This document shows, piece by piece, positions 1 through 64,000 of a stretch of 64,000 bases of DNA (position 1 is the first letter of the stretch; the number at the start of each line of letters is the position of its first letter). The stretch comes from Qipengyuania sp. (GTDB taxonomy: Bacteria; Pseudomonadota; Alphaproteobacteria; Sphingomonadales; Sphingomonadaceae): the NCBI RefSeq assembly GCF_964227205.1, contig NZ_CAXQVB010000006.1:118579-182578 (forward strand), read 5' to 3'. The notes under the pieces were generated by a model. That model saw only the letters and a program-made list of their open reading frames with translations. It was not told where the DNA came from and ran no database searches. The translations under genes were made by a program, and so were the position numbers.

Positions 1-617
1 AATCGACCCCGTTCTATCCGCGCAGCCCCTACGGAGTATCCAAGCTTTTCGCGCATTGGATCACGAAGAACTATCGCGAATCCTTCGACCTGAAGGCGAG
101 TTCGGGGATCCTTTTCAATCATGAATCCCCCCTGCGCGGACGGGAATTCGTGACCCGCAAAATTTCCTTGGCGATGTCGCGCATCGCGCTCGGGGAGCAG
201 GATGTACTCGAACTCGGCAATCTCGGCGCGCAACGCGACTGGGGCTTTGCTGGCGATTACGTCGAAGGAATGTGGCGCATTATCAATGCCGAGCCGCGAG
301 ACGATTATGTTCTCGCCACCGGCGAGACCCATACGATCCGGGAATTCGCCGAACTCGCCGGCGCTCAGCTCGGAATGGAACTCGCCTGGGAAGGCGAAGG
401 GGTCGAAGAAAAGGGTATCGATACCAAGACCGGCAGGACGATCGTTCAGGTCAATCCGAAGTTCTTCCGGCCTGCCGAAGTGGACCTCTTGCTGGGGGAC
501 GCGAGCCGCGCCGAGAACGAACTCGGGTGGGAACGCAAGGTCAGCTTCCCGCAGCTGGTCGAGATGATGGTGCGCGAAGATTACGACCTGCTCAAGGCCG
601 GTCGGCTCAACCACTGA
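1..617 (+). CDS. gmd: GDP-mannose 4,6-dehydratase, 5'-truncated by window
   Basis: Frame open from position 3: STPFYPRSPYGVSKLFAHWITKNYRESF...GILFNHESPLRGREFVTRK, then GNLGAQRDWG; canonical Gmd motifs. Confidence 0.96.
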   Translation, partial: STPFYPRSPYGVSKLFAHWITKNYRESFDLKASSGILFNHESPLRGREFVTRKISLAMSRIALGEQDVLELGNLGAQRDWGFAGDYVEGMWRIINAEPRDDYVLATGETHTIREFAELAGAQLGMELAWEGEGVEEKGIDTKTGRTIVQVNPKFFRPAEVDLLLGDASRAENELGWERKVSFPQLVEMMVREDYDLLKAGRLNH

Positions 618-671
618 TCGTGGTCACCGCCGGGGCATGACCCGGCGGTCCGGAAGGAAGACTAGGGTTCG

Positions 672-1751
672 ATGGTAAAGCCGACGATAATGGTCGATGG
701 GCATGTGCTCGATGGATCGCCGCAAGGAAGCGGCGCCTATCTTGCCGGTCTGTATGGAGAATTGTCGCGCGAGGGTTTGGCGCGAGTGGTGCTGTGCTGT
801 CACAAGGAAGAAAGTCTGTCGCGCTGGTTTCCAGATGCGCCGGATATCGAGTGGCAGCCGTTGCATTCGACCGGCCGGTTCAAGCGACTGGCAGTGGAGC
901 TGCCGCGGCTCCAAGCGAGGCTGAAGCCCGACTTCGCGCATTTCAACTATATCTGCCCGCTTCGAAAAACCGGGCCCTGGATCAATGTGATCCACGACCT
1001 GCTGTTCCTCGACCACCCGCAGTACTTCCCTCTGAGCTATCGGCTCAAGAACGCCACCTTGTTTCGCATCAGCGCGATGCGTAGCGAGAAGGTCATTACC
1101 AGCTCGCACTACTCTCGCGATGCGATCCATCGCCACTTCGGGATCCCGCTTGAGCGCGTGCATGTCGTGCCGGCGGCGCCCGATGCCTTTGTCGATGCGC
1201 CAGACTCCGCGGTTCCCGACCTGACGCCCGGACGTTTCGTCGTCTATGTCAGCCGTTTCGAGCCGCGCAAGAACCAGCATGCGCTGGTTCGGGCTTTTCG
1301 CGAAATATTGGGCGAGCTCGATCGGAACCAGTCGCTGGTTCTGGTCGGTTCTCCCGCGCTCGAATATCCGGAACTGGAAGATGCCCTGGCGCTCGCGGGA
1401 AATCGTGTGCGCCACCTTTCCAACATCAGCCACGCGCAGCTCACGTGGCTTTATCGAAACGCCTGTGCGTCGATCTATCCTTCGCATGCAGAAGGCTTCG
1501 GCATGCCGATCATCGAAGCCGTCGCGGCCGGAGGCATATCCTATTGCGCCGACAATACCGCCATGTCCGAACTGGTCCCCTACGTCCACGGGAGCTTCGA
1601 GCCTGATGATCCCGAGCAGATCAGGGCTACTGTGAGGCGTGCATTTGGGGAGAGCCGCCGGGATTCGGACGATAGGGTTCGCGAGCGGATGCTGGAAACC
1701 TTCTCGTGGAAGGCATCCGCGCATGCTCTGATCGAGGCGCTCCGTGCCTGA
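672..1751 (+). CDS. Glycosyltransferase family 4 (GT-B)
   Basis: C-terminal AEGFGMPIIEAVAAG (E-x7-E) motif and SRFEPRKN; polysaccharide context. Confidence 0.88.
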   Translation: MVKPTIMVDGHVLDGSPQGSGAYLAGLYGELSREGLARVVLCCHKEESLSRWFPDAPDIEWQPLHSTGRFKRLAVELPRLQARLKPDFAHFNYICPLRKTGPWINVIHDLLFLDHPQYFPLSYRLKNATLFRISAMRSEKVITSSHYSRDAIHRHFGIPLERVHVVPAAPDAFVDAPDSAVPDLTPGRFVVYVSRFEPRKNQHALVRAFREILGELDRNQSLVLVGSPALEYPELEDALALAGNRVRHLSNISHAQLTWLYRNACASIYPSHAEGFGMPIIEAVAAGGISYCADNTAMSELVPYVHGSFEPDDPEQIRATVRRAFGESRRDSDDRVRERMLETFSWKASAHALIEALRA

Positions 1752-2838
1752 TTTGGTTAAGCACAGGGTCGCCATCCTCGGCACCGTCGGCGTTCCCGCA
1801 AATTATGGCGGGTTCGAAACGCTTGCGGAGAACCTTGTGGGCTATCACGAGGAGACCGGCAACTCGCTCGAGCTGACGGTCTATTGCTCTTCGAAAGGGG
1901 CTGACTCGCAACCGGCGCGTTATCGAAGTGCAGCGCTGGAGTACGTCGGGTTCGACGCGAACGGTGTACAGTCGATACCCTATGACATGGTCGGTCTGTT
2001 CGACGCCGTGCGAAAGGGGCACGACAGGCTGCTGCTGTTGGGCGTTTCGGGAGCGTTGATCCTGCCCTTGCTCAAGCTCTTCTCTCGCGCGCGCGTCATA
2101 ACCAACGTCGATGGGATCGAGTGGAAACGAGAGAAGTGGAAAGGCTTGGCCAAGCACTATCTGCGTTTTGCCGAGTTTGTCGCCGTCAAGGCATCGGACG
2201 AGGTCATCGCGGACAATCAGGCGATCGCCGACTATTTGAAGGAGGCCTATGGCTGCGAGGCGCACGTGATCCCCTACGGCGGAGACCATGCCGTTGAGGC
2301 CGATCCCGATCCCCTTGCCGTGGCGAATCTGCCAGATGGATATGCCTTGGGGCTTTGCAGGATCGAGCCCGAAAACAACATTGCGATGATACTCGAGGCT
2401 TTCGACGGGCTGGGAATGCCGCTGGTATTCGTCGGCAATTGGGACAAGAGCCGCTACGGCCGCGAACTCAAGCACAAGTACGCCGGGCATCCCACCATCA
2501 CGATACATGATCCGGTTTACGATCCGCGCGGCCTGCGGGCAATTCGCGATGGGGCCTCGTTATACCTGCACGGACACTCGGCCGGCGGAACAAATCCGGC
2601 GCTGGTCGAAATGATGCATTTCGGGATTCCGATCGCGGCACATGGCTGCGCCTTCAACCGCCATACGACCGAAGGCCGGGCGCTCTATTTCACCAGTGCA
2701 GCGGAATTGCGTGCGCTGCTCTCGCAAATGTCCGCTGGAGAGGCCAAGGCCATCGGCGAAACAATGTGCGAGATCGCCTCGCGTCGTTACACCTGGGCCT
2801 CTATCGGACGGGCCTATTTCGAATTGTTGGAGGCATAA
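1744..2838 (+). CDS. DUF1972-type glycosyltransferase (probable rhamnosyltransferase)
   Basis: GTVGVPANYGGFET, NVDGIEWKREKW, RIEPENN, HGHSAGGTNPALVEMM; GTG start overlaps the previous stop. Confidence 0.85.
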   Translation: MPDLVKHRVAILGTVGVPANYGGFETLAENLVGYHEETGNSLELTVYCSSKGADSQPARYRSAALEYVGFDANGVQSIPYDMVGLFDAVRKGHDRLLLLGVSGALILPLLKLFSRARVITNVDGIEWKREKWKGLAKHYLRFAEFVAVKASDEVIADNQAIADYLKEAYGCEAHVIPYGGDHAVEADPDPLAVANLPDGYALGLCRIEPENNIAMILEAFDGLGMPLVFVGNWDKSRYGRELKHKYAGHPTITIHDPVYDPRGLRAIRDGASLYLHGHSAGGTNPALVEMMHFGIPIAAHGCAFNRHTTEGRALYFTSAAELRALLSQMSAGEAKAIGETMCEIASRRYTWASIGRAYFELLEA

Positions 2839-3404
2839 TGCTGGAAGTCGAGGCAACACCGCTTCCCGATGTTCTCATCCTGAAACCACGCCGGTTCGGC
2901 GATGACAGGGGGTGGTTCTGCGAAACGTGGAATTCAGGCAGGATGCGCGAGCACGGCCTCGATTTCGTTTTCGTGCAGGATAACCATTCCTTTTCGGCCG
3001 ACGTCGGGACGCTTCGCGGGCTGCACTACCAGTCGCCGCCGCGCGCGCAGGACAAGCTGGTACGCTGCAGCCGGGGAGCAATCCGCGACGTTGTGGTAGA
3101 CGCGCGCAACGGGTCGCCCACCTTCGGAAAATGGGTGGCGATCGAGATCTCGGCGGAAGACGGGCGCCAGGTTCTGGTGCCCAAGGGATTCCTTCATGGC
3201 TTCGTCACGATGGCTCCCGATACCGAAGTGCAGTATAAGGTGACCGAATTCTATGATGCGGATTGCGACGGGTCGGTTGCCTGGGACAGTCTGGATATTG
3301 ACTGGGGGCTCGACGGATCGAGGCCGATCCTGTCTGACAAGGATATCGTGGCACCGGCCTTCGCGGACTGGCATTCACCCTTCACATATGAGCGGGCATC
3401 ATGA
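2838..3404 (+). CDS. rmlC: dTDP-4-dehydrorhamnose 3,5-epimerase
   Basis: [49 protein letters not shown]; ATG at 2838 shares a base with the upstream TAA. Confidence 0.95.
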
Positions 3405-4456
3405 AAATTCTGGTTACCGGCGGCGCCGGCTTTATCGGCTCGGCGGTCGTTCGCCTTGCAATTGGCCGCGGCCATAGCGTGGTTAATGTCGACGCGTTGA
3501 CCTACGCTGCTTGCCTCGAAAATCTCGCATCTGTCGCCGACGATCGGGCCTACGCGTTCATTCACGCGGATATTCGCGATCGCGGGGCGCTCGACAGAAT
3601 TTTCGCTGACCACCACCCCGATGCGGTGATGCATCTCGCTGCGGAAAGCCACGTGGACCGTTCGATCGACGGGCCGGGCGAATTCATGGAAACCAATATT
3701 CTCGGCACGTTCAACATGTTGGAGGCTGCTCGGAAATATTGGGTCGAGCAGGGCAAATCCGCTAATTTCCGCTTCCACCACATCAGTACCGATGAGGTTT
3801 ATGGCTCGTTGCCGGCCGACCCCGAAGTTCAGTTCACCGAAGACACGCCCTACGATCCGCGTAGCCCATACTCGGCATCCAAAGCCAGTTCGGACCATCT
3901 GGTCCGGGCGTGGGCGGAAACCTATGGCCTGCCCATTTTGGTAACCAACTGTTCGAACAATTACGGCCCCTACCACTTTCCGGAAAAACTGATCCCGGTT
4001 GTCACTATCAACGCGCTTCATGGGAAGCCGCTGCCGATATACGGTGACGGGTCGAATGTACGCGACTGGCTTTATGTGGAAGACCACGCGGATGCATTGC
4101 TGCTGGTGCTGGAGAAGGGGGCGGTCGGCCGCACATACAATATCGGAGGGGAGAACGAATGTTCCAACCTGGCCTTGGTCACGACGATTTGCGAAATACT
4201 CGACCGGCTCCGCCCGCGTGCAGACGGTCGCCCCTATTCCGAACTGATTACGTTCGTTGAGGACAGGCCGGGCCACGATGCCCGCTACGCAATCGATCCA
4301 TCTCGTATCCGCGAAGAGCTCGGCTGGCGACCATCGGTTACGATCGAAGAAGGCTTGGAAAAGACTGTCCGATGGTATCTCGACAATGAAGAATGGTGGC
4401 GTCCACTGATGCAGCGCCAGGGCGTGGGACAGCGTTTGGGCTCAGGCAAACGGTAA
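3401..4456 (+). CDS. rmlB: dTDP-glucose 4,6-dehydratase
   Basis: [39 protein letters not shown]. Confidence 0.97.
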
Positions 4457-4461
4457 CCGCC

Positions 4462-5313
4462 ATGGCGATTCTCGTTTTCGGCAAGACCGGCCAGGTGGCG
4501 CGCGAGTTGCAAGCACGCGCGCCCGTTCTGGCGATCGGGCGCGACGAGGCAGACTTGTCGGATCCGGTGGCTTGCGCTGCAGTAATCGCTTCTCGATTGC
4601 CCAGCGCGGTGATCAACGCGGCCGCATACACCGGCGTAGACAAGGCGGAGGAAGAGGAAGCCCTTGCGACCCTCGTCAATGGCGAGGCTCCAACGGCCAT
4701 GGCGAAAGCTTGCGCAGCCCTCGACATTCCGTTCGTCCACATATCTACCGATTATGTATTCGACGGCTCGGGACACCGGCCATGGCAACCGCGCGATCCT
4801 CGCCATCCGTCCAACGCATACGGTCGCAGTAAACTGAAGGGCGAGCGAGGTGTGGAAGAGGCGGGGGGGCGTTTCGCAGTCCTGCGCACCAGTTGGGTTT
4901 TTTCGAGCCACGGGAATAATTTCCTCAAGACAATGGTTCGCCTTTCCGAAACTCATTCGGAACTGAAGGTAGTCGATGACCAGATCGGCGGACCGACGCC
5001 GGCAGCCCACATCGCCGACGCGTGCCTCCGGATCGCTCGAGAGTTGCAGCAGGATGCCGGAAAATCGGGCCTGTATCATTTCAGTGGCGCCCCCAATGTA
5101 TCCTGGGCCAACTTCGCCCGTACGATCTTTGACGTGGCAGGCAGGGAAATGTCAGTTCTCGGGATACCGACCAGCGAATATCCGACGGCTGCGGTGCGGC
5201 CGCTGAACTCGCGGCTCGATTGCAGCGCAACTGTCGAGGCGTTCGACATCGCGCAACCCGACTGGCGTCAGGCAGTCAAACAGATACTGGACGAAATGGA
5301 GATCGCACCATGA
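4462..5313 (+). CDS. rmlD: dTDP-4-dehydrorhamnose reductase
   Basis: MAILVFGKTGQVA, NAAAYTGVDKAE, HISTDYVFDG, YGRSKLKGE, VDDQIGGPT. Confidence 0.95.
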   Translation: MAILVFGKTGQVARELQARAPVLAIGRDEADLSDPVACAAVIASRLPSAVINAAAYTGVDKAEEEEALATLVNGEAPTAMAKACAALDIPFVHISTDYVFDGSGHRPWQPRDPRHPSNAYGRSKLKGERGVEEAGGRFAVLRTSWVFSSHGNNFLKTMVRLSETHSELKVVDDQIGGPTPAAHIADACLRIARELQQDAGKSGLYHFSGAPNVSWANFARTIFDVAGREMSVLGIPTSEYPTAAVRPLNSRLDCSATVEAFDIAQPDWRQAVKQILDEMEIAP

Positions 5314-6200
5314 CGATGCAGCGCAAGGGCATCATTCTCGCTGGAGGGTCCGGTACCCGGCTCTATCCCGTCACCTTGGGGGTCTCGAAACAACTCCTTC
5401 CAATCTTCGACAAGCCGATGATCTACTATCCGCTCAGCGTACTCATGCTGGCGGGTATCCGCGAAATCGCGGTCATCACGACACCGGAAGATCGGGCGCA
5501 ATTCATCCGCACGCTCGGCGATGGCAGCCAGTGGGGCATAAGCTTGACATTTATCGAGCAACCGAGCCCGGACGGTCTGGCCCAAGCGTATTTGTTGGCG
5601 GAGGATTTCCTGGATGGCGCCCCGTCCGCGATGGTGCTCGGCGACAACATCTTTTTCGGACATGGGTTGCCCGAGCAACTTTCGGCTGCATCCGATCAGG
5701 CCGAAGGTGGCACCGTTTTCGGATACAGGGTTGCGGATCCCGAGCGGTATGGCGTGGTCGATTTCGCCAGCGATGGGTCGGTGCGGTCGATTGTCGAGAA
5801 GCCAGAAGTGCCGGCCTCCAATTTCGCGGTGACCGGTCTGTACTTCTTGGATGGGAGCGCACCCCAGCGCGCGGCGAGCGTGAAGCCGTCTGCCCGTGGT
5901 GAACTTGAAATTACTTCTCTTCTTGACAGCTACCTCGACGATGGCCTGCTCAAAGTCGGGCTCCTGGGAAGAGGGTATGCCTGGCTTGACACGGGCACTC
6001 ACGCCAGCCTGCTGGATGCGGGGAACTTTGTGCGCACTATCGAGGAGCGGCAAGGTCTCCAGACCGGCAGCCCCGACGAGATCGCCTACCGTCTGGGGTG
6101 GATTTCCGCGCAGCAATTGGCCGAGCGGGCGGAAATTTTCGGGAAGAACGCCTATGGCCGCTATCTTGAGGACCTGCTGGGAGAGAGTATCTCGTCTTAG
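5310..6200 (+). CDS. rmlA: Glucose-1-phosphate thymidylyltransferase
   Basis: GIILAGGSGTRLYP, SKQLLPIFDKPMIYYPLS, SARGELEIT, AWLDTGT; ATGA overlap with rmlD stop. Confidence 0.97.
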   Translation: MTMQRKGIILAGGSGTRLYPVTLGVSKQLLPIFDKPMIYYPLSVLMLAGIREIAVITTPEDRAQFIRTLGDGSQWGISLTFIEQPSPDGLAQAYLLAEDFLDGAPSAMVLGDNIFFGHGLPEQLSAASDQAEGGTVFGYRVADPERYGVVDFASDGSVRSIVEKPEVPASNFAVTGLYFLDGSAPQRAASVKPSARGELEITSLLDSYLDDGLLKVGLLGRGYAWLDTGTHASLLDAGNFVRTIEERQGLQTGSPDEIAYRLGWISAQQLAERAEIFGKNAYGRYLEDLLGESISS

Positions 6201-6522
6201 GCTCGAGGCAATACCGGCATGACTGGCGAAGAAGGGAATTCAAATGCCGCGTTTTGGCCACCTTTTCAGGAAACGCCGAATGGGCAATGTCACAAGCATC
6301 GAGCAATCATGCAACCGGGATGGCAACTTCCATTTTCAGCCAGGCTTCAGATTGGCAAACCCAGTGCAATCTGCTGATGGGATAGATAGGCGGTTGCGGG
6401 GGTGAGCAATGACGGAATTGTACCTGTGGATAGTAGAATGAGGTCATCGTTCGGCTACGTCCGCAGATGGTCGACGAACCGAAGGTCGCGCAGTCGGCGC
6501 CAAACGGGATGGGCAAATTTGC

Positions 6523-7956
6523 ATGGATAGTGGTCGCGTGCCGGTTCGCCGGACAGGAAGTTCTAGCAGCGGTCGAGCGCAAGGTTGGCTGATATTGAGC
6601 CTCTTCGCCGCTTTGGTCGCGCTCACCGGCGGTGCGTCGAGATATGACGCGATTCAAATCGTTCCATTGCGAGCATTATCCGCTCTCTTTTTGATTCCCG
6701 CGTTCTACTATCTGACGCTGGAAAGCATCAAGGGACAGCGCGCGCTGTTCATTCTCTTCGGTTGTTATGCGCTGCTGGTCTCGGTTCAGCTGGTACCTCT
6801 TCCACCTTCACTCTGGCAGGGACTTCCGGATCGAAGCGATCTGGCCCAGTTGGATTCGGCTCTCGGTTTCCAAGACGTTTGGCGCCCCCTCACCTTGACC
6901 CCGATGCGCAGCTGGAATGTCTTGGGTAGCCTCGTCGTCCCGGCGGCAGGTCTACTACTCGCGGTTGCCTTGCGCGGGTCGGCGCGTGTGATTTTGCGGG
7001 TGATTGCGGGGCTTGGCGTTCTCAATGCCGTACTGGGACTGCTCCAGATCGTTACCGGGAAATCCAGTGTCTTCTACTTCTACGAGCTCACCAATAGGGG
7101 CTCTCCGGTCGGCATTTTTGCGAACGAGAATCATGCAGCAATCTTTGCCGCCTGTTCCCTTTTGGTTGTCACCTCGCTCGCATTGAGGGCGCGTGAAGTG
7201 CAGAGTGCGAGTTGGGAGCGTCTGATCTACCCCGTCGCTTTCGTATTTATCCTCCTAACAGCACTGGTCGGTGCTTCGCGTGCCGGCCTGGCGGCCACTC
7301 TCGGTGCGGTCGTCATTTCGCTTGTCATGCTCTTTCTTTCGCCGCGCACCAGTCGAGGTCATTCGGTGAACGATCCTGTGAGGCGCTGGCTCGACAAGCA
7401 TTCGGGCCTGGTGGTGATAGTGCCGGTCGTCGCCATAACACTCACTGCGGCGACCTTCATGTTGCTCGATCGAACGCCAGCTTTTCAGGATTTGCTTTCG
7501 AGAGACAGTTTGGCAGATTTGAGGTGGTCCTTGTGGCCAGTCATCGCGGCGATGATTGCCACTCACTGGGCGCTAGGCACGGGGTTTGGATCTTTCGAGC
7601 AGGTTTACAATATTTATGAGCCATCGGAATTGCTGATGCCTCAATACGTGAATCAGGCGCACAACGACTGGGCTCAGTTCGTTATTGAGGGCGGGATTCC
7701 CGGGGTGCTGATTCTAATCGCGCTTTTCGTTTGGATGGCCCGCGCAATCGTGAAGATTGCCGCCAAGAATTCGGCGAGGGTAAATGCGCTTTTTTGGGTG
7801 AGTATTTTCGCTATCGTTGGGGTTGCTTCGTTGGTCGATTACCCCCTAAGGACGCCGATCTTCCAACTGGTTGCGATTTGGCTTCTCGTGGCTCTTTCAC
7901 GAGACATGCGCGACCGGCATGGGAGGGAAGTGAATGCGGCAAACCGTGTGCCTTGA
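6523..7956 (+). CDS. O-antigen ligase/polymerase (Wzy_C) family membrane protein
   Basis: Many hydrophobic segments; FANENH, ASRAG, GTGFGSF and QAHNDW motifs; start codon uncertain. Confidence 0.85.
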   Translation: MDSGRVPVRRTGSSSSGRAQGWLILSLFAALVALTGGASRYDAIQIVPLRALSALFLIPAFYYLTLESIKGQRALFILFGCYALLVSVQLVPLPPSLWQGLPDRSDLAQLDSALGFQDVWRPLTLTPMRSWNVLGSLVVPAAGLLLAVALRGSARVILRVIAGLGVLNAVLGLLQIVTGKSSVFYFYELTNRGSPVGIFANENHAAIFAACSLLVVTSLALRAREVQSASWERLIYPVAFVFILLTALVGASRAGLAATLGAVVISLVMLFLSPRTSRGHSVNDPVRRWLDKHSGLVVIVPVVAITLTAATFMLLDRTPAFQDLLSRDSLADLRWSLWPVIAAMIATHWALGTGFGSFEQVYNIYEPSELLMPQYVNQAHNDWAQFVIEGGIPGVLILIALFVWMARAIVKIAAKNSARVNALFWVSIFAIVGVASLVDYPLRTPIFQLVAIWLLVALSRDMRDRHGREVNAANRVP

Positions 7957-7995
7957 AAGCTGTCGTCGTATCGGAGTTGCGCTAAGGCGCTCATC

Positions 7996-8721
7996 ATGAA
8001 GAAGATCAACTCGGTGAAGAAATTCAGAGCGGCCATCAGTGGCTTGGCGCTCGTCCTCGTTTTGTCGGGATGTGCTACGGACCGAAGCTATGGCAAGGCG
8101 CCGGGTATTGAGATTGCGGAGCTCGAAGAGTTGCCGGCGCCAGGTGTCGAAAATCTCTATGTTATCGGCCCTCAAGAAAGGTTGCAGGTGGACGTCGTGG
8201 GTGCGGAGCGTCTGAGCGGCACCTACCTCACGGACGGTCAGGGGCGGATCAACTTCCCGCTGGTAGGCATCCTCGATCTCAATGGCCTCGCGCCCAGCGA
8301 TGCCGCAGGTTTGATCGCCAAATTTCTCGAGGGACGCTATCTTCTCAATCCACAGGTAAGAGTGATCCCTTCTGAAATTCCCCCACCCACGGTCTCTGTG
8401 GGCGGCCAGGTGAATAAGCCGGGGGAATATGCGGTTCTTGGTCGGCAAACGCTTCTGCGTGTCGTCAACCAAGCGGGTGGTCTCGCTGAATATGCCAAGC
8501 TGGACGATGTCCTGGTTCTGCGTACGGTCGATGGTCAGCGCTATATTGGCGCGTATAACATCCAGGCTATTCAACGCGGAAACTACGGAGATCCCACCGT
8601 CTACCCCAATGACATCGTCATCGTCGGGGACTCGCCAAGTCGAAGGCGTTTGGACAGTATTTTGCGATTTGCTCCGCTACTTTCGACTTCTGCCATTTTG
8701 ATTGATCGGATCGGACGTTGA
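7996..8721 (+). CDS. wza: Polysaccharide export lipoprotein (Wza/GumB type)
   Basis: Lipobox LVLSGC; YVIGPQERL, DGQGRINFPLVG, SLBB-like VSVGGQVNKPGEY. Confidence 0.88.
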   Translation: MKKINSVKKFRAAISGLALVLVLSGCATDRSYGKAPGIEIAELEELPAPGVENLYVIGPQERLQVDVVGAERLSGTYLTDGQGRINFPLVGILDLNGLAPSDAAGLIAKFLEGRYLLNPQVRVIPSEIPPPTVSVGGQVNKPGEYAVLGRQTLLRVVNQAGGLAEYAKLDDVLVLRTVDGQRYIGAYNIQAIQRGNYGDPTVYPNDIVIVGDSPSRRRLDSILRFAPLLSTSAILIDRIGR

Positions 8722-10859
8722 ACAATCTTAATTTTGGTTCGCCCGAGCTTGCCAGGCAGGATGATGGATATGCTCTTGTCGACAATCCCGACGGCAACGG
8801 TTCGTTTGCTCTCGACATCGAGCGCTATTGGCACGAGGCTGTCAGCCTAAAGTATTGGCTTGCAGGCATAGTCGCGCTTGGCATTCTGCTGGGCGTCCTC
8901 GTTACATTGCTGACTACGCCCCTCTACCAAGCAAGTGCGCGCCTCGAAGTTTCGCAGGTTACGGCGGATGTGACCAATCTCGATTCGCTCGAGGTCGACA
9001 GTAAAATTTCCGAGCTCCAGTACCTCAATACCCAGTACGAGCTTCTCGTTTCGAAATTCATGGCCAAGCGGGTCATGGAGGCCGGCAATCTGACCCGCGA
9101 TGAAGCGTTTCGCAATGCCTTCGCACTCGAGGACGGCGGCAATCTCGAAGCGAAAATCGAAGGGGTACTGTTCGACAATATAAGTATCAGTCCGATTACG
9201 CAGTCGAGCTTGGTCGATGTGAAATTCTCCAGTCCTGATCCAGTCGTTTCGGCCGAAATCGCTAATCTGTGGGTCAAGGAGTTTGTGGCGGCGAACTACG
9301 AAAAGCGCTTCGGTGCCAATATCGAGGCCAGAGAATTTCTCCAGAAGCAGATTGCAGAACTTCGTGAACGCCTTGCCCGATCGGAGCAGGACCTTGTCGA
9401 GTATGCGAACGCGAACGGGATACTTGTGCTCAGCGCTGGAGAGGAATCGGGTTCCGAATCGGCCGGGCAGACCTTGATCGGCGCCGATCTGCAGGCGCTC
9501 AATACCGCCTTGGCTGCAGCCGTTGCGGATCGCATCAATGCGCAAGCGGCGGTTGTCGGTGGCAATTTCCCCAGTACGGACCCCCGCAACGAATTGCTGA
9601 CGAACTTGAGCACGGCCGAGGCCGAACTGGCGGTTCTGCGTGCGAATTACGGGCCGGATTATCCGCAAGTTCAGGAAAAGCGGGCCGAGGTGAATTCACT
9701 TCGCGCCGCTATTTCAGGAGGTGCACGCGATCTTCTTCGGTCGGCCAGAGTCAGGGAAGCGGAGCTGCGTGAACAGGTCGAGCAGGCGAAGCAGCGCTTT
9801 CTCGGGCAGCAAGGTCAGGGCATTCGTTACGGGATCTTGAAGCGTGAGGTCGAGACCAACCGGCAAATCTACGATGCATTGCTGCAGCGCTTTAAAGAGC
9901 TGGAGGCATCTGGGGCTGGTGAGAATAACATTCAAATCATCGATTTGGCCGATGTACCGGGCGCGCCGTATGCACCCTCGCTCCTGCTCAACCTCCTGTT
10001 TGCGATCATCGGGAGCGTGGCTCTGGCAGTGGCATTGGTCTATCTGAAGGTTGCCCTTAGCCAGACTTTGCAGGATCCTGAGGATGTGCGCAGGCGTCTC
10101 GGCCTGCCTCTGCTGGGCGCCATTCCTCGCGAGATGAACGGCGAATTGGTTGAATGTCTCACGGAGCGTTCTTCCGAGATCAACGAGGCCTACACGACGG
10201 TTCGAACAAACATGAACTTCCTGACTCCTAAAGGAGCGCCGAAGGTCCTCATGTTAACGTCTTCAGTGCCTGCAGAAGGTAAGAGCATCTCATCCGCCGG
10301 GATCGCCACCAGCTTTGCACAACTTGGCAAGCGCACTCTCCTGATCGATGCCGACCTGCGCAATTCAAAGCTCAAGGATACCCTGAAACTGCATGGCTAC
10401 GACAAGGGCGGCCTGGTTCCTCTCTTGGCAAGTCAAGAGGCTGACATGGCGTCTCAGATTGTCACGCTCGATCAATTTGGTTTCGACTTCTTGCCGATGG
10501 GACGGACCCCGCCGAACCCGGTCGAACTCTTGGCAGGTGAGAAGTTCGCTGAGGTCGTGGAGACTGCCAGGGGTACCTACGACCAGGTCATTATCGACGG
10601 GGCTCCGATGTTGGCACTGGCTGACGCGGTCGAAATGTCGAAGGTCGTCGATGGCGTAATCTTCGTGATCGAGGCAGAGCGGATCAAACTCAGGGGCATC
10701 GAGAATGCAATCGGTCGCCTACGCCGCTCGGGTGCGCAGGTGTTTGGCGCAATAGTTACCAAGGTCAGCCAGAAAAACTCCGCTTACGGCTACGGCTATG
10801 GCTACGGCTATGGCTATGGCTACGGATACGGGGAAGATAAACGCGAGGATCAGGTCTAA
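8718..10859 (+). CDS. wzc: Polysaccharide co-polymerase / BY-kinase (Wzc/GumC family)
   Basis: Two TM segments around a coiled coil; Walker A SVPAEGKS, LIDADLR, Walker B VIIDGAP; C-terminal Tyr cluster. Confidence 0.93.
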   Translation: MNNLNFGSPELARQDDGYALVDNPDGNGSFALDIERYWHEAVSLKYWLAGIVALGILLGVLVTLLTTPLYQASARLEVSQVTADVTNLDSLEVDSKISELQYLNTQYELLVSKFMAKRVMEAGNLTRDEAFRNAFALEDGGNLEAKIEGVLFDNISISPITQSSLVDVKFSSPDPVVSAEIANLWVKEFVAANYEKRFGANIEAREFLQKQIAELRERLARSEQDLVEYANANGILVLSAGEESGSESAGQTLIGADLQALNTALAAAVADRINAQAAVVGGNFPSTDPRNELLTNLSTAEAELAVLRANYGPDYPQVQEKRAEVNSLRAAISGGARDLLRSARVREAELREQVEQAKQRFLGQQGQGIRYGILKREVETNRQIYDALLQRFKELEASGAGENNIQIIDLADVPGAPYAPSLLLNLLFAIIGSVALAVALVYLKVALSQTLQDPEDVRRRLGLPLLGAIPREMNGELVECLTERSSEINEAYTTVRTNMNFLTPKGAPKVLMLTSSVPAEGKSISSAGIATSFAQLGKRTLLIDADLRNSKLKDTLKLHGYDKGGLVPLLASQEADMASQIVTLDQFGFDFLPMGRTPPNPVELLAGEKFAEVVETARGTYDQVIIDGAPMLALADAVEMSKVVDGVIFVIEAERIKLRGIENAIGRLRRSGAQVFGAIVTKVSQKNSAYGYGYGYGYGYGYGYGEDKREDQV
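10785..10832 (+). repeat. 8 x TAYGGH hexamer encoding (YG)8
   Basis: tacggc tacggc tatggc tacggc tatggc tatggc tacgga tacggg. Confidence 0.95.
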
Positions 10860-10876
10860 ACGACCTGCTCGAGGCC

Positions 10877-12049
10877 ATGAAGTCGGTACGTCCACTCCGT
10901 CTAATTCTCTCGACGATAGCCGGTTTGGCTCTTGCGATTGGCCTTGCAGCGCAATCTGCCGGTCTTGCCCTGACACACAAAACACCCGGAACTGCGTTAT
11001 CGTTGTTTCCGCTGAACGGCCGGGCTGAGGAAGAACTTGCTTCCCTGACGTTCGTCTCGGCAGCCGAAGGGGAGGATTCCAAGGAGGTTGACGCACCCAG
11101 AGCTAAAGACAGAGCTCTGGCGGCATACCGACGTGAACCCCTTGCGCCGGAAGCGCATGCAATTCTTGCGTTGGCCGAACAGGATGAAAAGGTTCAGTCG
11201 GAAATCGTGAGCGTCGCAGCGCGATTGAACCGAAGGAACTCAAGGCTCCAAGCGGTTGTCCTCCAAGGGCAAGTGGTCAACCAGGATTACCCGGGAGCTA
11301 TAGCGACGTTGGACAGGATTTTGCGTGTCCGACCCTCGCGATCCCCCGAACTGTTTCCGACACTGCTGCCGGTGTTTGCTAGAGAAGGTGCAGTCGATGA
11401 ATTCGCTCGAATACTCGACGGTAGCTCGCTTTGGCATGAAACTTTCTTCCGCTATGCGGTCAGGCAGCCCGCGGCACTTTTAAACCTTGTTGAATTGCGC
11501 AAGCGAGTCTCATTCCACGACCAAGAACTGGACCAAACTCTTTTAAAAAATCTCGTGCTCGAAGACGAACTCGATGTCGCCTACAAATTTTACAAGCGAC
11601 TGGGTGAGGAAGGGCAATCCAGCAAAAGCGACGGCGCACTCGATTGGAATACGATGTATCCGCCTTTCGATTGGAAATTGACTGATCGGGCAGGTCTCCG
11701 GGCTCAACCAAGTCGAACTTCGGCGGAACTCGAAATTTCTGCGAAACCCGGTGAAGGGGGCGTCGTGGCTCGACGGCTCATAAAGACTCCCGAAGGACCC
11801 TTCGTATTTGGTGTGGAACACGACATCAAGTCTGAACAAGCATTGCAGGATATAGACGTAGGTCTTTACTGCGGAACTGCGGGTAAATCTGTGATATTGG
11901 ATCGAAGCCTTGCAAATCTGAAGCGCGAGTTCGAGATAAAGAAGCTGCCTGCATCCTGCTCGTTCGTAGAATTGGTCATAGAGGCGAGGGCTTGGTCGGG
12001 GCGTTCTGCGCTCGATGCGAAAATTAAGTCGATCAGGCTCCGGCACTGA
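10877..12049 (+). CDS. Hypothetical membrane-anchored protein of the EPS operon (helical/TPR-like middle)
   Basis: 390 aa ORF 17 bp after wzc, N-terminal hydrophobic segment; no family recognised. Confidence 0.7.
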   Translation: MKSVRPLRLILSTIAGLALAIGLAAQSAGLALTHKTPGTALSLFPLNGRAEEELASLTFVSAAEGEDSKEVDAPRAKDRALAAYRREPLAPEAHAILALAEQDEKVQSEIVSVAARLNRRNSRLQAVVLQGQVVNQDYPGAIATLDRILRVRPSRSPELFPTLLPVFAREGAVDEFARILDGSSLWHETFFRYAVRQPAALLNLVELRKRVSFHDQELDQTLLKNLVLEDELDVAYKFYKRLGEEGQSSKSDGALDWNTMYPPFDWKLTDRAGLRAQPSRTSAELEISAKPGEGGVVARRLIKTPEGPFVFGVEHDIKSEQALQDIDVGLYCGTAGKSVILDRSLANLKREFEIKKLPASCSFVELVIEARAWSGRSALDAKIKSIRLRH

Positions 12050-12387
12050 TCGACAAGCGCCAACTGTCTAGTACGAGGCAGGGCTGCATTGGGGCTGCAT
12101 ATGATGCTTTGCTCGATGGGGACCGGATCTCTGCCGATCGTTCTTTGGCAAGCAAATGAATGCAGCACCAGCTCCCATCCCGTGCCTTGAGGTCGGTTGC
12201 GAGCGCGTATGTCTCAGATTCCAGTGTGAAGGCCATGCACTTAGGCGGGTTATGTCCGATCGCCTAACGCCGTTTGCAAAAGCGGCTGCGACTATCTGCC
12301 GACGTTCGAGACGCTCTGATCTCCAGCCTAGTCCTTTTGGTGGATACGGCCAGCCAACGGCTCAGGTCTCAATCCAATGCCGACCAC

Positions 12388-12420
12388 AAAAAAGCCCGCC
12401 GATCCGGCGGGCTTTTTCTT
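12388..12420. terminator. Bidirectional intrinsic terminator downstream of tRNA-Val
   Basis: aaaaaagcccgcc-gatcc-ggcgggcttttt. Confidence 0.9.
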
Positions 12421-12437
12421 GCCTCGAGAGGCTTCGA

Positions 12438-12512
12438 TGGTGGGCGTACCAAGGTTCGAACTTGGGACCCCTACGATGTCAACATAGTGCTCTACCACTG
12501 AGCTATACGCCC
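12438..12512 (-). tRNA. tRNA-Val(GAC)
   Basis: Reverse complement GGGCGTATAGCTCAGTGGTAGAGCACTATGTTGACATCGTAGGGGTCCCAAGTTCGAACCTTGGTACGCCCACCA; 75 nt, TTC T-loop, encoded CCA. Confidence 0.97.
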
Positions 12513-12546
12513 GCACCATCGTCCGCCCCTCGCGGGGTAGGCGGGC

Positions 12547-12575
12547 CCTTTAGCGAGGCTTGGAAAACCGCGCAA
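12547..12575 (-). promoter_or_regulatory. Probable sigma70 promoter of tRNA-Val
   Basis: Minus strand TTGCGC-N17-TAAAGG. Confidence 0.5.
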
Positions 12576-12589
12576 GGCCCTAATCGCAC

Positions 12590-12982
12590 TTAATACAGGC
12601 GCGCGCCGACAGGGTCCTCCAACACGCGTTCGACCTCGAGCACGAGGTCGCGCAAATGAAACGGTTTCGACAGCACTTTGGCGTGCGGCTGCTCCCGGCT
12701 TGCCTTGAGCGTCACCGCGGCAAAGCCGGTGATGAACATGACTTTAGTGTCGGGACTAACCTCGTTGCAGCGCTGGGCCAGTTCGATCCCGTCCATCTCG
12801 GGCATTACGATATCCGACAGCAGAAGGTCGTAGCTGCCGTCTTCGAGAAGCGGGACGGCATCGGTACCCCGATCGACCGAATCGACGACGTAACCGGCAT
12901 TGCCGAGTGCGCGCGCCAGGTAAACGCGCATGGCGTCGTCATCCTCGGCCAGAAGAATTCGGGGGGGCTGGTTTTGCGTCAT
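12590..12982 (-). CDS. cpdR: Single-domain response regulator CpdR
   Basis: RILLAEDDDAMR, LLSDIVMPEMDGIELA, VMFITGFAAV, KVLSKPFHLRDLVLEVER; conserved position next to tRNA-Val. Confidence 0.92.
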   Translation of the reverse strand: MTQNQPPRILLAEDDDAMRVYLARALGNAGYVVDSVDRGTDAVPLLEDGSYDLLLSDIVMPEMDGIELAQRCNEVSPDTKVMFITGFAAVTLKASREQPHAKVLSKPFHLRDLVLEVERVLEDPVGARLY

Positions 12983-13181
12983 CGCGCATGTCTAGCGCGG
13001 GGGCTTTAAAAAAGCATGTATCCAAAACGATCATTGTTAACGTGGGGGCAGGTGCAGGGGCGGGGCGGTCCCCGGGGGCCGGCGGTGGCGGCCCCGATGT
13101 GGGGTGGAGTGGGCGCGAAGATCGGGCGGCGCGAGCCACTCCGGACTTGATTAATGCGGGCACGCCCCCGACGATGCGGCC

Positions 13182-14132
13182 ATGACCGAAACGCCGACGG
13201 AATCGATGGCGAGTGCCCTGCATCTGTCCGGCGGAGACATCCCCGGAGGGCCGGGGCCATCGTACCGGCTCTGGCGATTCGGCGGCAACACGATACCGGT
13301 TCTACTTGCAGTCCCGCACAGCGGGCGTGCCTACCCCGAAAGCACGCTCGCATCGTTGCGTGCACCAGACGAAGCGCGTCTGCGTCTGGAAGACCGTTAC
13401 ATCGATGCGGTTGCCTACCCGGTGGCTGCTGCCAACGCCGCCGGTCTCTTGCTGGCGCAGGCGCCGCGCGCGATGATCGACCTCAACCGATCGGTCGATG
13501 ATATAGATTGGGGCATGATCAAGGGCTCCAAGCCGAAGCCCCTGCGGCATTCGCTGGCGAATCGCCGCTCGCGCAGCGGGCTCGGCCTTGTCCCCCGACG
13601 CATTCCCGGAATGGGGGAACTCTGGCGCCGGCCTTTGGCAAGGACCGAGCTCGACGCCTGGATCGCCGGGATCTACCAGCCTTACCATACCGCGCTGGGC
13701 GGCGAGCTTGAGCGCCTTCGCGATCGCTCGGGCGTCGCCCTGCTAATCGATCTCCATTCGATGCCTCCGCTCAAGCCTCACCACCCGCAGGACCGGCCGG
13801 CAGAATTCGTCATCGGCGATCGTTTCGGCGCGTCCTGCGATCCCGGCCTGGTCGATCTGGCGCTGCGCTATCTCGCAAATCATGGCCGGCGCGTGGCACA
13901 TAACCGGCCCTATTCGGGGGGATATGTGCTCGACCGCTATGGCCAGACGGTGCGGGGAATCCATGCGCTGCAGATCGAAGTGTGCCGCAGCACCTATCTC
14001 GATGCACGGCTCGACCAGCCCAGCGCGCGCCTGCCCGCGATCGTGAAGCTTCTGGCAGGCCTTGTGCGTACGCTGGGTGCGGAAGCCGCGACTATGGCGC
14101 GCCGCGGCCCCATCGCCCAAGCCGCCGAATAG
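13182..14132 (+). CDS. N-formylglutamate amidohydrolase family protein
   Basis: VPHSGRAYP, RAMIDLNR, LIDLHSMP, IGDRFGASC, NRPYSGGY, HALQIEVCR; divergent from cpdR. Confidence 0.88.
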   Translation: MTETPTESMASALHLSGGDIPGGPGPSYRLWRFGGNTIPVLLAVPHSGRAYPESTLASLRAPDEARLRLEDRYIDAVAYPVAAANAAGLLLAQAPRAMIDLNRSVDDIDWGMIKGSKPKPLRHSLANRRSRSGLGLVPRRIPGMGELWRRPLARTELDAWIAGIYQPYHTALGGELERLRDRSGVALLIDLHSMPPLKPHHPQDRPAEFVIGDRFGASCDPGLVDLALRYLANHGRRVAHNRPYSGGYVLDRYGQTVRGIHALQIEVCRSTYLDARLDQPSARLPAIVKLLAGLVRTLGAEAATMARRGPIAQAAE

Positions 14133-14140
14133 CCGGGTAC

Positions 14141-14246
14141 AAAAAACCACCCCGCGCAATCTGCGCGAGGTGGCCAAGGTTCAGGGAGGAAATGCACTCA
14201 CGTGCATCTGCCGGGAAGGGCCATGAGGGGAAGCCCGTCCGGCACG
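14141..14246 (-). ncRNA. alpha-r8/SuhB-family (GsrN/MmgR-like) small RNA; 5' end estimated
   Basis: Minus strand ...gcaTTTCCTCCCTgaaccttggccacctcgcgcagattgcgcggggtggTTTTTT: family 10-mer followed by a terminator. Confidence 0.72.
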
Positions 14247-14250
14247 ATTG

Positions 14251-14279
14251 AAATGGGGCTGACGTCTTTCGATTTCAAG
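14251..14279 (-). promoter_or_regulatory. RpoH (sigma32)-like promoter for the sRNA
   Basis: Minus strand CTTGAA-N15-CCCCATTT. Confidence 0.55.
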
Positions 14280-14329
14280 TCTGTGGCAGCCGCAACCTTG
14301 GCACGGTTCAACGTGAAATATGCGCGTTT

Positions 14330-15169
14330 CTAGGTGGCGAGGTCACAGGGGGGAGGCGGTTGGGCGATCAGCAGCAGGCAATCGCCCTCCATGCGTTGCT
14401 GACCGAGGTTTGACGCCAGCGCACATTCGCCCAATGCCAAGGTCTGGCCATCGATCGAAATTTGGCCGGAGAAAGGGATGAGCAGGGCGGGGCCATCTTC
14501 CAGCGAAGGCTGTGGACCAGAGGCGGCTATGCGACAGTAGGTCAGGCGAAAATGGGGGCCGTCGACCAGTACACCGCTTTCGCAATCCATTTGGCTACGA
14601 AACTTCGATGGATATGGGCCCGTGTCGGCCACTTTCATGGCCTGTTCGAGATGTAACTCGCGTGGTCGACCATAGTCGAAGAGGCGGAATGTGATGTCGC
14701 TGTTTTGCTGGACTTCGATCAGGCTGACACCACCGCCAATTGCGTGCACCGTGCCGGCGGGGATAAAGAATGCGTCTCCAGAGCGTACTTCGTGCCAAAC
14801 GAGCTGATCGACGATGCTTCCGTCGAGGGCCGCTTCACGCATTTCAGACGGAGTAATCTTATTCCGGAAGCCGGCCGCGATCGTCGCTCCCGGCTCCGAG
14901 TCAAGGATCACCCAACACTCGCTCTTGCCATTGCGCCCAACGTTCATGGATCGCGCCTGGGTGTCATCCGGATGGGCCTGAACCGAAAGGCGCTCACTGG
15001 CGAAAATATGTTTGACCAGTAGCGTATCGAATTCGGCGGGGGGATCGAACCAGACTTCGCCGATCCGTTTGCCCGCCGGTTGGGGGGGGAAGGGAGGCGG
15101 CAGGCTCTCTACACCCCATACCTTCTCGACAAAGGTGCTCGACAATTTGCGGATTACGGGTTCTTGCAT
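14330..15169 (-). CDS. manA: Mannose-6-phosphate isomerase, class I
   Basis: EKVWG, ERLSVQAHP, GKSECW, PAGTVHAIG, EVQQNSDITFRLFDYGRPRELH. Confidence 0.9.
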   Translation of the reverse strand: MQEPVIRKLSSTFVEKVWGVESLPPPFPPQPAGKRIGEVWFDPPAEFDTLLVKHIFASERLSVQAHPDDTQARSMNVGRNGKSECWVILDSEPGATIAAGFRNKITPSEMREAALDGSIVDQLVWHEVRSGDAFFIPAGTVHAIGGGVSLIEVQQNSDITFRLFDYGRPRELHLEQAMKVADTGPYPSKFRSQMDCESGVLVDGPHFRLTYCRIAASGPQPSLEDGPALLIPFSGQISIDGQTLALGECALASNLGQQRMEGDCLLLIAQPPPPCDLAT

Positions 15170-16203
15170 CGGCTTGCCTCACCTACTCGCTGTACTGCGC
15201 TCCGCGCAGTGACGAGCACATCGTCACCATCCACAACGATCACGACGTCGTCGGCTCCAATAAGCGTGACATGGGGACCATCACTATCGATCATCGATCC
15301 TTGAGCCCCGATGATCTCTCCGGGCCCGATGATGACATTGCTGTCGGCGCCAGCCTTGCGCTCAGCGTAGAGAGCGTCCCAATTGCCGATGTCCGACCAG
15401 CCCATGGAAACATCAACCATCGCGGCGCGGTCGGTGTTTTCCATGATCGCGTAGTCGACTGACTCCTTCTCAACCTTGGCGAAGCTCTCCGCATCGGGGC
15501 GGATGTCCTCGCTATTCGCGTCGCGCCGCGCGTATGCAGCGCGCACTTTTTCGGCCATGTCGGGACGGTGGCGTTCAAGTTCTGCCAGGAAGAAACCCGC
15601 TCGGAAGGCAAATATGCCGCCATTCCAAGCATAATTTCCCTCCGCGAGGAATTGCAGAGCGGTTTCGAGGTCGGGCTTTTCGACAAAGCTGTGTACCCGG
15701 TAACCACCACCAAGCGGTTCGCCTCTTCGAATATAGCCATAGCCCGTTTCGGGTGCGGTGGCCGCAATGCCGAATGCAACGAGCCAGTCCTCGCTCGCGA
15801 TCTCCGCTGCCGATTGCGCTGCGGCACGGAAGGCCTGTGTATCGATGATATGGTGGTCGCTCGGGCAAACAAGCATGACTTCGTTCGGATCGAGCGCCAG
15901 GGCCGCGAGCGCGATGGCAGGAGCCGTATTGCGGCCCATGGGTTCCACGACGAACCGAGCGTCAGGGGCGGTCTCAGAAGTTTGCGGCTTCGCAAATTCG
16001 AGATGCTTTTCGCCGACCACCACGATGGGGGGCGAAAACTGGGTCCTATCCGTACAGCGCGCAATGGTCGCCTGAAACAGTGTTTGGTCGCCAAGCAGAG
16101 GGATGAAAGGTTTCGGTTTGGTCGATCGGCTCCGCGGCCAAAGGCGGGTTCCACTGCCGCCGCAAAGTATTACCGGTACGATATTTATCAAAGCTTGCTC
16201 CAT
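15154..16203 (-). CDS. manC: Mannose-1-phosphate guanylyltransferase (no C-terminal cupin)
   Basis: PVILCGGSGTRLWPRSR, EPMGRNTAPAI, PSDH, ETGYGYI, FVEKP, SVDYAIME, GWSDIGNW. Confidence 0.93.
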   Translation of the reverse strand: MEQALINIVPVILCGGSGTRLWPRSRSTKPKPFIPLLGDQTLFQATIARCTDRTQFSPPIVVVGEKHLEFAKPQTSETAPDARFVVEPMGRNTAPAIALAALALDPNEVMLVCPSDHHIIDTQAFRAAAQSAAEIASEDWLVAFGIAATAPETGYGYIRRGEPLGGGYRVHSFVEKPDLETALQFLAEGNYAWNGGIFAFRAGFFLAELERHRPDMAEKVRAAYARRDANSEDIRPDAESFAKVEKESVDYAIMENTDRAAMVDVSMGWSDIGNWDALYAERKAGADSNVIIGPGEIIGAQGSMIDSDGPHVTLIGADDVVIVVDGDDVLVTARSAVQRVGEASRCKNP

Positions 16204-16286
16204 CCGACTTTCGGCGGGGTCCTGCCAGATCATACAAGCTATGGTAAGTCAGAATTGCCAGGGATCGGATTCAGGTGTCCATTGGC

Positions 16287-17315
16287 CTACTTATCCGCAA
16301 GTTTCGCCGACAACTCGCTTTCGAAATTTCGGGACCAGTCGGCCTTGCCGCCGGTATCGATCGCAGCCTCGATTTTCGGCAGTTCGGCCGCGATGAACTC
16401 GACGCGTTCGTCCCAGCCGTCGTGGTCGCGCGATCGGAATATCCACCCGCCATGCCTGGGCCCCCAGGTGCGCATGAACCGCACAGCCGCGCTTGGGTCG
16501 TATCCGGCATTCTCGAGTAGCCACGGCATCAGGCGATCGGCATCGCGCTCGGAAAGGCGCACCAGCCTCCGCTTCCAGCCGATCTCGCGGAAGGTTTGCG
16601 GGTGCCGCAGGATGTTGTGCGCCATTTCGTGGGCGATCGCTGCGGCGAAGGCGGCTTCGTCATAGGCGAGGCCGGGAAATTTCTCGCCAACGAGCACGCG
16701 TTTGCCGTCGGCCGCGGCGTTGGCCTTCGAATCCACCAATTCGAAGCGCGTCGGGCAGGCTGGGACTCCGTCGATCATGGCCGTCCTGGGCGGCTCGGCC
16801 TGAGTTTGCCAGGTAATTTCGACCGGGCCGCGCGCCAATGCCGCGTCGATCGCGTCACGCAAGGCGAAGGATCGCTGCCAGCGCGGATCGGTTCTGGGCC
16901 AGTGGTCTGCGATCAACTTGCCGTCAATGGCCAGGATAGTGTCGTTCTGGCGGATGCCGGCCAGTGCGGCGGGCGATTGCGGCGCGACTGCCTGGACGCC
17001 GATGTCGTCGCTCAGATGGAACAGCCTGCGCACGGCTGCGGGATCGCCGTAACTGTCGGCGTCGTGAATCAGCAGGCCGGAAACCTTGATCGCCCGGTCG
17101 CAGAATGGAGCATTGGCCGTCGCCAGGCGATAGCCAAGCTGGAACAGCCGCGTTTCGCTTTGCTGGAATAATTCGAGAGGTGGCGGTGTGCGGTCTGCCG
17201 TATCGATGGTCCTTTCGGCCAAGGCAGGGCCGGCCAGCGCCGCCGACAAAAGCGTCGGCAGCAGCAACCGCAAGAGGAACAGGCGCGCGCGGATCGTTTT
17301 GAACCGCGCGCGCAT
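16287..17315 (-). CDS. Secreted PDZ-domain protein with HExxH (M48-like) motif
   Basis: Signal peptide ...AALAGPALA; SPAALAGIRQNDTILAIDG (PDZ); NAAADG and AHEMAH; start uncertain. Confidence 0.72.
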   Translation of the reverse strand: MRARFKTIRARLFLLRLLLPTLLSAALAGPALAERTIDTADRTPPPLELFQQSETRLFQLGYRLATANAPFCDRAIKVSGLLIHDADSYGDPAAVRRLFHLSDDIGVQAVAPQSPAALAGIRQNDTILAIDGKLIADHWPRTDPRWQRSFALRDAIDAALARGPVEITWQTQAEPPRTAMIDGVPACPTRFELVDSKANAAADGKRVLVGEKFPGLAYDEAAFAAAIAHEMAHNILRHPQTFREIGWKRRLVRLSERDADRLMPWLLENAGYDPSAAVRFMRTWGPRHGGWIFRSRDHDGWDERVEFIAAELPKIEAAIDTGGKADWSRNFESELSAKLADK

Positions 17316-17325
17316 GCTTGCCGGC

Positions 17326-18114
17326 TTAGGCAGTCGGGACACCGGCGGTCGCGGCATCGGGCAGGGGAACCTTGCCCTGCTGGAGCTGGCGGCCGAAGAT
17401 GGTACGCATCATGTCCATCGAGAAGATCTGCGCCCAGATCAGCGGCAGCAGGCCATTTTCGCTCCACTTGCGCAGCTGGTCGCCCCGCAGCTCGCGCAGC
17501 TTATCCTGATTGATCATCTGGAAGCCGCGATAGACGAAGGGCTTGTCATTGCCTTCCTGCGTGATCGAGATTTCGCCTTCCATCAGCAGGTCGTGATCCT
17601 TCAGTTCCTTCATGAAGGCCTGCGTGCGCTGGCCTGCCTGCTCGAACTGCTCGCAGAATTCGAGGATCTGCCTGGTACCTTCGCTCGGCTCGTCACCGTC
17701 GAACAGCGGCTGGCCGTCCTCGAACTCGCCGATGTTGTCGGCGGTGGGGTCGAAGCACAGCGAAAGCTCGTCGCCGTCGGGCTTGAGGCGCGCGAGCATG
17801 AAGGGATAGCGGCGAACATAGGCCGGAATGTAGACCTGCTCGGTAACGGTGCCTTCCTCGTCGACGAAGGTGTTCACGCCGTCATTGAGGCCCATCAGCG
17901 CCAGCGGAACGGCATCGGGGCCGGTCGAGAAGACGATCGGCAGGTCGCGCTGTGCCTGGACGAATTCGTCGACCGTCAGCGGCACGGCGTGCTGCTTGGC
18001 AAGCCAGGGGGCCTTGCTCACCGGACGCGAACGAAGGTTCGCGTGGTCCTTGCGGTTGAGCGGCATGAGGTCGTTGAAGAACAGGGGCAAGTTGGGCTGC
18101 GGCGCGCTGGCCAT
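17326..18114 (-). CDS. SapC family protein
   Basis: HAVPLTVDEF, PLALMGL, YIPAYVRRYPFML, GLLPLIWAQIFSM. Confidence 0.85.
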   Translation of the reverse strand: MASAPQPNLPLFFNDLMPLNRKDHANLRSRPVSKAPWLAKQHAVPLTVDEFVQAQRDLPIVFSTGPDAVPLALMGLNDGVNTFVDEEGTVTEQVYIPAYVRRYPFMLARLKPDGDELSLCFDPTADNIGEFEDGQPLFDGDEPSEGTRQILEFCEQFEQAGQRTQAFMKELKDHDLLMEGEISITQEGNDKPFVYRGFQMINQDKLRELRGDQLRKWSENGLLPLIWAQIFSMDMMRTIFGRQLQQGKVPLPDAATAGVPTA

Positions 18115-18180
18115 GGATCTCTCCGAAATTCGATTGGATTGGGCGACATGCCCAGGAGGCATACGCGCGAAGCGCGGGCT

Positions 18181-19629
18181 TTACGGCGTTGCGGGCTGGG
18201 GTGCAAGCGGGACGAGTTTGCCCGGATTAAGTATCCCCAGCGGGTCGAGCGTCCGCTTGATGGAGCGCATCAGAGCGAGCGATACGGGATCGCCAAGGCG
18301 GGCGAGCTCCTCGCGTTTCACCTGACCGATGCCGTGCTCGGCGCTGATCGACCCACCGAATTCGGTGACGCGGTTATAGACATAGGCGCTGATCGCCTTG
18401 CCCTCGCTTGCCTCCCATTTCCCGCGCGTCGCGCCCCTCGGGGCGAGCACGTGGAAATGGATGTTGCCGTCGCCGAGATGGCCGAATCCGATCGCCCGCG
18501 TGCCGGGGAAACGGTCCTCGACCTGAGGCGAGACGGTTTCGACGAATTCGGCCATCCGCGCTACCGGTACCGAAATATCATGCTGCATTGCCGGCCCGAT
18601 GGCGCGCTCGGCCGGGGCGATGCTGTCGCGCAGTTGCCAAAAGGCTTCGGCCTGGGTTTCGCTGGTGGCGATTACGGCATCTTCCACGAGCCCGCGCTCC
18701 ATCGCGCCGGCGAAGACCGTTTCGACCAGGCCGTCGAGCTTGTCTGCCCCCTCGGCCGTTTCGACGAGTTCAACCAGCGCATGCCAGGCATGCTCGCCCG
18801 AAAGCGGACTGCGCGCATCGGGTAGGTGGGCGAGGACCGACTGCAGGCAATGCGCAGGAAGCACTTCGAACCCCTCGAGTGCCTCGCCCGCGGTTTCTTC
18901 GCAGTGAAGCAGAAGTTGGCGCGCAGCGGAAATGCTGGGGAGCCCGATCCAGGCGACGCGGCGCTCGCCGATCGCGGGCAGAAGGCGCAGCGTGGCGGCG
19001 GTGACAATTCCCAGCGTGCCCTCCGAACCGATCAGCAGCTGTTTGAGGTCGAAACCGCGATTGTCCTTCTTGAGCGGAACGAGGCTCGAGAAGATCGCGC
19101 CATCGGCGAGCACCGCCTCGATCCCGAGCACCTGGGCGCGCATCGTGCCATGGCGAAGGACCTGCGTACCGCCGGCGTTGGTCGAGATGAGCCCCCCGAT
19201 CGTTGCCGAGCCCTTGCCGCCCAGCGTCAACGGAAAGCGCAGCCCTTCCGCCTCGACCTTCTCGTGCAGGGTCTGCAGGATGACGCCCGCATCACAGGTG
19301 ATCTGGCGCGCGGCGCGATCGAAATCGCGGATCGCATCCATCCGGCGGAGCGAGAGGACCACGCTGGCACCGCTTTCGTCGGGCGTGGCACCCCCCGACA
19401 TTCCGCTATTGCCGCCCTGGGGGACGATCGGGACTTGGTGCTCGGCACAGAGCCGCACGAACATGGCCACTTCGCGGGTCGAGGCCGGGGAGGCCATGCC
19501 CACCGCCTTGCCGGTATAGCGGCCGCGCCAGTCGGTCAGCCAGGGCTCGACCAGTTCAGGGTCGCTGGTGAAGCCGCGCTGGCCGAGCAGTTCGGTGGCG
19601 GCGTGCCGGAAGGATTCGAGCTCGGTCAT
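18181..19629 (-). CDS. FAD-binding oxidoreductase (GlcD/D-2-hydroxyacid dehydrogenase-like)
   Basis: VPQGGNSG, IGGLISTNAGG, KDNRGFDL, GSEGTLGIVT, GHLGDGNIH, SAEHGIG, NPGK. Confidence 0.88.
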   Translation of the reverse strand: MTELESFRHAATELLGQRGFTSDPELVEPWLTDWRGRYTGKAVGMASPASTREVAMFVRLCAEHQVPIVPQGGNSGMSGGATPDESGASVVLSLRRMDAIRDFDRAARQITCDAGVILQTLHEKVEAEGLRFPLTLGGKGSATIGGLISTNAGGTQVLRHGTMRAQVLGIEAVLADGAIFSSLVPLKKDNRGFDLKQLLIGSEGTLGIVTAATLRLLPAIGERRVAWIGLPSISAARQLLLHCEETAGEALEGFEVLPAHCLQSVLAHLPDARSPLSGEHAWHALVELVETAEGADKLDGLVETVFAGAMERGLVEDAVIATSETQAEAFWQLRDSIAPAERAIGPAMQHDISVPVARMAEFVETVSPQVEDRFPGTRAIGFGHLGDGNIHFHVLAPRGATRGKWEASEGKAISAYVYNRVTEFGGSISAEHGIGQVKREELARLGDPVSLALMRSIKRTLDPLGILNPGKLVPLAPQPATP

Positions 19630-19788
19630 GGCCGCCATCTTGCCACAGCCCGGCCGGCGATTGCCACCACTTGCCATCGTACCCAGAATAATTAAGCCCG
19701 CATTCAAGCATTGGAAGGCAAGGGCCAACTCCGTCGTTTTTCCGCTTGCACCCGCGATCCGCGACGAAGGAGCGTTCGTAGACAGCCC

Positions 19789-20358
19789 ATGTCCCTGCTT
19801 TCTCCCCTGATCGCCATGCTGATGGCATTGGGCGCTCCGGGAAGCGCGGCGACGGGCGCCGACATCGAACGATCAACTGCTGCCGGAGGCGTGACGCCCG
19901 GTTCGGCCGCTCTCGGCGAACATGACCCGATCTGGCCCGGCACGCTGGACGATGGCGGCGGGCCGGTCGCCAACCAGGTGCGGATCGAACAGCGCGTGAT
20001 CCTGCGAATCAGCCCGCACCCCGGCCGGTTGCGCCAAGATTTTCTTGCGGATCTACCGCGGCAGTCGTTTCCCACACGGCTGGTCGAGCGCCCCTTTGGC
20101 AAGTGTCTCAGCGTGGGCGACATTGTCGGCGTGGCCGATCGCGGCACGCGCCTGCTGATGTATATGCGCAATAGGCAGATCATCTCGGCCGAGCTCGAGA
20201 ATGCCTGCAGCCCGCGCGATTTCTATCTCGGTTTCTACGTCGAGCGGACCTCCGACGGGAAGCTGTGCGTCGGGCGTGACCGGCTGCTGTCGCGGGCCGG
20301 GGCCAAGTGCCGCATTTCCAATTTCAGCCGGTTGGTTGCGGTCAGCGAGGAGGACTGA
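19789..20358 (+). CDS. Hypothetical secreted protein
   Basis: Hydrophobic N-terminus, three spaced Cys in the C-terminal half; fills the gap between divergent genes. Confidence 0.6.
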   Translation: MSLLSPLIAMLMALGAPGSAATGADIERSTAAGGVTPGSAALGEHDPIWPGTLDDGGGPVANQVRIEQRVILRISPHPGRLRQDFLADLPRQSFPTRLVERPFGKCLSVGDIVGVADRGTRLLMYMRNRQIISAELENACSPRDFYLGFYVERTSDGKLCVGRDRLLSRAGAKCRISNFSRLVAVSEED

Positions 20359-20380
20359 GGCCGCGCTCGCGCCGATTTCT

Positions 20381-20409
20381 TGACTTTTCCGCCAATTCCG
20401 GCAAAGGGC
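20381..20409 (+). promoter_or_regulatory. Probable sigma70 promoter of the DEAD-box helicase
   Basis: TTGACT-N17-AAAGGG. Confidence 0.4.
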
Positions 20410-20477
20410 GCGCCTAGCCGATGCCGCACATGCGCGGCTTTTTCTCGGCCTTTGTTCCAGGGACAGTTTCGAACCGC

Positions 20478-21812
20478 ATGACTTTCGCCGATCTCGGCCT
20501 TTCCGAAGACTTGCTCAAGGCAGTAAGCGAAGCCGGCTATACCGAGCCGACAGACATCCAGCGCGAGGCGATTCCGCCGGTCCTGATGATGAAGGACATC
20601 ATCGGAATCGCGCAGACCGGCACGGGCAAAACCGCCAGTTTCGTGCTGCCCATGATCGATATCCTCGCTGCCGGCCGTCGTCGCGCGCTGATGCCGCGTT
20701 CGCTGATCCTCGCGCCGACGCGCGAACTCGCAGCGCAGGTGGCGGAAAACTTCGAGAAATACGGCAAGAACCACGATCTTAAGCTCGCACTGCTCATCGG
20801 CGGCGTGCAGATGGGCGACCAGGTCAAGGCGCTGAACGAGGGCGTCGACGTACTGATTGCCACGCCCGGTCGCCTGATGGATTTGTTCGAGCGCGGCAAG
20901 ATCCTGCTCAACGGTTGCGAACTGCTGGTCATCGACGAAGCCGACCGTATGCTCGACATGGGCTTCATCCCCGATATCGAGTTCATCTGCTCCAAGCTTC
21001 CCGAAGCGCGCCAGACCATGCTGTTTTCGGCCACCATGCCGCCGCCGATCGAGAAGCTGGCCAAGAAATTTCTCAACAATCCCAAGCGGATCGAGGTCAG
21101 CCGTGCCGCGACCACGAACAAGGACATCACCGCTTTCAAGATTCCGGTAAAGAGCCGCCAGAAGCGCGAGACGCTGCGCTGGCTGCTCGACCATGATCAT
21201 GTCGAGACCGCAATCGTCTTCGCCAACCGCAAGACCACCGTGCGCGAACTCAACAAGAGCCTGCAGAGCCACGGCTTCCGCAGCGGCGAGATCCATGGCG
21301 ACATGGACCAGTCGAATCGCCTGAAGGAGCTCGACCGCTTCAAGAAGGGCGAGATCAATATCCTCGTCGCCTCCGACGTCGCTGCGCGGGGGCTAGACAT
21401 CAAGGGCGTCAGCCACGTGTTCAATTTCGACACGCCCTGGCATCCCGACGATTACGTCCACCGGATCGGCCGCACGGGGCGGGCAGGGGCCAAGGGCCGC
21501 GCCTTCACCTTCGTTGCGGAAGAAGACGCGGAAGCGATCGCCAATGTCGAAAAGCTGACCGGGTCGAAGGTCAAGGTCTTCGGCAAGGAAGACGTTCGCG
21601 TCGATCTGGTCGAGAAGACGTCCGAGCCAGAGGAAAAGCCCAAGCGCGCGCGGAAAAAGCGCGGGAACGACGAGCTCCGGGACGAACAGCCAGCGCGCAA
21701 GCCGAGAACGAAGAGCGAGCCGCGGCGCAAGCGCGACTCGGATGATGCGCCGGTTGCGGCGGGCGAATGGAACGGTCCGCGCCCTGGCTTCCTCGACGTT
21801 TCGGCGACCTGA
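20478..21812 (+). CDS. DEAD-box RNA helicase
   Basis: Q motif, AQTGTGKT, PTRELA, TPGR, DEAD, SAT, ARGLD, HRIGRTGR. Confidence 0.95.
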   Translation: MTFADLGLSEDLLKAVSEAGYTEPTDIQREAIPPVLMMKDIIGIAQTGTGKTASFVLPMIDILAAGRRRALMPRSLILAPTRELAAQVAENFEKYGKNHDLKLALLIGGVQMGDQVKALNEGVDVLIATPGRLMDLFERGKILLNGCELLVIDEADRMLDMGFIPDIEFICSKLPEARQTMLFSATMPPPIEKLAKKFLNNPKRIEVSRAATTNKDITAFKIPVKSRQKRETLRWLLDHDHVETAIVFANRKTTVRELNKSLQSHGFRSGEIHGDMDQSNRLKELDRFKKGEINILVASDVAARGLDIKGVSHVFNFDTPWHPDDYVHRIGRTGRAGAKGRAFTFVAEEDAEAIANVEKLTGSKVKVFGKEDVRVDLVEKTSEPEEKPKRARKKRGNDELRDEQPARKPRTKSEPRRKRDSDDAPVAAGEWNGPRPGFLDVSAT

Positions 21813-21854
21813 TTTAACGCCTTCCTAACCACGTTCGCGCCATAGCTTGGCGCA

Positions 21855-22691
21855 ATGGAAATCTTCGCCCATCATGCGCAGGTGACGCTGACCATGCTGG
21901 CCATGACGGCCGGCGTGTTCGGCCTGCTGGCGTTGCTCGTTAAGCGGCGAGCGATCGGTGCGGCGCTGGCGCGGGTGCACGGCGAATTCGCCACCAATCT
22001 CGGCCTCCTGCTCTTCAACCTCGTGCTGCTGGGCCCGCTGTTCGCGGTGCCCGAGGGCCTGATCCGCGACCAATTGGTGGCTCTCCCCGCGCTGGGCGCA
22101 TTCTGGAGCGGGATCAACGAATTGGCGGTGCTTTTCTGCGCCATCCTGGTCTACGATTTCGTTGTCTACTGGCGGCACCGCGCCGAACACCACAGGTTGC
22201 TGTGGCCGATCCACGCCACTCACCACGCAGACACGGCGCTGCACTGGCTTTCGGTCCATCGCAAGCACCCGCTCAGCAAATTGCTCAGTGTGCTTGTGGA
22301 CATCTGGCTTTTGTTCCTCCTTGGGTTCCCCGAATGGGCGATTGCCGGCGCGGCCTTCCTCCGCAGCTGGTGGGGATTTTTCATCCATGCCGATGTTCCA
22401 TGGACTCTCGGAATCTTCGGTAAAATACTGATATCGCCCGCTGCACACCGCCTGCACCACATCCGCGACGAGGCGCTGATGGGAAGCAATTTCGGCAACA
22501 CCGTGACTCTATGGGACAGGCTGTTCGGCACCTATGTCGATCCGGCGCCGTATCTCGATTGCGAGACCGGCATTGCCGAGGGCACGCGCGGCTTCCTCGG
22601 CGAACTCGGCCGACCGTTCGAGCGGCGCTACCGCATCGGGGTGGGTGCGAGTGCGGTAGAGCCTAGGCCAGCGCCGCCAGCTGGTACATGA
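21855..22691 (+). CDS. Sterol desaturase / fatty acid hydroxylase family protein
   Basis: His boxes HRAEH, HATHH, HRLHH; SNFGNTVTLWDRLFGT; 29-bp convergent overlap with the next gene. Confidence 0.85.
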   Translation: MEIFAHHAQVTLTMLAMTAGVFGLLALLVKRRAIGAALARVHGEFATNLGLLLFNLVLLGPLFAVPEGLIRDQLVALPALGAFWSGINELAVLFCAILVYDFVVYWRHRAEHHRLLWPIHATHHADTALHWLSVHRKHPLSKLLSVLVDIWLLFLLGFPEWAIAGAAFLRSWWGFFIHADVPWTLGIFGKILISPAAHRLHHIRDEALMGSNFGNTVTLWDRLFGTYVDPAPYLDCETGIAEGTRGFLGELGRPFERRYRIGVGASAVEPRPAPPAGT

Positions 22692-24195
22692 TCTCGACGT
22701 AACCCATCGTCGCGTCGGTAATCCCGGCCACCTTGGGATTGCTCGATTCCACTACGTAATACTCGTCCGGCGCATGCGCGCCCGAGCCATGACCGAGGCC
22801 GAAGTGTCCGGCAGGGATGCTCACCGGCGGTGCTGTGAATGTCGCGCCTGGCCACGAGCCGGCAAGGCGTGGATTGAGCCTCGCCTCGACCCCCAGCGCC
22901 TCGTAGGCGGCCAGCTCGGCGCGAATGAGCGCACTGTCTTCGGCCGTCTCGGTCGGGTCGTAGCCGCCCGAAACATTCACTTCGACATCGGGAAAACCCT
23001 GCGCATCGAGATGCGCGCGCAGCTTGCGCACTGCCTCTTCGCGGGTCTGGCTGGGCACCAGCCGTAGGTCGAGTTTCGCTACGCCGCGACCGGGCAGGAT
23101 GGTCTTGCCGCCCGGACCGGTGTAGCCCGCGACGAGCCCTTCGATATTGACCGTTGGCTGCCCTGCCAGGCGGATCATCGCGTCTTCGAACGACAAATCG
23201 TCGATCCAGTGGGTGATGCCGAGGCTTGCCTTGGTCAGTTCCTCGTTTCCGGCGGCGGCGGCCTGACGGACCAGTTCCTTCTCGCGCTCGGTCAGCGGGC
23301 GCACGTTCTCGAACCAGCCATCGATCGCCACCGTGTTGCCGTCGGGCGTGACGAGCGTGTTGAGCGCATGGACAAGTCGCCAGACGGGCGAATCGACCGC
23401 GGCCTTCTGGCTCGAATGGATGTCGCCCTTGGGGCCGCGACCCCATTTTTCACCGCTCGCCACCAGTTCGAGCTCGACGATGCCTTTCGAGCCCAGATTG
23501 ACGTTCACTGCCCCGGTCGGTCCCTGCCAGCTGGCCGGAATGAAGATACCTGCGCATTTCCGGAGTGCGGCGAGCACGTCGGGCGTCTCGGCGATCTGGC
23601 GGAAGTGGGGGCTGCCGATCTCCTCCTCGCCCTCGCAGATGAGCGCGATGTTGACCGGAGGGGTAACGCCCGCCGCCTTCATCGCGTGGAGCGCGGCGAG
23701 GAAGGTGGCCTCGGGGCCCTTCTGGTTGACCGCACCACGGCCCATGATCGCCTTTCCCCAGTCGGCCTTGTCGACGATTTGTGCCGCGAGCGGGGGCGAG
23801 GACCACTCGGCGGGATCGAACTGCTTCACATCGTACATGAAATAGATGCCCAGGGTCTGCGGTGCGCCATTGTCCATGAAACCGACGACCCCGGGAATCC
23901 CGTCGGTGGGAATCTGCCGGACACCGGTAAAGCCCGCAGCGCGGGCCAGGTCTTCCATATAGGCCGCGCCTTCCGGGACGTTGCGGTTCTCCGCGGCGAT
24001 GGTCGGCAGGGCGATCCACTCCTGAATGCGCTTGATGTCGGTTGCCTTGTTCGCCGCTGCCGCCGCTCGGATCGCCGCGCGGGCGTCGGATTGCGCGAAA
24101 CCGGTCCGCGGCAGCAATGCTGCTCCCGCGCCAAGCAGCATGGACGATCGCAGCAGCGTACGGCGGTCGGTTGGAAAGCGTGTGAGTCCGGTCAT
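22663..24195 (-). CDS. Tat-exported M20/M25/M40-family peptidase-like protein
   Basis: DRRTLLR Tat signal; CEGEEEIGS, AHAPDEY; atypical MYDV and GRGAVNQKG. Confidence 0.82.
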   Translation of the reverse strand: MTGLTRFPTDRRTLLRSSMLLGAGAALLPRTGFAQSDARAAIRAAAAANKATDIKRIQEWIALPTIAAENRNVPEGAAYMEDLARAAGFTGVRQIPTDGIPGVVGFMDNGAPQTLGIYFMYDVKQFDPAEWSSPPLAAQIVDKADWGKAIMGRGAVNQKGPEATFLAALHAMKAAGVTPPVNIALICEGEEEIGSPHFRQIAETPDVLAALRKCAGIFIPASWQGPTGAVNVNLGSKGIVELELVASGEKWGRGPKGDIHSSQKAAVDSPVWRLVHALNTLVTPDGNTVAIDGWFENVRPLTEREKELVRQAAAAGNEELTKASLGITHWIDDLSFEDAMIRLAGQPTVNIEGLVAGYTGPGGKTILPGRGVAKLDLRLVPSQTREEAVRKLRAHLDAQGFPDVEVNVSGGYDPTETAEDSALIRAELAAYEALGVEARLNPRLAGSWPGATFTAPPVSIPAGHFGLGHGSGAHAPDEYYVVESSNPKVAGITDATMGYVEIMYQLAALA

Positions 24196-24248
24196 CTCAT
24201 TCCCCCTGATTTGCCGAAGGAATGCACGCGGCAGGGCAGGCTGACAAG

Positions 24249-26558
24249 CTAGTCGGCGAGCTTCACGAAACTGTCGAGTACGCGCTTCTCGCCCGCCTTC
24301 TCGAACTCGATAGTCAGCTTGTTGCCTTCCTGATCGGTGACGCAGCCGTAACCGAACTTGTCGTGGAACACGCGTGCGCCAATCGCGATGTCGCTGCGCG
24401 GCTTGGCGGCGAAGCTGGCGGCGCTCCGGCCCGGCTCGGCAAGTCGCTTGGGCGTTGAGTCGTAGCCGCTCGACAGCGCGCGCTGCCAGCCGGGGCCGCG
24501 TGAGCCCGACCGCTCGGGACGGCTGGAGGAGACATGCGCGAAGGGATCCTCGGTCTCGCTCCAATTGGCGCGCCACAGAGAGGCACCGCCAGTCATGGTG
24601 GTTTCACTCTTGATATGCTCTTCTGGCAAATCCTCGATGAAACGGCTGGGGATCGAGCTGGTCCACTGGCCGTAGATGCGCCGGTTTGCAGCATGAAGGA
24701 TCGTGCACCGGCGCCGCGCGCGGGTGATCGCGACATAGGCGAGCCGGCGTTCCTCCTCGAGGCTTGCGAGCCCGCCTTCGTCGATTGCGCGCTGGCTGGG
24801 GAAGACCCCTTCCTCCCATCCGGGCAGGAAGACATGATCGAACTCGAGCCCCTTGGCGGCGTGCATGGTCATGATGGTGACCTTCTCGCCATCGTCGGCA
24901 CGGTCGTTGTCCATCACCAGGCTGACATGTTCGAGGAAATCGCCAAGCGTCTCGTACTCTTCCATTGCGCGGGCAAGCTCGGTGAGGTTTTCCAGCCGCC
25001 CGGCGCTTTCGGGGCTGCGATCCTTCTGCAGCATGTCCTCGTAGCCGCTCTCGGCGAGCACCGTGCGCAGCAATTCGGAAGTCGTCACCTTTTCCGCCAT
25101 CTCGCGCCAGTGAACGAACTGGCCGAGCAGTCCGACGAGGCTGTTCTTCGCCCGTGCGGGCAGCTCGTCGCTGTCGCAAAGGTCGAGGCTGGCAGCAGCG
25201 AGCGGGGCCTGCGTCCGGCGCGCATGGCGTCGCATGGCTTCGAGCGTCTTGGCGCCAAGTCCGCGTTTGGGCTGGTTGTAGATGCGCTCGAAGGCAAGGT
25301 CGTCTGCAGGCTGGGCGATGGTGCGCAGATATGCGAGCGCATCGCGGATTTCGGCGCGTTCGTAGAAGCGGAAGCCCCCAACGATGCGATAGTTGAGCCC
25401 GATCTGGATGAATCGGTCCTCGAACTCGCGCGTCTGGTATTGCGCGCGCACGAGGATCGCGACCTGGTCGAGCGGAGCGCCTTCGGCCTCGAGCCGTTCG
25501 ATCTCCTCGCCCACGCGGCGCGCTTCCTCTGGCGCATCCCACACGCCGATCACGCGGACCTTGTCGCCCGCCGGAAGCTCGGTCCACAGCGTCTTGCCGA
25601 GCCGCTCGCTATTGGCGTCGATCAGGCCCGATGCGGCCGCAAGGATCTGCGGTGTTGAGCGATAGTTCTGCTCGAGCTTGATCACCGCGGCGCCGGGAAA
25701 ATCCTTTTCGAACTTGAGGATATTGGCGACTTCTGCGCCGCGCCATGAATAGATCGACTGGTCGTCGTCGCCCACCACGCAGATGTTCTTGCGCGTCTGC
25801 GCAAGCAGGCGCAGCCACAGGTACTGGACCTGGTTGGTATCCTGATATTCGTCGACCAGGATATATTTGAAGCGCTGCTGATACTGCTCGAGCACGTCGC
25901 GATGCTGGCGGAAGATATTGAGCATGTGCAGCAAAAGATCGCCGAAATCGCAGGCGTTCAGCGATTTGAGCCGCTCCTGGTAGAGCGTGTAGAACTGCGC
26001 CCCGCGGCCATTGGCGTATGCCTCGTTCTCCACAGCATCGAGATCGCCGGGATTCAGCCCGCGGTTCTTCCAGCGGTCGATCAACCCTGCCAGCTGGCGC
26101 GCCGGCCAGCGCTTTTCGTCGAGATCGTTTTCCTGGATCAGCTGCTTGAGCAGGCGCAATTGGTCGTCGGGATCGATGATCGTGTAGTTGGACTTCAGTC
26201 CGACCAGTTCGGCATGCCGGCGCAGCATGCGCGCACCGATCGCATGGAAGGTACCGAGCCAAGGCATGCCTTCGACTGCATCGCCGATATGCCGGCCCAC
26301 GCGCTCGCGCATCTCGCGCGCCGCCTTGTTGGTGAAGGTGACGCAGAGGATCTCGCTCGGCCATGCCCGGCGCGTTGCGATGAGATGTGCCAGCCGTGCG
26401 GTAAGCGCCGCGGTCTTGCCGGTGCCCGCTCCGGCCAGCATCAGCACGGCGCCCTCGGTCGTCAGGACGGCCTCGCGCTGGGGTGCATTCAGGCGTGCAG
26501 CATAGGCAGGAATCTGCGCTTTTTCTGGCGCGTCGGACGGGGTGGAAAGCTCGGTCAT
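24249..26558 (-). CDS. uvrD: UvrD/PcrA DNA helicase
   Basis: LAGAGTGKT, VTFTNKAAREM, VDEYQDTN, GDDDQSIYSWRG, LEQNYRS, MHAAKGLEF, EERRLAYVAITRA. Confidence 0.95.
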   Translation of the reverse strand: MTELSTPSDAPEKAQIPAYAARLNAPQREAVLTTEGAVLMLAGAGTGKTAALTARLAHLIATRRAWPSEILCVTFTNKAAREMRERVGRHIGDAVEGMPWLGTFHAIGARMLRRHAELVGLKSNYTIIDPDDQLRLLKQLIQENDLDEKRWPARQLAGLIDRWKNRGLNPGDLDAVENEAYANGRGAQFYTLYQERLKSLNACDFGDLLLHMLNIFRQHRDVLEQYQQRFKYILVDEYQDTNQVQYLWLRLLAQTRKNICVVGDDDQSIYSWRGAEVANILKFEKDFPGAAVIKLEQNYRSTPQILAAASGLIDANSERLGKTLWTELPAGDKVRVIGVWDAPEEARRVGEEIERLEAEGAPLDQVAILVRAQYQTREFEDRFIQIGLNYRIVGGFRFYERAEIRDALAYLRTIAQPADDLAFERIYNQPKRGLGAKTLEAMRRHARRTQAPLAAASLDLCDSDELPARAKNSLVGLLGQFVHWREMAEKVTTSELLRTVLAESGYEDMLQKDRSPESAGRLENLTELARAMEEYETLGDFLEHVSLVMDNDRADDGEKVTIMTMHAAKGLEFDHVFLPGWEEGVFPSQRAIDEGGLASLEEERRLAYVAITRARRRCTILHAANRRIYGQWTSSIPSRFIEDLPEEHIKSETTMTGGASLWRANWSETEDPFAHVSSSRPERSGSRGPGWQRALSSGYDSTPKRLAEPGRSAASFAAKPRSDIAIGARVFHDKFGYGCVTDQEGNKLTIEFEKAGEKRVLDSFVKLAD

Positions 26559-26566
26559 GCGGTATG

Positions 26567-26581
26567 GAACAGCTAGGGAAC
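26567..26581 (-). promoter_or_regulatory. Alphaproteobacterial LexA (SOS) box
   Basis: GAAC-agctagg-GAAC (GTTC-N7-GTTC on minus strand), 8 nt before the uvrD ATG. Confidence 0.7.
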
Positions 26582-26620
26582 GCTTGCCCGCAACACAAGC
26601 CCCATAGCCTGCCCCCCGTC

Positions 26621-26646
26621 GGAACCGACGCGGCATTTCCTGCGTA
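26621..26646 (+). promoter_or_regulatory. EcfG/sigmaT-like promoter
   Basis: GGAAC-N17-CGTA (consensus GGAAC-N16/17-CGTT) upstream of the 26684 ORF. Confidence 0.45.
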
Positions 26647-26683
26647 GGACGGGCAATGACAACGACAAATGGAGTGTTCTCCA

Positions 26684-27265
26684 ATGCGTACCATCATTCT
26701 CGCCGGCGCTGCCGCCTTGGCTTTCACCGCGACCCCGGCTTTCGCCGACCATCATATGGACGACGAGGGCTTCACCTGGAGCGCCGAGCAGGAAGCCATG
26801 TATGACGCATGGCCCGCCGATCGCCAGGCTGCCTATGACGCATGGCCCGCAGATGTTCAGGAGTATTACTGGACGCTGACGCCCGTGCAGGTGAAGGGCT
26901 GGTGGCTGCTGACCGACGACCAGCGCATCCGGATTTACGAGATGACCCCCGAAGCGCGTGCGCAAGCCTGGATGCAGGTCCAGGCGCAGGTGCCGAACGC
27001 GACCGCAACCGCTGCCACGAGCGCTGCGGCCTCGGCCAGCACCATGACCCCGCGTTTTGTCAGCAAGGAAGTGACCCAGACGACCCCGGCCGGTTATATG
27101 GCGGCTTCGGGTGACGACTTGCCGGTGTGCAAGGGCGACCAGCAGGACGGCTGCATCAACAGCTGGGCCAAGAACAAGACCGGCCACCGCCCGCTCGAAT
27201 ACTGGCCCGGCAAGCCGGCCAGCGAAATCCCGGGCAAGCTGCCGGCGAAGAAGCCCGGCACATAG
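26684..27265 (+). CDS. Hypothetical secreted Trp/Tyr-rich protein
   Basis: Signal peptide MRTIILAGAAALAFTATPAFA; YDAWPAD x2; C-x7-C near the C-terminus; host-like codon use. Confidence 0.8.
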   Translation: MRTIILAGAAALAFTATPAFADHHMDDEGFTWSAEQEAMYDAWPADRQAAYDAWPADVQEYYWTLTPVQVKGWWLLTDDQRIRIYEMTPEARAQAWMQVQAQVPNATATAATSAAASASTMTPRFVSKEVTQTTPAGYMAASGDDLPVCKGDQQDGCINSWAKNKTGHRPLEYWPGKPASEIPGKLPAKKPGT

Positions 27266-27316
27266 TCAGGTCTTTCCGCGCGCGCTTGGCTCCCTTGGAG
27301 CCCCGGGCGCGACGCT

Positions 27317-27355
27317 TGGAGGGGGCGGGGCTGCCATGGCGGCCTCGCCCCTTTC
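27317..27355. terminator. Hairpin between convergent genes
   Basis: ggggcggggctgcc-atg-gcggcctcgcccc followed by ttt. Confidence 0.5.
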
Positions 27356-27361
27356 GCGCAT

Positions 27362-27907
27362 CTAGCTCTCGAGCCGGAGTAGCGTAAGCTTGGCTTTGCC
27401 GACTTTGCGATCGGCGTCGATGGCGAGGCCCTTCACCGAAACCGTTTCCTTCGCTCCGGTCTCCAGCGCCATCAAGGTTACAGGCCCGATCCATCCGAGC
27501 CGCAGCATGCGGTCGAGCGCGACCTGTCCGGCGCCGGTGTCATAGGGCGGATCGAGCAGGATGAGATCATGCGGCTGTTTTGTAGGGCCCAGCGACATGA
27601 CAGAGGCCTGCTGTACAGTCGACCGTGTCCGCGCCTCGAACGCATCGATATTGCTTCGGATCGCCTTGATCGCCGCGCTGTCCTGCTCGACAAACAGGCA
27701 CGAGCCGGCTCCGCGCGACAGCGCTTCGAGACCGAGTGCTCCCGAGCCGGCGAAAAGGTCGGCGACGCTCAGTCCTTCGAAACTGCCCAATCGACTGGCG
27801 AGCATGCTGAAAAGGGTCTCGCGCGTACGATCGGCGGTCGGGCGGGTCAGCTCGCCCTTGGGCGCGACCAGCTTTCGCCCGCGCCATTCGCCCGCGATGA
27901 TCCTCAT
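27362..27907 (-). CDS. rsmD: 16S rRNA m2G966 methyltransferase
   Basis: MRIIAGEWRGRKL, RPTADRTRETLF, DLFAGSGALGLEALSRG, DPPY. Confidence 0.95.
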   Translation of the reverse strand: MRIIAGEWRGRKLVAPKGELTRPTADRTRETLFSMLASRLGSFEGLSVADLFAGSGALGLEALSRGAGSCLFVEQDSAAIKAIRSNIDAFEARTRSTVQQASVMSLGPTKQPHDLILLDPPYDTGAGQVALDRMLRLGWIGPVTLMALETGAKETVSVKGLAIDADRKVGKAKLTLLRLES

Positions 27908-28671
27908 TTGCGGCCACCGCGGGCGAGTTCGCGCTTGAACGCCATGACATCGCCGCGCTTGATCTCCAGCGCCTGTCCGCGCGGGAGGTCGCCGATGTGG
28001 AACGGGCCGTAGCCGATGCGCAGCAGGCGGTTTACTTCGAGCCCGAGATGTTCGAGCACCCTGCGGACTTCGCGGTTCTTGCCTTCCCGCAGGGTCAGCT
28101 CGATCCAGCGATTCCTGCCCGATCCGCGCTCGAGATCGGCCTCGATCCTGCCGTAGCGCACGCCGTCGACTTCGATCCCTTCGATCAGCTTGTCGAGATC
28201 GGCCTGGGTGACATTGCCGAAGGCGCGCGCGCGATAAGTCCGCGGGACGCCGCTCGACGGCAGTTCCATCGCGCGCTTCATCTCGCCGTCATTGGTGAGC
28301 AGCAGCAGGCCTTCTGTGTTGTAGTCGAGGCGGCCCACCGGCATGACACGCCCGGCATCCTTGGGCAGGGCGTTGCGCAGCGCGGCGTAGATCGTCGTCC
28401 GACCCTTGGGGTCGTGCTCGGTCGTCAGCATTCCGGCCGGCTTGTGAAAGGCGAACAGGCGGGTTTCTTCCACCGTACCGACGGGCTTTCCGTCGACCGT
28501 TACGCCGCCCAGGCCGGTGAGCTTGACCGCCGGCGTGTCGAGCACCTTGCCATTGATCGCCACGCGCCCGTCGGCGATCATGCGCTCGATTTCGCGGCGG
28601 CTGGCGACGCCCGCGCGTGCGAGCAGCTTGGCGATCCGGTCGCCTTCCTCGGGTAGTCGATTGTCGGCCAT
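27904..28671 (-). CDS. rluB: rRNA pseudouridine synthase (RluB/RsuA family)
   Basis: S4 domain RIAKLLARAGVASRRE; GRLDYNTEGLLLLTNDG; EGKNREVRR. Confidence 0.9.
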   Translation of the reverse strand: MADNRLPEEGDRIAKLLARAGVASRREIERMIADGRVAINGKVLDTPAVKLTGLGGVTVDGKPVGTVEETRLFAFHKPAGMLTTEHDPKGRTTIYAALRNALPKDAGRVMPVGRLDYNTEGLLLLTNDGEMKRAMELPSSGVPRTYRARAFGNVTQADLDKLIEGIEVDGVRYGRIEADLERGSGRNRWIELTLREGKNREVRRVLEHLGLEVNRLLRIGYGPFHIGDLPRGQALEIKRGDVMAFKRELARGGRK

Positions 28672-28689
28672 GGCCGCGCAGCTAGGCCT

Positions 28690-29853
28690 TCAATCGGCCG
28701 CCCGCAAGGCTTCTTCGACGGTCTCGTGGTAGCGACGGATGCCGCCTTCCATCGTGCCGAGCGTGAGATGCGGCACCGCGCCCGTCGCCAGGCCCTGCTG
28801 GCCGAGCTCGGCCGCACGGAAATCTTCGCTCGCGAAGACCCCGCCGTCGAGCAGCGCCCAGCTGCGTTCCCAGTGATCGCGCGCCTTGTCGGTCGCAGGA
28901 TGTTCGGGGATGAGCATGAAGTCCTCGACCAGCGTGCGGTCGTGCGCCTGCGGCATCATCACCATGACGTTGATGTAGTCGGGGCTGGGGATGATCAGTG
29001 CGCCGGGCAGCAGCTGATAGGCGAAGGTTACAACGCGGCGCAGTGCGGCCATGTCTTCGAGGTCGACACCCACCATCTCTTCCAGACGCCCGACCGCGGC
29101 ACGCGAATGCGGACCGATCATGTCGCCGCTGGTGACGCCGTCCTTGAAGAAGGGGCCGATCGTCTTCGCATGCAGCCGGGTGACATGGTAGCTTTCGAGG
29201 AAGGCATCCATGATCAGCTTCCAATTGCCCGCGACCTCGTGCGTCTTGCGGCGGAAGAGCACCTGGTCGCCCATGCCGAGCGCGTCGAAATCCTCGCCGA
29301 GCTGGTTGGCCATCGAGAAATCCGCCGTTTCCGCTTGCGGGCAGAACCAGATGAGCCCCCCGGTCTCGCGGCTCGGCAGCTCGACAAGGCCGTGGTCCTC
29401 CTTGTCGAGGCCGGGGAAAGTGTCGGGGCGCGGCAGTGCCAGCAGTCGCCCGTCCACCGCATAGGTCCAGGCATGATAGGGGCAGACGAGTTTTTTGGTG
29501 CAGTGCACCCCGTCACCTTCGACCAGCCGAGTCCCGCGATGACGGCAGACGTTAAGGAAAACATGCGCCTGCCCTTCCGCGTCGCGCGTGATCAGCAACG
29601 GGCGCCCGGTCGCATCGTGCGGAACCGCCATGCCGGGATCGGGCAACAGCGCCGATGGGCAGAGGATCTGCGGCAGGCGGTCGTAGATCGCCGCCTTCTC
29701 GCGCGCCCAATATTCGGGATCGATATAGACGCTTGCCGGGACCTTGGTCATGGCGCTCGTGTCGCGCTTGCGTCCTTCGGCAATGTCACGGGCCAGCGCG
29801 AGCATACCCTCGCTTGGTCGACCTGCTGTGGGTTTGGTGTCGACATCGCTCAT
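28690..29853 (-). CDS. Rieske non-heme iron oxygenase alpha-subunit-like protein
   Basis: NVCRHRG and CPYHAWTY Rieske ligands; NWKL..AFLESYHVTRLH; EDF. Confidence 0.88.
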   Translation of the reverse strand: MSDVDTKPTAGRPSEGMLALARDIAEGRKRDTSAMTKVPASVYIDPEYWAREKAAIYDRLPQILCPSALLPDPGMAVPHDATGRPLLITRDAEGQAHVFLNVCRHRGTRLVEGDGVHCTKKLVCPYHAWTYAVDGRLLALPRPDTFPGLDKEDHGLVELPSRETGGLIWFCPQAETADFSMANQLGEDFDALGMGDQVLFRRKTHEVAGNWKLIMDAFLESYHVTRLHAKTIGPFFKDGVTSGDMIGPHSRAAVGRLEEMVGVDLEDMAALRRVVTFAYQLLPGALIIPSPDYINVMVMMPQAHDRTLVEDFMLIPEHPATDKARDHWERSWALLDGGVFASEDFRAAELGQQGLATGAVPHLTLGTMEGGIRRYHETVEEALRAAD

Positions 29854-29926
29854 TTGCGCTGTTCCTCTCGCTCTCTCTCGTCGCTAGTGTCGCAAAAAAA
29901 TGGCGCAAACGGAAGGACGCTAGGGC

Positions 29927-31654
29927 ATGGCCGAGGTCGCGCAAGAGACACGAAAGATATCTGCCTGGCGTGCGCTCGGCATGGCACTGGGCAACCGCAA
30001 AACCGGATTCATGCTGCTGTTCGGCTTCGCCAGCGGGCTGCCCTTCGCGCTTTTTCTGGGCACGCTGTTCGCCTGGCTGACCGAGGCCGAGGTGGATCTC
30101 GAGACGATGGGCATCTTCTCACTGATCGGCCTCGCCTATGCCTTCCAGTTCCTGTGGTCGCCACTGATCGACAAGCTCGACATACCGTTGCTGCGACGGC
30201 TCGGACGGCGCAAGCAGTGGATCGTCCCGATGCAGATGCTGCTCGGCGCGATACTTGTGACGATGAGCCTGCTCGAACCCAAGAGCCAGCTGGGCCTGTT
30301 TTCGCTGCTCGCCGGGATCGGCGCCTTCGCCAGCGCCACGCAGGACATTGCGATCAACGCCTGGCGTATCGACGTAGCCGACGAGCGCGCGACGATCGAC
30401 ATTCTCTCGACCGTCTACCAGATGGGCTACCGTCTCTCCTCGCTGGTCGGCGGCGCGCTCGGCCTGATCATCGCTGCGCGGATCGGCTGGCCCGAAACCT
30501 ACATGATGATGGGGGGCATCCTGCTCGCCGTCGGAGCCGTGGGTCTTTTCGCTCCCAATGCGGAAGGCTCGGCGGAGGCGAGCGAGGGCGACGAGCAGGT
30601 CCGCGCGCTGCGTCGAGCGGGCGAGCTGGCACCCGCGATCCGCAACCGGGCGCTCGCCGCTGTCGGGCTGCTGTGGGCGGTGGCAATCGGCGCGGTACTG
30701 ACCTTCATGATCATGTCGATGACCAATGCGCCCGAGAACCGGCCCAATCCGACCGAGTTCACGCTGACCTGGGGGCCGTGGATAATCGTCGCGACGATTA
30801 TCCTTCCCGCACTTATCGCGGGATGGCTGGCCGGGCAGAAGAAGCAGGGCAAACATTTGCTCGCCGAGGATGCGCCGCCGGCCCGGGGCGGTGCCTACGC
30901 GCTCGACCACCTCTATCGCGCACTGGTGCTGCCGCTGGTCGAATTCGTTGGCCGGATAGGCTGGTCACTGGTGCTCATCCTCGCCGTGGTGCTGACCTAT
31001 CGCATATGCGATGCGATCTGGGGCACCTTTGCCTACCCCTTCTATCTTGGAGAGCTGCAGTACACCAATGACGACGTGGCCTTCGCCTCGAAGTTCTTCG
31101 GCGTTGGCGCGATCATTGCGGGGCTGGCGCTCGGCGGCTTCATGCTCACCGTGCTCGGCCGCATGGCGACGCTGCTGATCGGCGGCATTCTCGCCGCGCT
31201 GACCAATCTGCTCTATGCCGACATGGCGCTGGGCGGGGCACACATGCAGGCCTTCAGCGATGCGGTCGGCTTTACCTACCTCATCGAGCAGGTGCCGGGG
31301 ATCGGCGATGCGGATCTGGCCAAGCTGACCATCACCATCGGCTTCGAAAACCTGGCCATCGGGATTGCCGGGGCGGCCTATGTCGCCTGGCTGTCCTCGA
31401 TCGTCTCGAAGAAGTTCAGCGCGGTCCAGTATGCGCTGCTATCATCGCTGACGCTGCTCGTCGGGACGCTCGGGCGCGGCGCGCTGGGCGAGATGATCGA
31501 GAAGCAGGGCTTTTACGATGTCTTCATCCTCACCACCTGGATCGGGCTTGCCGCCTCGGTGCTGGTGTGCCTCGAATGGTATCGCGAACGCCGGGGCAAG
31601 GCCGCCGCGGGTATCGTCGCGCCCGAGGCCGGCGAAGTGGCTCCGGCAGAATGA
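29927..31654 (+). CDS. ampG: AmpG-family muropeptide MFS transporter
   Basis: LFGFASGLP, FLWSPLIDK, GRRKQW, SATQDIAINAWRID, AVQYALLSSL. Confidence 0.9.
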   Translation: MAEVAQETRKISAWRALGMALGNRKTGFMLLFGFASGLPFALFLGTLFAWLTEAEVDLETMGIFSLIGLAYAFQFLWSPLIDKLDIPLLRRLGRRKQWIVPMQMLLGAILVTMSLLEPKSQLGLFSLLAGIGAFASATQDIAINAWRIDVADERATIDILSTVYQMGYRLSSLVGGALGLIIAARIGWPETYMMMGGILLAVGAVGLFAPNAEGSAEASEGDEQVRALRRAGELAPAIRNRALAAVGLLWAVAIGAVLTFMIMSMTNAPENRPNPTEFTLTWGPWIIVATIILPALIAGWLAGQKKQGKHLLAEDAPPARGGAYALDHLYRALVLPLVEFVGRIGWSLVLILAVVLTYRICDAIWGTFAYPFYLGELQYTNDDVAFASKFFGVGAIIAGLALGGFMLTVLGRMATLLIGGILAALTNLLYADMALGGAHMQAFSDAVGFTYLIEQVPGIGDADLAKLTITIGFENLAIGIAGAAYVAWLSSIVSKKFSAVQYALLSSLTLLVGTLGRGALGEMIEKQGFYDVFILTTWIGLAASVLVCLEWYRERRGKAAAGIVAPEAGEVAPAE

Positions 31655-32944
31655 TCAGTCCGGATATTCGCCGTTGAGGCGCAGCACCTCACCGGCGAGA
31701 TAGAGCGAGCCCGCGATGAGGACGGGCAGGCTGCCCTTGGGCAGGGCTTCGAGCGCTTCGGGGACCGATTCTGCCGCGCCGGTGCCCTTGCCGAAATCCT
31801 GCGGCGAATGGAATTCGTGATCGGGCACCGGTACCGCGGTGATGCTCGCCAGATTGCCCGCCAGCGGCCGGATGATCGCTGCGGGATCCTTGTTCTTGAG
31901 CATGCCGAGGATGAGGTGCAGCCGCTGGCCCTCGAAATGTTGCGCCAAGGCCGCGCCGGCGCTGGGATTGTGCCCGCCATCGATCCAGACCTCATGCTCC
32001 CTGGTCAGCGGACCCGGGCGGAGCCGCTGCAAGCGCGCCGGCCAATGGGCGTTGCGCAAGCCTGAAACGATCGCTTCCTCGGCAATGGGGATCAGGCTCT
32101 GGTGGCGAAGCATGGCGATCGCCAGCGCGGCGTTTTCCGCCTGATGCGCTCCGACCATTGACGGCACGGGCAGGTGCAGCTCGCCATGGCTGTCGCTGTA
32201 ATGCAGTACGTTGCCGAGGGCGCTTGACGTCCAGTCGCGCCCACGCATGGCGAGGATTGCCGTCCGTTCCTCGGCGATCCGCTCGATTTCCGTCGCCGCT
32301 TCGTCCGCATAGTGCAGAGTAACCAGCGGACGTCCGGGTTTGGCGATCCCTGCTTTCTCGAAGGCGATTCGGGCCAGCGGGCGCTGCGGAACATCCTTCT
32401 CGGGGGCGAGCAGGAAACGTTCGTGATCGATGCCGAGTGCGGCGATGCCGCAGGCGGCGGGCCTTTCGATTACATTGGTAGCATCGAACCGCCCGCCGAG
32501 ACCGACCTCGACGACGCAGGCGTCGGCGGGAACGCGGGCGAATTCGGTGAAACCCGCGGCGATGGTGACTTCGAAAAAGCTCGGGTTGAGGCCTTCGCCG
32601 GCATCGAGCACCTGCGCAAGCAGTGCGGCGAGGCGGTCGTCCTCGACCAGCTTGCCGGCCACGCGAATGCGCTCGTTGTAGCGCACGAGATGCGGGCTGG
32701 TGGTGACGTGGACCGTGTGACCCTGCGCTTCCAGCATCGCACGAAGAAAGGCGCAGGTCGATCCCTTGCCGTTGGTCCCGGCAACGTGGAGGACGGGCGG
32801 CAGGTGGTGATGCGGATTGCCGAGCCGCTCGAGCAGCGCGCGGATCGTGCCTAGGCCAAGCCTGCCATCGGGTACCGAGAGGCGCGCGAGCCGGTCGAGC
32901 TGTTCTTGGACAGCGGCGCTGTCGGAGCGCGCGAAGTCCCGCAT
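31655..32944 (-). CDS. folC: Folylpolyglutamate/dihydrofolate synthase
   Basis: HVAGTNGKGS, TSPHLVRYNERI, EVGLGGRFDATN, WPARLQ, DGGHNP. Confidence 0.95.
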   Translation of the reverse strand: MRDFARSDSAAVQEQLDRLARLSVPDGRLGLGTIRALLERLGNPHHHLPPVLHVAGTNGKGSTCAFLRAMLEAQGHTVHVTTSPHLVRYNERIRVAGKLVEDDRLAALLAQVLDAGEGLNPSFFEVTIAAGFTEFARVPADACVVEVGLGGRFDATNVIERPAACGIAALGIDHERFLLAPEKDVPQRPLARIAFEKAGIAKPGRPLVTLHYADEAATEIERIAEERTAILAMRGRDWTSSALGNVLHYSDSHGELHLPVPSMVGAHQAENAALAIAMLRHQSLIPIAEEAIVSGLRNAHWPARLQRLRPGPLTREHEVWIDGGHNPSAGAALAQHFEGQRLHLILGMLKNKDPAAIIRPLAGNLASITAVPVPDHEFHSPQDFGKGTGAAESVPEALEALPKGSLPVLIAGSLYLAGEVLRLNGEYPD

Positions 32945-32952
32945 GATCTGGC

Positions 32953-33801
32953 TCAGGCGGCCTTTGCAGGCGCCAGATAGTCGAGCAGCGTCGCCAGCGT
33001 GTCCTTGAGGTCGTGCCGGTGCACCACCATGTCGACCATGCCGTGCTTGTGGAGGTATTCGGCGCGCTGGAAGCCGTCGGGCAGCTGTTCGCGAATCGTG
33101 TCCTGGATCACGCGCTGGCCGGCGAAGCCGATCAGCGCGCCGGGTTCGGCGATATGCACGTCGCCGAGCATGGCGTAGCTCGCGGTGACGCCGCCCGTGG
33201 TCGGGTCGGTCAGCACGACGATGTAGGGGAGCCTCGCTTCCTTCAGCCGGCGCGTCATCACGGTTGCCTTGGGCATTTGCATCAGGCTGAGAATGCCTTC
33301 CTGCATCCGCGCGCCTCCGGCGGCGGTGACGACGATATAGGGGCAGTGCCGCGTCAGCGCGCGTTCGGCGCCTTGGCAGAAGGCAGTGCCCACCGCCATG
33401 CCCATCGATCCGCCCATGAAGCCGAAATCCTGCACGCCGACGACCGCGGGCTTGCCCTCGATCGCGCCCGAACCGACGAGGAAGGCGTCCTTGTGCGGGC
33501 TCTTGGCGCGCGCCTTCTTGAGGCGGTCGGTATATTTCGACGTGTCGCGAAACTTCAATGGGTCTTCCTTCACCTCGGGGATCGGGAGAACCTCGTAGCC
33601 GGTGTCCAGCAGCTGGCGCAGGCGCTCGTCGGCACCGATCCGGCCGTGGTGCTCACAGCGCGGGCAGACGAAGGAATTGTCCGCATACTCCTGTGCGAAT
33701 ACCATCTGCTGGCAGCCGGGGCACTTGACCCACAGATCCTTGTCGGTGCTGCGCTTGGACAGCGAGGTGATCGAATTGCGGACGCGGGTGAACCAGTTCA
33801 T
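32953..33801 (-). CDS. accD: Acetyl-CoA carboxylase carboxyltransferase beta
   Basis: MNWF, CPGC...CPRC zinc finger, [32 protein letters not shown]. Confidence 0.97.
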
Positions 33802-33841
33802 GCGGCCGCCTTAGTCTGCATTCGCGGCTAAAAAAAGCCCA

Positions 33842-33919
33842 GTCATTGCGAGGAGCCGTCAGGCGACGCGGCAATCCGGATAGCGTGGGACTGGATTGCT
33901 TCGCTACGGTCGCGACGAC
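33842..33919. repeat. REP-like palindromic doublet (GTCATTGCGAG type)
   Basis: gtcattgcga...gcaatcc...ggattgc...tcgcgacgac nested inverted repeats between trpA and accD. Confidence 0.7.
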
Positions 33920-33930
33920 TGATCACTGTC

Positions 33931-34719
33931 TCACTGGGCGGCGTGGACGGCCTGCGACAAGGCCGAGGTCAACTCGCGCAGCTTGGCAGGCGCTTCCGCA
34001 CCATGCTCGGCCACAAGCTCGACCAGCGCGGAACCCACGACCACACCATCGGCCACACGCGCGATTTCGGCGGCCTGCTGCGGCGTGCGCACGCCGAAGC
34101 CGACCGCGACCGGGATGTCGGTCGCCCTTTTGATGCGGCTGACATTGGCCTCGATCGATTCGATTGCCGCTTGCTGCATGCCGGTGATGCCCGCGACCGC
34201 GACGTAGTACAGGAAGCCTTGGCTGCCCTCGACCACGGCGGGCAGACGGTTGTCATCGGTTGTCGGTGTGGCGAGGCGGATCGGGGCGATTCCGGCAGCG
34301 CGCAGTGCGGGGCCGAGCGCATCGTCCTCCTCGGGCGGGATGTCGACGCAGATCACGCCATCGACGCCGGCGTCTTTCGCCGCGGCGGCGAACCATTCGG
34401 GCCCGCGCCGGATCATCGGGTTGGCATAGCCCATCAGCACCACCGGCACCTCGGGATGACGCCGGCGAAACTCGGTCGCGATCCGCAGCACGTCGGCAGT
34501 GGTCGTGGCCGCGCCGAGCGAGCGGATATTGGCCTGCTGGATCGCGGGACCATCGGCCATGGGATCGGTGAAGGGCATGCCCAGCTCGATCACATCGGCA
34601 CCGCCCTCGACCAGCGCGTCGAGATTGGCAGCCGTGTCGCCATCGCCTGCGGTGAGGAAGCACACGAGCGCGGGGTGGGGTTTGGCGAAGGCTGCGGAGA
34701 GGCGATTCGGGGTGTTCAT
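33931..34719 (-). CDS. trpA: Tryptophan synthase alpha chain
   Basis: IELGMPFTDPMADGPAIQ, LMGYANP, DIPPEE, FLYYV...GITG, VAVGFGV, DGVVVGSA. Confidence 0.97.
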   Translation of the reverse strand: MNTPNRLSAAFAKPHPALVCFLTAGDGDTAANLDALVEGGADVIELGMPFTDPMADGPAIQQANIRSLGAATTTADVLRIATEFRRRHPEVPVVLMGYANPMIRRGPEWFAAAAKDAGVDGVICVDIPPEEDDALGPALRAAGIAPIRLATPTTDDNRLPAVVEGSQGFLYYVAVAGITGMQQAAIESIEANVSRIKRATDIPVAVGFGVRTPQQAAEIARVADGVVVGSALVELVAEHGAEAPAKLRELTSALSQAVHAAQ

Positions 34720-34909
34720 GAGGTCAGGTTCGTTCATCTAACTCGGCAGAAGTCTGAGACATGGACCGGGTGTTACACTGTCCAAGGGCAAAAAAGCTGA
34801 GGGGGTGCAAGTGGGCTGCTTTCGGTCCGGAGGCAGGAAGAAGGTCGACGGTTCATGCAAGAGTCTTGGCACGGACACGACCGTGTAGGACAGGCGCTTA
34901 TTGAAGTGG

Positions 34910-35188
34910 TCAGTCATCTAGCACTTTCGTGAACATGCCTATCAAAGCGAAGATTACCGTCATAGCTACCGCCCACCAAAAGTAGCGGTTCATATTTTCC
35001 ATATCGCCTGAAGCGGATTGGCCAAGGATCCGAAAGCCGAAGAACAGCGGAAAACCAATCACAAGCCAGAACAAGCCAATCTTGGGTCGAAACGGAACCT
35101 CACGTCCCCAAATCCGCACGGTCTTTGTTCGACCCTTGGACTTGTTAGCCTGTTTACGCTTACCTGGCCGTTTGCGGCGGTGGCTCAA
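34910..35188 (-). CDS. Small membrane protein with Lys/Arg-rich N-terminus and 2 TM segments
   Basis: 92 aa, TTG start; MSHRRKRPGKRKQANKSK then two hydrophobic helices; AT-richer than the flanks. Confidence 0.6.
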   Translation of the reverse strand: MSHRRKRPGKRKQANKSKGRTKTVRIWGREVPFRPKIGLFWLVIGFPLFFGFRILGQSASGDMENMNRYFWWAVAMTVIFALIGMFTKVLDD

Positions 35189-35217
35189 AGCACCACTCTC
35201 AGTTTTTCCATCAAATG

Positions 35218-35307
35218 ATCGTCACCCCGGCTCCCGAGCCGGGGTCGGGCTGCTTTGAGCGTTGCGCGGAAAGAAGCACCACCCCGGATCAAGTCCGGGG
35301 TGACGAT
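35218..35307. repeat. 90-bp REP doublet (REPIN-like, CGTC type)
   Basis: Perfect 13-bp terminal inverted repeat atcgtcaccccgg/ccggggtgacgat; each end carries its own ccccgg...ccgggg hairpin. Confidence 0.88.
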
Positions 35308-35313
35308 GGTGGT

Positions 35314-35355
35314 GGGGTGGGGCTTGGCAAAGGCGCTGGCCAGGCGATCACGCAC
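35314..35355 (-). pseudogene. Relict duplicate of the trpA 5' end
   Basis: [16 protein letters not shown] vs true TrpA NRLSAAFAKPHP: 9/11 aa and 26/33 nt over the shared block; similarity stops 6 nt before the REP. Confidence 0.75.
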
Positions 35356-35529
35356 GACGCTTGCGTTCCCAATTTTCGACAACGCCAAGCGCAAGTCCGA
35401 AGAGGAGCGAGATAAGGATAGCGGTGTTTCGGATGAACTCTGCTTCGGCTCGATTAGTGAAAGCCCATGCCCAAATGGCTATGACGAGACAGACAGCAAC
35501 TGCTGCTGCAAAGATGTGTCCAAGCAATC

Positions 35530-35533
<4 letters not shown>
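35348..35533 (-). CDS. Small 2-TM membrane protein
   Basis: 61 aa; GTGA overlap with the trpB stop; two hydrophobic helices and a basic tail. Confidence 0.6.
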
Positions 35534-36747
<1,214 letters not shown>

Positions 36748-36851
36748 CTCCTGCCGCGCTTCGCATCCACCGGCGTGGTTGTCCAGAAAGCTATGATGGC
36801 AGGGCGGAAATTCGTTCTCGTCGCATCGTGGCGCTTCGGCGAATTCGCGAG

Positions 36852-36879
36852 GGGCGGTCCTGCGGGGCCGCCGCTTTTA
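36852..36879 (+). terminator. Hairpin with a short T-run on the antisense strand of the trp operon
   Basis: gggcggtcctgcggggccgcc-gctttta; 21 nt identical to 50811-50831. Confidence 0.5.
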
Positions 36880-37518
36880 TGCCCGCACCGCGGCGCAGAA
36901 GGCAGCAATCTTGCCCGCGTCCTTCACTCCCGGAGCACTTTCCACTCCGCTTGACGTGTCGACCAACGGCGTGCCGGTTGCCGCTATCGCCTCGCCCACA
37001 TTGGCAGCGGAGAGGCCCCCGGCAAGACCCCAAGGCAAGGATAGCCTAAGGCCGGACAGAAGCGACCAGTCGAAGCGCAGGCCCATGCCGCCGGGCAGCG
37101 CGGCGTCGCTGGGCGTCTTGGCATCGAACAGGATGAAATCGGCAGCCTCGCGATAGGCGTCGGCGCGGGCGACATCGGCGGCATTGCTGACGGGCATCGC
37201 CTTCCACACCGGCAGGTCGAAGCGCGAGCGTAGCGCGGCGCAGCGTTCGGGAGTTTCCTCGCCATGGAGCTGGATAGCATCGAGCCGGCCCGCAGCCACG
37301 GCCTCCCGCAGCAGCGCGTCATCGGGATCGACGAAGACGCCGACCTTGCCAATCGTTGATCCCGCCCGAGCGGCGAGCGTCGCGGCAGTGGCCGGGTCGA
37401 CATGGCGCGGGCTCGGCGGGAAGAAGTTGAAACCGACGAAGTCCGCGCGCGCCGCGACAACTGCATCGAGCGTGTCGACGTTCGAAATTCCGCAGATCTT
37501 GATCCGTGCAGTCGCCAT
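36877..37518 (-). CDS. trpF: Phosphoribosylanthranilate isomerase
   Basis: IKICGI, GFNFFPPSPR, IQLHGEE, LFDAK, GGMGLRFDW, LAGGLSAANV, VDTSSGVE. Confidence 0.96.
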   Translation of the reverse strand: MATARIKICGISNVDTLDAVVAARADFVGFNFFPPSPRHVDPATAATLAARAGSTIGKVGVFVDPDDALLREAVAAGRLDAIQLHGEETPERCAALRSRFDLPVWKAMPVSNAADVARADAYREAADFILFDAKTPSDAALPGGMGLRFDWSLLSGLRLSLPWGLAGGLSAANVGEAIAATGTPLVDTSSGVESAPGVKDAGKIAAFCAAVRA

Positions 37519-37527
37519 TGCCGCGTC

Positions 37528-38037
37528 CTAGGCTTCGGTCAGCGGCTTTTCCAGCACCGCGAAGCGGAGCGGCGGGTCGCGCGGCACGGGGAAGGGGCGT
37601 GTCTCGCCCGTCCGGCGATACCCGCGCCGTTCGTACCAGGCGATCAGCACCTCGCGCTGGGTGATGACCGTCATCTCCATGGCGCCGAGGCCCGACAATC
37701 GCGCCTGTTTCTCCGCCGCATCGAGCAGCTTGCCGCCAAGGCCCGCCGACTGCATCCGCGGATCGACGCAAAAGGTGCCGAGATAGCCCATGGTGTCGTC
37801 CTTGCGCGTTACCGCGACGCAACCCGTCAGTTCGCCATTGGCGCATCGCGCGACCAGCATGCTCACCGCTGGATCGGCGAGCATGGCTTCTACTTCCGCC
37901 AGCGAGATTCGTTCGTTGTCGAGGATATCGGCCTCGTGATTCCAGCCCTGCCGTGCGCTGTCGCCGCGATAGGCGCTCTCGATCAGCAGTTTGAGAGCCT
38001 TGGCATCGGCGGGCTGCGCCGCCTCGATTGCCGTCAA
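37528..38037 (-). CDS. GNAT N-acetyltransferase
   Basis: TTG start overlapping the pyrF TGA; SAYRG, VDPRMQSAGLGGKLL, LIAWYERRGY. Confidence 0.85.
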   Translation of the reverse strand: MTAIEAAQPADAKALKLLIESAYRGDSARQGWNHEADILDNERISLAEVEAMLADPAVSMLVARCANGELTGCVAVTRKDDTMGYLGTFCVDPRMQSAGLGGKLLDAAEKQARLSGLGAMEMTVITQREVLIAWYERRGYRRTGETRPFPVPRDPPLRFAVLEKPLTEA

Positions 38038-38708
38038 AGCGTCGCCTCGATCTCGCGCGCAGCCTTGGCCGGGTCGTCGGCGCGGCTGATCGGGCGGCCA
38101 ATCACCAGCACGCTGGCGCCGTCGTCGCGGGCCTGGCGCGGGGTAACGACGCGCTTTTGGTCGCCCACCGCGCTGCCTGCGGGGCGCAGGCCGGGAACGA
38201 CGAAGAAGCCGTCCCGCCACTGGTCGTGGACGGCCTTTATCTCCTGCCCTGAACAGACGATTCCGTCGAGGCCTGCCTCGCGCGAAAGATCGGCCAGCCG
38301 CATGACATGGTCGTGCGCGCTGCCCTCGATTCCGGTGCGCTGCAGGTCGCGGTCGTCCATGCTGGTGAGCATGGTGACGCCGACGACCTTGGTGTTCTCG
38401 CCCGCGGCCGCCTTGGCGTCTTCCAGCATCGCCCGCCCGCCGCTTGCGTGGACCGTGACGATACTCGGTTCGAGAACGTGAATCGCCTGCATCGCGCCGG
38501 CAACGGTGTTGGGAATGTCGTAGAGCTTCAGGTCGAGGAAGATCGGCAGGCCCAGCTGGCCGATCATGTGAACCCCGTGGGCGCCGTGGGCGCAGAAGAA
38601 TTCGAGCCCCAGCTTGATGCCGCCGACATGGCCCTTGACCTGCTTGGCAAGGTCGAGCCCGTCGCGCAGCCGCGGGACATCGAGGGCGAGATAGATCGGG
38701 TTGGTCAT
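38034..38708 (-). CDS. pyrF: Orotidine-5'-phosphate decarboxylase
   Basis: MTNPIYLALD, KLGLEFF, FLDLKLYDIPNTV, TVHASGG, VPGLRP, QKRVVTP, VIGRPI. Confidence 0.96.
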   Translation of the reverse strand: MTNPIYLALDVPRLRDGLDLAKQVKGHVGGIKLGLEFFCAHGAHGVHMIGQLGLPIFLDLKLYDIPNTVAGAMQAIHVLEPSIVTVHASGGRAMLEDAKAAAGENTKVVGVTMLTSMDDRDLQRTGIEGSAHDHVMRLADLSREAGLDGIVCSGQEIKAVHDQWRDGFFVVPGLRPAGSAVGDQKRVVTPRQARDDGASVLVIGRPISRADDPAKAAREIEATL

Positions 38709-39052
38709 GCGGATTGCGATGGCTCTGTTGAAATGGGATCGTCGGGTTCGGGAGAAGGATCGGCGGGCTGCGCCTGCTCGGCAGGCTTGGGTGCGGGCGC
38801 GGGGGTGGCCAGCCGCGTGGTCGCTGCCTCGAGCGCGCTGATTCGGCGTGTGGAGCGCCACTTGCTGGTCCGGTGGATCAACCACATCGGCACAAGCCCG
38901 AGCAGGAAGGAGACGATCACCAGCGCAGGAAGCTTGGTCTCGAGCACGAGGTTCGACCAAATCTGCACTTCGACCGGCTTCCAGTTGAAGAAGCTGAAAG
39001 CGAGCAGCGAAAACAGCAGCAGGACCCAGACGATAGTGCGCACGATCTGCAT
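38705..39052 (-). CDS. lapA: LapA-family membrane protein
   Basis: Two TM segments with N...VEV between them, basic then Pro/Ala-rich tail; position upstream of pyrF. Confidence 0.7.
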   Translation of the reverse strand: MQIVRTIVWVLLLFSLLAFSFFNWKPVEVQIWSNLVLETKLPALVIVSFLLGLVPMWLIHRTSKWRSTRRISALEAATTRLATPAPAPKPAEQAQPADPSPEPDDPISTEPSQSA

Positions 39053-39111
39053 GAAGCCTTCCCCCCCCTTGTAACCTTTGATGCAATGCTAGGCCGCAGC
39101 GCCGCGCGCGT

Positions 39112-40422
39112 CTAGCCGAAGACCCGCGTGAAAATCGTGTCGACGTGCTTGAAGTGATATTCGAGGTCGAATTTCTCCTCGAGCTGTTCGACCGAAAGTG
39201 CCGCGGTGACCTCCTCGTCCTGCTTGAGCAGGTCGAGCAGCATCAGCTTACCGTCCGATTCCCACACCTTCATCGCATTGCGCTGGACCAGGCGATAGGC
39301 GTCCTCGCGGCTGACACCGGCCTGCGTCAGCGCCAGCAGCACGCGCTGCGAGTGGATCAGGCCGCCCATGCGGTCCATGTTGGCCTGCATGCGCTCGGGA
39401 TAAACGAGCAGCTTGTCGACCACGCCCGTCAGCCGTGCGAGGGCGAAATCGAGCGTAATGCACGCGTCCGGCCCGATGAAGCGCTCCACAGAGGAGTGCG
39501 AGATATCGCGTTCGTGCCACAGCGCGACATTCTCCAGCGCGGGCAGGGCATAGGCGCGGATCATGCGCGCCTGCCCGGTAAGATTTTCGGTCAGGATCGG
39601 GTTGCGCTTGTGCGGCATCGCGCTCGACCCCTTCTGGCCGGGCGAGAAATACTCTTCCGCCTCGAGCACTTCGGTCCGCTGGAGGTGGCGGATTTCCACC
39701 GCCAGCCGCTCGATCGACCCGGCGATCACCGCCAGCGTCGAGAAGAACATCGCATGGCGATCGCGCGGGATGACCTGCGTCGAGACCGGTTCGACCGACA
39801 GGCCGAGTTTTTCGGCAACGTGCTCCTCTACCTGCGGGTCGATATTGGCGAAGGTCCCGACTGCGCCCGAAATAGCGCAGGTGGCGATTTCCTCGCGCGC
39901 CGCGATGAGGCGGGTCTTGCAGCGATCGAATTCGGCATAGGCCTGCGCGAGCTTGAGCCCGAATGTCACGGGTTCGGCATGGATCCCGTGGCTGCGGCCG
40001 ATGGTCGGGGTGAACTTGTGTTCTTCGGCCCGGCGCCTGATCGCGGCGAGCAGGGCGTCGAGATCGGCGAGCAGGATATCGGCCGAGCGCGCGAGTTGCA
40101 CCGCCAATGTCGTGTCGAGGACATCGGAGCTGGTCATGCCCTGATGCATGAAGCGCGCCTCGTCGCCGACGTTCTCTGCCACCCAGGTCAGGAAGGCGAT
40201 CACGTCGTGCTTGGTCACCGCCTCGATCGCGTCGATCGCATCGACATCGATCTTCGGGTCGGTAGCCCACCAGTCCCACAAGGCTTTCGCGGCACTGACC
40301 GGCACCACGCCCAATTCGCCGAGCTTTTCGGTCGCATGCGCCTCGATCTCGAACCAGATGCGGTACTTCGCTTCGGGCTCCCACAGGGCAGTCATATCGG
40401 GACGGGCGTAGCGGGGGACCAT
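39112..40422 (-). CDS. purB: Adenylosuccinate lyase
   Basis: MVPRYARP, TKHDVIAF, HQGMTSSD, GRSHGIHAEP, GSSAMPHKRNP. Confidence 0.97.
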   Translation of the reverse strand: MVPRYARPDMTALWEPEAKYRIWFEIEAHATEKLGELGVVPVSAAKALWDWWATDPKIDVDAIDAIEAVTKHDVIAFLTWVAENVGDEARFMHQGMTSSDVLDTTLAVQLARSADILLADLDALLAAIRRRAEEHKFTPTIGRSHGIHAEPVTFGLKLAQAYAEFDRCKTRLIAAREEIATCAISGAVGTFANIDPQVEEHVAEKLGLSVEPVSTQVIPRDRHAMFFSTLAVIAGSIERLAVEIRHLQRTEVLEAEEYFSPGQKGSSAMPHKRNPILTENLTGQARMIRAYALPALENVALWHERDISHSSVERFIGPDACITLDFALARLTGVVDKLLVYPERMQANMDRMGGLIHSQRVLLALTQAGVSREDAYRLVQRNAMKVWESDGKLMLLDLLKQDEEVTAALSVEQLEEKFDLEYHFKHVDTIFTRVFG

Positions 40423-40631
40423 GGCGGGCGAGACTCCGGTTCGATTGCAGCGGGAACGTGGCGCTGCCGCTAGGCGCGAGGAGGCCAAACCGCAACCCCT
40501 GCAAAAGCGGCAAGGCGGTGTGACCGTTTTGTCCATTCCGCGACAAACTGTTCATGGCGAGCGATATTCTGTTTGCGTTGGCGCGCTTCCCAATTACTCT
40601 TGCCGTTCGATTTTACTTGGGGGAATTCGTC

Positions 40632-43415
40632 TTGAGAGCCGTTTGTCTTGGCGCGGTCGCACCGCTCGCCATTCTTGCTGCACCGGCATGGGCCGGCGAT
40701 ACTGTTGTCTTCGAAGCGGCGCCTTTGTGGGTGGCGCCGGTCGATTTCGACGCGGCTGTCGAGAAGGGCGAGGAGATCGTGCTGTTCGACCGCCAGCTGC
40801 GGCTCGAGGACGGAGTGGTGCACCGGTTCACCGACATCGCCTACGACGTGCGCAATTCGGAAGTGCTCTCGCAGCTTGGAACGCTCCAGTTCGGCTGGCT
40901 GCCCGACAAGGGCGACCTGGCCGTCCACCGGATCGAGATCGTCCGCGACGGGACGGTGATCGACCTGCTTGCCCAGGGTATCGGCCATGAGGTCATCCGG
41001 CGCGAGACCGAACTCGAGCGCCGCACGGTGAATGGCGCGCTGACCGCGCTGTTCAAGATTCCCGGGCTCAAGGTGGGTGACATACTGCGCTTTGCCAGCA
41101 CCACCACCAATCGCGACCAGGCGCTGGCTGGCGCCATGCAGGCGACCGAGGGACTAACGGCCAAGCCGACGCGGCTGGGATATGGACGCTTGCGCATGTC
41201 GTGGCCGGAGGCTTCGGGCGTATCCCATGCCATGCTGGGCCAGGCGCCCGAGCCGAAGGTGAGCCAGGTCAACGGCTATCGCACGGTCGAGCTGGTCCTG
41301 CCGATCGACAAGGTCGAGGAGATGCCCGAGGATGCGCCGGTCCGCTACAAGGCGCACCCCGCGATCATGACCGGAAGCTTTGCGACCTGGGCCGATGTGG
41401 CGGCGGTCATGGCGCCCCATTACGCAGCCGACGGTGTAATCGAGCCGGGCAGTGCGCTGGCGACCGAAGTCGAGCGCATTCGCGCCGCGACCGCCGATCC
41501 GCTCGAACGCGCAGCGCTGGCGCTGCGCACGGTGCAAGACGAAATCAACTATCTCCTCAATGGCATGGACGGGGGCAATTACCTGCCGCAGGCGCCGATG
41601 GAGACCTGGACTCTCGGCTATGGCGACTGCAAGGCCAAGTCGCTGCTGCTCCTCGCCATGCTGCACGAACTCGGCATCGAGGCAGAGGCAATGCTCGTCA
41701 ATTCCGAATATGGCGACGCGGTCCAGCTGTGGAAGCCGCTGCCCGGGGCCTTCGACCATGTGGTGGTCCGCGCCACCATCGACGGGACTCCTTACTGGCT
41801 CGACGGGACCTCGGCGGGCTCGCGTCTCGCAACGATCCGCGAAGTGCCCGATTTCGGCTATGCCCTTCCGGTTCGCGAAAGCGGCGCCGATCTAGTCAAG
41901 CTGGAGCAGCGCTGGCCGGATTACGCCGATCGCACCATGCGCGTGACCTACGACTTTACGCGGGGCGTCGATATGCCGGCGCTCTACGAACTCGATGTCG
42001 AAACGCGCGGCCTGTTGGCAGCGCGGGTGGAGGCCAAGGCCAGTATCACCGATCCCAAGGAGGTGCTGGGCCATGCGCAGAAGTTCACCGAGGAGCTGTT
42101 CGATGGCTTCGTCTACGATGCGAGCTACAGCTACGATCCCGAAAGCGGTATCGGCCATCTGCGCGCCAAGGGGGTGCTGACCGATGCCTTCCGGCTCGAT
42201 CGCGATACGGCGAGCCACAAGATCTATACTGCATCGACCAACTGGCAATTCAATCCCGACCGTGGCCGCGCGGCATGGCGGGACATTCCCTATCGCGTCG
42301 GCGGTCCGATGACCTCGGTCGAAGAGGCTACCTATCGCCTCCCCGATGGCGGAGCGGGCGCTGCTATCGTTGGATCGGGGGATCTCGCCGAGCAGACGGT
42401 CGCGGGCACCCGCTTCAAGCGCTCGCTGACCTTCGATGGCGGGGTGGTGCGCGTGACCGATTCGGCCAGTTACATTCCGCATGAAATTCCCGCAGCCGAG
42501 ATCCCCGCGACGAAGGCTGCGATGCGCGCCATGAACAGCGCCGACCCCGAAATCCGCATCACCCAGCCGCGCCGCTTGTGGGAGCTGTCGGACAAGGAAG
42601 TGGCCCAGCGGGTGAAGGGGCTGATCGTGCCGGCCGACAGGTTGGTCGATCTGTGGCCGGACGAAGGCAATTTCCTCATGTTGCGCAGCGCCCTCAATTC
42701 GATGGGGCGCGACTATCCCGCAGCGCTTGCAGATATCGACGAGGCCATCGCGCTCGAGGGAACCGCAAATGCCTATTCGGGGCGTGCCGAAATTCTCACC
42801 CGGATGGGGCGTTTCGAGGATGCGGCAACGGCCATGCGCACGGCTTACGAGCTCACCGGCAACCTCGCCGATGCCACTGGCTACGCACATGCCCTGGCGC
42901 TGGCAGGCAGGGCGGAAGAGGGTCTCGACCTGCTCGACTCGATCGACGTCAGCGGCGAGGACCGCTCGACCGTGGCCCAGATCTTCGCCGAGATCGCCGG
43001 TACCACCGACCGCAGCGACGAGGGCTGGGCCATGCTCGCTGATGCCCTGGCCGAGCGGCCGGGGGACGATTCGCTGCTCAATTCGCAGTGCTGGTTCATG
43101 GGGACCTGGAGCTACCGCCTCGATGATAGTGCCGAACTCTGCGACCGCGCGGTCAAGGCTGCCAGCTACAGCGCCGCGGCGCTCGATAGCCGGGCGTTGG
43201 TGTTCCACCGGCTCGGACGCGAGGAAGAGGCGCTGGCGGACCTCGAAGCCGCGCTGAAGAAGGAGCCCGGTCAGGCGGCGAGCCGCTATCTCCGCGGGAT
43301 CATCCGGCTCGGTCGGGGCGAGAGCGAAGGCCGGGACGACATCCTTCAGGCGCTGCGGCTGGCACCCGATATCGCGGTTCGGTACAAGCGCTACGGGATC
43401 GCGCCGACGCGCTGA
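40632..43415 (+). CDS. Secreted DUF3857 + transglutaminase-like + TPR protein
   Basis: Signal peptide; GDCKAKS, FDHVVV, YWLDGT triad motifs; C-terminal TPR-like repeats; TTG start assumed (frame open from 40554). Confidence 0.82.
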   Translation: MRAVCLGAVAPLAILAAPAWAGDTVVFEAAPLWVAPVDFDAAVEKGEEIVLFDRQLRLEDGVVHRFTDIAYDVRNSEVLSQLGTLQFGWLPDKGDLAVHRIEIVRDGTVIDLLAQGIGHEVIRRETELERRTVNGALTALFKIPGLKVGDILRFASTTTNRDQALAGAMQATEGLTAKPTRLGYGRLRMSWPEASGVSHAMLGQAPEPKVSQVNGYRTVELVLPIDKVEEMPEDAPVRYKAHPAIMTGSFATWADVAAVMAPHYAADGVIEPGSALATEVERIRAATADPLERAALALRTVQDEINYLLNGMDGGNYLPQAPMETWTLGYGDCKAKSLLLLAMLHELGIEAEAMLVNSEYGDAVQLWKPLPGAFDHVVVRATIDGTPYWLDGTSAGSRLATIREVPDFGYALPVRESGADLVKLEQRWPDYADRTMRVTYDFTRGVDMPALYELDVETRGLLAARVEAKASITDPKEVLGHAQKFTEELFDGFVYDASYSYDPESGIGHLRAKGVLTDAFRLDRDTASHKIYTASTNWQFNPDRGRAAWRDIPYRVGGPMTSVEEATYRLPDGGAGAAIVGSGDLAEQTVAGTRFKRSLTFDGGVVRVTDSASYIPHEIPAAEIPATKAAMRAMNSADPEIRITQPRRLWELSDKEVAQRVKGLIVPADRLVDLWPDEGNFLMLRSALNSMGRDYPAALADIDEAIALEGTANAYSGRAEILTRMGRFEDAATAMRTAYELTGNLADATGYAHALALAGRAEEGLDLLDSIDVSGEDRSTVAQIFAEIAGTTDRSDEGWAMLADALAERPGDDSLLNSQCWFMGTWSYRLDDSAELCDRAVKAASYSAAALDSRALVFHRLGREEEALADLEAALKKEPGQAASRYLRGIIRLGRGESEGRDDILQALRLAPDIAVRYKRYGIAPTR

Positions 43416-43424
43416 TCCCCTCGC

Positions 43425-44159
43425 TCAGACAAGTCCCTTGGCGCGCAGCGAGACGTGACCCTCGCGGCCGATGATTACATGGTCGTGCACAGTCACGCCG
43501 AGCAACCGCCCGGCCTCCGCGATGCGGGCGGTGATCGCGATGTCGGCGCGGCTCGGCTCGGGATTGCCGCTCGGATGATTGTGCACCAGGATCAGCGCGG
43601 TGGCCCCGACGTCGAAGGCCTTGCGGATGACCTCGCGCGGGTGGATCGCCGCCTCGTCGATCGATCCTTCGCCGAGCAGGTGGTCGAGGATCAGCCGGTT
43701 CTGGGCGTTGAAATAGAGCACCCGAACACGTTCGTGATTGAGATGCGCCATGTCGATCGCGAGATAATCGAGTAGCGCCTGCCAGCTGCCGAGCACCGGC
43801 CTGTCCTCTACCGCCCCCCGCGCCATGCGCCGTGCCGCGAGGCTGCAAGCATAGAGCGCGGCCGCGCTTGCTTCGCCCATCCCCTTGACCTGGCGCAGCG
43901 CCTGCGGATCGGCAGCCAGCACGGCGGCAAACGATCCGAAACGTCCGATCAGGGCTTTCGCCACCGGCTTGGTATCCCCTTGCCGGATGGCGGCGAAGAG
44001 CAGGAATTCGAGCAACTCGTAATCGGCCAGCGCCTCGGCTCCGCCCGAGAGAAGTCGCTGGCGCAAGCGCTGCCGGTGCCCGGAACCGGACCCGTCGGCC
44101 GATTTATTTCCGTCCCCCGGCAACCATACCCCCGTACGCGACGTTTCAGGCACTTGCAT
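43425..44159 (-). CDS. radC: RadC/JAB-domain protein
   Basis: GHRQRLRQR, YELLE, HPREV, VHNHPSGNPEPSRADI, HDHVII; start uncertain. Confidence 0.93.
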   Translation of the reverse strand: MQVPETSRTGVWLPGDGNKSADGSGSGHRQRLRQRLLSGGAEALADYELLEFLLFAAIRQGDTKPVAKALIGRFGSFAAVLAADPQALRQVKGMGEASAAALYACSLAARRMARGAVEDRPVLGSWQALLDYLAIDMAHLNHERVRVLYFNAQNRLILDHLLGEGSIDEAAIHPREVIRKAFDVGATALILVHNHPSGNPEPSRADIAITARIAEAGRLLGVTVHDHVIIGREGHVSLRAKGLV

Positions 44160-44195
44160 TGCCTTTGCAGGGCATTGGGCGCAAGTGTGGGATAG

Positions 44196-47100
44196 ATGGA
44201 ACGGGTCGCAGACGACATGAAGACGATGGTCGAGGGCGATTCGGGGACGCCCGCAGCGCGCCGCCGCAAGCGGTGGCTGGTCGTGCTCGCGCTTGCTGTC
44301 GCCTTGCTGGTCGCGGGCCTCGTGGCGTGGCTTTCGCGCGAGCGGATAGTCGACGATATTATCCAGGGCCAGCTCGAGGCCAGCGGTGTCCCGGCAAGCT
44401 ATAAAATCGAGCGGGTCGGGGGACGCAAGCAGGTCCTCACCGATGTCGTAATCGGAGATCCGGCCGCGCCCGACTTTACCGCCAAACGGGTGGTTGTGAC
44501 CTTGCGCCACCGGTTCGGCATTCCCGAAATTGCCGGTGTGGCCTTGGTCGAACCGCGGCTCTACGGCAGCTTCAGGGACGGCAAGCTCAGTCTTGGCAGT
44601 CTCGATCCCCTCGTCTTCGGGCCGAGCGAAAAGGCCCCTGCGCTGCCCAACCTCACGCTTGCGATACGCGACGGACGCGGATTGCTGGAGACCGATTACG
44701 GCCCGGTCGGCTTCAAGATGGTCGGTTCGGGCCTGGTCAGTCACGGCTGGAAGGGCACGCTTGCGGCGGTGGCGCCGCAACTGGCGTTGCCGGGATGCAC
44801 GACCGGTCGCACCAGCGCGTTCGGCGAGGTCACCACCGTTTCCGGCGAACCGAAGTTTTCCGGGCCTTTGCGGCTGGCTGCGCTCACCTGCCCGGCGCAG
44901 GACCTAGTCCTCTCCGATTATGCGATCGACGTGACCGTGACCGGCGATACGCGACTCGCCAACCCATCGATCGAGGCGCGGCTCGAAGGGGGCGAAACGC
45001 GCTATGCGGATAACTCCGCCGCGGCGGTCCTGGGGACCGTCCGAGCCCAATTACGCGACCGGCTTGCCACCGCCCGTTTCTCGTTGGCGGCGCGGGGCGT
45101 ACGCACCCCGCAAGCCCTGGCGGCGGTGCTGACTGCCGAAGGCCAGCTGCGGGCCAGTGACGGTTTCGCCCGCATCCAGCTCGACGGCGATGTCGAGGGC
45201 AACGGGCTTCGGCTCGGCCGCTCGCTGATCGATACCGTCAACGCGCTGGCTGGGGGCGGAAAGGGCACGCTGCTTGCGCCGCTGACGCGCAAGCTGGCGG
45301 GCGCCCTGCAGGCGGAGACCCGCGGCAGCTCGCTGGCAGCCGACGTCCGCCTGCGACGCGATCCGGCGGGCTATTCGCTGCTCTTCCCGCGTGCCGAGCT
45401 GCGTGGGGGCAGCGGCGCGCGCCTCGTCTCGCTGTCGCGCGTCGAGATTGCGGCACTGGCCGACCAGATGCCGCGCCTGTCGGGCAATATCGCCACTGGT
45501 GGTGCCGGCATGCCTCGCATCACCGGGCGAATGGAGCGCAGTGGATCGGGCGGATCGGTCTTCCGGCTGGCCATGGAGCGCTATGCGGCGGGCGACAGCG
45601 CGCTTGCCGTGCCCGAACTGGTCATCGCGCAGGGTGCCAGCGGCGCACTCGGATTTTCGGGTCGCGTCGTGGCGAGCGGGCCTTTGCCGGGTGGGTCCGC
45701 CACCAATCTGCGGGTTCCGCTCGAGGGGCGCTACGCCGACGGGCAATACGCGCTCTGGCGGCGCTGCATCGATATCGGCTTCGATCGCCTCGCGCTCGCC
45801 AGCTTTGCATTCGAGAAGCGCGGGTTGACGCTGTGTCCGCCGCGCGGGCGTCCAATCCTGGCCGGCGGGCCCGCTTCGCTGCGGATCGCCGCCGGAACGC
45901 CCGCTCTCGATCTGGAAGGTCGTCTCGGCGAGACGCCCATCCGGCTGACCAGCGGCCCGGTCGGATTCGCCTATCCCGGCGTCTTGACCGCGCGCTCGAT
46001 CGAGGTAGCGCTGGGTCCTGCGGCTACGGCCAGCCGTTTCCGCATCACCGGCCTCGATGCGCGCCTTGGCGGCGATATCGCCGGGACCTTCAGCGGCGCC
46101 GATGTCGCGCTGGCCGCGGTTCCGCTCGACGTGACCGGCGCGAACGGCAACTGGCGTTACGCCGATGGCCGGCTGGTGCTCGACGACGCCGATTTCACGC
46201 TGGTCGATCGCCGCCAACCGTCCCGCTTCGAGCCGCTCGTCGCACGTGGGGCCGAGTTGACGCTGGTCGATAACCGGATCGATGCCCGGACCGACCTGCG
46301 CCATCCGGCCAGCGACCGCCTTGTCACCAGGGTCGATATTCATCACGACCTCTCCCGGGGCGGCGGTTATGCCGAACTCGACATTCCGGGCGTCCTGTTC
46401 GACCGCACGCTGCAGCCCAAACAGCTGTCGCGGCTGGCCGAGGGGGTCATTGCCAATGCCGATGGGGTGGTGACCGGCACGGGGCGGATCGATTGGGCGC
46501 CCGACGGCACCGTCACCAGTACCGGGCGCTTCGCAAGCAAGGATCTCGACTTCGCCGCAGCTTTCGGGCCGGTCAAGGGCGCCAGCGGGACGATCGAGTT
46601 CACCGACCTGCTCAACCTCACCACCGCGCCGAACCAGACGATCCGCGTGGCATCGGTCAATCCCGGGGTCGAAGTGTTCGACGGCGAGGTCGGTTTCCAG
46701 CTGCGCAATGGCGAATTGCTTACGGTGACCGGGGGCAGCTGGCCCTTCATGGGCGGCCGGCTGATCCTGCGCGACGTCGACCTCAAACTCGGCGCGAGCG
46801 AGGAACGGCGCTACATCTTCGAAATCGTCGGGCTCGATGCCGGGGCGTTCGTGAGCAAGATGGAGCTGGAAAACATTTCCGCCACCGGATTGTTCGACGG
46901 CACCGTGCCGATCGTCTTCGATGCCGAAGGGACCGGCCGGATCGACACCGGCGTGCTGATTTCGCGCCCGCCAGGCGGCAATATCTCCTATGTCGGCAAG
47001 CTGACCTACGAAGACCTCTCGCCGATCGCCAATTTTGCCTTCGAAGCGCTCAAGAGCCTCGACTATTCGCAGATGCGGGTGATCATGGAAGGACCGCTGA

Positions 47101-47423
47101 CGGGCGAGATCGTCACTCGCGTGCGCTTCGACGGGGTCAGCCAGGGCGAGGGCGCGAAGTCCAATTTCGTCACGCGGCAGCTTGCCGCGCTGCCCTTGCA
47201 GTTTCGCATCAACATCAAGGCGCAGTTCTATCGCTTGATGACCAGTCTCAAGTCGCTCTACGACCCGGCCTCGGTGCGCGATCCGCGCGAACTGGGCCTG
47301 CTGTCCGACGACGGCAAGCGGCTGCTGCGCCGCTCGGTTACCGCCGAGGAAGCCGAGCCCGATATCGACCCGGGGGACATCATCCCCGATGAACCCCCTA
47401 TTCAGGACCAGGAAAGCGAGTGA
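44196..47423 (+). CDS. ydbH: YdbH-family AsmA-like intermembrane bridge protein
   Basis: 1075 aa, N-terminal TM, beta-rich repeats, C-terminal LSGLFDGTVP / ALKSLDY / INI-like motifs; followed by ynbE and ydbL. Confidence 0.8.
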   Translation: MERVADDMKTMVEGDSGTPAARRRKRWLVVLALAVALLVAGLVAWLSRERIVDDIIQGQLEASGVPASYKIERVGGRKQVLTDVVIGDPAAPDFTAKRVVVTLRHRFGIPEIAGVALVEPRLYGSFRDGKLSLGSLDPLVFGPSEKAPALPNLTLAIRDGRGLLETDYGPVGFKMVGSGLVSHGWKGTLAAVAPQLALPGCTTGRTSAFGEVTTVSGEPKFSGPLRLAALTCPAQDLVLSDYAIDVTVTGDTRLANPSIEARLEGGETRYADNSAAAVLGTVRAQLRDRLATARFSLAARGVRTPQALAAVLTAEGQLRASDGFARIQLDGDVEGNGLRLGRSLIDTVNALAGGGKGTLLAPLTRKLAGALQAETRGSSLAADVRLRRDPAGYSLLFPRAELRGGSGARLVSLSRVEIAALADQMPRLSGNIATGGAGMPRITGRMERSGSGGSVFRLAMERYAAGDSALAVPELVIAQGASGALGFSGRVVASGPLPGGSATNLRVPLEGRYADGQYALWRRCIDIGFDRLALASFAFEKRGLTLCPPRGRPILAGGPASLRIAAGTPALDLEGRLGETPIRLTSGPVGFAYPGVLTARSIEVALGPAATASRFRITGLDARLGGDIAGTFSGADVALAAVPLDVTGANGNWRYADGRLVLDDADFTLVDRRQPSRFEPLVARGAELTLVDNRIDARTDLRHPASDRLVTRVDIHHDLSRGGGYAELDIPGVLFDRTLQPKQLSRLAEGVIANADGVVTGTGRIDWAPDGTVTSTGRFASKDLDFAAAFGPVKGASGTIEFTDLLNLTTAPNQTIRVASVNPGVEVFDGEVGFQLRNGELLTVTGGSWPFMGGRLILRDVDLKLGASEERRYIFEIVGLDAGAFVSKMELENISATGLFDGTVPIVFDAEGTGRIDTGVLISRPPGGNISYVGKLTYEDLSPIANFAFEALKSLDYSQMRVIMEGPLTGEIVTRVRFDGVSQGEGAKSNFVTRQLAALPLQFRINIKAQFYRLMTSLKSLYDPASVRDPRELGLLSDDGKRLLRRSVTAEEAEPDIDPGDIIPDEPPIQDQESE

Positions 47424-47623
47424 GGGCTATGGATTACGGCAAATCGACCTGGAGGGTGGCGGCGATCATGCTGGCCACGGCTGCGCTGGGCGGGTGCATT
47501 ACGGTGAACGCGCCCGAAGAGCCGATCGTGATCGAGCTGAACGTCAACATCCGCCAGGAAGTGATCTATCGCCTCGCCGAGGATGCGGGCAATACGATCG
47601 AGGAAAACGCGGATATCTTCTGA
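47420..47623 (+). CDS. ynbE: YnbE-family lipoprotein
   Basis: LGGC lipobox; APEEPIVIELNVNIRQEV...IEENADIF. Confidence 0.85.
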   Translation: MRAMDYGKSTWRVAAIMLATAALGGCITVNAPEEPIVIELNVNIRQEVIYRLAEDAGNTIEENADIF

Positions 47624-47634
47624 TGGGTGAGATT

Positions 47635-48024
47635 ATGAGCAGGATTTCGAAATCGGTTCTGGCGGCTGCGGTCGCGGCCGTATCGCTGGGCGCCGTCGCG
47701 TCGCCGGCCTTCGCGCAGCGCGATCCGGCTTACGCCGCCGCGCGTGCCGCCGGTCAGGTGGGCGAGCGGATGGATGGCTATCTCGGCATCGTCGTGGCCG
47801 AGACGCCCGACCTGCGGCGGATCGTCAACGACATCAATATCAAGCGCCGCGCGGTCTATTCCGAGCGGGCCAAGGCCAACAATGCCACGATCGAGGAATA
47901 TGCGCTGACCGCAGGGTGCCAGGCGATCCTCGCGACCGAGCCGGGCGAGAAATACCAGGCGCCCGACGGCAGCTGGCAGACGCGCACCGTCGCCGCCCCG
48001 CTGCGCGATCCGCGCTGTCCGTAG
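47635..48024 (+). CDS. ydbL: YdbL/DUF1318 family secreted protein
   Basis: Signal peptide; GQVGERMDGYLG, IVNDINIKRRAVY, GEKYQAPDGSW; alternative ATG at 47623. Confidence 0.85.
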   Translation: MSRISKSVLAAAVAAVSLGAVASPAFAQRDPAYAAARAAGQVGERMDGYLGIVVAETPDLRRIVNDINIKRRAVYSERAKANNATIEEYALTAGCQAILATEPGEKYQAPDGSWQTRTVAAPLRDPRCP

Positions 48025-48051
48025 CGCCGCTGCGGCAACCCGAATCGCAAC

Positions 48052-48088
48052 AGCCCCCTGCCTCATCCGTGGGAAGGGGGCTTTTTTG
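48052..48088 (+). terminator. Intrinsic terminator after ydbL
   Basis: agccccct...agggggct followed by tttttt. Confidence 0.8.
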
Positions 48089-48120
48089 CATCCTGCGCCG
48101 CGCCGGTGCCGTGCTCCGTG

Positions 48121-48149
48121 TTGACTCGCCACCACCCCCCTTCTAAGGG
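48121..48149 (+). promoter_or_regulatory. Probable sigma70 promoter of the F0 operon
   Basis: TTGACT-N17-TAAGGG. Confidence 0.55.
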
Positions 48150-48212
48150 GGCGGCGCCCTCGGCGGGCAAGTCCGTGCCCGTGCCGCGCAACCCCCTGAA
48201 AAGGAGCAAGGC

Positions 48213-48533
48213 ATGAGCGACGACGAACCCGCACGGGAACCAATCGAGGAGGATGCGCGGATCGACGCGCTGGAACAGCGGCTTGCGGCCGCCCAGCAGC
48301 GCGAAGAGGAGCGTAACCGTCCCAGGGCTTCGGGGGCCGATGCGAACTATCGCAGCGGCAATCGTGTGCTGGGGGACCTCCTGGGCGGGATTCTCGGCGG
48401 TGCGGTCATCGGTTATGCCATCGGCTATTTTACCGGTACCAATCCCTGGGGTCTGTTGGTCGGCCTGTTCCTCGGAATCGTGGTCGCCTTCAGGAACATT
48501 ATCCGTGCGGCAAACCAGCGCCCCGAAGAGTGA
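48213..48533 (+). CDS. atpI: AtpZ/AtpI family protein
   Basis: Two TM segments G..IGY......TNPWGLLVGLFLG; first gene of the F0 operon. Confidence 0.85.
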   Translation: MSDDEPAREPIEEDARIDALEQRLAAAQQREEERNRPRASGADANYRSGNRVLGDLLGGILGGAVIGYAIGYFTGTNPWGLLVGLFLGIVVAFRNIIRAANQRPEE

Positions 48534-48586
48534 TCCCGAAAGGGGCGTCCGGGGCGTTAGTTACAGGATCTAGGGACTAGACAGAC

Positions 48587-49375
48587 GTGGCAGCCGAGCA
48601 GGCCAAAGTCGATCCGATGCACCAGTTCACCATCGAACCGCTTGCCGGTTCGGGGGGCTGGGAACTCGCAGGCTACAACATCGCCTTCACCAATTCCGCA
48701 TTGTGGATGCTGATCACCACCGTGGTGCTCTTCCTCTTCGTCCTTGGCGGCATGAAGCGCGAACTGGTGCCCGGGCGCTGGCAGATGACGGTGGAGACCT
48801 TCACCGGCTTCATCGACAACATGCTGGAAGCGAACATCGGCAAGGCCGGGCGGAAGTATGTGCCCTATGTCTTCAGCCTGTTCATGTTCATCCTGTTCGC
48901 CAATATCCTCGGCCTGCTGCCGCTTGGCGTGATCGGGCTGCACCCGTTCACTTTCACCAGCCACTTCACCGTAACCGGCGTACTCGCGATCATCAGCTTC
49001 TCGATCGTGCTGCTGGTCGGTTTCTGGAAGCACGGCCTCCATTTCTTCAGCCTGTTCGTGCCGCATGGTACGCCGCTGCCGATGATCCCGATCATCGCGC
49101 CGATCGAGTTCATCTCGTTCATGGTGCGCCCCTTCAGCCTCGGGCTGCGTCTCTTCGTCGCGATGATGGCCGGGCACGTGCTGCTCGAAGTGCTGTCGAG
49201 CTTCGTGATCGACGGGACCAACGCGGGTGCCCTGTGGGGCAGTGTCGTCGGCCTGCCGAGCTTCATCCTGATGGTCGGCATCTGCGCACTGGAACTGCTG
49301 GTCGCCGGCATCCAGGCCTATGTTTTCGCTCTTCTGACGTCGCTGTACATCAACGACGCCGAGAATCTTCACTAA
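48587..49375 (+). CDS. atpB: ATP synthase F0 subunit a
   Basis: DPMHQF, FTNSALWM, GRWQ, NILGLLP, RPFSLGLRLFVAMMAGH, IQAYVFALL. Confidence 0.97.
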   Translation: MAAEQAKVDPMHQFTIEPLAGSGGWELAGYNIAFTNSALWMLITTVVLFLFVLGGMKRELVPGRWQMTVETFTGFIDNMLEANIGKAGRKYVPYVFSLFMFILFANILGLLPLGVIGLHPFTFTSHFTVTGVLAIISFSIVLLVGFWKHGLHFFSLFVPHGTPLPMIPIIAPIEFISFMVRPFSLGLRLFVAMMAGHVLLEVLSSFVIDGTNAGALWGSVVGLPSFILMVGICALELLVAGIQAYVFALLTSLYINDAENLH

Positions 49376-49415
49376 GTCATCAATCAATCTATCTGATTTT
49401 CCAAAGGAGTTTGTC

Positions 49416-49643
49416 ATGGAAATGGAAGCCGCAAAGCTCATCGGTGCGGGCCTCGCTGCGATCGGTGCCGGTATGGCCGCGATCGGCGTTGGTAACGTCT
49501 TCGGTTCGTTCCTCGAAAGCGCCCTGCGCAATCCGGGTGCTGCCGACGGCCAGCAGGGCCGCCTGTTCATCGGCTTCGCCGCTGCCGAACTTCTCGGCCT
49601 GCTGGCGTTCGTCGTTGCCATGATCCTGATCTTCGTCGCCTAA
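49416..49643 (+). CDS. atpE: ATP synthase F0 subunit c
   Basis: IGAGLAAIG, ALRNP, GFAAAELLG. Confidence 0.97.
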   Translation: MEMEAAKLIGAGLAAIGAGMAAIGVGNVFGSFLESALRNPGAADGQQGRLFIGFAAAELLGLLAFVVAMILIFVA

Positions 49644-49722
49644 TCGACGAATTTGGATTTGAGCCGGCCGGGGCATTCCCGGCCGGCCCACGAATTTTCG
49701 TACCCCGTCTTCGAGAGCTGAG

Positions 49723-50217
49723 ATGCCCCAGATAGCACAGCTTGCCGAAACATGGTCCAGCCAGGTCTTCTGGCTGCTGGTCTTCTTCGGCATCACCTTC
49801 TTCGTCATCGGCAAGGGCATGGTTCCCAAGGTGATGGCAACCGTCGCCGAACGGGACGGCCAGATCGCCGCCGACCTCGCCGCTGCCAAGGCCGCGCGCG
49901 ATGCCGCCGACGAACAGGAAGAGGCCTGGCGGGTGCGCGAGAACGAGAACCGCGCCGCGGCGCAGGCGATCGTCGCCAAGGCCAAGGACGAGGCTGCCGC
50001 CAAGTCCGAGAGCAAGCTGAAGGCGGCGCAGACGCGTCTCGACAAGAAGCTCGCCGAAGCCGAAACCCGCATCGCCGAAGCACGCACTGCCGCGCTCGCC
50101 GAAGTGGAATCGGTTGCCGTGGAAGCCGCGCAGGATATCGTCGCCCGCCTCGCCGGAGCGAAGGTGACCAAGCCCGCTGCGACCAAGGCCGTGAAGGAGG
50201 CGATGAGCCATGGCTAA
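49723..50217 (+). CDS. atpG: ATP synthase F0 subunit b'
   Basis: MPQ...SQVFWL, PKV...ER...IAADL..A coiled coil. Confidence 0.9.
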   Translation: MPQIAQLAETWSSQVFWLLVFFGITFFVIGKGMVPKVMATVAERDGQIAADLAAAKAARDAADEQEEAWRVRENENRAAAQAIVAKAKDEAAAKSESKLKAAQTRLDKKLAEAETRIAEARTAALAEVESVAVEAAQDIVARLAGAKVTKPAATKAVKEAMSHG

Positions 50218-50782
50218 TCCCGTCCCCGAAGTCTTCGCCACCGAAGCGGTCGAAGTGAACACCGAAACCGGTCACGGCGGCGCTCCGACGCATGTCGAGC
50301 CCGAACTGTTCGGCCTCGCGCCCTACCAGATCGTCTCGGTCGCGATGTTCGTCCTGCTGCTGATCGCCTTCTTCGGCGCCAAGGTCCACAAAACCATCGG
50401 GGCCGGGCTCGACGGCAAGATCGCAGCGATCAAGGAACAGCTTGACGAAGCCAAGCAGCTGCGTGCCGAAGCCGAGGCGCTGCGCCAGGAATATGCCGAC
50501 AAGATCGCCGGGGCCGAAAAGGACGCCGAAGCCATGCTCGCCAATGCGCAGCATGAAGCCGATGCGATCCTCGAGAAGGCCGAAGCCGACAGCAAGGCGA
50601 TGGTCGAGCGCCGCAAGCGCATGGCCGAGGACAAGATCGCCGCAGCCGAGCGCGAGGCGGTCGAGGACGTGCGCAACCGCGCAGTGAATGCCGCGACCAT
50701 GGCGAGCCGCAAGTTGATTGCCGAGAAGCACGATGCCGAAGCCGACAAGGCGCTGGCCGACAAGGTGATCGCCGGGATCTGA
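50210..50782 (+). CDS. atpF: ATP synthase F0 subunit b
   Basis: TM segment then LDGKIAAIKEQLDEAKQLRAEAEAL coiled coil. Confidence 0.9.
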   Translation: MANPVPEVFATEAVEVNTETGHGGAPTHVEPELFGLAPYQIVSVAMFVLLLIAFFGAKVHKTIGAGLDGKIAAIKEQLDEAKQLRAEAEALRQEYADKIAGAEKDAEAMLANAQHEADAILEKAEADSKAMVERRKRMAEDKIAAAEREAVEDVRNRAVNAATMASRKLIAEKHDAEADKALADKVIAGI

Positions 50783-50807
50783 TCCTTCGGGCACCAGTGA
50801 AAAATCG

Positions 50808-50837
50808 AGAGGGCGGTCCTGCGGGGCCGCCCTTTTC
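50808..50837. terminator. Terminator between the atp operon and a convergent gene
   Basis: gagggcggtcc-tgcg-gggccgccctttt. Confidence 0.8.
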
Positions 50838-50840
50838 GAT

Positions 50841-51806
50841 TCAGGGCTCGAGTACGAGCTTCCCGATGATTTCGCCGCGCTGCATTGTCACGAAGGCCTC
50901 GCGCCAGCAGTCGAGTGAGAGCGTGCGGTCGACATGGGGCCTGATGCGCCCCTCCGCCGCGAGTGCATCGACCGCATCGGCGATCCTCGCTCCGCGCTCG
51001 GGAAAGCGCCTCGCGTATTCGCCGGCACGCACGCCGACGACCGAGAAGCCTTTGATCAGCGGTATGTTGACCGCAATTTCGGGGATGCGGCCCGATACGA
51101 AGCCGATCACCAGAAGCTTGCCGCCGAATGTCACGCAGCGCGTACTTTCGTCGAACACATCGCCGCCCACGGGATCGTAGACGAGGTCGCACAGCCGCCC
51201 CTCGGTCAGCTCCGCGACTTCCTCGCGGAAATGTCCCGTGTTGAGGATGACCGCGTCGGGCCGCGCGATGGTGCGCAAGGCCTCGAGTTTGTCCTCTCGA
51301 TGCGTGGCGGCGATGACCTTGGCCCCCATCGCTTTGGCAAGGTCGCAGGCGGCGAGGCCGACTCCGCCGCTTGCCCCATGCACCAGCACGGTCTGACCGG
51401 ATTCGAGCCCGCCGATCTCGACCAATGCGACATAGGCGGTGTGGTAGGCCGCCCCCATCGCGGCGGCGGTGGCGAAATCCAGGCCGTCGGGAATCTTTCG
51501 CAGCGATGCAGCGGGCAGGGCGACATAATCGGCGAAGGCACCGGTCTTTGCTCCGCCGCGCACCCGGTCTCCAGGCGCGAATGCACTGCCTGGTGGAGCC
51601 TCCACCACTTCACCCGCCATCTCGAGACCCGAGACGAAAGGCGGTTCGGGTTTGAATTGGTATCTCCCCTGCGTCATCAGCAGGTCGGGATAGTTGAGCG
51701 AGGCGGCGCGAACGCGGACCAGGACCTCGCCTAGCGGCCGCTCGATGTCGGCCAGCTCGACCCCCGACAGGTCGGGCGACAGCTCACGTACGATGAGGGC
51801 CCTCAT
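50841..51806 (-). CDS. NADPH:quinone oxidoreductase (MDR family)
   Basis: SLNYPDLL, GLEMAGEV, VHGASGGVG, YDPVGG, VIGFVSG. Confidence 0.9.
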   Translation of the reverse strand: MRALIVRELSPDLSGVELADIERPLGEVLVRVRAASLNYPDLLMTQGRYQFKPEPPFVSGLEMAGEVVEAPPGSAFAPGDRVRGGAKTGAFADYVALPAASLRKIPDGLDFATAAAMGAAYHTAYVALVEIGGLESGQTVLVHGASGGVGLAACDLAKAMGAKVIAATHREDKLEALRTIARPDAVILNTGHFREEVAELTEGRLCDLVYDPVGGDVFDESTRCVTFGGKLLVIGFVSGRIPEIAVNIPLIKGFSVVGVRAGEYARRFPERGARIADAVDALAAEGRIRPHVDRTLSLDCWREAFVTMQRGEIIGKLVLEP

Positions 51807-51811
51807 GGGCT

Positions 51812-52567
51812 TCAGAAATTGTCCTTGGCGGCGCGCAATGCTGCGAAGGTCTCCGCCGGACTCGTTCCGCCCCACCGGTCGCGCAGGTCGGCATCGTCGG
51901 CGCGCAGGAAGGGATTGGTTGCCAGCTCGCGCGACAGCACGGTCGGCACGGTGGACTCGCCGCGTTCGCGCTTCTCATCGATGCGTGCGGCATAGAGCCG
52001 CAGCTCCGGATTGTCGGGATCGGCATGGAGCGCGAATTTCGCGTTGGCCTGCGTATATTCATGCGCGCAATAGAGCATGGTGTTTTCGGGCAGGCTGCGG
52101 ATGCGTTCGAGACTGTGCCAGAACTGTTCGGCTTGGCCCTCGAACATCCGCCCGCAGCCCAGCGCGAAGACGCTGTCGCCAACAAAGGCCGTGTCGGCTG
52201 CGGCAATGTGATAGGCGACATGGCCATTGGTATGGCCCGAGACGTCGATCACGCGCGCCGTCCACTCGCCCAGTTTCACAGCATCGCCATTGCCCACCAC
52301 GCGGTCGATCGGGCTGAGCTTCTCGACCTCTTTCGGCGCGACGATGGTGGCCCCGGTCGCTTCGACGATCGCTGCGTTGCCGCCAGCATGGTCGGGGTGC
52401 CAGTGCGTGTTCCAGATCTGCGTGATGGTCCAGCCCCTGGCGGCGGCCTGGCGCAGGTATTCGGCGCCGTCGGGCGTATCGATCGCCGCGGTCTCGCCGC
52501 TGTCGGGATCGTGGAGGAGGAATCCGTAATTGTCGGACAGGCAGGGGAACTGGTGGACTTCGAGCAT
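51812..52567 (-). CDS. gloB: Hydroxyacylglutathione hydrolase (glyoxalase II)
   Basis: LSDNY, NTHWHPDHAGG, GHTNGH, GDSVFALGCGR, CAHEYT, TNPFLR. Confidence 0.94.
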   Translation of the reverse strand: MLEVHQFPCLSDNYGFLLHDPDSGETAAIDTPDGAEYLRQAAARGWTITQIWNTHWHPDHAGGNAAIVEATGATIVAPKEVEKLSPIDRVVGNGDAVKLGEWTARVIDVSGHTNGHVAYHIAAADTAFVGDSVFALGCGRMFEGQAEQFWHSLERIRSLPENTMLYCAHEYTQANAKFALHADPDNPELRLYAARIDEKRERGESTVPTVLSRELATNPFLRADDADLRDRWGGTSPAETFAALRAAKDNF

Positions 52568-52597
52568 GGACGCGAGCCTACGCCGGTTCACCGAAAC

Positions 52598-52636
52598 AGA
52601 AAAGGCCCGCCTGCTCCTGCGAGCAAGCGGGCCTTC
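52598..52636 (-). terminator. rpsA terminator
   Basis: Minus strand aaggcccgcttgctc-gcag-gagcaggcgggcc-ttttct. Confidence 0.85.
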
Positions 52637-52649
52637 CCTTGTCTTGCGA

Positions 52650-52720
52650 TCCCCCGCGAAGGCGGGGGTCTCAGCCGGATTGGTGCCAAGCTGCCTGAGG
52701 TCCCCGCCTGCGCGGGGACC
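52650..52720. repeat. REP-like doublet (ccccgcgaaggcgggg type)
   Basis: tcccccgcgaaggcgggggtctc ... gaggtccccgcctgcgcgggga: two inverted hairpins between the rpsA stop and its terminator. Confidence 0.75.
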
Positions 52721-52728
52721 CGGGCTGC

Positions 52729-54432
52729 TTAGTCTTCCTTCTTCTTCAGCGCTTCGCCGAGGATGTCGCCGAGCGAGGCGCCCGAATCCGACGAACCGAA
52801 CTGTGCAACGGCTTCCTTCTCTTCGGCGATCTGGCGCGCCTTGATCGAGAAGTTCGGCTTCTTCGAACGATCGAAGCCGGTGACCATCGCGTCGACCTTG
52901 CTGCCGACCTGGAAGCGGTCGGGGCGCTGTTCGTCGCGGTCGCGGCCGAGGTCGCTGCGCTTGATGAAGCCGGTCGCACCGTCTTCGCCGACCTGCACTT
53001 CGAGGCCGCCATCGCGGACTTCGAGAACGGTGACGGTGACGGTTTCGCCCTTGCGGAGCGTGCCCGAGGCACCGGCTTCGGTCGGCGCACCCTTTTCGAG
53101 CTGCTTCATACCGAGGCTGATGCGTTCCTTGTCGGTGTCGACGTCGAGAACGACGGCTTCGACCTGCTCGCCCTTGCGGTGCAGAGCGAGCGCGTCTTCA
53201 CCCGAGATGCCCCAGGCGATGTCGGACATGTGGACCATGCCGTCGACGTCGCCATCGAGGCCGATGAAGAGACCGAATTCGGTGGCGTTCTTGACTTCGC
53301 CCGAGACCTTCGAGCCGACCGGGTGCTTCTCGGCGAACTCTTCCCACGGGTTGCGCTGGGCCTGCTTGAGGCCGAGGCTGATGCGGCGCTTCTCGCTGTC
53401 GACCTCGAGGACCATGACTTCGACTTCCTGCGAGGTCGAGACGATCTTGCCCGGGTGGACGTTCTTCTTGGTCCAGCTCATTTCCGAAACGTGGACCAGG
53501 CCTTCGATGCCCGGCTCGATTTCGACGAATGCGCCGTATTCGGTGATGTTGGTGACGGTCCCCGTCAGCTTCATGCCGACCGGGTACTTGGCCGAAACGC
53601 CATCCCACGGATCCGATTCCAGCTGCTTCATGCCGAGGCTGATGCGCTGGGTGTCTTCGTTGATGCGGATGATCTGGACGGTCACGGTCTGGCCGATTTC
53701 GATCATTTCGCTCGGGTGGTTGACGCGCTTGTAGCTCATGTCGGTGACGTGGAGCAGTCCGTCGATACCGCCGAGGTCGACGAAGGCGCCGTAGTCGGTG
53801 ATGTTCTTGACCACGCCGTCGATCACCTGGCCTTCGGCCAGCTTGTCGATCAGTTCGCTGCGCTGTTCGGCGCGGGTTTCTTCGAGCACCGCGCGGCGCG
53901 AGACGACGATGTTGCCGCGGCGGCGGTCCATCTTGAGGATCTGGAAGGGCTGGGCCATGTCCATCAGCGGGGTGACGTCGCGCACGGGGCGGATGTCGAC
54001 CTGCGAGCCGGGCAGGAAGGCCACGGCGCCGTCGAGGTCGACGGTGAAGCCGCCCTTGACGCGGCCGAAGATGCGGCCTTCGACGCGCTTGCCTTCGCCG
54101 AACTCGCTTTCAAGCTTGTCCCAGGCGGCTTCGCGGCGGGCGCGGTCGCGCGACAGCATGGCTTCGCCGTCGGCGTTTTCGACGCGGTCGACATAGACTT
54201 CGACTTCATCGCCGACACCGGGGGCGACATCGCCTTCGCCGCGCTGGAATTCCTTGAGATCGACGCGGCCTTCGCTCTTCAGGCCGACATCGATGTGCGC
54301 CATGCCGTTTTCGATGGCGGTGACGGTGCCCTTGACGACGCGGCCTTCGAAGCCGCCGTCATCTGCGCCGCCGAGCTGCTCGTCGAGCATTTTCGCGAAA
54401 TCGTCGCGAGTGGGATTGGCTGCAGTTGCCAT
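52729..54432 (-). CDS. rpsA: 30S ribosomal protein S1
   Basis: Repeated S1 domains (DVGLKSEG, AFLPGSQVD, YGAFVDLGGIDGLLHV, FGLFIGL); ends GASLGDILG. Confidence 0.98.
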   Translation of the reverse strand: MATAANPTRDDFAKMLDEQLGGADDGGFEGRVVKGTVTAIENGMAHIDVGLKSEGRVDLKEFQRGEGDVAPGVGDEVEVYVDRVENADGEAMLSRDRARREAAWDKLESEFGEGKRVEGRIFGRVKGGFTVDLDGAVAFLPGSQVDIRPVRDVTPLMDMAQPFQILKMDRRRGNIVVSRRAVLEETRAEQRSELIDKLAEGQVIDGVVKNITDYGAFVDLGGIDGLLHVTDMSYKRVNHPSEMIEIGQTVTVQIIRINEDTQRISLGMKQLESDPWDGVSAKYPVGMKLTGTVTNITEYGAFVEIEPGIEGLVHVSEMSWTKKNVHPGKIVSTSQEVEVMVLEVDSEKRRISLGLKQAQRNPWEEFAEKHPVGSKVSGEVKNATEFGLFIGLDGDVDGMVHMSDIAWGISGEDALALHRKGEQVEAVVLDVDTDKERISLGMKQLEKGAPTEAGASGTLRKGETVTVTVLEVRDGGLEVQVGEDGATGFIKRSDLGRDRDEQRPDRFQVGSKVDAMVTGFDRSKKPNFSIKARQIAEEKEAVAQFGSSDSGASLGDILGEALKKKED

Positions 54433-54603
54433 AGTTGAGTAGTCCTAACGTTCGTTTTGCTACCGGCCGCCGGTTTTCCCGGGGTCTTTACCCGTCTGCC
54501 TGCGCACCATTGCACGGGCCGTACGGGGCAAGAGGGCCGATGCCGCGCGGGGCCGATTGCCGTCGCGCGGGTCCTTTCAATCGACAGATTGCGAGAACGG
54601 GCG

Positions 54604-54636
54604 CGCGCCTAGGCCAAACCGCCGCCAAAGGCAAGG
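54604..54636 (-). promoter_or_regulatory. Probable sigma70 promoter of rpsA
   Basis: Minus strand TTGCCT-N17-TAGGCG about 170 nt upstream of the ATG. Confidence 0.5.
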
Positions 54637-54758
54637 AAATTGCTCCCCTCGGAGAAATGCGGATGCCTGGTTAGGAAATTGTTTTCTGCTTCCCGTCACA
54701 AGGTGCAATCGACCGATGAACTCTCAATAGTGGATCCAGGCTACCCGGTAGAGCGCAC

Positions 54759-56054
54759 ATGAAACACAGGATATCGCCCCAGAACGTCACGGCCGGCATG
54801 TACATATGCGGTTTCGGTGGTGGCTGGCTGGACCATCCCTTCTGGGTGAAGCGTTTCGAGGTCAAGCCCAGGCATCTGCCCCGGCTCGCGGACTCGGCGG
54901 TACCTTTCGTGATTATCGATGACGAAAGAGGGGCAGGGCTAGCTGAAGGGCTTCCGGATTGCGCCTCCGAAGCCGGAGCCTCCGGACCGGACGCAAAGCG
55001 TATCGGGGGAAAGGAATTGATCCGCCCCCGGAGAAGCAACAAGTCTTTCCGTCCGGCGAGCTGGTCGAGCACTCCGGCGCGCAACGACAGGCGGGCGGAA
55101 GCCAAGCGCCTCCTCGCCCGGTCTCTCGAGGTAACACGCACTACCTTCGCCAACATTCGGACGGGCAAGCCGATCCGGATGGCAGAGGTGAGCGATGTCG
55201 TCGAGGATATCGTCGGATCGACCGTGCGATGCCCGCGCGCCCTGCTCGAAGTTCTGCGCCTCAAGCAGAAGGACGAGTATACCTATCTCCATTCGGTCGC
55301 CGTCTGCACGTTGATGATCAATGTCGCGCGCCAGTTGGGCAAGAGCGAGGCGGAGATCTTCGACTACGGCCTGGCCGGCCTCTTCCACGATCTCGGCAAG
55401 ATGTGTGTCGACCAGGCGATCCTCGACAAGCCGGGCAGCCTGGACGATGCCGAATTCGACGAGGTCCGCAGCCATCCGGTCCATGGCTACGACATCCTGG
55501 CGCGCACCCCCGGTGTGCCTGCAATTGCGCTCGATGTCTGTCGCCACCATCACGAACGGCCGGACGGCAAGGGTTATCCCTCGGGCCTGTCCGGGGCAGA
55601 GCTGACGGAGGCCGCGCGGCTGGGGGCGATTTGCGACGTCTATGACGCGCTGACTTCCGACCGCGCTTACAAGGACGCCTGGACGCCCAGCAAGGCGATT
55701 TCGGCGATGTGGAGCTGGGAGGGGCAGTTCGACCGCGAGCTGCTGTTCGCTTTCATGAAGAGCGTCGGTGTGTTCCCCGAAGGCCTCGTGGTCGAGCTCG
55801 ACGGCGACAGGCTCGGGCTGGTCCTTGCTCCCCGGGTCGAAGGGCAGCGGTCGCGCGTGCTGGTGTTCTATTGCACCGCCAGCAGGAGCCCGATCGTAGC
55901 GAAGGACGCGACCACCTCGGGCAAGCGCGACAGCGTGACAATTATCGCCCCCGCCGATCCGCAGGCCCACGGAATCGCTCCCGAGCTGTGCAACGAGACA
56001 CATCTGCGCGGCGCCGAGTGGGCGCGACAGCCCGTTGCCGCGCTCGCCGGCTGA
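54759..56054 (+). CDS. HD-GYP cyclic-di-GMP phosphodiesterase with DUF3391-like N-terminus
   Basis: GMYI...WLDHPFW; YTYLHSVAV, FHDLGK, HHERPDGKGYPSG, CDVYDALTSDRAYK. Confidence 0.88.
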   Translation: MKHRISPQNVTAGMYICGFGGGWLDHPFWVKRFEVKPRHLPRLADSAVPFVIIDDERGAGLAEGLPDCASEAGASGPDAKRIGGKELIRPRRSNKSFRPASWSSTPARNDRRAEAKRLLARSLEVTRTTFANIRTGKPIRMAEVSDVVEDIVGSTVRCPRALLEVLRLKQKDEYTYLHSVAVCTLMINVARQLGKSEAEIFDYGLAGLFHDLGKMCVDQAILDKPGSLDDAEFDEVRSHPVHGYDILARTPGVPAIALDVCRHHHERPDGKGYPSGLSGAELTEAARLGAICDVYDALTSDRAYKDAWTPSKAISAMWSWEGQFDRELLFAFMKSVGVFPEGLVVELDGDRLGLVLAPRVEGQRSRVLVFYCTASRSPIVAKDATTSGKRDSVTIIAPADPQAHGIAPELCNETHLRGAEWARQPVAALAG

Positions 56055-56064
56055 AGCGAACCGC

Positions 56065-57015
56065 TCAGCCGCCTTTGTAGAGCATGGCCACGTCGCAGCG
56101 TTCGTAGCGCGCGGCATATTCGTCCATGATTCCCGCGTCGTGCACGAAGCCGAGCTTTTCGTAGAGATGGATGGCGGCGGCGCATTTGCGATTGGTGAGG
56201 AGATAGAGCTTCTCTGCGCCCAGTGCCCTGGCCCGGTCGATCACGTGTTGTAGCAGGAACTCGCCGGCCTTCAGCCCGCGCGCGCTTTCGCGCACGCCCA
56301 TCTTGGTCAGCTCGAAGGCGCCCGGTCCGGTCTTCTGCAGCGCGCAGGTGCCGACGATGCCGAGCCCCCCGGCCTCGACGAACAGGATATCGCCGCCGGG
56401 ATCGAGGATGTGTTCTTGAGGGTTCTCGAGCACCTTGCGATCGGTCTCCTCGATCACGAACATGCTCTCGATCCACTCGGCGTTTATGTCGTGGAATTCG
56501 CGGGCGAGGGCAGGAGAATATTCGCGCAACGTGAGCGTGCAGGGCCGCGCGCGGGTCGCGCGCTCGGCGATCGATGCCTGGGCCAGCGCATCCTCGATAA
56601 CCGCCAGTTGGCGAAGGAAGTTGCCTTCGACCAGCGTGAGGATTTCCTCGGCCGCTGCGCCTACGCGGGGCCAGACCAGCTCGGCGATTCGGCGAGCCAT
56701 GCGCTCTCCCTCGTCAGTCAGCGCAATCATCCTGCTACGCTGGTCATCGCAGGCCTCATCGCGTGCGAGGCCGAGCCGTTTCAGCTGGCTCACGGTGCGG
56801 GTCATACCCGGCTGGCTGGTGCCGCTCGCTTCGGCCAGCTGCCCGACAGTCTTGGGGCCGGTGCGCAGCGCCGCCATCGCGGGCATATGGCCCGGCTGGA
56901 GCGGAATGTCGGCATCGCTCAGCACGCTGGCAGCACCCGCCTGCATACGCTCGCCCAGGCGCTTCAGCCGGCTGCCGAGGAAGGCCGGGCCCATTTGCGC
57001 GACGACATCGATCAT
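56065..57015 (-). CDS. MarR-type HTH / GNAT fusion protein
   Basis: N-terminal LAEASGTSQPGMTRTV...DQRSRMIALTDEG; C-terminal ELTKMGV..SARGLKAG, AIHLYEKLGF. Confidence 0.85.
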   Translation of the reverse strand: MIDVVAQMGPAFLGSRLKRLGERMQAGAASVLSDADIPLQPGHMPAMAALRTGPKTVGQLAEASGTSQPGMTRTVSQLKRLGLARDEACDDQRSRMIALTDEGERMARRIAELVWPRVGAAAEEILTLVEGNFLRQLAVIEDALAQASIAERATRARPCTLTLREYSPALAREFHDINAEWIESMFVIEETDRKVLENPQEHILDPGGDILFVEAGGLGIVGTCALQKTGPGAFELTKMGVRESARGLKAGEFLLQHVIDRARALGAEKLYLLTNRKCAAAIHLYEKLGFVHDAGIMDEYAARYERCDVAMLYKGG

Positions 57016-57030
57016 GCGAATCTCCATAAC

Positions 57031-57056
57031 GTGATATATAACACGATATATATCAC
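57031..57056. promoter_or_regulatory. Perfect 10-bp inverted repeat, probable MarR autoregulatory operator
   Basis: GTGATATATA-acacga-TATATATCAC directly upstream of the MarR-GNAT start. Confidence 0.7.
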
Positions 57057-57087
57057 CGCGCGGCTCGGCAAGCGCTTGGATCCGCCT

Positions 57088-57708
57088 TTACGAAATTGCG
57101 TAAGTGACCGCCTCGATCGCGGCGGCGATGGCTTCGTCCTTGCCGAGCGCGCTGGTGTCGATGACCATCGCGTCTGCGGCGGGTACCAGCGGGGCGACCG
57201 CGCGGTTGCGGTCGCGTTCGTCGCGGCGGCGCAGATCGTCCTGGATTTCCAGCAGGGTCACCCCGGCACCGCGTTCGTGCATTTCGAGGAAGCGGCGCTG
57301 CGCGCGCGCCTCGACGCTGGCGGTGACGAACAGCTTGGCCTCGGCCTCGGGTGCGATGACGGTGCCGATGTCGCGTCCGTCGAGCACCGCGCCGCCCTCC
57401 TGCGTGGCGAAGCTGCGCTGGCGTTCGTAAAGCGCCTGGCGGACAGCAGGGTGGACCGAGACGCGGCTTGCGAGCCCGCCGGTCTGCTCGTCGCGCAGGT
57501 GCGGATCATCGAGCAGGCTGTCGGGGAAGCTTGTCGCTGCCAGCGCATCGCCGGCATCGTCGGGGTCGCCCCCATCGAGGAACACCTGCCGCCCGACCGC
57601 GCGATAGAGCAGGCCGGTATCGAGGTGTGGCAAGCCGAAATGCGCGGCAAGCGCCTTGGCGATCGTGCCCTTTCCGCTGGCGGTCGGTCCATCGACGGCG
57701 ATGATCAT
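57088..57708 (-). CDS. cmk: Cytidylate kinase
   Basis: IAVDGPTASGKGT, LDTGLLYR, VLDGRDIGTVI, FVTASVEARAQRR, RRDERD. Confidence 0.96.
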   Translation of the reverse strand: MIIAVDGPTASGKGTIAKALAAHFGLPHLDTGLLYRAVGRQVFLDGGDPDDAGDALAATSFPDSLLDDPHLRDEQTGGLASRVSVHPAVRQALYERQRSFATQEGGAVLDGRDIGTVIAPEAEAKLFVTASVEARAQRRFLEMHERGAGVTLLEIQDDLRRRDERDRNRAVAPLVPAADAMVIDTSALGKDEAIAAAIEAVTYAIS

Positions 57709-57965
57709 GCTTTATTTCTCCGCGCCCTCAGCGCCTTCCCGATGCCCCATAGGGCGATCGCCGCCCAAAACCCTTCGAGCACCAGGCTCGGCCAGTTGGT
57801 GTGAACCAGCAGCGATACGGTCAGCAGCGCCGCGCCGGCAAGATTGGTGCCGTGCAGGACGAAAGGATTCGGCTCGTCTTTCCAGGTGAGGTAGGCATAA
57901 GCGGCGATAATGCAGGCCATGCCGATGAAACCGACAAGGGTATAGATGTCGAGCTGGTCGGTCAC
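57705..57965 (-). CDS. Small 3-TM protein (CBU_0592-like)
   Basis: GFIGMACIIAAY...NLAGAALL.VSL...NWPSLVLEGFW; GTGA and ATGA overlaps with aroA and cmk. Confidence 0.75.
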   Translation of the reverse strand: MTDQLDIYTLVGFIGMACIIAAYAYLTWKDEPNPFVLHGTNLAGAALLTVSLLVHTNWPSLVLEGFWAAIALWGIGKALRARRNKA

Positions 57966-59269
57966 TTGGCCGCCTCGTTCAGCAGGGCGGTGAAATTCGG
58001 AAAACTCGTCGCGATCGGTTCGATGCTGTCGATCTCGACTCCGTCGCGGCTGACCAATCCGGCGATTGCCATGCTCATGGCGATACGGTGGTCGAGATGG
58101 GTGGCGATGGGGCTCCCTCCGGGCAAGGGCTGGCCTGCCGTGCCCTCGATACCCAAGCCGTCGTCAGTCTCCTCGACATTGGCACCAGCCAACTTCAGCG
58201 CCTCGGCCATCGCCGAAAGGCGGTCGCTTTCCTTGACGCGCAACTCCTCGAGTCCCGTGGTTTCGGTCGTTCCGTCTGCCAAGGCGGCGGCGATAAAGAG
58301 GACGGGGAATTCGTCGATCATGCTCGGCGCGATGGCCGGGTCAACCTCGATACCCCTGAGCTTGGCATGGCGCACGCGCAGGTCGGCAACGGGTTCGCCG
58401 CCCACGTCGCGCTCGTCGAGCTTCTCGATATTGGCGCCCATTTGCGCGAGCACGCGGAAGACCCCGTCGCGCGTCGGGTTCAGGCCGACATTCTCGATCA
58501 CCAGATCGCTGCCCGGCACGATGCTGGCGGCCACGGCGAAGAAGGCTGCCGATGACGGATCGCCCGGAACCACAATGTCGCAGGGGTTGAGGTCGGCAGG
58601 GCCGTGGATGCGGATGACTCGTTCGCCATCCTTTTCCTCGACTTCCAGCTTGGCGCCGAAGCCGCCCAGCATGCGCTCGGTGTGATCGCGTGTGGGGACC
58701 GGTTCGATCACCGTTGTGATGCCCGGCGTGTTGAGCCCGGCGAGCAGCACCGCGCTTTTTACCTGAGCGCTGGCGACGGGCAGGCGGTAGGCGATCGGCA
58801 CCGCCGGCTGCATGCCTTCCATAATCAGCGGCAGCGTGCCGCCGGGGGATGGGGTGAAGCTCGCGCCCATGGTCGATAGAGGGTCGATCACCCGGCCCAT
58901 GGGGCGCTTCGACAGGCTCGCATCGCCGGTGAAGGCGGCGGTGATGCCGTGGCTTGCGATGAGCCCCATCAGCAACCGCGTCGAAGTGCCCGAATTGCCC
59001 ATGTCCAGCGCCTGTTCGGGCTGCAGCAATCCGCCGACGCCGACGCCGTCGACCACCCAGTCTTCGCCCGTGCGCTCGATCGTCGCGCCCATGGCGCGCA
59101 GAGCCGCTGCGGTTGCAAGGACGTCCTCTCCCTCTAGCAGGCCCGAAATGCGGCTGCGGCCGACGGCCAGCGCGCCGAACATCAGTGCACGGTGGCTGAT
59201 CGACTTGTCGCCCGGTACGCGGATGCGACCGGTCAGCGGGCCTGAGGGGAGAAAGCGGTGGGCGGTCAC
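57962..59269 (-). CDS. aroA: EPSP synthase
   Basis: VPGDKSISHRA, DMGNSGTSTRL, SAQVKSA, RDHTERML, VPGDPSSAAF, ELRVKESDR, DHRIAM; GTG start assumed. Confidence 0.96.
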   Translation of the reverse strand: MTAHRFLPSGPLTGRIRVPGDKSISHRALMFGALAVGRSRISGLLEGEDVLATAAALRAMGATIERTGEDWVVDGVGVGGLLQPEQALDMGNSGTSTRLLMGLIASHGITAAFTGDASLSKRPMGRVIDPLSTMGASFTPSPGGTLPLIMEGMQPAVPIAYRLPVASAQVKSAVLLAGLNTPGITTVIEPVPTRDHTERMLGGFGAKLEVEEKDGERVIRIHGPADLNPCDIVVPGDPSSAAFFAVAASIVPGSDLVIENVGLNPTRDGVFRVLAQMGANIEKLDERDVGGEPVADLRVRHAKLRGIEVDPAIAPSMIDEFPVLFIAAALADGTTETTGLEELRVKESDRLSAMAEALKLAGANVEETDDGLGIEGTAGQPLPGGSPIATHLDHRIAMSMAIAGLVSRDGVEIDSIEPIATSFPNFTALLNEAAK

Positions 59270-59426
59270 GAAGGCATATCCATATGAAGGCGGCGCTTTG
59301 ACAGCGCACATGGGTTCTGGCAAGGCGCGCGCGCTGTTGATTCCTGCCCGGCAGGTTCCCATCAATACAATTACGAATTCACGGCCCCGCGCAGACCGCG
59401 TGGGGCGGCAAATCCAAGGATTACAC

Positions 59427-59771
59427 ATGGTCAAACCGGAATGGGGCACCAAGCGGACCTGCCCGAACTGCGGCACCCGCTTCTACGATCTGAACAAGGA
59501 AGATCCCGTCACCTGCATCGAATGCGGTGAAGAGTGGACCCCCGAGCCCGTGCTCAAGTCGAAGCAGCCGATCCTCGCCGAGGACGAAGCCAAGAAGAAG
59601 AAGGACGCCGAGGCGGACAGCGATCTGGGCGGCGACGACGACGACGATCTCGATATCGACATCGACGAGGATGATGATTCGCCCGACAACGAGGTCGATC
59701 TCGGGGGCGACGACGACCTCGGCGTCGAGACCAAATCGACGGGCGACGACGACGACGCCGACGAAAGCTGA
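59427..59771 (+). CDS. TIGR02300 / FYDLN_acid family protein
   Basis: WGTKRTCPNCGTRFYDLNK...CIECG plus a very acidic tail. Confidence 0.92.
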   Translation: MVKPEWGTKRTCPNCGTRFYDLNKEDPVTCIECGEEWTPEPVLKSKQPILAEDEAKKKKDAEADSDLGGDDDDDLDIDIDEDDDSPDNEVDLGGDDDLGVETKSTGDDDDADES

Positions 59772-59873
59772 TTTGGCGTAAATTAGCTGTTGCATTGCGG
59801 GAGGGCTGCTTATATTGGGCGCCTCCCGCAAGGGTGACGCACCTCCCAGGATGCGTCGTTTGAAAAATGGTTC

Positions 59874-59949
<76 letters not shown>

Positions 59950-59958
59950 TTTCACCGC

Positions 59959-60078
59959 TTTGAGGCCCAGGTCGGGCTGCAAATGGCGGCTCGGTGCGCT
60001 TCCGGTGCTCACGGCCTAAATGGCCGCTCCGCTCCGGTTCTCCCGTCCCACCATTTTCGCTCCAACCTGAACCTCAAA
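59959..60078. repeat. ~120-bp structured palindromic (MITE-like) element
   Basis: 17-bp terminal inverted repeat with 14/17 match plus nested inner stems. Confidence 0.6.
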
Positions 60079-60171
60079 TCGGCAAAATGGCACTTCGGGT
60101 GCGATGGTAGCAGGCCGTGGCGACGGCTGCGGCTTGCTTCCACCACACCCGGGCATGAGTTTGGGTTTCAT

Positions 60172-60227
60172 CGGGGAATTCCCCACGCTGGCCGACGAGT
60201 TCTCGTCCGCCGGCGTTTTTCGCGTTT
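60172..60227 (+). promoter_or_regulatory. Structured ffh leader with a terminator-like hairpin (resembles the Rfam ffh element)
   Basis: ggggaattcccc then acgctggc-c-gacga-gttc-tcgtc-c-gccggcgt-tttt, about 40 nt before the ffh ATG. Confidence 0.55.
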
Positions 60228-60264
60228 AATCGGCCCAGCAATGGTTCGATGAGGAGTAACAGGC

Positions 60265-61761
<1,497 letters not shown>

Positions 61762-61795
61762 GTTTCAGACGTTTACATTCGAAAGGTAATACCAA

Positions 61796-62284
61796 ATGGC
61801 AGTTGCAATCCGTCTTTCGCGTGGTGGTGCCAAGAAGCGCCCCTACTACCGCATCGTCGTTGCCGACTCGCGTTCGGCGCGTGACGGCAAGTATCTCGAG
61901 CAGATCGGCACCTACAATCCGATGCTGCCGAAGGATTCGGGCGAGCGCGTGAAGCTCAACGAAGACCGCGCGCGTCACTGGCTCTCGGTCGGCGCGCAGC
62001 CGAGCGACCGCGTCCACCGCTTCCTCGATGCCGCCGGCATCCTCGAGCGTGCGCCGAAGAACAACCCGAAGAAGGGCGAACCGGGCGAAGCCGCCAAGGA
62101 ACGCGCCGAGGAAAAGGCCGCCAAGATCGCTGAAGCCGAAGAAGCCAAAAAGGCTGCCGAGGAAGAAGCCAAGGCTGCCGCCGAAGCTCCGGCTGAAGAA
62201 GCTGCTGCCGAAGAGGCTCCGGCCGAAGAAGCCGCTGCCGAAGAAGCACCGGCTGAAGAAGCCACCGAAGACAAGGGCGAGTAA
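61796..62284 (+). CDS. rpsP: 30S ribosomal protein S16 with an Ala/Glu-rich repeat tail
   Basis: [38 protein letters not shown]. Confidence 0.97.
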
Positions 62285-62292
62285 TCGCGCCC

Positions 62293-62790
62293 ATGTCGGA
62301 CAAGCCCGTCACGCTGGCAGCCGTCACCGGTGCGCATGGCGTGACGGGCGAAGTCCGCCTGAAGCTGTTCGGCGAGGGCGTCGATACGCTCAAGCCGCAG
62401 ACACGCTTCACCGCGGGGGAGTCGGGGGCGAGGCTGACTCTCACCAAGATCCGCAGCGACAACAAGGGCGGTGCCATCGCGCGCTTTGCCGAGGTGACCG
62501 ATCGCACCGCGGCAGAGCAGTTGCGCGGCACCGCCCTCTCGGTTTCGCGCGAGGCACTGCCCGCGTTGGAGGAGGGGGAATTCTATTTCTCCGACCTGAT
62601 CGATCTCGCCGTGGTCACCGACACGGGCGATGCCGTAGGTCGCGTCTGCGCGGTCGAGAATTACGGCGCCACCGACATCGTCGAGATCGAGAAGCCCGAC
62701 GGCAAGAAATTCATGGTCCCGCTGACCAGGCAGGCGGTGCCGGGCTGGACTGACACAGAACTCACTGTATCGCAGGACTTCATCGAATGA
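62293..62790 (+). CDS. rimM: Ribosome maturation factor RimM
   Basis: GAHGVTGEV, DRTAAEQLRG, EFYFSDLI, NYGATD, VP. Confidence 0.94.
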   Translation: MSDKPVTLAAVTGAHGVTGEVRLKLFGEGVDTLKPQTRFTAGESGARLTLTKIRSDNKGGAIARFAEVTDRTAAEQLRGTALSVSREALPALEEGEFYFSDLIDLAVVTDTGDAVGRVCAVENYGATDIVEIEKPDGKKFMVPLTRQAVPGWTDTELTVSQDFIE

Positions 62791-64000
62791 TTCCCAAGCC
62801 ACTGTCGGAAATTGAATGGGCAGACCTTGAGGCTTTGCAGCAAAGCGCTCGAGAGGAAGATGAGACCATTGAATATAAAGGTAGCCTATCCGGTGGGGCG
62901 AATTTTACCGCTTTGAGTGACAGTCAAAAGATCAAAGCAATTGATTCGATTGCGAAAGAAGCGATCGCGTTTCTGAATGCCAACGGGGGCGATATCGTCA
63001 TAGGGGCAAGAGAAGCTTCCAACGAAAAGCCTGTAATCGAAGCGTTTGCCGAGCTTGAAGATGTTCACAGTCTGGCCGATCGTCTGGCCCAAGCAGTGTC
63101 GGCGGTTATCGAACCATCTCAGAACCTTCTGGGCGTGAGGGCGGTGACGCAGGAGGGTGCGACCTCTGGGGTCATAATTGTGCGGGCTAGAAGCTCACTC
63201 AGGGCCCCTCATCGATCGTCGCGAAAAAAGGAATGCTATATTCGTCGTGGTCGAGAATCTGTCCCAATGTCGATGGATGAGATTCAGGACCTCACCCTGA
63301 GGCGAAAAGATATGCGAAATGACAGGCTCAATCGTCTTGCCGATTATGCAGACGAGCTTCATTCAAACACTCTTGGTCGGGTAGAGCTTCGACATGACCG
63401 TGCGCAGTTTCGACTCTGTTATATCCCGAGCAGCCCACTAGCGCTAGCGCTCGAACCAGAGGTACTGTCAGCGTTTCGAGGGACACAGCCAGTATTGAAA
63501 TCGGGCAACTACGAAACGAGCAATGATGTCTTTTCACGTAGATTACATGGACTTTGGAAACCTGTCCTTCGTGGGCGGAGCCAGCAAGACCATTTTCGCG
63601 GTGAAGACCGAGAGATGTTCGCTCGTCGACAGATATTCGAAAGCGGTGAACTAGTGGCTGACTTTTCGGCTCGCACTAAATTCGACAATACCCCTGCGGA
63701 CGGCTTAGCTGTTCATTATGAATGGTTTCTCGGGTTCGTGGCAAATTTCCTGACCGGAATATCGAAGGTCTCAGATGCGACGAACAACCCGCTCGAAGGC
63801 TTTCTGTCACTCTCTTATCGCTTTACCGGTAATGTTTGGCTCTCTTTCGGAGCTGACGGTTTCGGCGAGATGCATTCTCTTCCAAATGAGACGGGGTCAA
63901 TTCCTACGTTCGAAATTGCAGATCGCGGACAGCTGCCGGAAATTTTCCAGCAACTTCAAGTAGATTTGTGTGCACTCGCTGGCGAATTTGAGGAGCACCC
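62787..64000 (+). CDS. Schlafen/AlbA_2-domain protein, 3'-truncated by window; absent from the ORF track
   Basis: ATGA overlap with the rimM stop; hand-translated frame open to the window end: MIPKPLSEIEWADLEAL...REEDETIEYK...AIAFLNANGGDIVIG...APH...CYIRRGRESVPMSMDEI. Confidence 0.85.
   Translation, partial: MIPKPLSEIEWADLEALQQSAREEDETIEYKGSLSGGANFTALSDSQKIKAIDSIAKEAIAFLNANGGDIVIGAREASNEKPVIEAFAELEDVHSLADRLAQAVSAVIEPSQNLLGVRAVTQEGATSGVIIVRARSSLRAPHRSSRKKECYIRRGRESVPMSMDEIQDLTLRRKDMRNDRLNRLADYADELHSNTLGRVELRHDRAQFRLCYIPSSPLALALEPEVLSAFRGTQPVLKSGNYETSNDVFSRRLHGLWKPVLRGRSQQDHFRGEDREMFARRQIFESGELVADFSARTKFDNTPADGLAVHYEWFLGFVANFLTGISKVSDATNNPLEGFLSLSYRFTGNVWLSFGADGFGEMHSLPNETGSIPTFEIADRGQLPEIFQQLQVDLCALAGEFEEH

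Follow-up and report, generated by a model that had tools for sequence, protein, structure and literature searches.

The genes trpB and trpA are a textbook translational-coupling pair and are usually treated as an indivisible unit. How, then, did two unrelated small open reading frames (ORFs), a fragment of trpA, a probable fragment of trpB and a palindromic repeat come to lie between them in a Qipengyuania sp. genome? We analyzed a 64,000-nucleotide stretch of this genome (the window), in which the gene order at the locus is trpF-trpB-slot-trpA-accD-folC, the slot being the interval between trpB and trpA. The junction was compared across 80 species of the Erythrobacter-like genus and 60 other genera of the family, which gave 140 junctions.

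All features of the junction are read on the minus strand. The trpB gene (35530-36747, 405 amino acids, PF00291 at E = 4e-45) ends in a TGA at 35532-35530, and this stop is overlapped by the GTG of ORF61 (35348-35533, 61 amino acids with two hydrophobic helices), the first filling of the slot. The start of a scar frame, ORF69 (35185-35355, open from 35394), overlaps the ORF61 stop by 8 nt, with its GTG at 35355 lying within GTGCGTGA. This frame consists of a 42-nt relic of the trpA 5' end (35314-35355, counted from that GTG, a direct repeat of the real trpA), a 90-bp REPIN-like, CGTC-tagged head-to-head REP dimer (35218-35307) and, probably, what is left of the 8 final codons of a trpB (35185-35211, EKLRVVL-stop as against EKLGVEM-stop). 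Its TGA is overlapped in turn by the TTG of ORF92 (34910-35188, 92 amino acids, a basic N-terminal tail and two helices), the second filling. ORF59 (34738-34917) links the stop of ORF92 (ATGACTGA) with the ATG of trpA (TAGATG). Along the chain, GTGA, GTGCGTGA, TTGA and ATGACTGA are overlaps of an upstream stop with a downstream start, and TAGATG comes after them. A conserved trpA leader module (34719-34893) runs from CTGTCCTACA (34893-34884) through a T-run and a hairpin motif, TGGACAGTGTAACACCCGGTCCATGTC (34784-34758), to the ATG of trpA (33931-34737, start at 34737 or 34719, PF00290 at E = 1.6e-83); the spacer between ORF92 and trpA measures 172 nt to the first of these ATGs and 190 nt to the second. 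ORF61, ORF92, ORF69 and ORF59 matched no family in Pfam, NCBIfam, PHROGs or PADLOC, and inspection of the ORF list revealed no integrase-like ORF in the trpF-folC block. A preliminary description of this DNA had every feature that it listed in the right place, but it missed both the TrpB-like end of the scar frame and the bridging ORF59.

The survey shows that this junction is a real and unusually clear hotspot inside an operon. An ancestral ATGTGA overlap of trpB and trpA is kept in 6 of the 80 species of the genus and also in distant genera of the family. The other 74 junctions are occupied by differing cargo, namely small ORFs for membrane proteins (mostly with two helices), cassettes of the DUF559 type or palindromic repeats, and the gap between the two genes ranges from -1 to 1154 bp across the 80 species. 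The start of the first ORF overlaps the trpB stop in 54 of the 74 occupied junctions, and in 28 species the slot is filled by a single ORF that overlaps both trpB and trpA. The 84 first ORFs of the 140 junctions fall into at least 44 sequence clusters, the nearest neighbor by trpB carries the same cargo in only 5 of 77 cases, and no boundary motif other than NTGA is common to the cargo. The 3' end of trpB, by comparison, is nearly invariant across the genus. The arrangement found in the window is far from fixed, being shared with 1 of the 79 other species, and relics of the trpA 5' end recur in seven relatives (L071, L123, L064, L088, L081, L017 and L002). The proposal that the junction is a site of integrase-free gene turnover is borne out by these data.

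The one species that shares the filling of the window, G056, gives the clearest view of how fillings move. A tract of 935 bp (34648-35582) is 99.5% identical between the two genomes, with 5 mismatches, and it runs from about 50 nt before the end of trpB, through the entire filling, to a point ~75-90 nt into trpA. Over the surrounding 19 kb the two genomes are 76-94% identical (per 500 nt), and in the flanks of the tract a mismatch occurs about every 12-15 nt. This disparity shows a recent interspecies exchange, the ends of which lie inside trpB and trpA. At the level of sequence, the comparison demonstrates that homologous recombination carries entire fillings from one species to another, with crossovers in the nearly invariant ~50 nt that close trpB and the ~80 nt that open trpA. 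The earlier suggestion that recombination in the conserved flanks brings in DNA of other lineages is supported by this tract.

Exchange of whole fillings leaves the fragments between ORF61 and ORF92 to be accounted for. The trpA relic matches the real trpA at 9 of 11 amino acids and 26 of 33 nt with 3 synonymous changes, as originally noted, and a repeat search returned the same pair as a 35-nt direct repeat (34672-34706 and 35314-35348, 28 of 35 nt or 80%) at a spacing of 642 bp. Its Smith-Waterman score of 38 was equaled by none of 300 shuffles, and it matched the trpA 5' profile of the genus in nhmmer at E = 0.0013; the resemblance is therefore more than chance. The preliminary description had concluded from its synonymous divergence that the relic did not come from a recent local duplication. 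This conclusion is not supported for the window relic, which is short and differs from its own trpA by 3 synonymous and 4 non-synonymous codons over 13 codons. A search for the donor of the 42-nt relic was no more decisive, since its own trpA matched at 29 of 39 nt and 19 other species matched equally well or better, up to 32 of 39. The length of the relic is insufficient for naming a donor or, by itself, for excluding local duplication.

At the other end of the scar, the last 24 nt before the TGA agree with the end of the genome's own trpB at 13 of 24 positions (p = 1.3e-3 among 61,792 genomic 24-mers preceding TGA) and with the genus consensus at 15 of 24 (p = 1.8e-4, position-anchored). This relic was noticed post hoc, a gapped alignment over 39 nt reached only p ~0.03, and the match was significant in position-anchored tests only, local alignment and nhmmer having failed to detect it. 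It occupies the same position as the trpB relics of three relatives (L071, L123 and L096), and 35185-35211 is probably what remains of the final 8 codons of a trpB. The scar frame reads through the REP dimer free of stops from 35355 (or 35394) to 35185, just as first reported. Selection for an open frame through the repeat was considered and rejected, since the same frame is also open in 12 of 18 REP copies at other sites of the genome; its openness comes largely from the repeat. The REP dimer covers the illegitimate joint, so no microhomology can be read in the window.

In several relatives the corresponding joints can be read directly. L071 carries a trpA relic of ~160 nt (E = 1e-33) followed by GCCGAGCGGCTGGGAGTGGAGATGTGA, and L096 carries a trpB relic of 110 nt (E = 7e-23). 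In L123 the two gene ends are joined at a shared GAC into an in-frame fusion ORF, MTRLATTF...TTTAD running into IFTVAEALEIKL and a stop, which keeps overlaps at both ends. As judged from these reads, scars consisting of a trpA beginning followed by a trpB end are unmistakable in L071 and L123, and the scar frame of the window is the counterpart of the L123 fusion ORF and of the L071 scar. The breakpoints vary from scar to scar. Compared with resident trpA, the long relics of L071 and L123 differ by 13 synonymous and 2 non-synonymous codons, a bias suggesting that relic and resident gene were both functional, each in its own lineage, while they diverged. Local duplication followed by replacement of the 5' end of the working trpA by ordinary recombination would also give a synonymous bias. 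The L071 relic is nearer to the trpA of four other species than to its own, and the L123 relic is, among the sampled genera, closest to its own trpA (203 of 219).

These features can be accommodated by a simple sequence of events. The starting state is the ATGTGA overlap of trpB and trpA. A double homologous crossover in the conserved gene ends replaces one filling by another. Occasionally, an incoming allele would pair homologously on one side and join illegitimately on the other, through homology-facilitated illegitimate recombination or an unequal exchange of equivalent effect. Such a one-sided event would add a second filling beside the first instead of replacing it, and at the joint the beginning of a trpA and the end of a trpB would be left behind. 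In the window the expected product would be trpB, ORF61, a scar of trpA beginning and trpB end, ORF92, the leader and trpA, and the NTGA overlaps along the chain would be the inherited boundaries of the original modules and not newly evolved ones. The CGTC-type REP dimer would have arrived later, in a dispensable scar. One-sided stacking is evident from the sequences of the relatives, and for the window we infer it. A further indication comes from L002, where a homologue of ORF92 (69.6% identity over 92 amino acids by tblastn, 71% in a second comparison and 72.2% over 79 amino acids in another) directly adjoins trpB through a TTGA overlap, which marks ORF92 as a self-standing module. We consider it likely that the window holds the filling of a hypervariable slot, in which cargo is exchanged by recombination in the flanks and stacked by one-sided recombination.

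The same scars might have been made locally. If a tandem duplication of the junction, with ends near -30 of trpB and +45 of trpA, had arisen by slippage or unequal sister-chromatid exchange, and one of the two cargoes had later been replaced while the relics drifted, then stacking would need no foreign allele. This is the simplest route to a trpA beginning that adjoins a trpB end; the affinity of the L123 relic to its own trpA fits it, and the codon changes in the window relic are compatible with drift. Set against this are the cargo ORFs, which form unrelated pairs in every stacked case (the window, L071 and L123), the 13:2 synonymous bias, which is unexpected for a dead copy drifting from identity, and the affinity of the L071 relic to other species. 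We therefore hold a local duplication to be rather unlikely as the source of the scars.

The cargo itself bears on where fillings come from. ORF61 has a GC content of 0.52 and a GC3 of 0.49, against a GC3 of about 0.84 for trpB. It is an orphan whose sole match among 5.8 billion proteins is 98% identical to it, and it has no relatives among the 84 other slot ORFs. For ORF92 (dN/dS 0.07), a profile search of 1.84 billion proteins yielded only 7 small relatives. The context can be read for two of them (L151 and the P0007 contig), which sit in the trpB-trpA interval or on the downstream side of trpB; a third, L150, is preceded by an unidentified partial gene that it overlaps by 4 nt. Across the slot, cargo dN/dS ranges from 0.06 to 0.26 and median GC3 is 0.59 versus 0.84 for trpB. 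By these measures slot genes are lineage-specific, small, low in GC3 and under purifying selection. Some cargo has homologues in known families (DUF6980, DUF559 and GFA), and DUF559 nuclease cassettes occupy the slot of some relatives. The idea that cargo hops among junctions as multicopy elements was rejected after a tblastn search with 165 slot ORFs found no copies elsewhere in the genome; the only matches outside the slot were weak ones to DUF559 and GFA. A plasmid or phage origin of the cargo was likewise rejected, the plasmid matches being to the REP only and phage matches being absent.

Instead of being imported, slot ORFs could have been born in place from coupled, translated scar or relay frames, in which case ORF61 would be a young gene. 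The orphan status of ORF61 would follow naturally, as would the finding of ORF92 relatives in the slot wherever the context is readable and the short, hydrophobic character and atypical codon usage of the cargo, and the L123 fusion suggests that translated scar frames exist. Orphan status, however, is weak evidence, because small ORFs are under-called in databases. The cargo, at a GC3 of 0.49-0.60, is also far poorer in GC than the local DNA that would have served as raw material, no cargo ORF retains similarity to trpA or trpB, and some cargo belongs to the known families named above. We consider birth in place quite improbable. A broader proposal would make the trpB/trpA overlap a long-lived expression platform, and possibly the birthplace, of small membrane proteins that are translated by way of trpB and have the slot as their sole means of spreading; scar frames already translated as fusions of trpA and trpB ends could give rise to further ones. 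This broader proposal we judge unlikely.

The REP dimer had been proposed as the site of capture or resolution. It has perfect terminal inverted repeats of 13 nt and folds at -65.9 kcal/mol (z = -4.7); the sequence of the palindrome is CGTC-ACCCCGGA-CTTGA-TCCGGGGT, and the first hairpin followed by CTTCTTTCC has a terminator-like score. Eighteen hairpins of this family are present in the genome, and the same repeat was found on plasmids of Sphingobium, Novosphingobium, Sphingomonas and Qipengyuania. CGTC-tagged palindromic repeats of Alphaproteobacteria, with stems of 8-9 bp and loops of 4-5 nt, are reported to be mostly head-to-head dimers and to lack a dedicated transposase (Di Nocera, De Gregorio & Rocco 2013, PMC3733652). 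The window element resembles them in its CGTC tag, 9-bp stem, 5-nt loop, ~90-bp head-to-head dimer, multicopy state and lack of a dedicated transposase, with no difference of note, and here it sits within a recombination scar. Mobility driven by a RAYT was rejected, as no Y1_Tnp (Y1/RAYT transposase) was present in the genome. That REP/RAYT-type transposition or REP-REP recombination brings the cassettes is highly improbable: hairpins do occur in 15 of 80 junctions, often directly after a trpA relic ending in CTCGTC, which matches the CGTC tag, and the family is multicopy and plasmid-borne, but 59 of the 74 occupied junctions are free of REPs, base-by-base reading found no CGTC REP hairpin in the clearest scars (L071, L123 and L096), copies elsewhere in the genome carry no cargo, and the tract exchanged with G056 stops in trpB and trpA and not at the REP. 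The REP is a passenger and not a capture device, and the earlier notion of a REP-associated site has to be given up.

Returning to the slot as a target of flank recombination and stacking, we considered how its genes might be expressed. Coupling of genes by NTGA overlaps is known (PMC6728339), and the chain in the window resembles it in having stop/start overlaps at the sequence level. The small membrane proteins ORF61 and ORF92 are probably expressed from the trp transcript via coupling to trpB. For trpA, coupling that keeps the gene translated would fit the 28 species with a single gap-filling ORF. In the window it is doubtful, since a conserved leader of ~190 nt with a repeated hairpin motif precedes the gene. 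This leader is present at a constant length in 23-28 of the 80 species, a 70-nt block of it is invariant in 5 species, and copies of its hairpin core, 11 in the genome, precede a variety of genes. Searches of the leader and slot gave no Rfam family at E <= 1 and no match to a sigma-70 consensus. In the region of ORF59, the DNA is conserved in relatives while the frame shifts, and ORF59 is probably not a gene. The conserved leader probably serves trpA, which in the window may be expressed independently of the upstream ORFs.

The slot can be set beside several known systems. Horizontal-transfer hotspots have been described that lack mobile-element genes and lie between core genes undergoing recombination (Oliveira, Touchon, Cury & Rocha 2017, PMC5635113). 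Like them, the slot is a core-gene interval with rapid turnover, no integrase or transposase, and recombination in the flanking core genes. Unlike them, it lies within an operon and consists of a stop/start overlap of 4 nt, whose codons are adopted by a cargo of one or two tiny ORFs, and it turns over at the species level across a genus. Sequential displacement has produced the orphan arrays of T6SS effector-immunity, Rhs and CDI loci (Kirchberger et al. 2017, PMC5361080), for which homology-facilitated illegitimate recombination is the explanation given (de Vries & Wackernagel 2002; Prudhomme et al. 2002, both as cited there). The arrays and the slot share one homologous anchor and one illegitimate joint, retention of the old module and duplicated flank fragments at the borders; in the slot there are no toxin-immunity pairs, the relics come from both flanks (trpB 3' and trpA 5'), and the scars are often in frame with stop/start overlaps kept. 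As in an integron, a fixed chromosomal site collects promoterless small ORFs expressed from upstream, but the slot has no integrase, attI or attC, no conserved cassette boundary beyond NTGA, and variable scar breakpoints. We found no paper on this slot itself, ORFs between trpB and trpA being mentioned in passing only. Genes of unknown function at the same junction, likewise non-trp ORFs, are noted for a Sargasso Sea contig, Flavobacterium and Burkholderia (PMC2395257, citing Xie et al. 2003), a passing mention that does not extend to turnover, coupling pattern, scars or exchange mechanism.

Although trpB-trpA has the image of an indivisible unit, no point of the region changes more readily than the 4-nt overlap of the two genes. 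In the 80 species and 60 other genera it has received 44 clusters of unrelated small proteins, most of which adopt the overlap codons, and the scars would be a readable record of replacement by double homologous crossover and of stacking by one-sided recombination. For annotation, the locus is a warning to treat small ORFs and relics of gene ends as real features where they lie at operon junctions. It offers a natural system in which the frequency of illegitimate joints alongside homologous exchange can be measured, and in which the entry of accessory genes into operons without breaking them, and the turnover of small membrane proteins, may be followed.

On the minus strand of the window the genes run trpF (37518..36877), trpB (36747..35530), the slot region, trpA (34737 or 34719..33931), accD and folC, and every element that the preliminary description had placed between trpB and trpA was found there. 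ORF61 (35533..35348), a protein with two hydrophobic helices, starts at a GTG overlapping the trpB TGA. At 35355-35348, GTGCGTGA opens a trpA-like frame, and a 90-bp palindromic dimer (REP) lies at 35218-35307. ORF92 (35188..34910), with a basic N-terminal tail and two helices, starts at a TTG overlapping the TGA of the preceding, relic frame, and trpA follows after a 172- or 190-nt spacer. The GC content of the insert is 0.55, against 0.67-0.68 in trpB and trpA. This region is a composite, trpB-ORF61-scar-ORF92-leader-trpA, in which the scar holds a 5' fragment of trpA (trpA'), the REP and, probably, a 3' fragment of trpB ('trpB). A second family of palindromic repeat (GTCATTGCGAGGAGCCGCAGGCGACGCGGCAATCCAG...), with ~27 genome copies, has a copy between trpA and accD (33844-33925); in relatives L022, L070, L079 and L096 it occurs inside the slot.

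We compared the trpB-trpA junctions of 80 species of the genus and 60 other genera of the family (140 in total). In distant genera and other families of the order, trpB and trpA show the canonical overlap or a gap below 60 nt. The ATGTGA overlap is retained in 6 of the 80 genus species, and in those without it the gap reaches 1154 bp. The variable cargo anticipated in the preliminary description was evident, with 74 of the 80 genus junctions occupied; far from being fixed, the arrangement of the window recurred among the 80 in a single other species, G056. Counting ORFs of at least 30 aa, the first one has a start codon that overlaps the trpB stop in 54 of the 74 occupied genus junctions, and in 28 a single ORF spans the entire gap and overlaps the trpA start as well. 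First ORFs from the 140 junctions (n = 84) fell into 44 clusters by phmmer, and 49 of 54 in the genus encode at least one hydrophobic helix. Since dN/dS was 0.06-0.26 in 10 homologous cargo pairs (0.07 for ORF92), the slot ORFs are real genes. They are also foreign in composition, with a median GC3 of 0.59 versus 0.84 in trpB. Other occupants include a GFA-domain protein, two kinds of palindromic repeat and a Cys-rich soluble DUF6980 protein (E = 1e-23; L003, L040 and L085; ORFs of 68-69 aa, coupled at both ends), so the cargo is not exclusively membrane protein.

DUF559 nuclease cassettes bounded by hairpins occupy 11 of the 80 genus junctions and 18 of the 140 overall (L008, L011, L012, L020, L032, L039, L043, L061, L069, L080, L081, L085, L094, L106, L108, L112, L123 and L128). 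Their genes have a Vsr-like nuclease fold (PF04480, E = 2e-37), are flanked by inverted hairpins (CCCTCTCCCCTTCAGGGGAGAGGG...), share only 50-70% mutual identity and in many cases provide the start codon of trpA. A shift of the trpB frame close to the 3' end in assemblies L012 and L013 may reflect misassembly or a pseudogene.

The slot contents also move between species. Across 19 kb of common gene order, identity between the window's genome (G000) and G056 is 76-94% per 500 nt, and ~92% within the bodies of trpB and trpA. Between positions 34648 and 35582 of the window, however, the two show 5 mismatches in 935 positions; this tract reaches ~50 nt into trpB, counted back from its stop, and ~75-90 nt into trpA. 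Homologous recombination within the conserved ends of the two genes has therefore recently moved the composite filling as a whole. Judged from these sequences, transfer may have run between the two species or from a third into both.

We then considered the scar. Its trpA-like stretch forms a 35-nt direct repeat with trpA at 80% identity, its alignment score was reached by none of 300 shuffles, and a profile built from the trpA 5' ends of the genus matches it with E = 0.0013. The relic frame terminates in DDHLMEKLRVVL* directly before ORF92, and we compared this end with the TrpB C-terminus. Of the 24 nt preceding the TGA, 13 agree with the trpB end of the genome itself (p = 1.3e-3, against 61,792 genomic 24-mers preceding TGA) and 15 with the genus trpB consensus (p = 1.8e-4). 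Because a gapped 39-nt comparison was weak (p ~0.03), we regard the 'trpB relic as only probable. The meaning of this frame end became clear from three relatives, which is why we read this region of the window as a stacked filling with a scar. L071 has the order trpB-ORF64-~160 nt of trpA 5' end (E = 1e-33)-37 nt-trpB end (GCCGAGCGGCTGGGAGTGGAGATGTGA)-ORF105-trpA. In L123, from another genus, the order is trpB-DUF559 cassette-fusion ORF-ORF65-trpA, with NTGA overlaps retained throughout; the fusion, 85 codons in frame, consists of TrpA codons 1-72 followed by the final 13 of TrpB. L096 carries a 110-nt 'trpB relic ahead of its second cargo gene. The breakpoints differ among the three, so the joints are illegitimate and arose independently, not through a site-specific reaction.

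The preliminary description derived the trpA' relic from a related genome. In L071 and L123, relic and resident trpA differ by 13 synonymous and 2 non-synonymous codons, and four other species come nearer to the L071 relic than its resident trpA does; in these two, relic and resident therefore diverged as working genes in separate lineages. The window relic, with 3 synonymous and 4 non-synonymous differences from its own trpA, is too short for its donor to be resolved. ORF92 is a self-standing module, since in relative L002 it adjoins trpB directly by a TTGA overlap. There it is followed by a trpA' relic (ATGACTAGCCGCCTCTCCGCCGCC...) and a REP; the same position in the window (L001) reads ATGACTGACCACTTCAATAAGCGCCTGTCC. 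The window sequence looks like a deletion derivative, which would make 34884-34917 a second, almost erased trpA' relic.

The proposal that the REP served as capture device did not hold. It is a CGTC-tagged head-to-head dimer with the unit CGTC-ACCCCGGA-CTTGA-TCCGGGGT, of the same kind as the repeats described by Di Nocera et al. (PMC3733652); the family numbers 18 hairpins in the genome, which has no Y1 transposase, and is also present on sphingomonad plasmids. REPs occur in only 15 of the 80 genus junctions, and the scars of L071, L123 and L096, as read, lack the CGTC hairpin; we therefore regard the REP as a passenger that entered a dispensable scar later on. That the frame stays open across it is no sign of selection: of 18 copies elsewhere in the genome, 12 are open in this frame. 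The first hairpin with the following CTTCTTTCC scores as terminator-like and so may lower read-through into ORF92.

The overlap chain was also proposed to keep trpA translated. It is formally unbroken, since a 59-codon frame links ORF92 to the trpA ATG. Dependence of trpA on it is nevertheless doubtful, because the 190 nt upstream of trpA form a conserved module of constant length in 23-28 genus species. A 70-nt block of this leader is invariant in five species with diverged trpB (dS 0.66 for G000 versus L002, the sole pair measured). The genome has 11 copies of its hairpin core TGGACNGTGTAACANNCGGTCCATGTC (34758-34784, minus strand), each preceded by a T-run and 10 of them at other sites; they are found upstream of sdhB, lpdA, genes for an enoyl-CoA hydratase and a GNAT protein, trpA and others. 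Ahead of trpA, the core and ~40 nt downstream of it do not vary among several species; a direct-repeat variant is found in deeper relatives, as TGTAACACCTGTAACACC or, in L096, GTGTGTCAGGTGTGTCAG. The leader matched neither Rfam families nor the sigma-70 consensus and may be a promoter- or operator-like element of unrecognised type. Such a role, like expression of the cargo by coupling, is our inference.

A search of 5.8 billion proteins gave one near-identical match to ORF61, and comparison with the other slot ORFs gave no relative. Neither ORF61 nor ORF92 could be placed in a Pfam, NCBIfam, PHROG or PADLOC family, and so neither can be given a function. ORF92 has three close clusters, and its profile found seven small relatives among 1.84 billion representatives; distant ones, in metagenome contigs, are 61-83 aa long and lack the basic tail. 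Genomic context was readable for three: P0010 (L151, 2501-2686) overlaps its two neighbours, trpB and trpA, by 4 nt each, P0007 follows trpF-trpB, and P0008 (L150) follows a partial gene, a 106-aa fragment, by a 4-nt overlap. The profile also picks three further slot clusters. Some cargo families are therefore long-term, fast-diverging residents of the slot.

Stacking would be explained most economically by recombination that is homologous at a single anchor and illegitimate at the other joint, adding a filling, a mechanism put forward for the immunity arrays of T6SS and the orphan arrays of Rhs/CDI (PMC5361080). Such sequential displacement is the nearest known mechanism; the relics in the window itself are not long enough for proof, and one-sided recombination and the order of events there are what we infer. 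Our literature search found no paper on the trpB-trpA slot, although ORFs between the two genes are mentioned in passing (PMC2395257). The nearest concept is a horizontal-transfer hotspot that lacks mobile-element genes and is flanked by recombining core genes (PMC5635113). Slot turnover, interspecies exchange and scars in relatives bear out the preliminary description in part, leaving aside REP capture and coupling to trpA. The trpB-trpA slot is a genuine hotspot inside an operon, to which the window adds a stacked filling with relics, the 'trpB one probable, of both flanks, a quantified interspecies exchange, and ORF92 relatives located in the slot in every case with readable context.

Follow-up and report, generated by a model that had tools for sequence, protein, structure and literature searches.

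Here we describe a gene for a Schlafen/AlbA_2-domain protein at the 3' end of the rpsP-rimM unit of a Qipengyuania sp., in which a conserved nuclease-type domain is fused to a hypervariable C-terminal domain confined to its own family, and which is inserted without a scar at a site that is empty in all congeners searched. The gene was analysed in a window of 64,000 nucleotides (assembly GCF_964227205.1, contig NZ_CAXQVB010000006.1, positions 118,579 to 182,578 of the forward strand), and the features discussed are located within this window in Table 1. The explanation that we lean towards, at slightly better than even, is that the product would act as a stand-alone, auto-inhibited tRNA/rRNA endonuclease of an anti-phage conflict system with the C-terminal domain as its sensor, a reading drawn from sequence comparison and predicted structure.

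Table 1. Location of the Schlafen/AlbA_2-domain gene, its upstream neighbours and its protein features, in window coordinates
Feature	Position (strand)	Remarks
rpsP (ribosomal protein S16)	61796..62284 (+)	Heads the transcription unit that carries the ORF at its end; ORF call and tblastn synteny with relatives
rimM	62293..62790 (+)	Terminal codons F-I-E, TGA; congeners have F-V-D, TAG
ATGA	62787..62790 (+)	Schlafen-type start codon, overlapping with the stop of rimM; putative translational coupling
Schlafen/AlbA_2-domain protein gene	62787..64000 (+)	Full gene G000:C6:181365-182597; last 6 codons and TAG beyond the window
N-terminal Schlafen/AlbA_2 nuclease-type domain	62787..63311 (+)	aa 1-175; Pfam, AF2, Foldseek and profile matches
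E24-D-E-T-I-E29-Y-K31, E(x)4(D/E)xK nuclease motif	62856..62879 (+)	Motif defined in PMC13462974 and 10.64898/2026.05.29.728809
Schlafen box A61-F-L-N-A-N-G-G-D-I-V-I-G73 and E76	62967..63014 (+)	E76, candidate third acidic ligand
A140-P-H-R143 and R153-R-G155	63204..63251 (+)	Invariant columns; CbCash counterparts CPHE and YVRRG (9ylu alignment)
Long linker helix	63273..63362 (+)	aa 163-192; AF2 secondary structure
Hypervariable C-terminal alpha/beta domain	63372..64000 (+)	aa 196-410; two sheet-plus-long-helix units

The ORF (62787..>64000, +) comprises 410 codons in the genome sequence, and its stop codon lies 19 nt past the end of the window. As the preliminary description had stated, its ATG overlaps the stop codon of rimM (ATGA) and the frame stays open for more than 404 codons, and the residues singled out there (E24, E29, Y30, K31, A61-F-L-N-A-N-G-G-D-I-V-I-G73, A140-P-H and Y151-I-R-R-G155) all lie at the positions claimed; the length of the C-terminal region was corrected from about 230 to about 215 aa. 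An AGGA is located 9 nt 5' of the ATG. In relatives, the Schlafen-type gene likewise overlaps or abuts its upstream gene, whichever gene that is.

The AlbA_2/Schlafen fold proposed for the N-terminal half was confirmed by Pfam, AF2, Foldseek and profile searches. PF04326 matched residues 24-162 with 50.4 bits (gathering cut-off 25.3; E=4e-13; model 1-118 of 118) and was the only domain found by Pfam in the protein, HTH and ATPase domains being absent. The AF2 model, with a pLDDT of 92.2, was matched by Foldseek to SLFN12/13/11/14/5 and to the AlbA_2 domain 2kyy (7lre, E=5.9e-5; 2kyy, probability 1.00, TMt 0.59; also 5yd0, 7zep, 9jn9 and 7q3z), and profile comparison returned SLFN13 (3.8e-8), SLFN11 and CbCash (9ylu, 4.8e-5). 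The E(x)4(D/E)xK motif forms the active site of RzAgo (10.64898/2026.05.29.728809), and in CbCash the triad E17/D22/K24 is catalytic for tRNA cleavage (PMC13462974). E24, E29 and K31 are invariant in alignments of 35 and 16 sequences and at least 90% conserved among 83 sequences. In the HMM alignment, E24-K31 cannot be placed unambiguously against the catalytic residues of the mammalian proteins, and the correspondence therefore rests on the identity of the motif and on the start of the Pfam model at E24. Within the Schlafen box, which aligns with SAFANTQGG of SLFN13/14, A61, F62, N64, G67, G68 and G73 are invariant; E76 is at least 90% conserved and pairs with the G-V-I-D aspartate of CbCash, but in SLFN13 it falls one position away from the first aspartate of G-V-D-D.

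Modelled alone, the C-terminal domain gave a pLDDT of 90.5 and a pTM of 0.89 with AF2. It had been described as unrecognised, and the searches agree: Pfam returned nothing for it, the PDB fold search gave nothing at E<0.03 (best E=0.03, TM<=0.37; Hen1-N, Bet v1-like and hot-dog), and it occurs in no other architecture among 1.84e9 representatives, being confined to this family. BFVD gave a weak TBP-like match (putative TBP, E=4e-4, TM 0.27). The domain was also considered as a second Schlafen lobe, a reading that was rejected because it yields no Schlafen match when searched alone.

Conservation across the family drops, and a recombination breakpoint falls, at about aa 178-181 (conservation profile; DNA breakpoint between loci L056 and L057). 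Mean pairwise identity is 27% in the C domain versus 64% in the N domain. Twenty-three family pairs combine an N-domain identity of at least 90% with a C-domain identity below 40% (for example, 96% and 26%), and in some pairs the relation is reversed, with 59-64% in the N domain and 79-100% in the C domain (for example, 63% and 100%). L056 and L057 have nearly identical hosts (Ffh 96%) and C domains only 30% identical; their nucleotide identity of 67-92% drops to 32-57% precisely where the two domains meet and rises again at the trmD ATG, and the N domain has diverged in step with rimM and trmD. The two halves of the protein recombine independently.

The base composition is foreign to the host, in line with the AT-rich, rare-codon character noted earlier. 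The GC content of the ORF is 0.50-0.53 versus 0.64-0.67 in the flanks, and a value of 0.51 or less is reached by just 0.14% of 1.2-kb genome windows; GC3 is 0.48 versus 0.72-0.83 in rimM, trmD and rplS. The codons TTA, CTA, ATA, AGA and CGA account for 24 of 411 in the ORF versus 23 of 2668 in eight neighbouring genes. Throughout the family, the gene is always 8-17 GC points under its flanking genes, with a GC3 across 11 loci of 0.43-0.61 versus 0.62-0.95 in the flanks, and distant members lie about 10 GC points under their hosts as well. A plasmid or phage reservoir as origin of the low GC received no support, no copy having been found on known phages or plasmids; plasmid matches annotated 'ATP-binding protein' align with aa 1-186 only.

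The downstream gene order departs from that expected in the preliminary description, which had placed the gene inside an rpsP-rimM-trmD operon with trmD next. In this genome, the ORF is followed by a convergent gene for a pyridine-nucleotide-disulphide oxidoreductase, the stop codons of both overlapping, and trmD lies 2.6 kb beyond with five genes in between (neighbours: rimM, oxidoreductase, nitrilase, trmD). The ORF thus forms the 3' end of the rpsP-rimM unit, because the oxidoreductase gene already splits rimM from trmD in the genus. Comparison of the junctions revealed that the empty site of congeners reads GACTTC-GTCGAC-TAG-CGCC and that the filled site adds the ORF alone: the insert is ORF-exact and scarless, at the overlapping stops of rimM and the oxidoreductase gene. 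A search around the insert for direct or inverted repeats, an integrase and att-like sites gave nothing beyond a 2-nt GA microhomology. At its 3' end, rimM (...PGWTDTELTVSQDF) is similar to its counterpart in the nearest congener (G009, ...PGWTDTQLTISEHF), and the oxidoreductase gene is genus-typical at its own 3' end. Import by homologous recombination with foreign flanks was rejected, as neither side carries any sign of donor flanks.

Homologues number about 85 in all (about 50 clusters at 50% identity), and almost all are Sphingomonadales-type where flanks or organism names are available. None of the 36 congeners searched carries the gene; with the order sample included, more than 50 congeners lack it and share a uniform empty site. 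It was found in 3 of 401 genomes at the level of the order, i.e. in <1% of species. As had been proposed, the gene is solitary in this genome, and the congeners searched all lack it. The tree separates a clade in the rimM slot from a sister clade in the uvrA slot (support 99/90). In the former, the gene lies between rimM and trmD at 14/14 loci with readable flanks, usually with ATGA overlaps at both ends (with the trmD start in L054, L056, L057, L059, L077 and L078); in the latter it sits after uvrA, and other members are found elsewhere. The clade keeps to the rimM-trmD slot and is not a one-off hitch-hiker. Fixation at this site together with host-like composition had been named as counting against the original proposal; the site is indeed fixed in the protein family, but no copy has host-like composition and <1% of host species carry the gene. 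In a neighbouring lineage, a sister copy with 55% identity, L051, is found at this very rimM|oxidoreductase junction, and rimM has diverged similarly there (62% identity). Horizontal gain is favoured over vertical inheritance with many losses, because the empty site is uniform among the congeners and GC3 shows no amelioration. Observations that run counter to a conflict-type gene come from Sphingomonas-type hosts, where divergence in the nuclease half resembles that of the flanking core genes and the gene overlaps the trmD start, both of which also fit a stably integrated operon member.

Searches directed at defence returned little. No PADLOC-DB 2.0 model matched significantly (sole match mad3, E=0.026, 12 bits), NCBIfam gave no match, and the contexts seen include no classical defence island, with no restriction-modification, CRISPR or integrase genes nearby; the distant members G117 and G119 likewise have ordinary neighbours and no defence island. 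Nothing relevant was found in the literature on Schlafen together with trmD or rimM. VapBC toxin-antitoxin pairs occupy the same slot at some loci, and these pairs, the low GC3 and the swapped C domains suggest a gene of the conflict type. No small partner ORF that could encode a cognate antitoxin lies beside the gene in this genome. Small upstream ORFs of relatives (83-85 aa and 69-74 aa) were rejected as partners; they do not covary with the C-domain type and have no homologue here.

In the explanation that we prefer, the protein would be a metal-dependent Schlafen-type RNA endonuclease fused to a fast-diversifying, family-only C-terminal domain, its gene having probably been gained in this genome once the species had diverged from its congeners. 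The ORF brings neither a promoter nor a spacer with it, and the rpsP-rimM mRNA is for this reason its likely source of expression; we infer co-transcription, with translation most likely by termination-reinitiation at the ATGA, and the rare-codon-rich sequence may hold the protein yield low. The C-terminal domain would keep the nuclease inactive and sense a trigger produced by infection, probably a phage protein. Activation, possibly via oligomerisation as in other Schlafens, would then lead to cutting of tRNA (or 16S rRNA) loops and to translation arrest. The rimM gene, the nuclease-coding half and trmD could serve as homology arms by which C-domain and upstream small-ORF cassettes are swapped between strains.

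The rimM-trmD position in 14/14 clade loci with its trmD-start overlaps, and the co-divergence of the N domain with both genes in L056/L057, would suit an accessory translation-linked RNA-processing or quality-control factor acting with RimM (30S maturation) or TrmD (tRNA m1G37), for example by clearing unmodified or damaged tRNA, as would the fact that Schlafen substrates are tRNA and rRNA (PMC13462974). Such a factor nevertheless seems unlikely, given a gene that <1% of the order's species possess and all congeners searched do without, that lies after uvrA in the sister clade and elsewhere in others, and that is five genes away from trmD here; a hypervariable recombining C domain and persistent low GC would also be unexpected in a housekeeping partner. 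We consider it quite unlikely that the gene is a selfish, operon-embedded and potentially toxic nuclease gene of no host benefit, kept as only a base-exact deletion is safe between coupled essential genes. The ORF-exact insert with overlaps at both ends, the never host-like composition, the VapBC addiction modules in the same slot and the lack of a partner or defence neighbours in what was seen all agree with it. However, the catalytic and structural invariants all persist in about 85 members with identities of 33-55%, and the C-domain alleles are maintained and exchanged, which therefore points to selection on protein function, not on position alone; in this genome, moreover, the ORF is followed by a convergent gene, so that no downstream gene relies on it.

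Annotation as a putative DNA-binding protein or transcription regulator is frequent among AlbA_2 proteins. Several homologues here are named 'Putative DNA-binding domain' by JGI, AlbA_2 is widely paired with HTH/ATPase partners (10.64898/2026.05.29.728809), and the C domain has its weak TBP-like fold match; a non-catalytic, nucleic-acid-binding regulator is still improbable in our view, as E76 and the complete E(x)4ExK motif are retained, whereas inactive Schlafens lose catalytic motif residues (PMC13462974), HTH and ATPase domains are absent, and the TBP-like match reaches a TM of only 0.27. That the gene is recently acquired DNA, unexpressed or decaying in this genome, we hold to be most improbable: it is species-specific, AT-rich and rare-codon-rich, but its 410-codon frame is intact and full length against all homologues, every invariant residue is kept, and the start-stop coupling geometry is the same as in the rest of the family.

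A wider claim, which we regard as doubtful though worth stating, is that the Sphingomonadales rimM-trmD slot could be a dedicated, recombination-driven immune-specificity locus in which a Schlafen tRNase with a new sensor fold is hard-wired by start/stop overlaps into an essential translation operon. If so, the wiring may be functional too, for example with the nuclease guarding the translation apparatus or m1G37-tRNA status, or with nuclease dose following the demand for ribosome biogenesis. Core-gene-flanked variable loci (defence hot spots, hsdS target-recognition domains) swap specificity cassettes. They share with this family conserved flanks as homology arms, divergent alleles that are maintained and exchanged, and patchy presence; unlike them, the family uses the conserved half of its own ORF as one arm, and its unit is, by putative coupling, translationally tied into an essential operon. 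To our knowledge, prokaryotic Schlafen nucleases were first shown to be tRNA-cleaving immune effectors in 2026, always within larger systems (type III CRISPR, Argonaute), and the present family would be a minimal single-protein Schlafen effector that carries a sensor-type domain of a new kind, predicted with confidence. Naturally swapped C-domain alleles, joined to a nuclease that stays constant, offer ready material for mapping Schlafen triggers. The lifestyle would be unusual for an accessory, probably toxic gene, which brings no DNA of its own and would be coupled within an essential ribosome/tRNA-maturation operon, and the use of core genes as recombination arms would bear on the expression, retention and exchange of defence genes outside classical islands.

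Among characterised relatives, the CRISPR-associated Schlafen nucleases such as CbCash (PMC13462974; 9ylu) have the same single N-terminal AlbA_2/Schlafen domain with an E-x4-(D/E)-x-K triad, the N-x-x-G-G, P-H and Y-x-R-R-G motifs and a C-terminal regulatory domain after the nuclease domain, and by analogy tRNA loop cleavage would be the expected output here. Unlike Cash, the ORF protein has no Csx15/CARF-type cyclic-oligoadenylate sensor (Pfam, PDB fold) and no type III CRISPR neighbourhood; its C-domain fold differs from that of CbCash and its gene is operon-embedded beside core genes. The nuclease motif and Schlafen box are also shared with SLFN-pAgo (RzAgo) and the 'Schlatpase' SLFN-GHKL, in which a sensor module licenses tRNA cleavage and oligomerisation builds the active cleft (10.64898/2026.05.29.728809), but the ORF protein lacks the GHKL ATPase (PF13749), HTH and Argonaute and has 410 aa versus >1000 aa. 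Its architecture is common to known one-polypeptide proteins with a Schlafen domain and an unannotated C-terminal domain; in contrast to these, no ORF-family locus seen has restriction-modification genes nearby, and the rimM-trmD/uvrA site fidelity and domain shuffling are not part of their published description. Mammalian SLFN11/12/13/14 have two lobes per chain, of which the C domain here is not the second, and the fold of the catalytic lobe in their N-terminal nuclease domain is shared with the ORF protein (Foldseek; SLFN13 profile).

The open reading frame described beforehand behind rimM, missing from the annotation, was recovered with the ATGA overlap claimed for it, the last two bases of its ATG and the next two taking in the rimM stop. 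It is open at the window end and, read in the assembly, has 410 codons. Its AT-richness and rare codons were likewise borne out: GC falls from 0.64-0.67 in the flanks to 0.50-0.53 precisely across the ORF and rises directly after it, and 0.14% of 1.2-kb windows in the genome (GC 64.9%) are as AT-rich. GC3 is 0.48 versus 0.72-0.83 for rimM, trmD and rplS, and TTA, CTA, ATA, AGA and CGA form 5.8% of the codons versus 0.9% across eight neighbouring genes. The Pfam model PF04326 (SLFN_AlbA_2) matched residues 24-162 over its full length with 50.4 bits (cut-off 25.3), confirming the Schlafen assignment, and each motif named earlier (E24/E29/K31, the AFLNANGG box, APH and Y-RRG) lies at the residue given.

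The gene that follows directly is not trmD. The order in the source genome is ffh, rpsP, rimM, the Schlafen gene, a convergent pyridine-nucleotide-disulphide oxidoreductase ('TrxR-like'), a 110-aa membrane ORF, a nitrilase, a 104-aa membrane ORF, trmD, rplS and a DPP-IV-type peptidase. Within the genus, the convergent oxidoreductase follows rimM in nearly every species; outside it, rimM adjoins trmD. Insert boundaries were placed at base resolution by alignment with five congeners. The empty site reads ...GACTTC GTCGAC TAG CGCCGCAGCGG, with the stops of rimM (TAG) and of the oxidoreductase overlapping in CTAG, and the filled site reads ...GACTTC ATCGA ATGA TTCCC ... CGGGAT TAG CGCCGCAGCGG, so that the insert comprises the ORF and no further DNA. 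Its start overlaps a new rimM stop, and its own stop is the resident TAG, overlapping that of the oxidoreductase. No repeats were found flanking the insert, and nothing resembling a promoter or a terminator was found in the stretch joining rimM to the ORF.

The same junction is variable within the genus, since congeners G009 and G001 carry a different, two-gene insert of host-like GC, encoding a 184-aa protein and a 278-303-aa membrane protein with the C-terminal end GGCGGGCGGCGG. Gaps of 0.5 kb and 0.7 kb occur there in congeners G016 and G006. The 110-aa membrane ORF, just beyond the window, had no tblastn match in the congener loci examined, which makes it a further small insert specific to this species between rimM and trmD.

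The protein was modelled by AlphaFold2 with 83 homologues (pLDDT 92.2, pTM 0.80). Its N domain (residues 1 to about 175) matches the structures of SLFN12, SLFN13, SLFN11, SLFN14, SLFN5 and the bacterial AlbA_2 domain 2kyy, and by profile SLFN13 (3.8e-8), SLFN11, CbCash (4.8e-5) and SLFN14. E24, E29 and K31 are invariant in our alignments and have the E(x)4(D/E)xK spacing of the E17/D22/K24 triad, which is catalytic in CbCash (PMC13462974); RzAgo uses the same motif for catalysis, with D32 (10.64898/2026.05.29.728809). Conservation extends to the Schlafen box (A-F-x-N-x-x-G-G), E76, A-P-H-R and R-R-G. Because the family carries about 12 additional residues following K31, HMMER aligns E24-K31 with the mammalian motif ambiguously at residue level; the two are equated on the grounds that the motif is identical and that the Pfam model begins at E24.

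The C domain (residues about 196-410) was modelled confidently on its own (pLDDT 90.5, pTM 0.89) as two sheet-plus-long-helix units. Pfam gave no match for it and the PDB nothing better than E=0.03 or TM 0.37; the sole remaining hit, in BFVD, is weak and TBP-like (E=4e-4, TM 0.27). Its profile, searched against 1.84 billion representatives, retrieved 51 proteins, all of the same architecture or fragments thereof.

Homologues are rare. None was found in 36 congeneric species or 24 other genomes of the order; an even sample of the order, including further congeners, gave 3 of 401 genomes with the source genome counted, and a pattern scan of 185,579 species genomes gave five (Sphingomonas, Sphingomonadales, Allosphingosinicella, an uncultured Sphingomonas and one 2.9-kb contig binned as Bryobacteraceae). 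This last, locus L058 (JANLPT010000405.1), is the sole record title outside Sphingomonadales and probably a binning error, as the uvrA fragment and the Schlafen gene on it cluster with the uncultured Sphingomonas locus L061. A 5.8-billion-protein collection yielded about 85 full-length homologues of about 410-420 aa, with 33-55% identity and all with PF04326, most on short metagenomic contigs mostly too short for context; host taxonomy comes from flank similarity and, at a few loci, from record titles. No full-length relative was found on known plasmids or phages.

Flanks were read for about 25 loci, mapped using the proteins of the source genome (G000). The gene lies between rimM and trmD at 14 loci (G000, L051, L054, L056, L057, L059, L066, L067, L069, L070, L071, L077, L078, L079), directly after uvrA at five (L058, L061, L064, L065, L068), and elsewhere at L060, L063, the locus of protein P0075 and, for distant members, in genomes G117 and G119. 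A maximum-likelihood tree of 89 proteins separates a rimM-slot clade (78 rows) from a uvrA-slot clade (9 rows) with support 99/90, the site label needing a single change for rimM. The G000 copy is sister (100/100) to that of L051, where the order is likewise rimM, ORF, convergent oxidoreductase. Whatever the upstream gene, be it rimM, an 83-85-aa ORF, a 69-74-aa ORF, a VapC toxin gene or uvrA, the start codon of the Schlafen gene overlaps its stop or lies directly against it, and the stop of the Schlafen gene overlaps the trmD ATG at L054, L056, L057, L059, L077, L078 and L079. VapBC pairs (MazE/AbrB-type antitoxin and PIN toxin) recur beside the Schlafen gene in the rimM-trmD slot; at L077 just the final ~30 nt of vapC are left upstream of its ATG. 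Two unrelated families of small, low-GC ORFs with ATGA/GTGA overlaps also lie between rimM and the Schlafen gene; neither matched Pfam or PHROG, and co-variation with C-domain type was not found.

Coordinates of the Schlafen gene and associated features
Feature	Genome or locus	Coordinates	Remark
Schlafen gene	G000, window	62787 to 19 nt beyond window	+ strand; window = G000:C6:118579-182578
110-aa membrane ORF	G000, L002 (region reaching past window end)	2579-2911	GC 0.53; between oxidoreductase and nitrilase
Insert in trmD	G000, L002	4435-4560	G000:C6:~185430-185565; 5.2 kb past Schlafen gene, outside window
Two-gene insert	G009, L035	3963-5373	rimM/oxidoreductase junction
Two-gene insert	G001, L039	1064-2470	rimM/oxidoreductase junction
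VapBC	L051	10237-10886	
VapBC	L059	1834-2564	
VapBC	L067		
VapBC	L069		
VapBC remnant	L077	~3950-4000	
83-85-aa ORF	L054	7753-8004	family sequence MSYCRWLEGDLYAYKA...
83-85-aa ORF	L057	5747-6004	
83-85-aa ORF	L066	3760-3996	
69-74-aa ORF	L056	7780-8004	family sequence ...EEGCFLRLP(D/E)GW...
69-74-aa ORF	L078	3795-4004	

The two halves of the protein have separate histories. The hosts of L056 and L057 are near-identical (Ffh 96%, RimM 88%, TrmD 88%), and identity between their Schlafen proteins is 86% for the N domain versus 30% for the C domain. Sliding nucleotide identity is 83-98% over most of rimM, down to 53-63% at its 3' end, 25-37% in the small upstream ORF (unrelated genes), 67-92% in the N-domain half, 32-57% in the C-domain half and 78-90% from the trmD ATG onwards, with sharp breakpoints at about residue 178 and the trmD ATG. 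Because synonymous sites in the C half are also saturated, the difference reflects allele replacement and not faster evolution in place. Family-wide, mean identity over 3403 pairs is 64% in the N domain versus 27% in the C domain, the drop in conservation falling at residues 178-181 within a linker helix, and 62% of the pairs with N domains at least 90% identical (n=37) have C domains below 40%. Examples are P0013/P0057 (N 96%, C 26%) and P0008/P0077 (N 94%, C 17%), and in the opposite sense P0077/P0081 (N 63%, C 100%) and P0024/P0074 (N 60%, C 84%).

Fixation at this site together with host-like composition, named in the preliminary description as contrary to its reading, was found in the first respect, given the site fidelity of the protein family across loci, but not in the second. 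At every locus the Schlafen gene is 8-17 GC points below flanking genes (GC3 0.43-0.61 versus 0.62-0.95), and distant members are also below host GC (0.50 versus 0.59; 0.35 versus 0.45). As the offset persists even in a host of ~45% GC, it follows the host and does not point to a single donor; the search for a reservoir of lower GC found none. The offset may stem from cycling through vectors richer in AT, or from selection favouring codons that are translated poorly in a gene that depends on a strongly expressed mRNA.

We consider the Schlafen gene a conflict locus, most plausibly encoding an anti-phage abortive-infection nuclease, with slightly better than even confidence, because a conserved nuclease with an intact active site is joined to a private, hypervariable, cassette-exchanged second domain, the gene occurs in <1% of species yet in many distinct environmental alleles, its AT-richness persists, and VapBC modules share its slot. 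On this reading, specificity or regulation would reside in the C domain, which fits the published picture of prokaryotic Schlafens as one nuclease paired with many sensor domains (PMC13462974). Against the anti-phage reading count the lack of any defence-system model match to the protein (PADLOC, NCBIfam), the lack of defence-island context at the loci with flanks, including G117 and G119, and the behaviour of the N-domain half as a stable operon resident. A translation-linked role in RNA processing is unlikely; a purely selfish element wedged into the operon is slightly less probable still, and a non-catalytic binder is improbable.

For the source genome a recent gain of the gene is favoured, since congeners share a uniform empty site and its GC3 is un-ameliorated. 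Ancient presence with repeated exact loss is a tenable, less favoured account, to which the L051 sister copy lends weight, since it occupies this very junction and its divergence is close to that of rimM. Prokaryotic Schlafen nucleases with a sensor are already a known kind of protein, and the literature search found nothing linking Schlafen/AlbA_2 with rimM or trmD. As far as we searched, novelty attaches to the C domain, the operon-embedded, probably translationally coupled layout, the fidelity to the slot and the exchange of cassettes at domain level.

The trmD of the source genome carries a ~130-bp in-frame insert spanning residues ~77-117, a palindrome that matches its reverse complement at 74%. 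At least 8 further copies of 70-88% identity occur in the genome (contigs C2 and C4). The insert in trmD is common to congeners G014, G003 and G009, absent from most others, and looks like a REP/MITE-like element within an essential gene.
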